Shown here: piece by piece, positions 1 to 46,580 of the stretch
Layout: the number at the start of each line of letters is the position of its first letter
How positions within the stretch are numbered: the stretch's first letter is position 1
Source: Escherichia coli
Lineage (GTDB): Bacteria; Pseudomonadota; Gammaproteobacteria; Enterobacterales; Enterobacteriaceae
Reading direction: 5' to 3' (one strand)
NCBI RefSeq assembly: GCF_003334255.1
Contig: NZ_QOWU01000043.1
DNA length: 46,580 nucleotides
Notes under the pieces: model-generated
What the model was told of the DNA's origin: nothing
Databases searched by the model: none
What the model saw: only the letters and a program-made list of their open reading frames with translations
Position numbers and translations under genes: made by a program

Positions 1-5
1 CAAAT

Positions 6-86
6 GCCTGATGCGCTACGCTTATCAGGCCTACAGATTCTTGCGCCATTCGTAGGCCGGATAAGGCGTTCACGCCGCATCCGGCA
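6..86. repeat. BIME: two REP (repetitive extragenic palindromic) units in inverted orientation, 6..34 and 52..86
   Basis: Direct read: gcctgatgcgctacgcttatcaggcctac and gtaggccggataaggcgttcacgccgcatccggca match the classic E. coli REP consensus; lies just 3' of the yahG stop. Confidence 0.8.
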
Positions 87-98
87 TGAACATGTAGG

Positions 99-1517
99 TC
101 AGACGCCGTAACGTTCGCACCAGCCAAGAATGGCTTTCTCGAAGCAGGCAAAAGGTGGATGCACAATGCCCGCGCCAATCATGCCGACGCCCGCATCTTT
201 ATGGGCGATGGCGGTGTTGATCACCGGCAGAATGCCGCTGCTACCCACGCGGGTGATGTCGATTGCCGACGGCACGCCCATAAAACCGAGCAGCGGAATG
301 GTGACGTTGGGGTTTTCACCGAGGGTGATTTCGCGCATCTGACGGGAGAAATCAATAGCTTCTTCCACCGTGCCGCCCACCAGCGCGACGATAGCGGGCG
401 CGGTCGCCATAGCAAATCCGCCAATACCGTAGGTTTCGGTGATGGCGCTGTCGCCGATATCCAGCCCCGAATCTTCCGGCTTATAACCGGCAAACATCGG
501 GCCGATCACCTGCTGCGCCGGGCCGGTAAACCATTGTCCCGGCAGGCCGCTGACCCGCAGGCCGAACTCGACGCCGTTACGCGCCATGGTGGTGACCACG
601 GTGCTGTATTCGATGCCATGCGCCGCATCCATCGCCGCTTTACACATCGCCATCCACGTCGGGCCGGAGAAGTAGTCGCTGCTGGCGACAAACTCAAACA
701 CTTCGCGCTGTTGCTCGACGGAATAACCCGCCTGAATAATCCCCGGCGTCAGCGCCTGAATCAGCAGTGTCGTCCCGGCGTTATTGCGGTTATGGCACTC
801 ATCGCCCATATGCAGCGCCTGCGCCAGCATTAAGCGCAGATCGATTTCGCCGATAATTTTCATCGCGTCGCGCAGTATTGGTCCCTGCACATCACGCATC
901 CAGTTCAGGCGGTCAATCACGCTCTGGTCGTTAGCGCCCATACGCAAAATCTTCGCCATCTGCTCGCTCATGTTGGTATAAGCGATGTTGCCGTAGGTTT
1001 TGTTTTTTACGATGTGCATAAACATCGAGGCCGAGGTAACACCCGCCATCGATCCCACGCAGTCGTGCTCGTGACACGGCGAGAAGGTGATCTCCCCGGA
1101 AGCCGCCAGTTCAGCCGCCTCGTCGAGATCTTTCGCCAGTCCTTCGAACACCAGCGCTCCGGTGACCGCGCCTTTCATCGCGCCGCACATTTTTTCCCAG
1201 GTGATCGGCGGCCCGGCGTGAAGAATGGTTTTCGCCGTCATGCCCGGCACCACGTTAATCGCCTGATCAAAACCAATCAGCACCGGATGCGACTGGATAA
1301 TACGCTCCAGCGCCTGCTGGTTAGCGGCGGCGATTTTGTCCGCCAGCGGCGAATCGGCAATGTTATCCAGCGCCTGCACCACCTGCATATTGCCCTGCCC
1401 CGGCGGCGTCCAGTCGAGTTGAGTCACTTCTACATGCTGCTTTTTCAGGTCATCGCTAAACATGGCGATGCCGACGTTAATAACGTTCAATGGTTGGCTA
1501 AACAGTGACTGGCTCAT
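99..1517 (-). CDS. yahG: DUF1116 family protein YahG (paralogue of YlbE/AllG)
   Basis: 472-aa ORF; protein recognised from recall as E. coli YahG; start overlaps yahF stop (ATGA junction at 1517). Confidence 0.9.
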   Translation of the reverse strand: MSQSLFSQPLNVINVGIAMFSDDLKKQHVEVTQLDWTPPGQGNMQVVQALDNIADSPLADKIAAANQQALERIIQSHPVLIGFDQAINVVPGMTAKTILHAGPPITWEKMCGAMKGAVTGALVFEGLAKDLDEAAELAASGEITFSPCHEHDCVGSMAGVTSASMFMHIVKNKTYGNIAYTNMSEQMAKILRMGANDQSVIDRLNWMRDVQGPILRDAMKIIGEIDLRLMLAQALHMGDECHNRNNAGTTLLIQALTPGIIQAGYSVEQQREVFEFVASSDYFSGPTWMAMCKAAMDAAHGIEYSTVVTTMARNGVEFGLRVSGLPGQWFTGPAQQVIGPMFAGYKPEDSGLDIGDSAITETYGIGGFAMATAPAIVALVGGTVEEAIDFSRQMREITLGENPNVTIPLLGFMGVPSAIDITRVGSSGILPVINTAIAHKDAGVGMIGAGIVHPPFACFEKAILGWCERYGV

Positions 1518-3064
1518 CAGGCTTCCTCCCCTTTGCAGATAAATTCACGCGCCAGCAATCCGGTATTGGTGCTGCTGCTCGCCAGAATCACTCCGGCATC
1601 AAGCAGCATCTGGCTTTGTTGTTCTAACGATGGCGTATCAAGATCGGTACCCAGCACATAGGCGAGAATGATCAACTCGCGTCCTTCGGCAGCGGCGATC
1701 GCTTTCGCTTCTTTGATCGTCTCGATGGTGGAGCCGACCGGATCTTCATGCGATCCAAATCCGAGCACAAAATCCATCACGATCACCGCCACTTCTGGAT
1801 CGCGCGCCTCTTCGATCAAGCGACTGATGCGGTTGGTGGGGTCAATCATCGGGTGCGGCTTGCCGTTGGTGAAGTCGTCATCGCCAAAGTCGAGGAAGGT
1901 GTGTTTGATGCTGCGGTTGATATCTTTCAGGCGGAATTCCGGATCGGGCTGAATGTTGCTGTAGACATCGCCATGTTTTTCCATCACCGCGAACATGGTT
2001 TCGTCGCACAGCGTGCCGCCGCAGAACAGGCCACGAATGTATTTCTGCTGCGGTTGCAGACGCGCACGCACATCCGCAATCAACGGCTGGTTAAGCGTAT
2101 GCAGGTCGAGATTTTCCTGTTTCACGCCGGAGAGCATCACCGCTTTTAGCGCTGCCTCTTTGGTGCCGCGGGCAAACTGTAGCCCCTGCTCATCCACTGG
2201 CGTTTCGCCACGATCGAGGAAGCAGACGACCACCGGCTTGCGGCAGGCGCGCGCACGTTCCAGCACTTTGCGGGCCACCGCAGGCGCAGGCGGTTTGGAG
2301 ATAAGCGCAATGATTTCAGTTTGCGGATCGTTTTCCAGCATCCCGATGGCGTCGAGCATCATCAGGCCGCCGATTTTCTCGCTCAGGTCGCGCCCGCCGG
2401 TGCCAATCAGTTGCGAAACGCCGCCGCCAAATTCATGAATGCGGACGCTCAACTCCTGACTGCCGGTGCCGGATGCGCCAACAATACCGATGTTGCCGCG
2501 ACGCACGGCGTTACCAAAACAGAGCGCCGCGCCGTTGATAATCGCCGTGCCACAGTCTGGCCCCATCATCAGCAGCCCTTTTTCGTGGGCCAGTTGCTTG
2601 AGCGCCAGTTCATCTTCAACTGAGACGTTATCGGAAAACAGCATCACGTTGAGATCGTTTTGCAGCGCCTGACGCGCTTCGCGAGCGGCAAACAGACCGT
2701 TGACCGAAATCACCGCCAGGTTACTTTCCGGGATATGCTTTTTGGCGCTGCCAATAGTGGCGTAACGCGCCTCGTGCGAGCCGCTTTGCGCTTTGGTGTT
2801 GAACAGTTCTTCAATCTCCACCAGCAACTGCTCGTTGTCCGCACCCGATTTACCATTGATGACAATCATCAGGTCGCCGTTTTTCGCCTGCTCCAGCTCC
2901 GGCGTCAGCAGTCCTAAATTCTTCAGCACGCCTTTATTCATTTCGGTCGCCATCGCCACAAATGCCTGCTCGACGCCGTCGAGTTTATTTGCACGCGTGG
3001 AGATAGACATCAGCGAGACAGAATCAAAATAGGTATTCGGTTTAATGACTATTTTAACTGACAT
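1517..3064 (-). CDS. yahF: FdrA-like CoA-binding / succinyl-CoA synthetase alpha-like protein YahF
   Basis: 515-aa ORF with glycine-rich CoA-ligase-like motifs (GIVGASGTG, GGRD); recognised as YahF; overlaps yahE by 11 nt. Confidence 0.9.
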   Translation of the reverse strand: MSVKIVIKPNTYFDSVSLMSISTRANKLDGVEQAFVAMATEMNKGVLKNLGLLTPELEQAKNGDLMIVINGKSGADNEQLLVEIEELFNTKAQSGSHEARYATIGSAKKHIPESNLAVISVNGLFAAREARQALQNDLNVMLFSDNVSVEDELALKQLAHEKGLLMMGPDCGTAIINGAALCFGNAVRRGNIGIVGASGTGSQELSVRIHEFGGGVSQLIGTGGRDLSEKIGGLMMLDAIGMLENDPQTEIIALISKPPAPAVARKVLERARACRKPVVVCFLDRGETPVDEQGLQFARGTKEAALKAVMLSGVKQENLDLHTLNQPLIADVRARLQPQQKYIRGLFCGGTLCDETMFAVMEKHGDVYSNIQPDPEFRLKDINRSIKHTFLDFGDDDFTNGKPHPMIDPTNRISRLIEEARDPEVAVIVMDFVLGFGSHEDPVGSTIETIKEAKAIAAAEGRELIILAYVLGTDLDTPSLEQQSQMLLDAGVILASSSTNTGLLAREFICKGEEA

Positions 3065-3917
3065 AATTCCCTCCGTAGGTTTGGCTCAGCACACAACCAT
3101 CGGCCATGCCATACAGCATGTCGCAGCCGGAACTGGAGCCAATATGTTTAATTTTTTCTATTGCCTGAGTTGCGTTCCCAGGGATGTCATAAATAATGTT
3201 GTGAATAAAACGATGAATATTTTCCCGGCAGCGTTGTTGTAATGCGGCTTCCAGCGTTATGGCACTTAATAATGTGGTATTATTTTTGCCGCGTTGCAGA
3301 CCGAGATAAAATTCCTCTTTGTATTTTTCCGCCGGATGCCCGGGAATAAATAAAATAAGCGCCAGACCTGTTAAATAATCGTCGGCTGATGGCGTAAGGC
3401 CAATCCCTAACCCCATCATACTGGCGACCGCTGAGGCGATATTTTGTTTATCGTTTACGGCCTGAATAACTGCCCGTCGTTTAATATGTAATTCTTTATT
3501 TAACGCCTGATAAAACGGATTATCGCCGCGATAATTAAACAGGGTTTCATTTTCCCCCAGGTGCTGATGAATAATGTCGTGCCACTGTAGCCAGGCGATA
3601 AGGTGAAAATTCACAGCGGTCATTTGCAAGGTTGGGGACAGCCAACGCCGACAACGACTCATCTCTATATGAAGATGTTGACCAACCGTAATACCTTGAT
3701 CGTCAAACTGAACCTTATCACCATGCCGGAACAGATCATCAAAGTGAGTGAGTGCCAACCGACAACTGTTTGGCGCATTGTCGTACTCTTCACAAAGCAG
3801 CGTCAGCAACTGCTGGCGAGCCGGGAGTGCGATATTTACCGCTCTGGCAAAGACCTGTTCAACCTGTCCTTGCCCCCGCTGCGCCAGAAAATCCGCATCC
3901 GCAGTTAGCGCCCACAC
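3054..3917 (-). CDS. yahE: DUF2877 family protein YahE (paralogue of YlbF/AllH)
   Basis: 287-aa ORF in operon arrangement with yahF and yahG; recognised as YahE. Confidence 0.85.
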   Translation of the reverse strand: MWALTADADFLAQRGQGQVEQVFARAVNIALPARQQLLTLLCEEYDNAPNSCRLALTHFDDLFRHGDKVQFDDQGITVGQHLHIEMSRCRRWLSPTLQMTAVNFHLIAWLQWHDIIHQHLGENETLFNYRGDNPFYQALNKELHIKRRAVIQAVNDKQNIASAVASMMGLGIGLTPSADDYLTGLALILFIPGHPAEKYKEEFYLGLQRGKNNTTLLSAITLEAALQQRCRENIHRFIHNIIYDIPGNATQAIEKIKHIGSSSGCDMLYGMADGCVLSQTYGGNYVS

Positions 3918-3956
3918 ACACCGTCTTTCTGGTGTGTTGATAGCAAGCCTCCCGGT

Positions 3957-4562
3957 TTATGCACCTGCGGCAATCAGTAACTGCGCAATCTCTTCAAAGC
4001 CCCGTTCCCGCGCCAGTTCCAGTGGCGTTTTGCCATATTTATCGGTCAGATGCGGGCTGGCACCGTGTTCCAGCAATAACTGCACAATCGCCTGCTGTTT
4101 AATACCACCATCATTAAGCACAATCGCTTCCAGTAGCGGCGTCCAGCCTACATGGTTGGTCTGGTTAACGTTAATCTCCGTATGCGCCAAAAGCTCTTTT
4201 ACAATACTTAAATGGCCTTTTTCACAGGCAGGCGTCAGGCCGACACCGCCAAAACGGGTTACGCAATTAAGATCGGGTTTAGCCGGTAAAATAATTCGTA
4301 GTAGCGTTAAATCATCGTTCAGACAGCTAATTAAAAAAGGATTTAAACAGGTATGATCTTGCTTATTAATATCCGCTCCGGCATCAATTAATGCCTGAAC
4401 GCAAGCATATTGCTGATATAAACTTGCCAGCGTAATTGCCGTTTTCCCCTGACGATCGCAGGTATTAATATCGACACCCAGCGCAAGGCAGGTTTTTACT
4501 TTATCGATATCACCCTGTTGTGCAGCCAATAAATAGTCGGCAGGTAGATTTTTTATACTCAT
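3957..4562 (-). CDS. yahD: ankyrin-repeat protein YahD
   Basis: 201-aa ORF with tandem ankyrin-like repeats (GKTAITLAS...LIDAGADIN; GWTPLLEAI...LLEHGASP; GKTPLELA). Confidence 0.9.
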   Translation of the reverse strand: MSIKNLPADYLLAAQQGDIDKVKTCLALGVDINTCDRQGKTAITLASLYQQYACVQALIDAGADINKQDHTCLNPFLISCLNDDLTLLRIILPAKPDLNCVTRFGGVGLTPACEKGHLSIVKELLAHTEINVNQTNHVGWTPLLEAIVLNDGGIKQQAIVQLLLEHGASPHLTDKYGKTPLELARERGFEEIAQLLIAAGA

Positions 4563-4665
4563 TCACATTCCCCTGGTTTTTGTGGCTGTTTTCGATGAAT
4601 TGAGAATAGCAACGATAATCTGATAAAAGAACCCGCTTAAATTTAATTCGCCGTATCTCGCCTTT

Positions 4666-4686
4666 TTGTTGAATAATATTCAACAA
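4666..4686. promoter_or_regulatory. 21-bp perfect palindrome TTGTTGAATA-A-TATTCAACAA in the yahD/yahC divergent intergenic region; candidate operator
   Basis: Direct read of sequence; function not established. Confidence 0.4.
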
Positions 4687-4819
4687 TCTTTTCGCAGTGT
4701 GCGGTAGTGCAATATTTGTTTCTTTGACCCGATACCCTTTCACTCAATCAGGTTTTATTTCTCTATAGTCTGCACATGTAAGAGTAGCTTTCGTCCATGT
4801 CTAACCAGAGGGGAACAAG

Positions 4820-5317
4820 ATGAACGGACTCACGGCAACGGGTGTCACCGTCGGTATTTGTGCAGGGCTTTGGCAGTTAGTGTCTTCACATGTCGGGCTC
4901 TCTCAAGGATGGGAATTATTAGGAACCATTGGCTTCGTCGCCTTTTGCAGTTTTTATGCCGCAGGCGGCGGTAAATCGGGGTTTATCAGAAGTCTGGCGG
5001 TTAATTATTCCGGGATGGTGTGGGCGTTTTTCGCCGCGCTGACTGCTGGTTGGCTGGCCTCTGTAAGTGGACTGTCCGCGTTCTGGGCGAGCGTAATTAC
5101 TACCGTACCCTTCTCGGCGGTAGTGGTCTGGCAAGGGCGTTTCTGGTTACTGTCCTTTATTCCCGGTGGCTTTCTCGGCATGACGCTGTTTTTTGCCAGC
5201 GGGATGAACTGGACGGTGACGTTACTGGGTTTTCTGGCGGGTAACTGCGTGGGGGTAATTTCAGAATATGGTGGACAAAAATTAAGCGAAGCGACGACTA
5301 AACGCGACGGGTATTAA
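4820..5317 (+). CDS. yahC: inner membrane protein YahC
   Basis: 165-aa hydrophobic ORF, multiple predicted transmembrane segments; recognised as YahC. Confidence 0.85.
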   Translation: MNGLTATGVTVGICAGLWQLVSSHVGLSQGWELLGTIGFVAFCSFYAAGGGKSGFIRSLAVNYSGMVWAFFAALTAGWLASVSGLSAFWASVITTVPFSAVVVWQGRFWLLSFIPGGFLGMTLFFASGMNWTVTLLGFLAGNCVGVISEYGGQKLSEATTKRDGY

Positions 5318-5408
5318 AAGTTATTCAAAAATGATTATCTATCTTTAACCGATACCTCTACAGTCATAGCTGGAGAAATTCATAGTAGATAATGGCGAGA
5401 ATGGTTTA

Positions 5409-6341
5409 ATGAACTCAATTTTTACCGAAGAGAATCTGTTGGCATTTACTACCGCTGCGCGTTTTGGCAGCTTCAGTAAAGCCGCAGAAGAGTTGGGTTT
5501 AACCACTTCCGCCATTAGCTACACCATTAAGCGTATGGAGACGGGGCTGGATGTGGTGCTGTTCACTCGCAGTACCCGCAGCATTGAGTTAACGGAGTCC
5601 GGGCGTTATTTTTTCCGCAAAGCTACCGACCTGCTGAATGATTTTTATGCCATCAAACGCAGTATCGATACTATTTCGCAGGGCATAGAAGCGCGTGTGC
5701 GCATTTGTATTAATCAGCTGCTTTATACGCCCAAACACACCGCACGCTTGTTACAGGTGCTGAAAAAGCAGTTTCCTACCTGCCAGATTACCGTCACCAC
5801 CGAAGTGTATAACGGCGTCTGGGATGCGATTATTAATAATCAGGCCAATATCGCCATCGGCGCACCCGATACACTACTGGACGGCGGCGGTATTGATTAC
5901 ACTGAAATTGGCGCGATTCGCTGGGCTTTTGCTATCGCCCCGGATCACCCGTTAGCCTTTGTGCCGGAACCCATCGCCGAAAGCCAACTGCGTCTCTACC
6001 CTAATATTATGGTGGAGGACACCGCGCATACGATTAATAAAAAAGTGGGCTGGTTGCTGCACGGGCAGGAGTCAATTCTGGTGCCAGATTTCAACACCAA
6101 ATGTCAGTGCCAGATTTTAGGTGAAGGAATTGGTTTTTTGCCGGATTACATGGTCCGTGAGGCGATGACGCAATCCCTGCTGGTTACCCGACAAATCCAT
6201 AATCCGCGCCAGGATTCGCGCATGTTACTGGCGACTCAGCATTCTGCTACGGGTCAGGTGACGCAGTGGATTAAAAAACAATTTGCGCCAAATGGCATAT
6301 TAACGGGGATCTATCAGGATTTACTGCATCGGGAGAATTAA
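5409..6341 (+). CDS. yahB: LysR-family transcriptional regulator YahB
   Basis: 310-aa ORF; N-terminal LysR helix-turn-helix (FSKAAEELGLTTSAISYTIKRME) plus substrate-binding domain. Confidence 0.9.
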   Translation: MNSIFTEENLLAFTTAARFGSFSKAAEELGLTTSAISYTIKRMETGLDVVLFTRSTRSIELTESGRYFFRKATDLLNDFYAIKRSIDTISQGIEARVRICINQLLYTPKHTARLLQVLKKQFPTCQITVTTEVYNGVWDAIINNQANIAIGAPDTLLDGGGIDYTEIGAIRWAFAIAPDHPLAFVPEPIAESQLRLYPNIMVEDTAHTINKKVGWLLHGQESILVPDFNTKCQCQILGEGIGFLPDYMVREAMTQSLLVTRQIHNPRQDSRMLLATQHSATGQVTQWIKKQFAPNGILTGIYQDLLHREN

Positions 6342-6382
6342 TCGCTGCCAACCTCCCGATGCGCTGTGAATAGCGGTTTACA

Positions 6383-7471
6383 TCAACCACCTGCTTTCAT
6401 TACCCATTCAGAGATAAATTTATTACCCGGTACTGGCGGAGAGTACAAATAGCCCTGCAAAAAGTGAACGCCTTTACCGATCATTAAATCCGCCTGCTCC
6501 TGGGTTTCTACCCCTTCCGCCACGATACTCAGACCAGGCTTACGCGCTAGTTCGACAATATTGTCCACAATATGACCGGAGATTTCGTCGACACTCGCCA
6601 TTTGCACAAATGACTTATCGATCTTAATAAAATCGACCGGGAACGCCTGCAAGTAACGATAGGTCGCATAACCCGTACCAAAGTCATCCAGCGCAAAGGT
6701 AATGTTGTGCTGATGAAGGCTGTCAAATATCGCTCTGGCTTCTGGCGTTACCGGAATAGGGTTACGTTCCGTTAGCTCGAGAACCAGCTTGATTTTATCG
6801 TTACCTAATTTATTAACCAGGTTCAGACACTCTTTTTCAAATCCCGCTGCCAAAAAACAACCCGCCGAGACGTTGATGCCAATATGGAAATTGTCCGGCA
6901 GCAAATGTTTTACCGGCATCAGAATATCCGCAGTCTGTTTCATCAGTTGGCGGGTCATTATGACAATAAGACCGGATGACTCCGCCAGAGGAATAAACTG
7001 ATCCGGTGGGATAATTCCCGTTTGTGGATGTTCCCAGCGGACAAGCACCTCACAGCCCGTCAGTACCCCAGTCTGCGCGCAGAAAACCGGTTGGATCCAC
7101 GGTTTGAATTCGTGGTTTTCCAACGCCAGACTGATGGCTTCAGGCGTGACGATATGGTGATAGTGATTATCATTAATATATCTGTGACTATTACTCCCCG
7201 TGGCGGATATGATCTCCGGATTGTACTGAAAGAAAATATCGCGCCAGAAAGTAATATCGCTCTGAATCCCCAGTTTCTCAAAGAGCTGTTTCTTTTGATG
7301 TGAAATTGTCTTTGCACTGCGATTTCTGTACTGTGATATTTCTGTTACAGACATTCCCTGCATCAGCAGCTTGAGTAGCAGTCGTTCTTTCTCGGATACG
7401 CTACCAGGCAATGACAAATGAACCGTTGTACCGAACTCTTGCAGAAAAACACGAAAATCACATGAATTCAT
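6383..7471 (-). CDS. pdeL: c-di-GMP phosphodiesterase PdeL (LuxR-type HTH + EAL domain)
   Basis: ORF 6383..7477; N-terminal LuxR-type HTH and C-terminal EAL domain (ELTE, DDFGTGY motifs); start placed at third codon to give the 362-aa K-12 form, 7477 is an alternative. Confidence 0.9.
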   Translation of the reverse strand: MNSCDFRVFLQEFGTTVHLSLPGSVSEKERLLLKLLMQGMSVTEISQYRNRSAKTISHQKKQLFEKLGIQSDITFWRDIFFQYNPEIISATGSNSHRYINDNHYHHIVTPEAISLALENHEFKPWIQPVFCAQTGVLTGCEVLVRWEHPQTGIIPPDQFIPLAESSGLIVIMTRQLMKQTADILMPVKHLLPDNFHIGINVSAGCFLAAGFEKECLNLVNKLGNDKIKLVLELTERNPIPVTPEARAIFDSLHQHNITFALDDFGTGYATYRYLQAFPVDFIKIDKSFVQMASVDEISGHIVDNIVELARKPGLSIVAEGVETQEQADLMIGKGVHFLQGYLYSPPVPGNKFISEWVMKAGG

Positions 7472-8305
7472 GAACACACCTTTATCTTTTATCGCTGTTC
7501 AGTATGAGTGATTACCTGTCGATTCCTGAGCACACATAAGGGGTAACCATAAACATCAGGGATGCCATACGTATAACATCCCACATCACTATCAAGAAGA
7601 TTATCTTTACCTCTGATGCTCGCTCAAAAACAGTTACGCTAAATACCTTAAAAAGGTAATCACAAGTCAAACTCAGGAGATAATCACGCAAGAATGCAAT
7701 ATTAAAATTCAGATACTCATTTTTGGTAATAAAGAAGTAGTTGGACTATTTCAATATTTATAATTTCCCACTACATACTGGCATCCATTCATGAGCAAAG
7801 GCGCATTATATGAATTTAACAATCCAGATCAACTGAAAATACCTCTCCCTCATAAACACATAGCGTCAACATTCAATGACATAATGAGTAAAGATGTTGG
7901 TTATGCATACGTATCATTACTCTATGCCTGTCCCTTAAAAACCCACTCATTAAGACTGAATCCATTCAGCAAATGATAACCAATATTATAGCAATGCCAA
8001 TAAAAACAATATTTAAAACATTCAATAAAATATCACACACAGATAATTAAACCTTAAATAACAAATGGTTGCGTTAATTTCAGTTGATTTACGATACACA
8101 TTTCTCATGAATAATGCGTCATTTCAAATGATCAGCAATATTTACATTAAATAAGACTAAACTTATTGAACATTCGCAACAGCCCAAATGTAGGTTTTGG
8201 GCTGCAATAGTTCTTTTCTTTTTTATTATCTGTTGTCTGGTAATCATCAATAGATACTAAGGGCTTAACCGTATAGATATAACGTATCAAGAGGTAGGAG
8301 AAACA

Positions 8306-8327
8306 GCGCCATATGCAGACATGGCGC
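8306..8327 (-). terminator. hairpin GCGCCAT-N8-ATGGCGC 20 nt downstream of betT stop, T-rich on both flanks; probable betT terminator
   Basis: Direct read of inverted repeat and flanking T/A runs. Confidence 0.5.
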
Positions 8328-8345
8328 GGTTTTATGCAATAACAA

Positions 8346-18760: not shown

Positions 18761-19615
18761 TCAGGGTGCAAGCTGTCTGACCCTTTCCCGATATTCTCCC
18801 GGGGTACAACCAAACTCGCGGACAAACGCCTTGTGAAAAGATGATTCACTGGCATAGCCTACTGACTCAGCGATCACCACAACAGGGAGCGTTTCCCGGG
18901 AAAACATCTGGGCCGCTATTTGTAGACGCAACTTTGTTAATACAGCCAGCGGCGTGGTTCCGGAAACATCACGGAAAAGCTGGGCAAAACTTGCCCGGGA
19001 CATGTGAGCGATGCTGGCCAGCGATTCGACGGTCCAGGCGTGTCCTGGCATTTCCAGCATTTGCTGTATTACCGCACCAAGACGTGGATGCAGAAGCAAA
19101 CTGAGAATGTTTTTCTCAGTATTAACCTGTGCAATCCACTCACGCACCGCGAGGGTAAAGAATGTAGCGCAGATCTGGCTACACAGTGCATCCACTCCCG
19201 GCATTGCCGATCTGGATTCCTGTTGTAAAAACGGGATCGCCTCCCTCAGCCAGTTATATTCCACGCTGTGGTTAACCGGTGCTAAAAACAGCGTTTCCGG
19301 CAAAGACGTTAAAAAATAACGCGCCGAATGTTGCAACCGAAGAGTGCCGCAGACAATACAGGTCGATTCATTATCGACATGACTCAGGCGATGAGCTGAA
19401 TTTTGTGGTAGCAGGACCACATTTCCCGGGCGTAATGTAAAAATCTCCCCCGTCGGCATTTCCAGCTTCGCCGCTCCTTGCGTTAACGCATGCCAACGAA
19501 TAACCGATAATTCCCCGGCACCATGTGGAAGCTGCCAGTCACTTCCTAACACGCAATTCTTATCGATCGTTCCTTGTGGAGCGTTAAGCATCAACAAACG
19601 GCTAAGGGCATCCAT
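18761..19615 (-). CDS. rclR: AraC-family reactive-chlorine-responsive activator RclR (YkgD)
   Basis: 284-aa ORF with C-terminal AraC-type HTH; divergent from rclA. Confidence 0.9.
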   Translation of the reverse strand: MDALSRLLMLNAPQGTIDKNCVLGSDWQLPHGAGELSVIRWHALTQGAAKLEMPTGEIFTLRPGNVVLLPQNSAHRLSHVDNESTCIVCGTLRLQHSARYFLTSLPETLFLAPVNHSVEYNWLREAIPFLQQESRSAMPGVDALCSQICATFFTLAVREWIAQVNTEKNILSLLLHPRLGAVIQQMLEMPGHAWTVESLASIAHMSRASFAQLFRDVSGTTPLAVLTKLRLQIAAQMFSRETLPVVVIAESVGYASESSFHKAFVREFGCTPGEYRERVRQLAP

Positions 19616-19840
19616 ATCAGACTCCTGAGTGGTTTTTGATTACAAACACCAACAATCTTAGTAAATAACTAATCTAATACCATCAAATAGTTAATCATGA
19701 TTTTTGTTTTGTGATTCTGATTAAGAAAAAGAAAATATCAGACGATAAGACAAAATATCAAGCGTTGTGAAGAAATGTTATTTGCTCTTTTGCGTCTATA
19801 GTCATGATGTCAAATGAACGCGTTTCGACAGGAAATCATC

Positions 19841-21166
19841 ATGAATAAATATCAGGCAGTGATTATTGGTTTTGGCAAGGCTGGAAAAACATTAGCCGTC
19901 ACGCTGGCAAAAGCAGGTTGGCGAGTGGCTCTCATCGAACAATCAAATGCAATGTATGGCGGGACCTGTATTAATATCGGCTGCATCCCAACCAAAACAT
20001 TGGTTCATGACGCACAGCAGCACACAGATTTTGTCCGTGCCATACAGCGTAAAAATGAAGTGGTTAATTTTTTACGTAATAAGAATTTTCATAATCTTGC
20101 GGATATGCCCAATATCGACGTGATCGACGGCCAGGCGGAGTTTATCAATAATCATAGCCTGCGTGTTCATCGGCCTGAGGGAAATCTGGAAATTCATGGC
20201 GAGAAAATTTTTATTAATACCGGTGCACAAACCGTGGTTCCGCCAATTCCTGGAATTACCACCACGCCAGGAGTATATGACAGCACCGGATTACTTAATC
20301 TAAAAGAATTGCCTGGGCATTTAGGTATTTTGGGCGGCGGATATATTGGCGTTGAGTTCGCCTCTATGTTCGCTAATTTTGGCAGCAAGGTAACCATTTT
20401 AGAAGCAGCTTCGCTGTTTTTGCCTCGGGAAGATCGGGATATTGCTGATAATATCGCGACGATTTTACGCGATCAGGGCGTCGATATTATCCTCAATGCC
20501 CATGTGGAGCGAATCAGTCACCATGAAAATCAAGTGCAAGTGCATAGCGAGCACGCCCAACTGGCGGTGGATGCACTGTTAATAGCTTCCGGTCGTCAAC
20601 CGGCTACCGCTTCGTTACATCCAGAAAATGCCGGTATCGCAGTAAACGAGCGCGGGGCAATTGTCGTTGACAAGCGATTACATACCACCGCAGACAATAT
20701 TTGGGCGATGGGAGATGTTACCGGCGGGCTGCAATTTACTTACATATCACTGGATGATTACCGCATTGTACGTGATGAGTTACTGGGTGAAGGCAAACGT
20801 AGTACTGATGATCGGAAAAATGTGCCTTATTCCGTATTTATGACACCGCCCCTGTCCAGGGTTGGTATGACAGAAGAACAAGCCAGAGAGAGTGGTGCTG
20901 ATATTCAGGTGGTGACATTGCCTGTAGCTGCAATTCCGCGTGCCAGAGTGATGAATGATACTCGTGGGGTATTAAAAGCGATTGTTGATAATAAAACCCA
21001 ACGTATGTTAGGGGCATCACTGCTGTGTGTTGACTCCCACGAGATGATCAATATAGTGAAAATGGTGATGGATGCCGGGCTGCCTTATAGCATATTACGC
21101 GATCAGATATTTACTCATCCGTCGATGAGCGAATCACTCAATGATCTATTTTCATTAGTCAAATAA
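19841..21166 (+). CDS. rclA: pyridine nucleotide-disulfide oxidoreductase RclA (YkgC)
   Basis: ORF 19814..21166; start set at MNKYQAVIIGFG (441 aa); FAD-binding GxGxxG and redox-active CINIGC motif. Confidence 0.9.
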   Translation: MNKYQAVIIGFGKAGKTLAVTLAKAGWRVALIEQSNAMYGGTCINIGCIPTKTLVHDAQQHTDFVRAIQRKNEVVNFLRNKNFHNLADMPNIDVIDGQAEFINNHSLRVHRPEGNLEIHGEKIFINTGAQTVVPPIPGITTTPGVYDSTGLLNLKELPGHLGILGGGYIGVEFASMFANFGSKVTILEAASLFLPREDRDIADNIATILRDQGVDIILNAHVERISHHENQVQVHSEHAQLAVDALLIASGRQPATASLHPENAGIAVNERGAIVVDKRLHTTADNIWAMGDVTGGLQFTYISLDDYRIVRDELLGEGKRSTDDRKNVPYSVFMTPPLSRVGMTEEQARESGADIQVVTLPVAAIPRARVMNDTRGVLKAIVDNKTQRMLGASLLCVDSHEMINIVKMVMDAGLPYSILRDQIFTHPSMSESLNDLFSLVK

Positions 21167-21274
21167 ACTCAAAATCAGACGCCAGAACAAATATTCTGGC
21201 GTCTCAGAGAAAAGAATCTTATTAATTCTCTGTTACTCTATAACTTCTTAATCACTTCATTGATGGTATTTTAT

Positions 21275-21511
21275 ATGTTTAAAAAATCTGTTTTATTTGC
21301 AACACTATTATCTGGCGTTATGGCATTTTCCACCAATGCAGATGATAAAATAATTCTGAAACATATCAGCGTCTCGTCAGTATCAGCATCACCGACAGTT
21401 CTGGAGGATACCATTGCTGATATAGCCAGAAAATATAATGCTTCATCCTGGAAAGTCACATCGATGCGAATTGATAATAATTCAACCGCAACAGCAGTAT
21501 TGTATAAATAA
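21275..21511 (+). CDS. rclB: small periplasmic protein RclB (YkgI, DUF1471)
   Basis: ORF 21260..21511; start set at MFKKSV (78 aa); N-terminal signal peptide. Confidence 0.8.
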   Translation: MFKKSVLFATLLSGVMAFSTNADDKIILKHISVSSVSASPTVLEDTIADIARKYNASSWKVTSMRIDNNSTATAVLYK

Positions 21512-21522
21512 GGATGTTCACA

Positions 21523-22116
21523 ATGGAAAAATACCTGCACCTGTTAAGTCGGGGAGATAAAATTGGCCTGACATTGATTCGTCTGAGTATTGCAATTGTT
21601 TTTATGTGGATTGGGTTATTAAAGTTTGTCCCTTACGAGGCAGACAGCATTACACCATTCGTCGCAAACAGTCCACTAATGTCGTTCTTTTATGAACACC
21701 CGGAAGACTATAAACAGTATCTGACTCACGAAGGCGAATACAAACCAGAAGCAAGGGCATGGCAAACGGCCAATAATACCTATGGTTTTTCCAACGGTCT
21801 TGGCGTCGTGGAGGTGATTATTGCTCTGCTGGTTTTGGCTAATCCTGTCAATCGCTGGTTAGGTTTATTGGGAGGACTGATGGCATTTACCACGCCGCTG
21901 GTAACACTCTCATTTTTAATCACCACCCCGGAGGCATGGGTACCCGCATTGGGTGACGCTCATCATGGTTTCCCTTATTTATCCGGTGCTGGTCGCCTGG
22001 TATTGAAAGATACTCTGATGCTGGCAGGTGCAGTCATGATAATGGCAGATTCGGCGCGGGAAATTCTTAAACAACGCAGTAATGAATCCAGTTCAACGTT
22101 AAAAACTGAATATTGA
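21523..22116 (+). CDS. rclC: inner membrane protein RclC (YkgB)
   Basis: ORF 21514..22116; start set at MEKYLHL (197 aa); hydrophobic. Confidence 0.85.
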   Translation: MEKYLHLLSRGDKIGLTLIRLSIAIVFMWIGLLKFVPYEADSITPFVANSPLMSFFYEHPEDYKQYLTHEGEYKPEARAWQTANNTYGFSNGLGVVEVIIALLVLANPVNRWLGLLGGLMAFTTPLVTLSFLITTPEAWVPALGDAHHGFPYLSGAGRLVLKDTLMLAGAVMIMADSAREILKQRSNESSSTLKTEY

Positions 22117-22257
22117 TAATCCGAACACTGTCTGTTGTTCACTTTTTCAGGCGTCAGGCCCCCTTTCTGATGATGAAGCCTGACGCCATATTACCGGAGA
22201 TATGACAGAGTGAAGATCAATATCACTCCCTGTTAAAAGGTTTTTGTCGTCTTAGGT

Positions 22258-22289
22258 AAAATACATGATTAATATCAATCATGTATTTT
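22258..22289. promoter_or_regulatory. 13-bp-arm perfect palindrome AAAATACATGATT-aatatc-AATCATGTATTTT in rclC/ykgA intergenic region; candidate operator
   Basis: Direct read; function not established. Confidence 0.4.
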
Positions 22290-22705
22290 TACAGCAAGAC
22301 AACCACGAACAAATTCAGGATTAAAATGTTTTACCGACTCCCCAACATAACCCAAATCAAGCGAACTAATTTGTGCCATTTCTTTATCTGTCAGTGAGAA
22401 ATCGATTTTTGATGGGCATCTGCAATACTCTGAAGCAGACTATACGGAAAATTCCACTGTCAGTCCCTCCATTAGGCATGAACAATGAGTCTACGTTAAA
22501 ACGTAACCTCAAAGTAGTATGTGGATTTTGATATCACTTATGCAAAAAATTCATTAATAATGTAGGACTGAAACCTCTCTATTTTCGGGGACAACGAAGC
22601 AGACGCTACCAGTGCTTTTGCCTTCGCCCTTGCTATTTTTGATACACTTAGGGCCCAGGGTATAACGAAAATGTGCGATATGACAAAGAATTAACGGAGA
22701 ATGAG

Positions 22706-23557
22706 ATGATCAGGCAGAAGATTCTACAGCAGCTCCTGGAGTGGATTGAGTGCAATCTTGAGCACCCTATTTCAATCGAAGATATCGCACAGAAATCTGG
22801 CTACAGCAGACGCAACATCCAGCTTCTGTTCCGAAATTTCATGCATGTGCCTTTGGGAGAATACATTCGCAAACGAAGGCTTTGTCGTGCCGCCATTCTT
22901 GTCCGGCTCACCGCGAAATCTATGCTTGATATTGCACTCTCTTTGCATTTTGATTCACAGCAGTCATTCAGCCGCGAATTTAAAAAGTTATTCGGCTGCT
23001 CTCCCCGTGAATACCGCCACCGTGATTATTGGGATCTCGCAAATATCTTCCCTTCTTTTTTAATACGTCAACAGCAAAAGACGGAGTGTAGATTAATCAA
23101 CTTTCCTGAGACACCTATTTTTGGCAACTCATTTAAATATGACATTGAAGTGTCGAATAAATCACCGGATGAAGAAGTCAAACTACGACGTCATCATTTA
23201 GCCAGATGTATGAAGAATTTTAAGACGGATATCTATTTCGTTTCCACGTTTGAACCGTCAACAAAATCGGTCGATTTGCTCACGGTTGAAACTTTTGCTG
23301 GTACGGTATGTGAATATGCTGACATGCCAAAAGAGTGGACAACGACCCGAGGACTTTATGCCTCTTTCCGTTATGAAGGAAACTGGGAAAATTATCCTGA
23401 CTGGGTGCGTAACATCTATCTGATAGAGTTACCTGCCAGGGGGTTAGCCAGAGTGAACGGCAGCGATATTGAGCGCTTTTATTACAATGAAGATTTCGTA
23501 GAAAAGGATGGCAATGATGTTGTTTGCGAAATTTTTATTCCCGTTCGTCCGGTTTAG
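22706..23557 (+). CDS. ykgA: AraC-family regulator YkgA (N-terminal HTH with C-terminal effector-binding domain), apparently intact
   Basis: ORF 22673..23557 (GTG); preferred start is ATG 22706 with GGAGA 5 nt upstream; AraC HTH near N-terminus. Confidence 0.8.
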   Translation: MIRQKILQQLLEWIECNLEHPISIEDIAQKSGYSRRNIQLLFRNFMHVPLGEYIRKRRLCRAAILVRLTAKSMLDIALSLHFDSQQSFSREFKKLFGCSPREYRHRDYWDLANIFPSFLIRQQQKTECRLINFPETPIFGNSFKYDIEVSNKSPDEEVKLRRHHLARCMKNFKTDIYFVSTFEPSTKSVDLLTVETFAGTVCEYADMPKEWTTTRGLYASFRYEGNWENYPDWVRNIYLIELPARGLARVNGSDIERFYYNEDFVEKDGNDVVCEIFIPVRPV

Positions 23558-23585
23558 TTGGTCACTATCTCTTATTGAGTTTTAT

Positions 23586-23621
23586 CCTTGCCTGATACTA
23601 TTTAATCAGTATCAGGCAAGG
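23586..23621. terminator. 14-bp-stem hairpin CCTTGCCTGATACT-N8-AGTATCAGGCAAGG between convergent ykgA and eaeH
   Basis: Direct read; no strong U-run on either side, so terminator function is inferred from position only. Confidence 0.45.
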
Positions 23622-23696
23622 TATTCAGTGAATAATGGCGTTGAATATTTCAACACCATTATTCTTTATTAGATCGTAACTTTCATACTATTCAAA

Positions 23697-26600
23697 TTAT
23701 GGCATCTCCTCCTCGCCATTTTCAGTCTCTGCAGCAACGGCGTTAATTGTCACCTTCACAGGCGTCATTTCGTACCCGCCATACGTCAGTGCGTTGAATG
23801 TGAACGTATAGACACCTGGCTTGCTGGTACTAAATGTACGCGTGATTTTCCCACCTGAGAAATGGTCAGCCTTCGACGGCAGGAATTGATAATCCTTCTC
23901 CGTCACTCCTTCCGGAGCCTCAATGTCGACCCACATACTTCCTCCTACGGGATTGACTCCCGCCATCAGGGTAACCGTCATTGTTGCAGTAGTCTTCCCG
24001 TCCGCCACCAGAGAATCTACACGTTCTGGAGATGCGGCGAGCACCGCGTTTTTATCATCCGCGACGAATTTAGATTCAGCAGTTTTCGTCGATACCTGAC
24101 CGTTGGCCTGTTCCACTTTCGCCGTGAGTGTATATGTCGCTGCGATAGTGGTAGAGCCGGTGAAAACAGCCTGTCCTTGCTCATTAGTTTTCGCCGTCCC
24201 TTTAGGATCCAGAACTAAATTTTCCGAGCTGGCAGTCAGCGTCACGTCGCTATCCTTCAACAGGTTGTTATTGGCATCAGTCACCGTAACTTTATACGTC
24301 TGTTTGGTTTTGCCATCCGCCACTGCACGGTTGCCAATCACCTCAATACTGGAGATGGTCGCCGTAGTCTTATCGGCCACAAACGTTACAGACTGCGCAT
24401 TCGAAGGCTGGTCATTTCCTGCCGACGCCGTGATCTCATACGTTCCGGCAGTCACGGAGACCACTTTCAGTTCCGCTTTACCCTCCTTGTCGGCGTTCAC
24501 CATGATATTACCGTCTGCAAGCGGTTTGACGCCCCGAGGCAGATTAAAGACGACCACAGCGCCAGGCAGAAGGTTGCCGTATTGATCCTTAACCGTTGCC
24601 GTCAGCGTAAAGGCATCATTGTCGTTTGCCACTTTTGGCGTGCTGCCATCAACCTCCAGGGTCGCCTGACCGGTACTGAAATCCGCCTTGAATTTCACCG
24701 TAACCGTCTTCTGAGCATTATTCACTGAGGCCGTGATGCTGTGTTCCCCCGCAACCGTTGACATAAGCTCAATGTCCACTTTCCCTGCCGCATTGGTTGT
24801 TACTGTATTCCCCGTCTTGCTGGTCACACCCTGCGGTAAAGTCAGCGTAACTTCTTGCCCCTGCAACGGGTTACCATAGCTGTCCACGACGGTCAGGGTT
24901 ATCTGGTTAGCAGACTGTCCATTAGCCAGTTGGTTATTAACCTTCACTGTCATATCACGAATCTCAGCCTTAGATGCGTCACCTGCAACGTTCAGCACCA
25001 GTGGCTGAGCAACGGCATTTTGGCCGTTCACTCGCGGCATCACAGACAACTGACCCGCGGCAGATCCCAGCGTTAAGGTCGCCACGTAGACCCCATTACC
25101 TTTCTCTGTCCAGTTTCCTGCTGAAGGACGCTCACTCCCCGTGCTGGCGGCACCGCTAAACACTGGTGCATCTGGCTTCAGCCCGGTGACCGGGTTCCCG
25201 TACGCATCCTTCACGGTGAAGGTGAGTTCCGTCGTCATTTTGACGGTCGGAGCCTTATTGTCCGCAACAAGCGTAGAGTTCGCTGATGACATCTCTCCGG
25301 CGATGACCGTCAACTGCGCGGCTTCGGTGGCTGCTGGCTGGCCGTTGAAGAGCGGCATGACACGAAGCTCGCCCGTCTTTCCGCCTGTAGTTAACGTAGC
25401 AACATAGGAACAGTCACCTTTTTCGGTCCAACTGGAAACGGTCGCCCCTTCAGAGGCGGTCCCCGTCAAACTTGCCGACAACGAAAGACCACTGATAGTG
25501 TTGCCATGTGCATCTTTTGCAATAAGCGTCACGGTTGTGCTTTCGCCGGCTTTTACGTGATCTTCTGCGACAGAGACTTTCGACTGGTTTGAAGATAACG
25601 CATCAGCCACCACGGTTACTTTTGCCGCATTTGCTGCCGCATCCTGTCCATTTAGCTTCGGCATAACTTCTAATTCACCCGCCGTAGAGCCGAGAGTAAT
25701 CTGCGCAGTCCACGTCCCATCACCATTATTTGTCCAGCCAGATGCCGTAGAACCTACAGCAGCGGCACCCGCTAATGACGGCGCTTCCGGCGTGAGGCTG
25801 GTCACAGGGTTGTCATAGGCATCTTTTGCCGTCCAGATTGCCGTAACTGTACCGCCAACCACCGGTTTATCAGGATTCAGGGTGATGGACGAATGTGCTG
25901 CATCAAGCGGACCGGCAACAAACTTCAGCGTTTGTTGTAATGTGCCCAGCTGATACTGCTCGCTGAAAGCACGCACAACAACGTTTCCGGCACGGGTCGA
26001 AGAAACCGTGGCGCTGTAAACGCCTGGTTTTATTTCCGAAATGGCACCAACGGTTACACCATTAGTGTCTTGCGGAACAAATCGCAAGCGGCTGGCTTCT
26101 CCCGTCACCGGATTACCCTCGGAGTCCACCGCAGTCAACGTCAACGTATAGGCTTGCTGACCATCAGCAACCACATCACCTGACGGCTCGTTAGCGCTCA
26201 GGGTGGAGTTTGCCACATCCATCATCGTGGCCCGCAGTTCTGCAGTGACGGTTTTGCTCATGCCATCAACGCTAACAGTAATCGTTGCCTCACCTGACTG
26301 CGTTCCGGTAGTAAAGACAGACTGATACACCCCTGCTTCAGTTTCGGTGAACTCACCCAGTGTTGGCTTTGCCTGTGATTTAGTGGCCTTCAGGGAACGA
26401 GTCACAATATTTCCAGCCGGTTTGAAGGCTAGTTCAGTCTTGATCTGATCTTTCATGCCCGTGACTGGCTGCCCCTCGGCGTCGCGCAGAGACAGCACCA
26501 GCGGTCTTTGCTCATTACCGTTAGCAAGCATTTGAATACGGCTCTGACCGTCAAGCGTTAACGCCGTGCGATCGGCGCTCATACCTGCTCCGGTAATGAC

Positions 26601-27953
26601 CACCTCTGTCTGCACGCGTTTTGAGGCATTGCCTTTGTTATCGTAGGCAACCGCAGAAATCGCATAATAATTGTCTTTGCCTGGACGATAAGCCGGGAGC
26701 GTTACTTGCCACTGACTACCCTGACCGGTAATTTTGCCACCCTCAGCCAGTAATGACGGCGCTTCCCACTGCACATTTTTCAGTCCGTGAGTTGCTTTGC
26801 TGACCACAAGCCCCAGGGAAAGTGTCTGACCACCCTTACCTTCAATACGTTCAGGCAGAGCAATACGGATCACTTCAGATTTGCGGTACTCAAGAACGAT
26901 GTTGTTATTACGCTCAACCAGGTCATAGCGGCTGCCTACCAGTACCCGACGCTCGCGAATGCTGTCTGTATCGAGTTGTTTCGCCAGAGGTTCGCCAATC
27001 CGATAATTAACTTCCAGGCCAAAGCGAGTGTCATTCTCACCACTCTTGCCCTGCTTATGCCCGGCGCTCAGTGTCAGAAGAGGCACTGGCGTATAGGTCA
27101 CCTCGGCAGAAATAGCATGCGGGTCTTTCTGGCGCTTATCTTTACCAAACAGCCCGACTTCATCGCCATAATACTGTTCATACATCAGGCTTGCGCCAAG
27201 CTGCGGCCAGGCGGGTAAATAGCCCTCAGCACGAATATCCCAGCCATTCGCCGGGCGTTCCTGATAATCCTCAATATCCGGCGATTTTTTCCAGCCAGAA
27301 GCCCGAATATAACCATTGGCGCTCAGTTTCAGATAATCGCGCCAGTATTCCGCACCAACACCAATGCGGGTATGACTACGGGATAAATCATGATCGATAA
27401 AAGTATTCACCCCCGCCATCCAGTCATTTCCTGAAAAATGACGCCAGCCAAAACCAATATTTGACTGAGTACGATCGTCTGTACGATGTATTGCCCCCTG
27501 AGTGAACAACATATTTGTCGGCGTATCATAAATCGGATAAAGCATTTCCAGCGAAGAATCCTTCAGCGAGAAATCTTTATCGACATTCAGTTTGACGCGC
27601 GCAGTACCATATTTCCCGAGCCACTCCTGTATTTCCTGGTTAGCTTTAGCTGTGGCCATTCCGGTAATAAAGTTACGTGTCGCATCGCTATCTGGCTGAC
27701 TGCTTAAAAATGTCCCGGCATTTGCGGCAAACGACGCGACATTTTTCTCCACGTTATTATCAGCAGTTACCGTAGTATTTCCCATGCTCAACCGTGGCTG
27801 AACCGCATGCTGCGCACGTGCCGCCATTACTGGGGTAAAGGTGACAGCGAGTGGAAAAAGAACCTGAACAGAGATATTTGCCCACGCCACGCAGCGGGCC
27901 AGAACTGAATAACGAAATCGTGGTTGTTTATGACCTGTTTTATAATGTGACAT
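23697..27953 (-). CDS. eaeH: intimin/invasin-like adhesin EaeH (FdeC), full length
   Basis: 1418-aa uninterrupted ORF with repetitive Ig-like (Big-type) domains; recognised as EaeH/FdeC. Confidence 0.9.
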   Translation of the reverse strand: MSHYKTGHKQPRFRYSVLARCVAWANISVQVLFPLAVTFTPVMAARAQHAVQPRLSMGNTTVTADNNVEKNVASFAANAGTFLSSQPDSDATRNFITGMATAKANQEIQEWLGKYGTARVKLNVDKDFSLKDSSLEMLYPIYDTPTNMLFTQGAIHRTDDRTQSNIGFGWRHFSGNDWMAGVNTFIDHDLSRSHTRIGVGAEYWRDYLKLSANGYIRASGWKKSPDIEDYQERPANGWDIRAEGYLPAWPQLGASLMYEQYYGDEVGLFGKDKRQKDPHAISAEVTYTPVPLLTLSAGHKQGKSGENDTRFGLEVNYRIGEPLAKQLDTDSIRERRVLVGSRYDLVERNNNIVLEYRKSEVIRIALPERIEGKGGQTLSLGLVVSKATHGLKNVQWEAPSLLAEGGKITGQGSQWQVTLPAYRPGKDNYYAISAVAYDNKGNASKRVQTEVVITGAGMSADRTALTLDGQSRIQMLANGNEQRPLVLSLRDAEGQPVTGMKDQIKTELAFKPAGNIVTRSLKATKSQAKPTLGEFTETEAGVYQSVFTTGTQSGEATITVSVDGMSKTVTAELRATMMDVANSTLSANEPSGDVVADGQQAYTLTLTAVDSEGNPVTGEASRLRFVPQDTNGVTVGAISEIKPGVYSATVSSTRAGNVVVRAFSEQYQLGTLQQTLKFVAGPLDAAHSSITLNPDKPVVGGTVTAIWTAKDAYDNPVTSLTPEAPSLAGAAAVGSTASGWTNNGDGTWTAQITLGSTAGELEVMPKLNGQDAAANAAKVTVVADALSSNQSKVSVAEDHVKAGESTTVTLIAKDAHGNTISGLSLSASLTGTASEGATVSSWTEKGDCSYVATLTTGGKTGELRVMPLFNGQPAATEAAQLTVIAGEMSSANSTLVADNKAPTVKMTTELTFTVKDAYGNPVTGLKPDAPVFSGAASTGSERPSAGNWTEKGNGVYVATLTLGSAAGQLSVMPRVNGQNAVAQPLVLNVAGDASKAEIRDMTVKVNNQLANGQSANQITLTVVDSYGNPLQGQEVTLTLPQGVTSKTGNTVTTNAAGKVDIELMSTVAGEHSITASVNNAQKTVTVKFKADFSTGQATLEVDGSTPKVANDNDAFTLTATVKDQYGNLLPGAVVVFNLPRGVKPLADGNIMVNADKEGKAELKVVSVTAGTYEITASAGNDQPSNAQSVTFVADKTTATISSIEVIGNRAVADGKTKQTYKVTVTDANNNLLKDSDVTLTASSENLVLDPKGTAKTNEQGQAVFTGSTTIAATYTLTAKVEQANGQVSTKTAESKFVADDKNAVLAASPERVDSLVADGKTTATMTVTLMAGVNPVGGSMWVDIEAPEGVTEKDYQFLPSKADHFSGGKITRTFSTSKPGVYTFTFNALTYGGYEMTPVKVTINAVAAETENGEEEMP

Positions 27954-28823
27954 TGAGATAATTTCCTGATGAACGAATTAACGAACATAGGCAGACACAA
28001 ATAATGGCGTCTGCTTGTCAGAAAAACCGGGGATTTCCCGATTTCCTTTTCCGCAGAAAAGGAAATACCTTTATGTAAGAAAGTGCACCGCCACCTAATA
28101 TATCCAGTGCCTATAGCCACTCATCAGGTGGTTGGGCGCGGGATTATATTTTTATTTATGGGGGAAAATTTAGCTTTTTGTGCAAGTCATTAAATAGATA
28201 CCTAAGTTATATTTCTTACTCTGCGGACAGTGAATAATTCACTATTCAGAGTGAATAACAATGACCTGCCTTTAATTAAAACTATTGGAAATACGTCGAA
28301 ATAGGTATATATGCCAGGATAAACCAATATATTTTTTATGGATATTCATTTTCCTTCATCGGACTGTAAATTGCGGAGATATCGAACTTGCACTACCCAT
28401 CGCAACACTCAAACAGATTTATGAATTTCGTTCATAACCCCTGACAAATTCTGCCGTCTAATCGAGCTTTTCCCTTTACGTTATGCTTCTCATGAACGAT
28501 AACACAACTTGTTCATGAATTAACCATTCCGGATAAACTATGGGATCAAATTCAGGCATCGAAAGGAACTGGCTGGTTTCCGTTAATGGATTAAATATCT
28601 ATTATTCTCCCGAGAGTAAAACTATCAAATCAATGAGTAACCGATACAGCCTCACAAATTCTTTCAGATAATTAACCCGTCACTGCGGCACGTTCTCTCA
28701 TAAGGCGTGCCTGCAGTGTAATCCAGTATGTATCCGGCATAGTTGACGGTTTAATAGAACTCAATTCCTCTCCCAGGTCACCAACAACGATATCTTGTAT
28801 AACACCCCAGGAGATACGACATT

Positions 28824-28943
28824 ATGATGAGATGCGATATGCTCCTCAGCACCAATCAACGCCCGGACTGGGCCAGTCTTGAGATCAGACTCATTCCCGG
28901 AACTGACTTCAGGCGACATATATCAATGACGTTGGTGCAATAA
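28824..28943 (+). CDS. candidate 39-aa small ORF (MMRCDMLLSTNQRPDWASLEIRLIPGTDFRRHISMTLVQ)
   Basis: AGGAGA Shine-Dalgarno 9 nt upstream of ATG; terminator-like hairpin about 80 nt downstream; no homologue recognised. Confidence 0.25.
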   Translation: MMRCDMLLSTNQRPDWASLEIRLIPGTDFRRHISMTLVQ

Positions 28944-29024
28944 AAGATAGTTGATGTAATACATCTATTCAAATTTGTGATACATGTCAAAAATTGGTTG
29001 ACCAAACTCGTTATTTATATAAGG

Positions 29025-29049
29025 GCACTTACGAAGTGCACTCTTTTTT
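29025..29049 (+). terminator. intrinsic-terminator-like hairpin GCACTT-acg-AAGTGC followed by a T6 run, immediately upstream of the ykgR ribosome-binding site
   Basis: Direct read; short 6-bp stem with 3-nt loop. Confidence 0.4.
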
Positions 29050-29066
29050 AAAGCGAGGAAGTACCA

Positions 29067-29168
29067 ATGAAAGAGAATAAAGTACAGCAAATCAGTCATA
29101 AACTGATTAATATCGTTGTTTTTGTCGCAATTGTAGAATACGCCTATTTATTTCTCCATTTCTATTAA
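29067..29168 (+). CDS. ykgR: small membrane protein YkgR (33 aa)
   Basis: ATG preceded by GAGGAAG; encodes MKENKVQQISHKLINIVVFVAIVEYAYLFLHFY with one hydrophobic helix; recognised from recall as YkgR. Confidence 0.7.
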   Translation: MKENKVQQISHKLINIVVFVAIVEYAYLFLHFY

Positions 29169-29502
29169 TAACGGAAATAAACTGTTCACTTCAGTGATAT
29201 TTAAAATATGCATCCTCTCCCTTTTTTGTAAGTAATTATTATATCCGTGGGAGAGGAATACACGCTGTCAGGTAATCAATCATACTGCGATAAATTATCG
29301 GCCAGTAAAGTGGAGATAACCTCCATTCTCGAAAAATCCATACTCTCAGCAAAACCATCATCAATCACTCATCCAGGCGTTTATGGGAGCGTCACCAATG
29401 GCTGCTAACAATGCCAGAGTTCCCCGTTGCGAAAATTCCACATCCACAAAGAGTCACAGGGATTGAGTGTTGAAATGATCCGGATGAGCATGTGTCTTTA
29501 TG

Positions 29503-46580: not shown

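Follow-up and report, generated by a model that had tools for sequence, protein, structure and literature searches.

yahDEFG of Escherichia coli, a candidate second AllFGH-type carbamoyltransferase operon with a conserved ankyrin-repeat protein

We analyzed a 46,580-nt stretch of Escherichia coli DNA (assembly GCF_003334255.1, contig NZ_QOWU01000043.1; hereafter, the window) that carries the yahDEFG operon near one end. We propose, with a probability of roughly 55%, that yahDEFG, together with yahI, yahJ and the divergent yahC-yahB pair, constitutes a self-contained catabolic module organized around a second AllFGH-type carbamoyltransferase, which would cleave an N-carbamoyl compound. This proposal is supported by homology to every component of allFGHK and to the activator AllS, by the compact gene arrangement and its recurrence in distant lineages, by purifying selection, by the deaminase and transporter types that accompany the module, and by the ureide-processing neighbors of other clades of the F/G pair. 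Under this scheme, YahF and YahG would form the conserved catalytic core, with YahE as an accessory subunit that some lineages dispense with. The enzyme would use phosphate to convert the N-carbamoyl compound to carbamoyl phosphate and the de-carbamoylated amide or amine, and YahI would then convert carbamoyl phosphate and ADP to ATP, NH3 and CO2. The substrate would most likely be an N-acylurea related to oxalurate, rather than oxalurate derived from allantoin.

The yah locus is one of the dense clusters of uncharacterized genes in E. coli, and yahC, E, G, H, I and J were still listed as such in the 2024 survey of the y-ome (PMC11551758). Searching the literature, we found no paper that assigns a function to the yah genes or that gives assay, phenotype or expression results for any of these genes.

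Results

Organization of the yah locus

The window derives from the E. coli chromosome: positions 1-6000 are 100% identical to several complete genomes, and at least 80% of this segment is held by 5017 of 5426 complete E. coli genomes. The locus lies between the prp and bet genes in a strain with 100% identity to the window, and the all cluster of K-12 is located elsewhere. The open reading frames confirm the four intact minus-strand genes described in the first-pass annotation (Table 1), and direct reading of the sequence places the stop/start overlaps at 1517 and 3054..3064, exactly where they had been reported. The yahF TGA and the yahG ATG have one base in common (cTGATGa) and are preceded by GGAGGA, the yahF ATG is 11 nt short of the yahE end with GGAGGG in front, and 39 nt lie between the yahD stop and the yahE GTG. 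The yah genes are thus tightly packed and translationally coupled.

Positions 1-98 read as two REP units, which accounts for the median of 35 matching places per E. coli genome in a megablast search with positions 1-6000. The REP array stands between yahG and yahI in a strain 100% identical to the window, in line with the description of yahH as filled with REP23 (PMC4765031, PMC11551758); ribosome footprints have been reported across this gap, and an operon yahDEFGIJ has been proposed (PMC4765031). The carbamate kinase gene yahI, placed there for K-12 in the first-pass annotation, indeed lies just past the array in strains identical to the window, outside the window itself, and the amidohydrolase gene yahJ was likewise located beyond the left edge, directly past the array, in a 100%-identical strain.

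Table 1. Features of the yah locus, in coordinates of the window
Feature	Position	Strand	Description or basis
REP/BIME repeats	1..98		edge of the 'yahH' REP array between yahG and yahI
yahG	99..1517	-	ORF, 472 aa, AllG family (PF06545/DUF1116)
yahF	1517..3064	-	ORF, 515 aa, AllF/FdrA family (CoA_binding + Ligase_CoA)
yahE	3054..3917	-	ORF, 287 aa, GTG start, AllH family (PF11392/DUF2877)
yahD	3957..4562	-	ORF, 201 aa, ankyrin-repeat protein, first gene of the operon
candidate extended -10 promoter element TGCTATTCT for yahDEFG	4603..4611	-	suggested by conservation
conserved block CGGCGAATTAAATTTAAGCGGGTTC, between palindrome and -10 element	4629..4653	-	alignment of 18 upstream regions
palindrome ATTGTTGAA-N5-TTCAACAA	4665..4687	-	alignment of 18 yahD upstream regions
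conserved upstream block TTGCACTACCGCACA	4698..4712	-	alignment of 18 upstream regions
yahC	4820..5317	+	DUF1097 membrane protein, divergent from yahD
yahB	5409..6341	+	LysR-type regulator, paralogue of AllS and PunR

YahF, YahG and YahE are paralogues of the oxamic transcarbamylase subunits

Pairwise BLASTP against the K-12 proteins bears out the suggested paralogy to the allantoin-pathway genes, with 38% identity between YahF and AllF (E 2e-101), 45% between YahG and AllG (E 5e-120) and 25% between YahE and AllH (E 2e-10). The three Yah proteins do not fall in the same close sequence clusters as their All counterparts, as orthologues would. Both observations that the first-pass annotation had singled out as fatal to its reading, namely, lack of similarity to the All proteins and lack of an adjacent carbamate kinase gene, are contradicted by these results. 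Its statement that the AllF, AllG and AllH families form an oxamate carbamoyltransferase is likewise sound: AllFGH has been purified and assayed as oxamic transcarbamylase, with AllF as a required part, in a study that does not mention yah (Kim & Kim 2024, PMC11326118). In the same work, oxamate production from allantoin was abolished in K-12 deletion mutants of allF and allG and was very low in the allH mutant.

YahF exceeds the cut-off of the NCBIfam FdrA model NF004760 (487.7 bits against 433) and matches the structure of E. coli FdrA (PDB 3dmy, E 5e-82); its Ligase_CoA (E 4e-31) and CoA_binding (E 4e-11) domains resemble the alpha subunit of succinyl-CoA synthetase. YahG, whose homologues carry PF06545, matches PDB 3clq from Enterococcus faecalis (E 8e-196; about 75% identity as read from the printed alignment). 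No NCBIfam family matched YahG above its cut-off, and the one sub-threshold match was to the C-terminal tail of AllF, which corresponds to YahG residues 12-53. The F/G boundary in yah is displaced by about 45 residues compared with AllF/AllG. YahE matches the Pfam AllH family (PF11392) with E 2.5e-28 and has no NCBIfam match at all.

Conservation within the module is highest for YahG, which is 76-79% identical to its counterparts in Brevibacillus (77%) and Janthinobacterium and 88% identical to that in Aeromonas. Its clade forms one 50%-identity cluster, and all other members of the family are at most 50% identical to it. YahE is the fastest-evolving part and is deleted in 25 of 78 related species loci; the AllH-type subunit is therefore dispensable in many relatives. 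The dN/dS values (yahG, 0.02-0.04; yahF, 0.04-0.07; yahD, 0.07-0.15; yahE, 0.20-0.30) show that all four window genes are under purifying selection.

The module recurs across distant lineages

Brevibacillus, Janthinobacterium, Aeromonas and a set of 80 species loci, nearly all of them from Enterobacterales, share the order ankyrin - AllH - AllF - AllG - transporter - carbamate kinase. Recurrence of this gene order across these lineages indicates that the link between the F/G pair and carbamate kinase is selected. Rather than a duplication confined to E. coli, the yah type is a clade of its own, widespread and better conserved than the all type. YahI is 38% identical to AllK (E 5e-57, pairwise BLASTP). 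Of the 80 species loci, 74 have a carbamate kinase gene linked to the F/G pair, as do the yah-type clusters of 4 of 6 sampled lineages outside Enterobacterales and some other clades of the family.

In most genera, a 517-residue permease is encoded between yahG and yahI. This protein has the 7+7 TM NCS2/AZG/SulP fold, and the other transporters of the module are of the NCS1 (allantoin-permease-like) type. Escherichia lacks the permease, and the only candidate transporter in the E. coli cluster is YahC (DUF1097). Across the 80 loci, yahC and the permease never occur together, and where either is absent, it leaves no remnant. All clusters of the yahC type belong to one sub-clade (YahG 94-99% identical to that of E. 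coli), which makes this mutual exclusion a single evolutionary event; the permease-less architecture is retained in Kluyvera, Raoultella, Pseudocitrobacter and others.

YahJ scores 712 bits against PRK06846, has AtzC and CodA as its nearest solved structures, and contains HxH metal-ligand and HxxE motifs, that is, a deaminase-type active site, along with a Tat signal (SRREFL...AHA). It could act as a Tat-exported deaminase of the AtzC/cytosine-deaminase type, converting an amino or guanidino precursor to the ureido form in the periplasm. Trichococcus encodes two YahJ paralogues, and Brevibacillus and Neobacillus encode a guanine-deaminase-like enzyme of the cytidine-deaminase (CDA) fold; the putative feeder genes vary by lineage, yet all are predicted to encode hydrolytic deaminases. 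No ring-opening enzyme is conserved in the yah clusters to turn a deaminated heterocycle into an open-chain ureide, which counts against the ureide proposal, as does the lack of the permease in E. coli.

The ankyrin-repeat protein travels with the module

YahD is annotated in RefSeq as an ankyrin-repeat protein and gives partial matches to ankyrin families, with Ank_2/Ank_4 detected in its orthologues. It is probably cytoplasmic because its N-terminus, inspected by eye, contains no signal peptide. The remark in the first-pass annotation that this protein has no counterpart in the all cluster holds for K-12, where the cluster contains no ankyrin gene. The module begins with a yahD orthologue in Brevibacillus, Janthinobacterium and Aeromonas, as it does in each of the 78 species loci where yahD and yahF are both present; in Neobacillus and Trichococcus, the ankyrin protein is an Ank+TPR fusion. 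Present alongside the module in Proteobacteria and, among the four sampled lineages of Firmicutes, in three, the ankyrin protein is a conserved member of the yah clade, where it might serve as a scaffold or adaptor.

YahB and conserved sites upstream of yahD

YahB is 39% identical to AllS (E 9e-73), and its best NCBIfam matches, AllS (267 bits) and PunR, are both under the cut-off. A yahB orthologue adjoins the module in those enterobacterial loci that reach far enough upstream as well as in Aeromonas and Janthinobacterium, and YahB is presumed to regulate the yah operon. In the alignment of 18 yahD upstream regions, a palindrome (ATTGTTGAA-N5-TTCAACAA) is conserved from Escherichia to Aeromonas and recognizable in Janthinobacterium, whereas the rest of the intergenic region has diverged. 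We regard it as a candidate YahB binding site, from which YahB would switch the operon on. The adjacent block CGGCGAATTAAATTTAAGCGGGTTC may represent the LysR activation site. Eighteen genera share a block GTTGCTATTCTCA upstream of yahD, on which the candidate extended -10 element TGCTATTCT is based; a simple sigma-70 scan did not report this element.

Alternative interpretations

The domain content of YahF, its likeness to the succinyl-CoA synthetase alpha subunit and its RefSeq name, 'acyl-CoA synthetase FdrA', could be taken to mean that YahF is an acyl-CoA synthetase and that the reactions of the cluster depend on CoA and have nothing to do with carbamoyl transfer. We consider this very improbable: YahF scores only 66.6 and 59.7 bits against the SucD models (cut-offs 336 and 353), and neither the gene annotation of the 24 kb surrounding the cluster nor the Pfam-annotated genes of the related Brevibacillus, Janthinobacterium and Aeromonas loci include an ATP-grasp beta subunit. 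Furthermore, the paralogue AllF is required in the purified oxamic transcarbamylase, and the F/G pair keeps company with carbamate kinase in nearly all species loci. It is also improbable that the E. coli locus is a cryptic or decaying remnant that no longer supports a pathway after loss of the permease and gain of the REP array. The permease is gone from Escherichia-type clusters without a trace, the array splits yahG from yahI, and the literature reports no phenotype, but all ORFs are intact and under purifying selection, the region is retained by the great majority of complete genomes, the cis elements upstream of yahD are conserved, ribosome footprints span the yahG-yahI gap (PMC4765031), and other genera keep the same permease-less yahC architecture.

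An unlikely but more serious alternative is that YahDEFG is a second, oxalurate-specific oxamate carbamoyltransferase serving another entry route (exogenous oxalurate or parabanate) or another regulatory condition. All three subunit families are shared with AllFGH, and the fold of the 517-residue permease is that of the NCS2/SulP transporters, a group that includes carriers of oxalate and other small anions. The PDB entry nearest to YahG (3clq) comes from E. faecalis, a relative of the streptococci in which oxamic transcarbamylase was first described; induction of this enzyme by parabanic acid is reportedly the subject of one paper. The K-12 allF and allG mutants carry yahDEFG and nonetheless make no oxamate, although failure to induce yah would explain this equally well. 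Against an oxalurate-specific enzyme, the 25-45% subunit identity and the separate, highly conserved YahG clade fit a distinct specificity better, and neither the deaminases nor the ankyrin partner would have a role in the oxalurate pathway.

Discussion

Beyond the existing cataloguing of the yah genes as uncharacterized, the observations that are new here are the distinct conserved yah clade, the paralogy of YahB and AllS, the co-travel of the ankyrin protein, the loss of YahE, the 517-residue permease in most genera, the Tat signal of YahJ and the conserved palindrome. The closest relatives of these proteins have had a defined activity since 2024, so the function of yah is now directly testable. 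The likely substrate class is narrowed to N-acylureas or deamination products of amino-heterocycles, and relatives that have kept the permease, such as Citrobacter or Enterobacter, would be expected to display growth phenotypes that might be missing in E. coli. Should the substrate prove new, an ATP-yielding pathway for nitrogen heterocycles would be added to the repertoire of gut and soil bacteria, along with a rare bacterial example of a metabolic enzyme that is served by an ankyrin-repeat protein.

A more tentative idea is that the ankyrin protein is a working partner of the metabolic enzyme throughout a widespread and unusually conserved system that obtains substrate-level ATP from an unrecognized natural ureide or amino-heterocycle. 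The ankyrin protein could tether carbamate kinase or the permease, enabling direct hand-over of the labile carbamoyl phosphate, and candidate substrates would include biuret-, allophanate-, cyanurate- or isocytosine-type compounds. If true, this would amount to a new pathway of the arginine-deiminase type, in enterobacteria and bacilli, that runs on a transcarbamylase without the OTCase fold.

The nearest characterized system, AllFGH with AllK in the allantoin regulon (PMC9843812, PMC11326118), shares with yah three protein families encoded by contiguous genes, linkage to a catabolic carbamate kinase, LysR regulators that are paralogues (AllS/YahB) and, presumably, the chemistry, namely, phosphorolysis of an N-carbamoyl compound to carbamoyl phosphate. 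Unlike AllFGH, yah is a separate locus outside the allantoin cluster and the AllS/ArcA regulon, with its own regulator, a Tat-exported deaminase and an added ankyrin gene; its genes run H-F-G-K instead of F-G-H-K, some loci have no AllH-type subunit, and YahG is far more conserved across phyla than AllG. The arginine deiminase and agmatine deiminase pathways follow the same logic, from deamination to a ureido compound, carbamoyl phosphate and ATP via carbamate kinase, with genes clustered with a transporter as in most yah relatives. In contrast to these pathways, the yah transcarbamylase would be of the multi-subunit AllF/AllG type, not of the ATCase/OTCase fold, no transcarbamylase of which was found in the annotation of the surrounding 24 kb, and the deaminase belongs to the amidohydrolase superfamily and, in Enterobacterales, is predicted to be exported to the periplasm. 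Succinyl-CoA synthetase alpha and the NDP-forming acyl-CoA synthetases share CoA_binding and Ligase_CoA with YahF, which differs from succinyl-CoA synthetase in having no beta/ATP-grasp partner and in the function of its paralogue AllF in carbamoyl transfer.

Some AllF/AllG clades have neighbors without an evident ureide link (a PTS component, an aminotransferase, a ferredoxin), so the chemistry of the family may not be uniform. Other AllF-AllG clusters, described from their genes, differ from yah in their 44-50% identity to YahG and the lack of an ankyrin gene; there is also no AllH-family gene in one such cluster on a metagenome contig (L090) or among the five genes of E. coli BEN2908 GR29 tabulated in PMC12928451. 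Like yah, these clusters often combine the F/G core with carbamate kinase and a nucleobase-type permease. The enzymes encoded beside them act on cyclic or acyl ureides by opening or trimming them: an AtzD/TrzD ring-opening amidohydrolase in L090, the biuret and triuret hydrolases biuH/trtA in nitrifiers (PMC12625717), and a RutB-like amidase with carbamate kinase in GR29 (PMC12928451).

Gene organization and conservation of the yah region

The window is of E. coli chromosomal origin, its first 6 kb being 100% identical to several complete genomes by megablast, and at least 80% of this segment is present in 5017 of 5426 complete E. coli genomes (92%). The first-pass annotation had placed four minus-strand genes here, yahG, yahF, yahE and yahD, with overlapping junctions at 1517 and 3054..3064, and the ORF positions and a direct reading of the sequence confirmed both. 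The yahF TGA and the yahG ATG have one base in common, with a Shine-Dalgarno sequence, GGAGGA, ahead; the yahF ATG is preceded by GGAGGG and lies 11 nt inside the 3' end of yahE; and yahD and yahE are spaced by 39 nt. An operon yahDEFGIJ has been proposed from ribosome profiling (PMC4765031), and a 2024 review of the y-ome treats yahC, yahE, yahG, yahH, yahI and yahJ as an uncharacterized gene cluster (PMC11551758).

Because positions 1-98 are REP sequence, megablast places this edge at a median of 35 sites in each E. coli genome. In a strain identical to the window (L001), the corresponding array, 'yahH', separates yahG from yahI, and the genes for a carbamate kinase (yahI) and then an amidohydrolase (yahJ) follow past it on the same strand, so that the carbamate kinase gene anticipated next to the cluster is indeed there. 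The position of yahH is occupied by a 517-aa permease gene in most other genera.

All four yah genes are under purifying selection, with dN/dS of 0.02–0.04 for yahG, 0.04–0.07 for yahF, 0.07–0.15 for yahD and 0.20–0.30 for yahE. One comparison, yahF against an Escherichia albertii draft contig (L009; dN/dS 0.81, dN 0.58), was set aside because it clashes with 97% protein identity at the same locus, and is probably an artefact of HSP choice, or a frameshift or alignment artefact in that contig.

Separately, the yahE/yahF junction (~3054-3064) is a recombination mosaic relative to Pseudocitrobacter (L010, L011). Synonymous divergence is 0.16–0.17 for yahF and yahG but 1.2–2.4 for yahE, yahD, yahC and yahB, which implies that the two lineages recently exchanged the segment from yahF to yahJ; YahI and YahJ are 97–98% identical to their Pseudocitrobacter counterparts at the protein level. 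In E. coli MB20 (NZ_CP073976.1), an IS1 transposase gene is listed between yahE and yahD, an insertion that would cut yahD and the promoter off from the remaining operon.

Features of the yah region and of related loci (window coordinates unless a comparison locus is named)
Feature	Position	Strand	Description or basis
REP/BIME sequence	1-98; array L001:8771-9191		'yahH' array, between yahG and yahI
yahG	99..1517	-	472 aa ORF
yahF	1517..3064	-	515 aa ORF
yahE	3054..3917	-	287 aa ORF, GTG start
yahD	3957..4562	-	201 aa ORF
Candidate extended -10 element TGCTATTCT	4611..4603	-	conservation, 18 genera
Block CGGCGAATTAAATTTAAGCGGGTTC	4653..4629	-	conservation, 18 genera
Palindrome ATTGTTGAA-N5-TTCAACAA	4687..4665	-	conservation, 18 genera
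Block TTGCACTACCGCACA	4712..4698	-	cross-genus conservation; upstream of putative YahB palindrome
yahE-deletion sites	L050:8348-8453; L066:2900-3411; L080:8169-8453

Relationship to the allantoin cluster

Pairwise comparison with the proteins of the K-12 all cluster upheld the proposed paralogy of YahF, YahG and YahE with AllF, AllG and AllH (38% identity, E 2e-101; 45%, E 5e-120; and 25%, E 2e-10, respectively), and YahI is likewise related to AllK (38%, E 5e-57). YahE also matches the Pfam AllH family. The parallel appears to extend to regulation, which the first-pass annotation had not remarked upon: the divergently encoded LysR regulator YahB is 39% identical (E 9e-73) to AllS, the activator of the allF operon, and its best NCBIfam matches, both below the cut-off, are AllS and PunR, identifying it on sequence grounds as an AllS paralogue.

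The boundary between the F and G genes has shifted between the two clusters, with YahG residues 12–53 matching the C-terminal tail of AllF. The first ~50 residues of YahG (residues 1–53; window 1360-1517) are homologous to the last ~45 of AllF (L002:18214-18348), and in one Enterococcus assembly (L087:9751-9984) in-frame stops are followed by a 77-aa ORF made up of the boundary segment alone. Numerous members of the family have F and G fused in one protein of ~1000 residues (for example, L091:3924-6953).

AllFGH was purified and shown to be the oxamic transcarbamylase in 2024 (PMC11326118), AllK is the catabolic carbamate kinase (PMC9843812), and AllS and ArcA are needed for the allF operon (PMC12535856); none of these three papers mentions yah, and our literature search, covering each yah gene name, DUF1116/DUF2877 and related purine catabolism, found no functional study of yah. 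Current annotation already shows the yah genes to be uncharacterized paralogues, and YahE and YahG are named 'AllH family' and 'AllG family' in some RefSeq records. What is new is the comparison: a separate, highly conserved clade linked to an ankyrin protein, in which the AllH-type subunit is dispensable, the deaminases and transporters vary with lineage, and a paralogous regulator is paired with a putative conserved operator.

An ankyrin-linked yah clade

YahG is 76–77% identical to its counterparts in Brevibacillus and Paenibacillus, 79% in Janthinobacterium and 88% in Aeromonas, but only 45% identical to AllG, its paralogue in the same genome. When representatives are clustered at 50% identity, the yah clade collapses into one cluster, and all others are at most 50% identical to it. 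The yah type is a separate, widely shared and highly conserved module.

The canonical arrangement across 80 species loci, nearly all from Enterobacterales, is yahB followed by the divergent genes yahD-yahE-yahF-yahG-permease-yahI-yahJ. In Janthinobacterium and Aeromonas, an AllS-like LysR gene stands beside a cluster that runs from the ankyrin gene through AllH, AllF and AllG to a 517-residue membrane protein and then carbamate kinase. The Brevibacillus locus starts with a PucR regulator; the ankyrin gene, AllH, AllF and AllG come next, ahead of genes for an NCS1 allantoin-permease-like transporter, a carbamate kinase and a small deaminase. In Neobacillus and Trichococcus, TPR repeats are fused to the ankyrin protein, and the N-terminal half of the Neobacillus fusion is 39% identical to full-length YahD. 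Among the yah-type loci sampled, only that of Enterococcus lacks both the ankyrin and the kinase genes within 10 kb. This recurrent gene order makes the ankyrin protein a regular member of the yah clade. It was seen neither in the all type, in agreement with the first-pass annotation, which had found no counterpart for it there, nor in four other clades sampled; on this point as on the others, both the observation and its interpretation stand.

Predicted activity and substrate

The evidence best supports a phosphate-dependent carbamoyltransferase with YahF and YahG as its core, acting together with YahE and YahD, which would release carbamoyl phosphate from a ureide; YahI would then use the carbamoyl phosphate to form ATP. 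The ankyrin protein might act as a scaffold, adaptor or channelling partner, although this is speculation.

The substrate is probably an N-acylurea, because the only characterized relative cleaves oxalurate, because other F/G clades adjoin an AtzD/TrzD amidohydrolase, biuret and triuret hydrolases (PMC12625717) or a RutB-like amidase, and because the feeder deaminases would convert an acylguanidine or amino-heterocycle to the matching acylurea. In a metagenome contig (L090:5400-9428), a gene for an AtzD/TrzD ring-opening amidohydrolase lies directly upstream of an AllF-AllG pair, with no AllH gene and with the AllG-type protein 48% identical to YahG, which suggests that this enzyme family handles ring-opened cyanurate- or barbiturate-type products. 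A third AllF/AllG pair occurs in some extraintestinal E. coli, as in genomic region GR29 of strain BEN2908; it is 46% identical to YahG and 40% to FdrA, and the accompanying genes encode a carbamate kinase, a permease resembling CodB and a RutB-like amidase (PMC12928451). Against this assignment, no ring-opening enzyme is conserved in the yah clusters, and some distant F/G clades have unrelated neighbours.

The putative feeder enzymes vary with lineage, all of them hydrolytic deaminases. In YahJ, a twin-arginine signal (SRREFL...AHA) is present together with HxH and HxxE motifs and the motif GTDSVIDHWSPYG, which resembles the equivalent stretch of CodA, GHDDVFDPWYPLG; among solved structures, AtzC and cytosine deaminase are closest to YahJ. 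Trichococcus encodes two YahJ paralogues, and in Brevibacillus and Neobacillus the enzyme has the CDA fold and is nearest to the guanine deaminase of Bacillus subtilis. The minimal clusters of Janthinobacterium and Aeromonas contain no deaminase; there, the permease would be expected to take up the substrate directly.

Three other explanations were weighed. The yah genes could encode a second, oxalurate-specific isozyme, which we consider doubtful. Notably in keeping with this possibility, Enterococcus has a yah-type version, and a solved, unannotated structure, PDB 3clq, presumably from Enterococcus faecalis, matches YahG (E 8e-196). K-12 allF or allG mutants, in which yah is present, formed no oxamate from allantoin (PMC11326118), so that yah is no substitute for all under those conditions. 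In the same study, plasmid-borne allFG alone restored 7% and allGH alone 16% of oxamate in an allFGH triple mutant, and an allH single mutant still yielded 1.2 mM (PMC11326118, Tables 1-3); the partial restoration, left undiscussed by the authors, might be explained by help from Yah subunits.

That the E. coli copy is a decaying remnant is unlikely, since the ORFs are intact, dN/dS is low and 92% of genomes retain the region. Least likely, and poorly supported, is the function implied by the database label of YahF, 'acyl-CoA synthetase': YahF scores far short of the succinyl-CoA synthetase models. Against the curated FdrA model it reaches 487.7 bits, above the cut-off of 433. The PDB alignment of YahF with SucD ends ahead of the phosphohistidine, His246, and does not reach a possible equivalent in YahF.

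Candidate regulatory elements

When the sequences preceding yahD in 18 genera were aligned, four conserved elements emerged. The layout of the palindrome is that of a typical LysR site, for which YahB would be the prime candidate regulator. A simple promoter and terminator scan returned fewer hits than it did on shuffled sequence, and none of use on the minus strand, and the proposed promoter is therefore drawn only from cross-genus conservation.

Variation in YahE, YahC and the permease

YahE is the fastest-evolving component, with 26–64% identity outside Escherichia compared to 77–99% for YahG; its structural model is confident, yet no solved structural relative was found. The gene is missing in 25 of 78 species loci, so that the AllH-type subunit is dispensable or replaceable in the yah clade. 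In Enterobacter cloacae, yahD is joined to yahF by a 107-bp spacer, and in Serratia sp. DD3 only the last 36 codons of yahE are left. Two other F/G clusters apparently lack an AllH-type gene, the AtzD-linked contig L090 and, per the published gene table, BEN2908 GR29 (PMC12928451). Deletions of yahE occur in Enterobacter, Leclercia, Lelliottia, Silvania, Huaxiibacter, one Serratia and Aeromonas cavernicola, the remaining cluster being intact each time.

The 517-residue permease between yahG and yahI, found in most genera, is absent from Escherichia, Kluyvera, Pseudocitrobacter, Raoultella, Citrobacter amalonaticus and Klebsiella spallanzanii. These permease-less clusters have yahC (DUF1097) in the yahB–yahD interval, and no cluster has both yahC and the permease gene; tblastn (E up to 10) found no permease remnant in E. 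coli-type loci and no yahC in permease-type loci. Since all yahC-type clusters belong to one sub-clade, they represent a single evolutionary event, and repeated functional replacement of the permease by yahC was dropped as an explanation; that YahC replaced the permease at all is weakly suggested. The permease has no sequence match in Pfam, NCBIfam or PDB, and its low-confidence model (pLDDT 61) resembles in fold comparison only 7+7 TM transporters (NCS2/NAT, AZG and SLC26/SulP). The 517-aa membrane proteins of Neobacillus and Aeromonas are 73% identical (L006:11540-13093; orthologues at L050:11422-12999 and L088:14230-15777).

Follow-up and report, generated by a model that had tools for sequence, protein, structure and literature searches.

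A conserved T-N11-A dyad between yahD and yahC of Escherichia coli as a probable recognition site of the LysR-type regulator YahB

A perfect odd-length palindrome lies between the divergently transcribed genes yahD and yahC of Escherichia coli, and it raises the question of whether this is an operator and, if so, for which protein and for which promoter. The DNA analysed (the window, 46,580 nucleotides) is K-12-like E. coli DNA in reversed orientation; subtracting a window coordinate from 339842 gives the position in MG1655 version.3, which places the dyad at 335156-335176 of that version. The dyad is contained in the 257-bp gap between yahD and yahC. The genes of the locus, taken from annotated E. 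coli records, are as follows:

1517-3064, minus strand: yahF/fdrA-like gene
3054-3917, minus strand: yahE
3957-4562, minus strand: yahD, ankyrin repeat protein, head gene of the proposed target operon yahDEFG...
4820-5317, plus strand: yahC, DUF1097 membrane protein, divergent from yahD
5409-6341, plus strand: yahB, LysR-type regulator, proposed protein partner of the two sites described below (sites 1 and 2)
6383-7477, minus strand: pdeL

The palindrome was found at 4666-4686, exactly where the sequence-only reading had placed it: its 10-bp arms are 100% complementary and surround a single central A at 4676. For an estimate of chance occurrence, the 46.6-kb window was shuffled 200 times with preservation of dinucleotides, and perfect palindromes with arms of at least 10 bp and a spacer of at most 1 bp were counted. 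The shuffles yielded 0.1 such palindromes each, and at least one was present in 9% of them. Since about 0.1 is expected per 46.6-kb window, the palindrome taken alone is only mildly unusual; the significance of the dyad comes from its conservation and not from its palindromy.

Targeted searches of E. coli genomes identified the K-12 centre of the dyad, TAATA, in 1538 of the 5085 genomes carrying the region (about 30%) and the centre TGATG in 3254 of them (about 64%). TGATG is also the centre in Escherichia sp. E1V33 and in E. whittamii. Four divergent E. coli strains differed from the window at 3-4 positions across the 257-bp gap, two of which, 4675 and 4678, belong to the dyad centre, and the polymorphisms common within E. 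coli in the 23-bp site defined below were confined to this centre. With TGATG present in most E. coli and in the two other Escherichia, the perfect 21-bp palindrome is a derived minority allele, specific to a lineage. The palindrome reported earlier is exact in the window; it is not the conserved feature, the conserved unit being one of 9 + 5 + 9 bp. A single template switch (quasipalindrome correction) was considered as the origin of the K-12 allele and rejected, the two changes flanking the centre on opposite sides.

Conservation across the Enterobacteriaceae was analyzed by a scan of one genome per species with an alignment of YahC, which gave 19 loci in 7 genera (Escherichia spp., Citrobacter, Raoultella, Kluyvera, Klebsiella, Pseudocitrobacter and an 'Enterobacter'). 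The order yahE-yahD, divergent from yahC-yahB, was present in all 18 loci that were long enough to show it; the 19th, a 1.9-kb contig, contained yahC and yahB only. Identities in these loci were 91-99% for YahB, 72-99% for YahC, 71-98% for YahD and 56-95% for YahE, so that YahB is by far the best conserved of the four. One further candidate, a 53%-identical YahC match (P0108), came from an E. coli assembly full of frameshifts and gave no information. The elements of the two intergenic regions that this comparison brought out, together with the palindrome, are:

4603-4611, minus strand: putative yahD extended -10, TGcTATTCT, from a conserved block
4625-4652: best-conserved intergenic block, AAAAGAACCCGCTTAAATTTAATTCGCC, with the lowest-entropy 9-mers, covering about -29 to -56 relative to the predicted yahD start
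4665-4687: site 1, WTTRTTGAA-N5-TTYAAYAAT, from the alignment of the 19 orthologous regions, column entropies and distant matrix matches
4666-4686: perfect 21-bp palindrome, TTGTTGAATAATATTCAACAA, the K-12-type allele, read directly from the sequence
4674-4678: free 5-bp dyad centre, TAATA in K-12, TGATG in most E. coli and variable elsewhere
4764-4769, plus strand: TATAGT, candidate yahC -10 hexamer, from a conserved block
5310-5332: site 2, GGTATTAAAAGTTATTCAAAAAT, overlapping the yahC stop codon just 5' of yahB, a proposed autoregulatory site
5335-5364, plus strand: putative yahB promoter, TTATCT-18 nt-TACAGT, from reading of the alignment

In the aligned intergenic regions, the invariant and the variable columns are arranged mirror-symmetrically about 4676. 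Mean column entropy was 0.27 bits in the arms of the site and 1.16 bits in its 5-bp centre, compared with 0.64 bits for the whole intergenic region. Within the symmetric 9-bp arms lies a T-N11-A core, TGAA-N5-TTCA (TGAATAATATTCA, 4670-4682), of which T4670 and A4682 are invariant in 19/19 loci. Conserved arms around a free centre are the footprint expected of a dimeric DNA-binding protein, and we consider it highly probable that site 1 is a protein-binding operator, as its placement had suggested to the sequence-only reading. An interrupted dyad with T-N11-A geometry is the hallmark of recognition sites of the LysR family.

A symmetrised matrix, built from the orthologous copies of site 1 alone, scored 34 bits at the dyad. 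The sole other match of at least 10 bits in the 46.6-kb window was site 2, with 18.6 bits, a score attained in 1 of 100 shuffles. Site 2 has the same structure as site 1, TTnTTRAA-N5-TTYAAnAA, and was found at the orthologous position in 19/19 loci, as an island of conservation in a spacer that otherwise cannot be aligned. It is located immediately 5' of a plausible yahB promoter, which in other genera reads TTGCCC-N18-TACATT.

The YahB protein matched two NCBIfam families of LysR-type regulators, AllS with 267 bits and PunR with 238 bits, both below the equivalog cut-offs, and other LysR families with less than 80 bits. Among the Enterobacterales loci, residues 1-90, which should include the helix-turn-helix DNA-binding domain, show 91-100% identity. 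Orthologues of YahB reach far past the enteric bacteria, and the matrix was used to scan 9-21 kb around each of several distant yahB genes. The six distant clusters are listed with the identity of their YahB:

Aeromonas cavernicola, 84%: yahB directly divergent from yahD; match ATTGTTGAAAATAATTCAATAAT, 34.4 bits
Pragia fontium, 76%: yahD, an amidohydrolase gene and yahB on the same strand; match ATTGTTGAATAGTATTCAATAAT, 33.4 bits
Zophobihabitans, 74%: yahD operon divergent from yahB; top match in the shared gap, 25.5 bits
Herminiimonas, a betaproteobacterium, 71%: top match in 21 kb located 5' of yahD, 24.7 bits
Pasteurella testudinis, 61%: yahB within a same-strand series that runs from yahD to yahJ; low matrix score
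Neisseria sp., 58%: carbamate kinase gene divergent from yahB, followed by AllF/G/H-like genes

In the distant loci scanned, the top match was found upstream of the operon that holds yahD or AllF-like genes. The Aeromonas match is centred 116 bp from the yahD ATG, compared with 114 bp in E. coli, and the Pragia match is the best in 21 kb and lies 5' of yahD. In Neisseria the best four matches in 21 kb all fall in the two gaps that flank yahB. In Pasteurella a perfect palindrome, ACCTTTGAATAAAATTCAAAGGT, is located at a distance of 120 bp from the yahD ATG and shares the TTGAA-N5-TTCAA core of E. coli; its outer arm bases differ from those of E. coli, and so do residues 33 and 39 of the Pasteurella YahB, which are within the region expected to hold the recognition helix. 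Upstream of an orphan yahB orthologue of Providencia, the matrix detected no clear site.

All six distant clusters contain yahB and lack yahC. The order yahD, then AllH-, AllF- and AllG-like genes is kept in distant taxa; in Herminiimonas these are followed on the same strand by an unassigned gene for a 517-aa product, a carbamate kinase gene and yahB. The T-N11-A site accompanies yahB in 19 Enterobacterales loci and six distant clusters, across four orders of Gammaproteobacteria and into the Betaproteobacteria. The nearby LysR gene, to which the sequence-only reading had pointed without assigning the site to it, proved a good lead.

Analysis of the gap at the yahD end showed an invariant block, GAG.ATAGCAA (4602-4612), which on the yahD strand reads TTGCTATnCTC, the pattern of an extended -10 element; the T, the A and the last T of the hexamer, like the TG that precedes it, do not vary among the loci. 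The conserved TTGC block was also inspected as a possible sigma-54 element, a reading that was dismissed because GG is absent at the required distance. A scan for promoter and terminator consensus sequences gave no call, at its thresholds, in either intergenic region, and for this reason the promoter assignments rest on hexamers conserved in the alignments. The distance from the 23-mer to the putative yahD -10 is exactly 56 nt in 20/20 loci (the 19 Enterobacterales, including the window, and Aeromonas); the same 56 nt were counted by hand in Herminiimonas and Zophobihabitans, and Pragia has 57 nt. In Pasteurella the spacing is 45 nt, to a TATAGT hexamer, one helical turn shorter. A perfect CRP consensus was also observed there, at about -41.5, in the stretch that separates dyad and hexamer.

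Because the 56-nt spacing is fixed and the site persists where yahC is missing, site 1 would serve the yahD promoter rather than that of yahC. The earlier assignment to an operator of the divergent yahD/yahC promoter region can be kept as far as the operator is concerned, and is narrowed here to the yahD side. The yahD start is predicted near 4596, which would centre site 1 at about -80. LysR recognition sites are typically centred between -55 and -80, the textbook centre being -65, with an activation site near -35; a centre near -80, a position that rests on the predicted -10, is at the far end of this range. The block at 4625-4652 is kept in Aeromonas and recognisable in Herminiimonas. It showed no similarity to the site 1 motif in the matrix scan and occupies the position expected for the activation site of a LysR-type regulator, a role that it may have.

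We propose, with a probability of roughly 0.7, that YahB recognises a 23-bp site with the dyad as its core, in the following way. A pair of YahB dimers would bind the high-affinity T-N11-A site centred about 80 bp 5' of the yahD start, and the YahB tetramer would reach the conserved block at about -29 to -56. With a small-molecule effector, YahB would then activate the extended -10 promoter of yahD-yahE-yahF-yahG(-yahI-yahJ), and site 2 (5310-5332) would give autoregulation of yahB. The comparisons show that the dyad is conserved symmetrically, keeps a fixed distance to the -10, has a second copy in the locus and occurs together with yahB across distant taxa; which protein binds, in which direction it regulates, where transcription starts and whether an effector is needed are inferred. 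We regard YahB as the likely binding protein and the yahD operon as its likely target.

Binding data for YahB come from a single public ChIP-exo experiment, performed in one medium, glucose M9, with an 8-myc fusion expressed from the native promoter, which detected three weak sites with signal-to-noise ratios of 1.3-2.0 (PMC8464067). None of the three is at yahC/yahD, all being elsewhere in the genome (PMC8464067). RNA-seq base means were 76 for yahB, 5.6 for yahC and 13 for yahD, the yah genes being barely expressed (PMC8464067). The negative result may reflect this low expression or a binding that depends on an effector, the latter being an argument by analogy with PunR (see below) and not a result. 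The literature searched contained no paper tying yahB to a binding site, none with the dyad sequence and no in vitro data on the binding of YahB. A ChIP-exo peak of YfeC labelled yahC was also considered; at window positions 4904-4935 it falls within the coding sequence of yahC, over 200 bp away from the dyad, and was rejected. This placement assumes that the YfeC table uses an older version of the MG1655 coordinates, as its nearest-gene labels indicate, which we take to be offset by 776 bp.

The same ChIP-exo result would also be expected if the operator were genuine and belonged to another regulator, such as MetR, another LysR-type protein or a global factor, with YahB a bystander. The MetR consensus is TGAA-N5-TTCA, and the Escherichia core TGAATAATATTCA matches it exactly. 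Moreover, MetR and other global regulators are present in all taxa examined, so that phylogenetic breadth alone cannot discount them. Against MetR, conservation extends over 23 bp, far past the 13-bp MetR core, and what is conserved in the flanks bears no relation to MetR sites; in most genera the right half reads TTTAA instead of TTCAA; the metR/metE control region scored less than 3 bits on the yah matrix; and the genes beside the site are not methionine genes. For any regulator other than YahB, it would have to be explained that both copies in the window adjoin yah genes and that the motif travels with yahB through rearrangements of gene order. No other regulator gene is consistently linked to the site: pdeL is adjacent in Escherichia only, and a MarR gene in Herminiimonas only. 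We regard a different regulator as unlikely.

The K-12 allele has a property of its own: through its two G-to-A changes it gains a -10-like hexamer, TAATAT, at 4674-4679 and symmetrically on the opposite strand, which is absent from the TGATG allele, and in K-12 the dyad might be part of a core promoter, in addition to or in place of a role as upstream operator. Reg-Seq detected two sigma-factor patterns about 100 bp apart in the yahC promoter of MG1655 (10.1101/2025.05.13.653802), and the candidate yahC hexamer TATAGT (4764-4769) is some 90 bp away from the centre of the dyad. These patterns, however, could not be placed relative to the dyad. Neither a suitable -35 nor a TG motif is found at the right distance from TAATAT, where the consensus scan also reported no promoter, and a promoter element would leave unexplained the conservation of the arms in loci whose centres lack the hexamer. 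Such a role seems quite improbable.

It is more improbable still that the dyad acts as a nucleic-acid structure, either an RNA hairpin or terminator or a DNA cruciform. As RNA it would form a 9-bp stem of -7.1 kcal/mol (z = -3.4 versus shuffles), followed on the plus strand by the short T-rich TCTTTTC. The stem, however, is weak and AU-rich, with two G-C pairs, and its loop is 5 nt in most E. coli; the terminator scan was empty, Rfam gave no match at E<=1, and no gene on the plus strand is transcribed into the dyad. An A-C mismatch in one arm pair, present in 6/19 sequences (five genus-level representatives), means that pairing is not maintained by compensation, and the fixed helical phasing to the -10 indicates a protein-DNA geometry. 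The dyad thus has the features of neither an intrinsic terminator nor a structured RNA.

There remain, with a negligible share, an AT-rich palindrome without function, whose expectation of 0.1 per window is not itself negligible and which is ruled out by symmetric conservation in at least 12 genera, fixed promoter spacing and the conserved second copy, and an ARG box of ArgR, whose halves TGAAT and ATTCA the dyad resembles: an ARG box has 18 bp, TGAAT-N4-ATTCA, and requires a centre of four bases as well as another box at a distance of 3 bp, whereas the dyad has three central bases and no tandem partner, and neither the T of TGAAT nor the ATTCA half is conserved in other genera, so that the sequence-only reading was right not to assign it to ArgR.

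With YahB as the preferred partner, the closest known counterpart of site 1 is the operator of PunR (YdhB) 5' of punC. This is an imperfect 23-bp palindrome, TsttwTCAAwAwwwTTGaaGGCA, validated by ChIP-exo, fluorescence polarisation and EMSA (PMC8376909). Both sites have 23 bp, a T-N11-A frame, a 5-bp A/T-rich centre and TTsAA half-site cores, and both were found by phylogenetic footprinting beside the gene of a regulator of this clade. They differ in the specificity base, G/C versus C/G: the core of PunR is TTCAA-N5-TTGAA and that of the yah site TTGAA-N5-TTCAA. The outer bases differ too, and scoring the PunR probe with the yah matrix gives -14 bits. PunR controls one divergent transporter gene and its binding is validated, whereas the yah site is known from sequence comparison. 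In fluorescence polarisation, PunR bound its site solely when adenine was present (PMC8376909).

AllS, the best-scoring named family for YahB, provides a second comparison. It binds the gap between the divergent allD and allF and activates allFGHK (PMC12535856), of which allFGH are oxamate transcarbamylase genes (PMC11326118). According to Pfam, the homologues of yahE, yahF and yahG belong to the AllH, AllF and AllG families and are followed by a carbamate-kinase-type gene; allFGHK, in which allK is the carbamate kinase gene, holds the paralogues of yahF/yahG/yahE and yahI. YahB together with yahDEFG-I therefore appears to be a paralogous counterpart of AllS with allFGHK. YahB is not AllS itself, its 267 bits being compared with an AllS equivalog cut-off of 372, and allS is not adjacent to allD/allF. 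The best matches of the yah matrix in the allD/allF gap were weak, one of 14.2 bits outside the published -203/-144 EMSA fragment and one of 11.4 bits at its edge.

The yah locus also shares the generic architecture of LysR systems: a T-N11-A dyad 5' of a predicted promoter, a regulator gene in the locus, a conserved stretch over the putative -35 region and, at the putative promoter of the regulator gene, a site of its own. It departs from this layout in that, in Enterobacterales, yahC separates yahB from the shared gap and yahB has its own site, and in that yahB lies inside the target operon in several taxa. Site 1 appears, then, to be an ordinary kind of element, a T-N11-A recognition site of the AllS/PunR type.

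YahB is a K-12 regulator without a known target, and site 1 offers a first defined candidate that can be tested. The yahC-yahJ block is among the dense clusters of uncharacterised K-12 genes (PMC11551758). The 23-bp site, its phasing to the promoter and the copy at yahB lead to testable predictions and offer a handle on this cluster, and the parallel between AllS/allFGHK and YahB/yahEFG-yahI suggests which chemistry to seek. The swap of one base pair relative to the PunR operator illustrates neatly, on a small scale, the way in which LysR regulators that are paralogues separate their sites. More tentatively, and with some doubt, YahB and its operator may be the switch of a second AllFGH-type pathway, with carbamoyltransferase, carbamate kinase and amidohydrolase, dependent on an effector as PunR is and carried as a mobile module. 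If so, the pathway would yield ATP and ammonia from a ureido or carbamoyl compound and would move as a module between Gamma- and Betaproteobacteria; DNA binding in the presence of the effector only would explain a ChIP-exo experiment without targets; and the operator would offer a way to identify the inducer of yahD-yahJ and, through it, their substrate.

The perfect palindrome of the K-12 allele, found at the dyad between yahD and yahC (4666-4686, centre 4676), was made by two G-to-A changes, at positions 4675 and 4678. A single template switch was ruled out as the source of this allele, because the two changes flank the centre, one on each side. The same changes also yield a -10-like hexamer, TAATAT, on both strands.

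The further elements of the window considered here are the following:

4698-4713: conserved block TGTGCGGTAGTGCAAT, which reads TGTGCGGTAGTGCACC in other genera
5310-5332: site 2, a second conserved occurrence of the dyad motif, located where yahC ends, directly upstream of yahB
28041-28066: perfect palindrome ATTTCCTTTTC-CGCA-GAAAAGGAAAT, with 11-bp arms
29503-29520: perfect palindrome GTTATGTTATAACATAAC, 18 bp long and without spacer

Site 2 forms a near-invariant island, TTAAAAGTTATTCAAAAATGRTTGC; the surrounding yahC-yahB spacer is otherwise unalignable. This spacer is enlarged by REP-like GC-rich repeats in Citrobacter (two loci) and by hairpins in Raoultella, and the annotation of an O157:H7 E. 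coli genome gives yahC itself as a frameshifted pseudogene. A promoter of its own for yahB would be consistent with both the yahC pseudogene and the enlarged spacers.

The block at 4698-4713 resembles TGTGA-N6-TCACA and is a candidate CRP site: its centre is located approximately 71.5 bp upstream of the yahC start predicted from the conserved TATAGT (4764-4769), relative to which it would occupy a class I position for yahC. In Pasteurella testudinis (L032, 4300-4510), the region of a yahD-like operon carries two CRP sites that match the consensus perfectly, TGTGATGTTTGTCACA (at approximately -41.5) and TGTGATCAGCCTCACA, together with a pair of TTGAA-N5-TTCA dyads spaced 33 bp apart. The conserved block that the enterics have at -29 to -56 from the putative yahD start is in effect replaced by a CRP site in this species.

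A published YfeC ChIP-exo peak labelled yahC, with a signal/noise of 55.9 and overlapping RNA polymerase, was placed at 4904-4935, assuming that the published table uses older MG1655 coordinates. This position lies within the coding sequence of yahC, 84-115 nt from its start, rather than at the dyad.

Analysis of distant taxa showed that the yah cluster is modular. Its first gene is usually yahD, coding for the ankyrin protein; the cluster is reduced to yahD, an amidohydrolase gene and yahB in Pragia fontium, lacks the ankyrin gene and has an added MFS transporter in Neisseria sp., and contains AllH-AllF as one fused gene in Zophobihabitans.

Among loci L003-L021, YahB (gene at 5409-6341) is 91-95% identical across enteric genera outside Escherichia, which is unusually high compared with its neighbours YahC (72-83%), YahD (71-81%) and YahE (56-63%). 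The identity is still 84% in Aeromonas and 71% in a betaproteobacterium (loci L028 and L033). These comparisons suggest that YahB is under strong constraint and that the cluster has spread horizontally.

Follow-up and report, generated by a model that had tools for sequence, protein, structure and literature searches.

The spacer between the betT and pdeL genes of Escherichia coli raises the question of whether it holds nothing more than the long control region of pdeL, or also a signal that ends transcripts made from the opposite strand. In the window, by which we mean the whole analyzed stretch of 46,580 nucleotides from E. coli contig NZ_QOWU01000043.1, this spacer lies at 7472..8345 between betT (8346..10379) and pdeL (6383..7471), both encoded on the minus strand. 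Its measured length of 874 bp agrees with the gap of about 870 bp reported in a first-pass annotation of the same DNA, and the AT-richness noted there by eye is borne out by an overall GC content of 33%, with values of 0.27-0.36 across 7600..8300 as against about 0.5 in pdeL and betT.

We are virtually certain that the region is the betT-pdeL spacer of K-12-like E. coli and thus the known pdeL control region, since sequence comparison and annotation agree and the oligonucleotides, promoter hexamers and start sites from the literature can all be placed in the window. Alignment with K-12 MG1655 and ATCC 8739 revealed a single difference over 941 bp, a private G at 7560 within the pdeL leader, where both reference strains carry a C. 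The comparison with the orthologous K-12 region, which the first-pass annotation had proposed, therefore upholds its reading of the spacer as the known long pdeL regulatory region, in which boxes, promoter and start can all be placed. The K-12 gene order betT-yahV-pdeL likewise matches the window, and K-12 positions (NC_000913.3) are obtained as 339842 minus the window position, the window plus strand being the K-12 minus strand. The older U00096.2 numbering is 776 lower than that of NC_000913.3, an offset that agrees with the Affymetrix spacer name IG330721_331594. The spacer is widespread: a megablast search detected it in 5184 of 5426 complete E. coli genomes, in 3651 of them at full length. 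Except for the hairpin and the T-run discussed below, all of its contents have already been described for K-12.

The pdeL gene acts as a bistable c-di-GMP switch, and its promoter relies on PdeL bound at the distal PdeL box. According to Reinders et al. (bioRxiv 10.1101/2021.10.01.462762), the Cra box of the control region overlaps one of two PdeL boxes, the Cra-dependent one (CDB), and the Cra-independent one (CIB) lies distally; IHF and Fis sites are located between the two, and H-NS sites are present as well. The gene is repressed by H-NS (bioRxiv 10.1101/2021.10.01.462762; H-NS flag in PMC3946193). Matching primers 4695/4696 of that study to the window places the Cra box and CDB at 7941..7970; the Cra box itself, CTGAATCCATTCAG (7956..7969), has one mismatch to the Cra palindrome consensus and is invariant in all haplotypes of our variation sample (11 sequences). 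The CIB band-shift fragment (primers 4991/4997, supplement of bioRxiv 10.1101/2021.10.01.462762) corresponds to 8114..8180, and within it the CIB palindrome AATAAG-N6-CTTATT falls at 8150..8167, a position deduced from the published '10 bp up- and 33 bp downstream'. The fragment used for RNA polymerase spans 7793..7970 (primer table of the same preprint). Our promoter scan located the pdeL promoter TTGATC-16-TATAAT on the minus strand (-35 at 7832-7827, -10 at 7810-7805), and identical hexamers with an H-NS flag are given for yahA by Shimada et al. 2014 (PMC3946193). Mapped pdeL starts lie at window 7800 (K-12 332,042; SMRT-Cappable-seq, PMC6131387) and, among the sites listed by Cappable-seq (PMC4782308), at window 7799 (U00096.2 331,267, equal to 332,043), which leaves a 5' leader of about 329 nt (7472..7798, minus strand). 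This leader is highly conserved, with 7 variable sites per 300 nt in the haplotype alignment, and further capped 5' ends listed inside it lie at 7713 and 7563 (minus strand; Cappable-seq/SMRT-Cappable-seq).

Three smaller features of this part of the spacer deserve mention. The most variable 30-nt bin, 7920-7949, holds 11 variable sites, overlaps the CDB and adjoins the invariant Cra box. The private G7560 completes a 10-pair leader hairpin on the minus strand, GGGAUGUUAU-ACGU-AUGGCAUCCC followed by UGAUGUUUAU (7559..7582), which the scanner calls terminator-like; all other haplotypes have C at this position, and a K-12 capped 5' end lies at 7563. Finally, the top-scoring promoter-like site of the spacer, TTGGCA-16-TATCAT (7973..8000, minus strand), lies inside yahV and has a predicted start at about 7966, on the Cra box, where the start-site tables list no start among their entries for this region.

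The first-pass annotation had seen no convincing open reading frame in the spacer, and this view has to be given up. The small gene yahV (b4730) occupies 7966..8040 on the minus strand in the K-12 and ATCC 8739 annotations, starts with GTG and encodes a hydrophobic protein of 24 amino acids that was detected as a tagged protein and counts among the newly detected small proteins of VanOrsdel et al. 2018 (PMC6001520); its translation in the window is identical to the published sequence. The gene is intact in all six haplotypes examined, including the B2-type and other haplotypes, in which the 24 codons and the GTG start are preserved even where RefSeq leaves them unannotated. Between the K-12 and B2 types, yahV shows eight non-synonymous and no synonymous differences, and all versions are hydrophobic. 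Among the Cappable-seq sites listed for the K-12 plus strand, none falls between the betT end and yahV, and the nearest listed minus-strand start upstream of yahV lies inside betT (U00096.2 330,673, window 8393), so that yahV may be transcribed from there, across both the betT terminator and the hairpin. Adams et al. 2021 (PMC7815308) report a Rho-termination region for K-12 with its peak at 331,703 on the plus strand (window 8139; p = 1.3e-15, Rho score 3.74), which places it on the strand of betT, yahV and pdeL. On the other strand, a 61-codon reading frame (7791..7976, plus) is open in all haplotypes and is listed as 'hypothetical protein' in some E. coli records (a cluster of 108). By eye it has no Shine-Dalgarno sequence, and we rejected it as a gene, given a pN/pS of 0.69 compared with 0.42-0.90 in the other five frames and no NCBIfam match.

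The element at issue lies immediately upstream of the CIB. The hairpin CAGCCCAAA-TGTAGGT-TTTGGGCTG was found exactly as the first-pass annotation had described it, at 8180..8204, with a 9-bp stem (8180-8188 paired with 8196-8204, loop 8189-8195) that contains six G-C pairs. The plus strand continues with CAATAG and TTCTTTTCTTTTTTATTAT, and the T-rich tract that had been noticed a few bases beyond the hairpin proved to be the densest plus-strand T-run of the spacer (8211..8229). At -14 to -16 kcal/mol (z = -3.2 to -3.6), the hairpin is the most stable local 40-nt fold of the spacer on both strands, and equal stability was reached in 4-8 of 150 dinucleotide shuffles (3-5%). It starts at 8180, which is the last base of the CIB fragment, and is 12 bp away from the CIB palindrome. 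Upstream of it, as had been stated, there is no annotated plus-strand gene.

Folding of the plus-strand RNA around the hairpin, a check that the first-pass annotation had called for, predicts a larger structure with a stem that reaches the U-tract: 16 pairs, interrupted, extend from 8168 to 8213 with an energy of -16.2 kcal/mol and abut UUUUCUUUUUU. In this predicted fold, an outer, lower helix (GAACAUU with AAU-GUUC, 8168-8174 with 8206-8213) surrounds the core stem and leads directly into the U-tract UUUUCUUUUUUAUUAU (8214-8229). The lower helix is weak, as it is A-U rich and contains a bulge and an internal loop. The gap to the U-run thus amounts to 6 nt when counted from the core stem, and to 0 if the predicted lower helix forms; it is because of these 6 nt that a simple scanner gave no call at the hairpin. 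On the minus strand, an A-run precedes the stem and no U-run follows it. Folds, shuffles and a window-wide calibration together delimit a candidate terminator-like element at 8168..8229 on the plus strand, and such a structure would be present on this strand only. Its predicted plus-strand 3' end falls at about 8220-8222, equivalent to about 331,620-331,622 on the K-12 minus strand.

For the calibration, we used a detector that asks for a fold of -11 kcal/mol or below and then for 10 T in 12 within 26 nt, and that was defined after the sequence had been seen. In the spacer it made one plus-strand and no minus-strand call, as compared with a call on either strand in 1 of 300 shuffles. Across both strands of the 46.5-kb window it found only one other site, at 10311 (minus strand), toward the 5' end of betT. 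This site, a hairpin with a U-rich tail (10301..10345, stem end at 10311), is 10 nt away from a 3' end that Term-seq mapped at K-12 329,541 (plus strand), 78 nt into betT (Adams et al. 2021, PMC7815308), and could be a premature termination site in betT. Its coincidence with a mapped 3' end lends the detector some credibility.

A further terminator borders the spacer on the betT side. The stem of the intrinsic betT terminator (8306..8327) is called terminator-like on both strands, with a tail of UGUUUCUCCU on the minus strand and of GGUUUUAUGC on the plus strand and folds of -15.8 and -16.5 kcal/mol (z about -3.7), which confirms the plus-side U-run that had been noticed there. In the alignment, this stem lengthens to CCGCGCCAU...AUGGCGCGG in other haplotypes.

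Transcription of the spacer on the plus strand has been observed in vitro. In a run-off/microarray study by Maciag et al. 2011 (PMC3141248), the probe set IG330721_331594-r, which represents this spacer, was 'transcribed in opposite direction' and was a better template for the sigma-S than for the sigma-70 holoenzyme (sigma-S/sigma-70 ratio 2.07), while the corresponding -f probe set, which covers the yahA promoter, was among those preferred by sigma-70. Genomic DNA digested with EcoRI served as the template, and this enzyme has a site at 7465..7470; it is therefore plausible that this plus-strand RNA originates within the spacer. The tables from living cells that we compared (Term-seq/BCM and SMRT-Cappable-seq) list no such transcript. 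On the K-12 minus strand between 331,500 and 332,699, neither a 3' end nor a Rho-termination region is listed under three growth conditions (PMC7815308), and the SMRT-Cappable-seq tables contain no transcript boundary other than the pdeL start between K-12 331,300 and 332,499 (PMC6131387). The Cappable-seq sites that we compared (PMC4782308) are those listed for the K-12 plus strand, which is the minus strand of the window. In our weight-matrix promoter scan, the best plus-strand sites of the spacer scored 6.5 bits, compared with 10-11 bits on the minus strand, and were not conserved. A search of Rfam at a permissive threshold returned two matches at chance level (17 bits vs thresholds of 41-60), the published accounts of pdeL control that we found mention no terminator, antisense RNA or yahV, and yahA goes unmentioned in the 'promoter island' paper. 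The terminator-like structure and the opposite-strand transcription in vitro speak for the hidden plus-strand transcript that the first-pass annotation had considered; the poor promoters, the in-vivo tables compared and the Rfam result speak against it. Plus-strand 3' ends near 8205..8230 and a plus-strand promoter had been named there as the decisive signs; no such ends are listed and no good promoter was found, but the 3'-end result weighs little, because the terminator of betT itself is also missing from that list (PMC7815308).

Variation among E. coli strains provides a second line of evidence, for which we compared 11 sequences that fall into six haplotypes. The hairpin contains 5 variable sites in 25 nt and belongs to the more variable parts of the spacer. 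The adjoining stretch 8205-8235 has no variable site in the 11 sequences, and the sequence on its flanks differs by about 15% between haplotypes. Three changes affect the stem: C8183T, A8188G and G8204T. The two transitions convert Watson-Crick pairs into G-U pairs in the plus-strand RNA and into A-C mismatches in the minus-strand RNA, and the transversion breaks the terminal pair in either RNA. As a result, 93.3% of the pair cells of the core helix are kept on the plus strand vs 82.2% on the minus strand, and for the whole element, haplotype pair counts give 96.3% vs 90.0%. Compensatory double changes do not occur in the stem among these 11 sequences and six haplotypes, and the bias toward plus-strand pairing rests on two transitions, a pattern that would arise by chance about once in four times. 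We therefore take the stem variation as a hint of plus-strand constraint, not as proof. Only the K-12-type class (1682 records with at least 99% identity over 8040..8305) has the perfect stem, and weaker stem forms occur in about 2100 records, or roughly half of the genomes. In C2 and B2 haplotypes the hairpin folds at -12.7 and -11.3 kcal/mol with z values of only -1.7 and -1.3, respectively, which are not significant. An exact-pattern scan anchored on the Cra box in one genome per species yielded four chance matches, none of them in Escherichia.

Based on these observations, we tentatively regard the hairpin at 8180..8204 as the possible core of a one-directional intrinsic terminator for plus-strand RNA, the best supported of the readings considered, to which we give somewhat less than an even chance. 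Expressed as one statement together with the identity of the spacer, the interpretation comes close to an even chance without reaching it, and it is the terminator part that holds this joint estimate down. If a plus-strand terminator is present, it would be rarely used. The nascent plus-strand RNA would fold into the interrupted 16-pair stem of 8168..8213, and since this stem abuts UUUUCUUUUUU, RNA polymerase would release the transcript near 8220. The likely task of such a terminator would be to stop transcripts that are begun on the 'wrong' strand inside the AT-rich spacer. Naked DNA gave rise to such transcripts in vitro, and cells would be expected to make them mainly upon relief from H-NS or with sigma-S. 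The stop would fall just past the distal PdeL box and before the antisense transcript runs into betT, and 100 bp beyond it the betT terminator, being two-sided, could serve as a back-up. An active terminator 12 bp from the distal PdeL box, together with the antisense RNA that it ends, could add another layer to the pdeL switch, and it could protect betT from antisense transcription. Going one step further, plus-strand RNA made from the pdeL control region under sigma-S or upon H-NS relief might cross yahV and the distal PdeL box, end at about 8220 and act as a discrete cis-antisense regulator that targets yahV, the occupancy of the pdeL switch by PdeL/H-NS, or both; we regard this extension as improbable. 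A real terminator would be an ordinary intrinsic terminator in an unusual place, and an inert one would reduce our analysis to a re-description of a well-mapped K-12 regulatory region.

Much of the variation described above would also fit a hairpin and T-run without any present function. In AT-rich, H-NS-coated DNA that evolves fast, they may be a product of chance or a fossil, for example what is left of a terminator whose plus-strand gene has disappeared. A hairpin of the same stability arises in a few percent of shuffles, the structure accumulates substitutions without covariation and is weakened in about half of the genomes, neither PMC7815308 nor SMRT-Cappable-seq lists an in-vivo transcript end for it, and the ehaA-type allele lacks an equivalent of 8068..8305. 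We nevertheless consider such a functionless structure rather unlikely: hairpin and T-run occur jointly in only 1 of 300 shuffles, 8205-8235 stays invariant amid divergent flanks, the substitutions that did occur spare plus-strand pairing, and the spacer is transcribed on the plus strand in vitro (PMC3141248). The same stem could instead work in minus-strand RNA, either by protecting a 3' end or pausing polymerase on betT read-through transcripts ahead of Rho, or as part of a yahV leader, and could thereby shield the pdeL control region. In K-12-type genomes the perfect stem is just as stable in minus-strand RNA, the Rho-termination peak at 8139 follows 40-65 nt downstream on that strand (PMC7815308), and yahV RNA, for which the only listed upstream capped 5' end is the one at 8393 inside betT, may cross the hairpin. 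What speaks against a minus-strand role, and makes us consider it improbable, is that no U-run follows the stem on this strand, that PMC7815308 lists no 3' end for this strand at the hairpin, and that most non-K-12 haplotypes carry internal A-C mismatches and have lost the local fold while yahV is still intact.

A plus-strand terminator might also close a small RNA of its own, about 100-120 nt long. Its promoter would lie around 8070-8115, with transcription beginning close to 8102 or 8122, and the RNA would span the distal PdeL box and end at about 8220. Two weak promoter-like sites, TTGCGT-15-TACGAT and TTTACG-16-AATAAT, are found at a suitable distance, and both the terminator-like 3' end and the in-vitro transcription of the opposite strand (PMC3141248) would be compatible with it. 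These sites are low-scoring, however, four were found where 4.5 are expected by chance, and they are destroyed in other haplotypes (TTTGCG, AATAAA); with no Rfam match and no in-vivo start or end listed, we think a self-contained small RNA very improbable. Least of all do we expect that the inverted repeat is a DNA site, such as a protein-binding palindrome or a cruciform beside the distal PdeL box, instead of an RNA element. Its geometry would suit such a site, being a perfect 9-bp inverted repeat with a 7-bp spacer at 12 bp from the CIB palindrome, and it forms the sole GC-rich block within an AT-rich stretch. Its symmetry decays, however, to 6 of 9 positions in B2-type haplotypes, and the published PdeL band-shift fragment holds only the first base of the stem, 8180, so that PdeL binding does not need the repeat. 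We know of no regulator with a binding site that resembles this repeat. Nor was there any sign that the hairpin segment stems from a mobile element: a search among records of phages and plasmids returned only mislabelled chromosomes and F-prime plasmids.

How the putative terminator relates to known systems can be judged on several levels. The K-12 pdeL (yahA) regulatory region is the same region, one base apart and with all published elements mapped in the window, and differs in that the hairpin and T-run immediately upstream of the CIB are absent from those of its published descriptions that we found. With typical intrinsic terminators, the element shares a G+C-rich stem-loop and a U-run, and its energy and U-run density resemble those of the 10311 site in betT. 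It departs from them in that its U-run abuts the 8180..8204 hairpin only via the weak, interrupted lower helix, and in that 8168..8229 has neither an annotated upstream plus-strand gene nor a mapped 3' end. In contrast to the two-sided betT terminator, it would be one-directional. A further relative is the spurious or antisense transcription of AT-rich DNA that H-NS silences (Singh et al. 2014), along with the sigma-S run-off transcripts made from intergenic DNA (PMC3141248). The spacer is likewise AT-rich, H-NS-flagged and transcribed on the opposite strand in vitro (PMC3141248), whereas a dedicated terminator for such transcripts is a step that we infer here, and no in-vivo antisense transcript is documented at the spacer.

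A different allele of the locus is found in about 1500 genomes, including O157:H7 and O55:H7, which carry the 4-kb autotransporter gene ehaA between betT and pdeL (positions 1484..6040 of the O157:H7 Z1767 locus were compared with window 7486..8305). The window and O157-type genomes are homologous precisely up to the betT terminator (8306) on one side and up to 7485, 14 bp before the pdeL start, on the other. The region upstream of ehaA in O157:H7-type genomes shares the Cra palindrome GACTGAATCCATTCAGC and the promoter blocks GCGCATTATATG and ATCAACT with the window, but otherwise resembles it only weakly, and the 4-kb gene takes the place of the pdeL leader. As the Cra palindrome and the -10/-35 blocks are shared, the K-12 pdeL promoter appears, from this sequence comparison, to be the counterpart of the ehaA promoter, a correspondence for which we found no discussion in the literature searched. 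The ehaA-type allele has no counterpart of 8068..8305 and consequently neither hairpin nor T-run. Remnants of ehaA in the spacer were sought with the EhaA protein, and none were found.

The spacer has also been altered by insertion sequences. IS1 has inserted into it independently in some strains, among them strain C1 and STEC388 (5288..5985), and the latter strain has lost most of the spacer, with yahV and the hairpin among the missing parts. At the other end of pdeL, this gene (minus) and yahB (plus) converge at 6342..6382 with 41 bp between their stop codons. By eye, no obvious strong terminator is present at this junction, and read-through from yahB would be antisense to pdeL.

Follow-up and report, generated by a model that had tools for sequence, protein, structure and literature searches.

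A conserved bipartite element upstream of rclA as putative operator of the reactive-chlorine-specific activator RclR in Escherichia coli

Dimeric regulators of the AraC family often use two similar half-sites located approximately 21 bp apart, typically arranged as a direct repeat and comprising about 17-20 bp each. In the marbox one subunit uses its two helix-turn-helix motifs to read two recognition elements, which lie about one helical turn from each other. E. coli has three known HOCl-specific transcription factors, RclR among them, and the HOSCN reductase RclA is also under the control of RclR.

RclR has been described as an AraC-family activator which upon oxidation binds to its target promoter and activates rclABC (PMC9600549, citing Parker et al. 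2013). Its residues Cys21 and Cys89 are redox-sensing, the switch being the Cys21-Cys89 disulfide (PMC7464077). Furthermore, HOCl was reported to induce rclR in E. coli (PMC7950407, citing Parker 2013). A study from 2025 referred to RclR as 'thought' to work at the rclA promoter and remarked on unexplained complexity (PMC12096828). No binding site, footprint or motif of RclR was found in the literature searched, the coverage of which does not extend to Parker et al. 2013.

All positions given here refer to the window, i.e. the whole stretch of E. coli DNA analysed (46.6 kb). The region of interest (19616-19840) corresponds exactly to the intergenic region between the divergently transcribed genes rclR (minus strand) and rclA (plus strand), and the locus comprises the following features:

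18761..19615, minus strand: rclR, AraC-family reactive-chlorine-specific activator, 284 aa (ORF, NCBIfam, Pfam, RefSeq)
19622..19626, minus strand: AGGAG, Shine-Dalgarno sequence of rclR (direct sequence reading)
19841..21166, plus strand: rclA, flavoprotein oxidoreductase, 441 aa, ATG at 19841 (ORF, NCBIfam, RefSeq)
21275-21511, plus strand: RclB open reading frame (NCBIfam model)
21514-22116, plus strand: RclC open reading frame (NCBIfam model)

All four predicted proteins, RclR, RclA, RclB and RclC, score above the curated NCBIfam cut-offs, with 557 bits for RclR against the equivalog model NF040475 (cut-off 400) and 870 bits for RclA against NF040477 (cut-off 740). Based on NCBIfam and the RefSeq annotation of identical DNA, which is assigned to rclR/rclA in 5113 of 5426 complete E. 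coli genomes, the divergent rclR / rclABC layout is that of the rclR-rclABC reactive-chlorine locus of Enterobacteriaceae. The Pfam domains Cupin_6 and HTH_18/HTH_AraC were detected on proteins identical to RclR, and its AraC-type double helix-turn-helix domain is likewise indicated by the NCBIfam equivalog and by DNA-binding-domain matches in the PDB. The PDB search returned no structure of RclR or of an RclR-DNA complex, its matches being distant AraC-family DNA-binding domains only; the RclR DNA-binding domain is distantly matched by SoxS (E = 4e-6).

The rcl locus is decaying in some strains (H1, i.e. NZ_CP126598.1, L030 and L031). In strain Ec1120 rclA is split by an IS1 element, in the genome carrying P0063 it is distributed over three ORFs, and in Escherichia sp. 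MR an IS1 remnant is located at the contig end upstream of rclR, where no rclA gene was called.

The original prediction had pointed out two copies of AAAATATCA upstream of rclA and proposed them as half-sites of RclR. The two copies are indeed present on the plus strand at exactly 19732-19740 and 19752-19760, with a start-to-start distance of 20 bp, and according to a repeat finder the similarity extends to the abutting 20-mers 19727-19746 and 19747-19766, which share 15 of 20 positions. In 5000 dinucleotide-preserving shuffles of the 226-bp region (31% G+C) an exact direct repeat of at least 9 nt occurred anywhere in 17% of the cases; 0.9% had one at a spacing of 18-23 bp and 0.2% at 20-21 bp. 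A 15/20 match at such a spacing was obtained in 1.0%. Since the spacing criterion was chosen post hoc, after the repeat had been noticed, these statistics are of moderate strength only, and the repeat is moderately improbable by chance. The entire window contains AAAATATCA three times compared to 0.55 expected occurrences; the third exact copy is located at 8027-8035.

Within E. coli the distal copy is polymorphic, as T19738 is replaced by C in most strains. The perfect-repeat allele, represented by a 61-mer with the K-12 T at 19738, was found exactly in 1420 of 5127 complete-genome records, and the C allele, which turns the distal copy into AAAATACCA, in 3637 of the 5127 (about 71% of complete E. 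coli genomes). The latter was also carried by all four further E. coli strains of the alignment. In E. albertii the distal copy reads CGATCGTCA and the proximal one AAATTCTTA, the flanking boxes described below being intact, and the repeat is absent from every other genus in the orthologous alignment. The perfect repeat is thus a minority allele of one species, given 1420 as against 3637 exact records.

A scan of species-representative genomes with alignment of RclR orthologues yielded 23 orthologous rclR regions (RclR identity of 52-72%) from ten genera, comprising Salmonella, Citrobacter, Proteus, Enterobacter, Yokenella, Shimwellia, Ewingella, Pantoea and others. The divergent neighbour of rclR is rclA in all 23 loci except Shimwellia. 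Anchored at a common AGACG, the spacers can be aligned free of gaps over approximately 90 bp, resulting in the consensus (at least 70%) TT.AGACG.T..GACA..AA.....GCGTT..GGA.A, which is followed by 21 unconserved bases and TATA.T. The conserved block has a length of about 37 bp and consists of two boxes with 8 nt of A/T-rich spacer between them. In relation to the repeat the features are as follows:

19737..19775, plus strand: conserved 'RclR box', proposed RclR operator, ATCAGACGATAAGACAAAATATCAAGCGTTGTGAAGAAA (cross-genus alignment, information profile, PWM)
19740..19752, plus strand: box 1, AGACGATAAGACA, consensus AGACK-N4-RACA, columns of 1.2-1.9 bits
19761..19773, plus strand: box 2, AGCGTTGTGAAGA, consensus AGCGT-N3-GGA-N-A (alignment, information profile)
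19732..19740, plus strand: distal AAAATATCA, 5' part outside the conserved block, only ATCA overlapping the left edge of the block
19752..19760, plus strand: proximal AAAATATCA, constituting the A/T-rich spacer of the block, with weak conservation in the form of A-rich sequence only

Across the 23 regions the mean information per column amounts to 1.55 bits in AGACGATAAGACA, 1.17 bits in GCGTT, 0.91 bits in the -10 hexamer, 0.77 bits in the proximal and 0.65 bits in the distal AAAATATCA (0.46 bits without its last two bases), and 0.20-0.26 bits in the flanks and the promoter spacer. Many of the 23 training sequences originate from Citrobacter and are non-independent; when related genomes were down-weighted by clade the ranking of the segments remained unchanged. 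In an alignment of Escherichia and close relatives (K-12, O157:H7, two B2/UPEC-type strains, a divergent E. coli, E. albertii, Escherichia sp. MR and Raoultella) CAGACGATAAGACAAA and AAGCGTTGTGAAGA are identical throughout Escherichia. The degenerate consensus of the block matches nowhere else in the window, with 0.03 matches expected.

The candidate operator (19737-19775) overlaps both copies of AAAATATCA, and the reading in which the 9-mers are RclR half-sites, spaced by two helical turns and each bound by one of the two subunits of a dimer, can refer to the exact repetition at 20 bp, its rarity at 18-23 bp spacing in the shuffles, the resemblance of the wider 20-mers and the position of the repeat inside or adjoining the conserved block. 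However, within the block the columns of the 9-mers show some of the lowest conservation, AAAATATCA is not conserved in orthologous promoters which are accompanied by an orthologous regulator, and a second site of the same kind at 21174-21212 (see below) also lacks such a repeat. Taking furthermore into account that the distal copy differs in the majority of E. coli genomes and that both copies are lost in E. albertii, where the boxes persist, we regard this reading as very unlikely. It is not the repeated words that are conserved, and the 9-mers, real as they are, are unlikely to be the recognition sequence and would rather represent flank and spacer of the E. coli lineage. At most they contribute an A/T-rich context without sequence specificity, and they may add something locally in E. 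coli, the block of which is identical to itself at 12 of 19 positions at an offset of 20. The original prediction thus placed the probable RclR control element in the correct 40 bp, accurate to a few bases, and on the correct side, upstream of rclA, whereas the 9-mers as its recognition sequence fail with respect to conservation.

Each box comprises two sub-elements at a distance of 8 bp, which are GAC..GAC for box 1 and GCG..GGA for box 2, and the centres of the boxes are about 21 bp apart. Such a layout could accommodate one subunit on each box. The boxes themselves are not significantly alike: the best self-similarity of the profile in direct orientation at offsets of 18-23 gave p = 0.38 for the first 24 sequences, and for 35 sites in 19 clade groups p = 0.18 was obtained at offset 21 in direct orientation and p = 0.04, uncorrected, for an inverted arrangement. 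The strongest self-similarity of the profile was found at offset 8, corresponding to GAC..GAC of box 1.

The block is located directly next to the putative core promoter of rclA:

19774..19779, plus strand: AATGTT, nominal -35 of the rclA promoter, assigned from a 17-bp spacer to the -10
19797..19802, plus strand: TATAGT, -10 hexamer of the rclA promoter, TATA.T at fixed distance in the ungapped alignment

The nominal -35 follows directly on the last conserved base of the block (block end 19773-19775), matches TTGACA poorly and is unconserved, with columns of about 0.2 bits or less. A -10-like hexamer, defined by the bases A and T at positions 2 and 6, respectively, and by four or more of six matches to TATAAT, is found exactly at +35 from the G of box 2 (19762) in 28 of 37 sites (22 profile sites, the held-out loci and the second sites). 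At each of the remaining offsets within +26 to +43, such a hexamer is present in 4 of the 37 at most. The block hence abuts, in fixed phasing, the -35 of a predicted sigma-70 promoter without a good -35, as required for a class II site. A consensus scan of the spacer identified no sigma-70 consensus promoter for rclA, its matches inside the box being on the minus strand only; the missing consensus promoter and the poor -35 are as expected for an activator-dependent promoter. The arrangement is that of such a promoter with the activator placed against the -35, and the transcription start of rclA is predicted, from the -10 alone, at about 19808-19810.

Several observations connect the block with the regulator. 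In Shimwellia rclR is divergent from a homologue of rclC and the block is kept in front of rclC; in Shimwellia pseudoproteus (L016) the box is found at 2864-2902, with rclA approximately 2.7 kb away. A search of 1.84 billion cluster representatives furthermore revealed distant full-length RclR homologues with 30-56% identity, in all of which Cys21 and Cys89 are kept; P0122, P0127 and P0138 belong to the held-out set. For the held-out test the PWM was trained without the loci to be tested, and both strands of the whole locus were scanned. In L019, L029, L032, L038 and, weakly, L037 the best match is located in the spacer upstream of rclR and points away from rclR. The scores of these upstream sites amount to 14.3 in Ewingella (next best -3.6), 13.6 in L038 (37% identity; next best -1.2), 19.7 in Raoultella, 38.4 in E. 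albertii and 1.4, a weak match, in L037. The upstream site of L040 (56% identity) scores 24.0 and is second only to the second box of the same locus. The block thus recurs beside distant RclR homologues of 37-56% identity, and each of the held-out sites upstream of rclR has a -10-like hexamer at +35. The box of L038 precedes a gene for a membrane protein instead of rclA, next to the 37%-identical RclR homologue, and at the second sites it precedes rclB or rclC. Because of its presence in front of rclC in Shimwellia, of the membrane-protein gene in L038 and at the second sites, the block appears to be tied to RclR rather than to rclA.

No convincing PWM match was detected in a scan of the whole loci L036 (45% identity) and L039 (36%, different gene context). 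A box candidate chosen by eye in L036 was discarded, as the PWM gave no support, and the anchor AGACGTTATCACA initially assigned in Ewingella was rejected; the PWM site there adjoins the start of rclR and has TAAAAT at +35. In Tenacibaculum (Bacteroidota), the homologues of which are 28% identical, the best PWM match in L024 and L025 (2929-2967, beginning with TTTAGACTAATGGATA) is located just upstream of the regulator gene. Given the low scores of 11.4 and 6.2 and the A/T-rich genome, these matches may be due to chance.

Direct observations at this locus are the repeat, the pattern of conservation, the fixed phasing of the -10 hexamer and the co-occurrence with RclR. Based on these, the region is likely to represent an RclR-dependent promoter of rclA with a putative RclR operator of the AraC-family class II type as its core (19737-19775), and the 37-bp element is most likely the place at which RclR binds for switching on rclA. 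From the sequence we infer RclR binding to the block, its stoichiometry, the transcription start and the mechanism of activation as follows. Oxidised RclR would occupy the box at roughly -72 to -36, probably as a dimer whose subunits would each contact one box. From its position abutting the -35, RclR could recruit or activate RNA polymerase in the manner of other AraC/XylS-family activators acting on class II promoters. Of the two copies of AAAATATCA, one straddles the left border of the box and the other fills the spacer. The operator model names the bases concerned and thereby makes the action of RclR at the rclA promoter directly testable, and the operator profile can be used in genome-wide searches for further members of the regulon.

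The opposite strand of the spacer has to be considered as well, since rclR must have a promoter somewhere in it. The repeats could be read as a leftward promoter of rclR, with TTGATA in the proximal copy as -35 and TGaTATTTT in the distal copy as extended -10, separated by 18 bp. The consensus scan lists this pair with 9 of 12 matches and a TG in front of the second hexamer, the base of TGn that is free to vary is the one affected by the common T-to-C polymorphism at 19738, and rclR was reported to be induced by HOCl. In the scan this reading appears on the minus strand inside the block as TTGATA-16/18-GATATT/TATTTT. However, its three promoter-like sites are not significant compared to the expected 1.3 +/- 1.1, the leftward elements are absent from E. 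albertii and all other genera, and a leader of approximately 110 nt would be implied for rclR. Moreover, a promoter inside the proposed RclR box should be occluded by bound RclR, which is at odds with the reported induction. It therefore seems unlikely that the repeats serve as the rclR promoter.

A related possibility is that the conserved block is not the site of a transcription factor but, on the opposite strand, the rclR core promoter, made up of TTCACA and TATCGT at a distance of 18 bp. This pair is likewise listed by the scan with 9 of 12 matches, and in Enterobacter Ag1, the spacer of which has 125 bp, the block is only 17 nt away from the rclR start codon. Because of this distance the rclR promoter must overlap or adjoin the block where the spacer is short. 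The pattern of conservation does not follow the hexamers, though: AG (19740-19741) and GACA (19749-19752), both outside the hexamers, are nearly invariant, compared to about 0.6 bits for the first T of the would-be -10 (19747). In Pantoea the hexamer reads TTGCGT without the A at position 2, and the block also occurs in front of rclB or rclC, where there is no divergent gene. We consider a core promoter of rclR a very unlikely reading of the block and retain that of a probable RclR operator.

Around the rclR Shine-Dalgarno sequence AGACTCCTGA is conserved in nearly all orthologues, and ATATCAGAC occurs both in the start and ribosome-binding region of rclR (19614-19622) and at the left edge of the box (19735-19743). 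In the orthologues with short spacers (L019 2962-3000, L040 1962-2000, L037 1961-1999) box 1 reads AGACTCCnGAACA, overlaps the Shine-Dalgarno region of rclR and directly abuts its start codon. The species with long spacers including E. coli show a AGACTCCTGA remnant at the rclR start which lacks box 2. A further stretch at 19676-19700, TAATACCATCAAATAGTTAATCATG, is common to the spacers of Escherichia and most Citrobacter and was not found beyond these; it could be the rclR core promoter or the site of another factor. No consensus promoter was called at 19676-19700.

The second box mentioned above was detected between rclA and rclB:

21174-21212, plus strand: weaker RclR-box-like element, ATCAGACGCCAGAACAAATATTCTGGCGTCTCAGAGAAA, PWM 19.4, best non-training match of the window
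21234..21239, plus strand: TACTCT, -10-like hexamer exactly at +35 from GCGTC, candidate internal rclB promoter
1427-1445 in L001 and 1398-1415 in L007, minus strand of those loci: terminator-like hairpins, also present in L003, L004, L006 and L011-L013

This element begins eight bases past the rclA stop codon, is identical to the first box at 25 of 39 positions and contains a perfect inverted repeat of 11 bp (21177-21187 / 21194-21204). Matches in orthologous position were obtained for six Citrobacter loci (PWM 10-16), Salmonella possesses the same element, and in L040 a strong second box (PWM 30.7) precedes rclC. The hexamer at +35 is stronger in Salmonella and Citrobacter (TATTAT or TATTCT). 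Since a comparable score of 19.8 was encountered once inside a coding region elsewhere, the case for the second box rests on its repeated orthologous placement and its phasing, which suggest a candidate internal RclR-dependent promoter of rclBC.

Between the rclA stop codon and the second box, Salmonella and Citrobacter possess a terminator-like hairpin including a T-run, and rclA and rclBC look like separate transcription units there. The rclA-rclB spacer of E. coli has no such terminator. Its second box is predicted to form an RNA hairpin of -19.3 kcal/mol (z = -6.2) without a T-run on the coding strand, and a scan of 19500-21400 against Rfam (E <= 1) yielded no RNA family. In E. coli the second element may consequently be an internal rclB promoter, an attenuating structure, or both. 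No mention of an rclB promoter was found in the literature searched. RNA levels of rclBC are approximately tenfold below that of rclA (PMC12096828).

We therefore tentatively propose, at somewhat less than even chances, that the locus is served by two RclR-box promoters of the same architecture, one in front of rclA and one in front of rclB or rclC, instead of a single RclR-activated rclABC operon. If true, the two units would be parted by an intrinsic terminator in Salmonella and Citrobacter, while in E. coli, which lacks it, the second box would double as a hairpin; the lower amount of rclBC RNA could be explained by the two-promoter model. In the short-spacer species the location of the first box over the ribosome-binding region of rclR would couple the activation of the targets to the control of rclR.

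Compared to the systems described so far, the design proposed for the rclA operator is ordinary for the AraC family and not surprising. AraC at araI1-I2 of araBAD shares with RclR the N-terminal cupin-type sensor and the C-terminal double helix-turn-helix. Similar to the RclR block, araI comprises about 37 bp and extends as far as the -35 region of a sigma-70 promoter whose -35 is weak, and as in the case of rclA the site belongs to a divergently transcribed regulator gene. In contrast, araI is composed of two similar 17-bp direct repeats, a likeness which the two RclR boxes lack at the level of significance, and AraC responds to sugar and loops the DNA to the distant O2, whereas RclR is switched by the Cys21-Cys89 disulfide (PMC7464077).

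The sites of XylS at Pm and of other class II activators such as RhaS and MelR are bipartite like the RclR block, with a promoter-proximal part which abuts or overlaps the -35. Their activation requires a fixed phasing to the core promoter, to which the +35 spacing at the putative RclR boxes corresponds; their motifs are unrelated in sequence to the RclR box. RclR of Pseudomonas aeruginosa has the peroxiredoxin-like gene rclX as its target, and rclR is expressed constitutively there, with no autoregulation (PMC7950407).

The marbox of MarA, SoxS and Rob resembles each single RclR box in having two recognition elements, which in the RclR boxes are sub-elements 8 bp apart. However, the marbox has a length of about 20 bp and is bound by a monomer, whereas the RclR element is twice as long, which implies two subunits, and RclR possesses a dimerisation-type cupin domain.

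Follow-up and report, generated by a model that had tools for sequence, protein, structure and literature searches.

An undeleted ykgA–fdeC locus, with a predicted inverse autotransporter adhesin, in a close relative of Escherichia coli K-12

The gene fdeC (also called eaeH) lies uninterrupted beside a complete ykgA in the window analyzed here, by which we mean the whole 46,580-nt stretch of Escherichia coli contig NZ_QOWU01000043.1 (assembly GCF_003334255.1). This is almost certainly the ordinary, undeleted rclC–ykgA→←fdeC–ykgR locus of a near-K-12 strain, with fdeC predicted to encode an adhesin of the type Ve class. FdeC is a vaccine-candidate adhesin. The first-pass annotation of this DNA claimed a single uninterrupted frame of 1418 codons, a complete AraC-type ykgA, and no insertion sequence (IS) between the two, and the reading frames described below agree with it on all three points. 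Its accounts of the K-12 lesion and of the strain background stand only in part.

The two genes face each other. On the minus strand, fdeC occupies 23697..27953 as a single open reading frame (ORF) with an ATG start and 0 internal stops in the ORF list. A run of 1418 random codons would be free of stops with a probability of about 3e-30. On the plus strand, ykgA occupies 22706..23557 as a complete ORF of 283 codons. Its ATG at 22706 has GGAG six bases to its 5' side and is the RefSeq start in strain G1/2, where the DNA is the same. A frame extended to a GTG at 22673 lengthens only the mechanical ORF. The span 22706–27953 runs from the start codon of ykgA to the start codon of fdeC, and the genes converge on a 139-bp gap (23558–23696) in which no IS-like sequence was found. 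The locus order, rclC–ykgA–fdeC–ykgR–ykgMO–ecp, and its position are conserved in the annotations of G1/2, MG1655, UTI89, and BL21.

The gap between the genes is highly structured. Two strong hairpins form at 23586–23621 and 23630–23664, and the RNA fold of 23555–23700 reaches −47 kcal/mol (z = −7.8), with 0 of 200 shuffles folding equally well. The sequence TTTATT lies just past the second hairpin on the plus strand. Judged by the fold, the two hairpins are probably transcription terminators. A promoter and terminator consensus scan of 22100–28900 gave counts not above those of shuffled sequence and flagged neither gap hairpin. Rfam, run on the whole window, returned IS009 at 38498–38697 as the sole match, unconnected to fdeC or ykgA.

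The long frame had been taken for an intimin/invasin-like adhesin, and RefSeq, Pfam, solved structures, and alignment to the UTI89 protein all identify it as FdeC/EaeH. At matching coordinates, RefSeq labels the identical DNA of G1/2 "inverse autotransporter adhesin FdeC", and the exact 1418-aa protein is named FdeC in NCBI/UniRef. Read by eye from the translation, residues 1–47 (27813..27953, minus strand) are probably a long N-terminal signal peptide. They contain a basic region, a hydrophobic core, and A-R-A (an A-x-A motif), ending ...MAARA before Q48. An outer-membrane β-barrel translocator spans residues 76–350 (26904..27728, minus strand), where Pfam IAT_beta matches over its full model (3–279 of 279, E = 1.4e-108). 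Residues 113–357 match the solved barrels of invasin (4E1T, E = 1.6e-81) and intimin (4E1S, E = 1.5e-70).

The barrel is followed by the passenger, approximately ten tandem Ig-like domains at residues ~358–1387 (23793..26882, minus strand), assigned from Pfam, 6TQD, and 4E9L. Pfam Invasin_D3/Big_1 matches fall at ~474–573, 579–680, 684–783, 788–885, and 891–986, and further ones at ~1000–1090, 1094–1193, 1200–1298, and 1313–1387. An extra Ig-like unit at 358–474 matches intimin D00 (PDB 6TQD), and the crystallized FdeC fragment 4E9L matches residues 595–1008 (E = 7e-248). Both the N-terminal barrel and the Ig-like repeats expected at first pass are present. A barrel placed N-terminal to an Ig-like passenger is the reverse of the classical autotransporter order. 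By its barrel and its domain order, FdeC in this window would belong to the inverse autotransporters (type Ve secretion).

YkgA carries both domains of a Rob-like regulator. Pfam places HTH_18 at residues 27–106 (E = 2.2e-19) and HTH_AraC at 69–105, as expected of an AraC-type double helix-turn-helix, and a complete GyrI-like domain at 127–281 (model 2–155 of 155). This pair of domains assigns the 283-aa protein to the AraC/XylS family with a Rob-like layout. Residues 5–281 align to positions 3–286 of the RobA profile with 193.3 bits, below the RobA equivalog cut-off of 380. YkgA is therefore a Rob paralog, and the assignment to Rob itself was rejected. The protein is 92% identical to UTI89 YkgA, and at least 1000 contigs encode exactly this protein. 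An earlier paper places YkgA alongside MarA, Rob, and SoxS, stating that its function and targets are not identified (PMC2064960). A note from 2000 (Martin, Gillette and Rosner, Mol Microbiol 37:978, cited in PMC2064960) is, by its citation, devoted to ykgA. A literature search on "ykgA" did not find a functional study.

On the alignments, the K-12 lesion is an IS3-associated 3.7-kb deletion, not a gene split by insertion. The MG1655 annotation (b0297–b0300) gives an eaeH pseudogene of 888 bp, IS3A of 1255 bp, and a ykgA pseudogene of 687 bp. The first-pass annotation had described IS3 damage in K-12 and a damaged ykgA, and this layout bears out both. Its description of fdeC as split does not hold, as 3717 bp are actually replaced. 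BLAST against MG1655 gives two blocks, both at 99.97% identity: window 1942–23360 corresponds to K-12 337900–316482, and window 27078–45099 corresponds to K-12 315232–297209. The intervening 3717 bp (23361..27077) are missing from MG1655, with the 1255-bp IS3A in their place, as seen from the BLAST blocks, junction alignments, and annotation. That piece takes with it the 3' 79% of fdeC, the entire gap including both hairpins, and ~197 nt from the 3' end of ykgA. The lost part of fdeC is absent from the whole K-12 locus. K-12 retains 876 nt from the start of fdeC and ~655 nt from the start of ykgA, in both cases the same DNA as in the window, and its YkgA is without roughly the last 65 residues of the GyrI-like domain. 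The window holds the whole 23361–27077 segment and no IS3, and is not the K-12-type eaeH'::IS3A::'ykgA allele.

The ends of IS3A in K-12 suggest how the lesion arose. The right end is canonical (…GGATCA). The left end is without the terminal TGA that is present in another IS3 copy (canonical, TGATCTTACCC). The left junction reads …GTGCC/TCTTACCC, and TCTT at this junction is common to IS3 and native fdeC. No 3-bp duplication was found in the bases flanking IS3A at the junctions. Simple insertion of IS3 was rejected on the junction alignments, the BLAST blocks, the missing TGA, and the lack of 3-bp flanks. We infer that IS3 entered ykgA first, and that a deletion at the TCTT microhomology then took 3 nt of the IS end together with the 3.7 kb. 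In the construction of F' proAB lac, the K-12 IS3 at the fdeC junction is known to have been a site where the F plasmid integrated (PMC11148124). Being a deletion, the K-12 lesion would not be repairable by IS excision.

The DNA around the lesion is nearly that of K-12 itself. In 39.4 kb of flanking sequence there are 9 substitutions relative to MG1655 and 2 single-base differences in homopolymer runs. The latter are single-A differences at 28988 and 30828, seen against both K-12 and G1/2; neither is within fdeC or ykgA, and they are possible assembly errors. Collinearity with K-12 ends at 45099, which in K-12 is the edge of the CP4-6 prophage. The window is also nearly identical to commensal strain G1/2. 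Given such near-identical flanks, the window comes from a very close K-12 relative that has kept the undeleted state. The "non-K-12 background" proposed at first pass is right in that the K-12 lesion is absent, but with flanks 99.97% identical to MG1655 this is not a distant pathotype.

Most E. coli have an intact fdeC–ykgA locus, which is ordinary rather than distinctive and has been in print since 2012. Among 5426 complete E. coli genomes, 4595 (~85%) contain 80% or more of the 3717-bp piece absent from K-12, and 4538 contain 80% or more of the 7-kb region 22000–29000. The K-12 fdeC–IS3 junction occurs in 301 of the 5426; among the three such genomes listed are a strain named K-12 and ER1709, a laboratory strain of K-12. 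Identity over the fdeC region is bimodal, either ≥99% or 90–95%; the window's allele falls in the higher class, those of ExPEC and O157 in the lower. IS insertions within fdeC are present in other strains. Nesta et al. 2012 (PMC3324786) describe a 1416-aa FdeC in IHE3034, an N-terminal pseudogene in K-12, and full-length fdeC in commensals, HS and SE11 among them, as well as in most pathotypes; the share is 99% for ExPEC isolates and 83% for those from commensal or faecal sources. Intact fdeC and ykgA are thus already known, with both the K-12 pseudogene and the full-length commensal gene published in that paper.

BL21 has lost fdeC by a different route. An internal piece of fdeC of ~3.0 kb (23978..26996) is absent from BL21 in an IS-free deletion, which BLAST resolves as two blocks sharing 6 nt where they meet. 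The BL21 annotation gives the 5' fragment of fdeC as a pseudogene and ykgA as intact. The fdeC loss in BL21 is independent of the loss in K-12.

If FdeC behaves like other inverse autotransporters, a path to the cell surface can be proposed. The long signal peptide (~1–47) would direct FdeC through Sec, and the N-terminal 12-strand barrel (~76–350) would insert into the outer membrane, after which approximately ten Ig domains, forming the C-terminal rod, would be threaded out through the barrel and displayed at the surface. There it might bind epithelial cells and collagen and promote aggregation, as for the 94%-identical ExPEC protein; FdeC of IHE3034 mediates epithelial adhesion, collagen binding, and aggregation (Nesta et al. 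2012, PMC3324786). A 2024 study describes hundreds of FdeC sequence variants and weaker adhesion by a commensal-type variant than by an APEC variant (PMC11143625). It is reasonable to consider the adhesin of this strain potentially functional. The ykgA product, in turn, would be an activator of the Rob/SoxS/MarA type with a GyrI-like ligand-binding domain.

This proposal presumes that the frame is real and that it is used. An assembly or fusion artifact, or a hidden frameshift, would leave the adhesin not intact, and the single-A differences at 28988 and 30828 from the two closest relatives are the error type of some sequencing platforms. A frameshift would break the fdeC ORF, however, and none does. 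Aligned end to end with FdeC of UTI89, an independent uropathogenic strain, the frame is collinear over 1416 residues, 1332 of them identical (94%), with 0 gaps. The gap-free alignment rules out fdeC as a fusion artifact. Window DNA at 22000–28987 is identical to G1/2, and the same FdeC protein is found on 96 contigs. We rejected the artifact reading on the gap-free alignment and the exact-sequence matches, and consider it scarcely conceivable. A locus that is intact yet silent, either repressed or drifting toward loss as in K-12 and BL21 and of no phenotypic consequence, is a more serious matter, though we regard it as unlikely. Regulation of fdeC by H-NS and temperature is the reported subject of Easton et al. 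2014, and the AT-rich stretch upstream of fdeC (28000–29500, GC 0.38–0.41 vs 0.50–0.58 inside the gene) fits H-NS silencing. FdeC is expressed mainly on host-cell contact (Nesta et al. 2012, PMC3324786). Two laboratory lineages have lost the gene independently, and the IS insertions in other strains point the same way. Given the reported regulation, an intact fdeC is not necessarily expressed. Against silence, ~85% of complete genomes still have the full-length frame, and they span allele classes 6–10% apart in DNA. Retention across such diverged alleles argues for purifying selection, and so for use under some condition.

A further proposal ties the two genes together. YkgA would control fdeC in response to a small molecule sensed by its GyrI-like domain, and K-12 would have lost the whole module. 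The genes are neighbors that the inspected strains have retained jointly. YkgA resembles Rob in layout and includes a ligand-binding domain, and putative regulators have been described in the fdeC cluster (Nesta et al. 2012, PMC3324786). The genes are nevertheless convergent and have no common promoter region, BL21 retains ykgA without an intact fdeC, and the targets of YkgA are stated as unknown (PMC2064960). No experiment or binding-site evidence for the pair was found. That YkgA regulates fdeC is a guess from adjacency, and control of fdeC by a ligand-sensing YkgA is improbable. We likewise give little credence to the broader reading in which this near-isogenic, pre-deletion relative shows the exact history of loss and IS3 in K-12 and, with YkgA controlling fdeC, what was lost was a sensor–adhesin module. 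If YkgA did prove to be a ligand-responsive regulator of fdeC, loss of the module could contribute to the poor gut colonization of K-12.

For the undeleted, near-K-12 locus that we favor, there is little meaning past correct annotation, as a full-length FdeC with a complete YkgA is what E. coli usually carries. Its practical value lies in the near-K-12 background. As a clean donor, the window could be used to put fdeC–ykgA back into K-12 for functional studies of YkgA.

Compared with known systems, the window protein is closest to FdeC of ExPEC. FdeC of UTI89/IHE3034 (ECOK1_0290) and EaeH of ETEC H10407 are the same gene at the same chromosomal position, and the UTI89 protein has the same barrel-plus-Ig-array architecture. 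Full-length collinearity, the 4E9L match, and position all place the window gene in the FdeC/EaeH ortholog group, and the comparison with ExPEC FdeC suggested at first pass gives 94% identity without gaps over 1416 residues. Within residues 595–1008, the 4E9L stretch, 396 of 414 residues are identical (~96%). The two proteins differ by ~84 substitutions, including G847C, and in their final few residues, with 1418 aa in the window and 1416 aa in UTI89. The aldo/keto reductase genes that flank the locus are complete in UTI89, whereas the window has remnants of 129 nt and 90 nt, as in K-12.

Intimin of EPEC/EHEC and invasin of Yersinia share the barrel (4E1S, 4E1T) and an Ig-like passenger (1CWV, 6TQD) with FdeC. 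The listed Pfam output for FdeC contains neither LysM nor a C-terminal lectin-like domain (Tir- or integrin-binding, Intimin_C). The NCBIfam model intimin_all matches residues 58–466 only, with 385.6 bits against a cut-off of 1400. Intimin proper was rejected as the identity of FdeC on the score below cut-off, the N-terminal-only match, and the lack of a listed LysM or lectin-like domain. The Ig array of FdeC in the window is also longer than that of intimin or invasin. YkgA, for its part, resembles Rob, which has SoxS and MarA as shorter paralogs, in combining an N-terminal helix-turn-helix with a C-terminal GyrI-like domain.

K-12 carries an IS3A element in place of the 3' end of fdeC, the intergenic gap and the 3' end of ykgA. 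This element (27230-28484 of L003, the K-12 locus) was compared with another IS3 copy that has the canonical end. The left end of the K-12 element lacks the canonical terminal TGA, and fdeC joins IS3A at a TCTT common to both. A 3-bp target duplication is absent. Together, these features favor a microhomology deletion over transposition.

BL21 has also lost fdeC. An internal deletion of ~3.0 kb (window ~23978-26996) is present at the BL21 locus; the two sides overlap by 6 nt where they join, and ykgA is intact. This deletion is IS-free and independent, and FdeC has therefore been lost in both main laboratory lineages through different events.

The segment missing from K-12 includes two strong hairpins that take up the intergenic gap where ykgA and fdeC converge (23586-23621 and 23630-23664; RNA fold, -47 kcal/mol, z = -7.8). 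A TTTATT on the plus strand follows the second hairpin. The two hairpins are probably terminators.

Within FdeC, residue 847 (25413-25415) is a cysteine, lying in the motif GDCSY, in both the window and the nearly identical commensal strain G1/2. UTI89 FdeC and the crystallized 4E9L construct instead have glycine at this position. Cys847 looks unpaired and is located inside an Ig-like domain.

Elsewhere, the window differs from MG1655 and G1/2 alike by a single A at two intergenic homopolymers, 28988 (A5 versus A6) and 30828 (A7 versus A8); these could be genuine variants or errors of assembly. On the minus strand, 38498-38697 matches the Rfam model of the E. coli small RNA candidate IS009 over its full length, at 202 bits (gathering score, 117). 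Collinearity with K-12 stops at 45099, where the CP4-6 prophage has its right edge in K-12 (~297205-297209). Over 45099-46580 the window instead holds part of an integrase gene, a gene of the AraC family (45589-46341, minus strand) and, at 46504-46580, one end of an IS1, a layout common to many other strains.

The ykgA-fdeC pair is itself flanked by gene remnants, one on either side. At 22275-22403 on the minus strand, 129 nt remain of an aldo/keto reductase gene (ykgQ in K-12), and at 28505-28594 on the plus strand lies a 90-nt remnant (ykgP in K-12). In UTI89 both places are taken by complete aldo/keto reductase genes. This older decay is common to the window and K-12.
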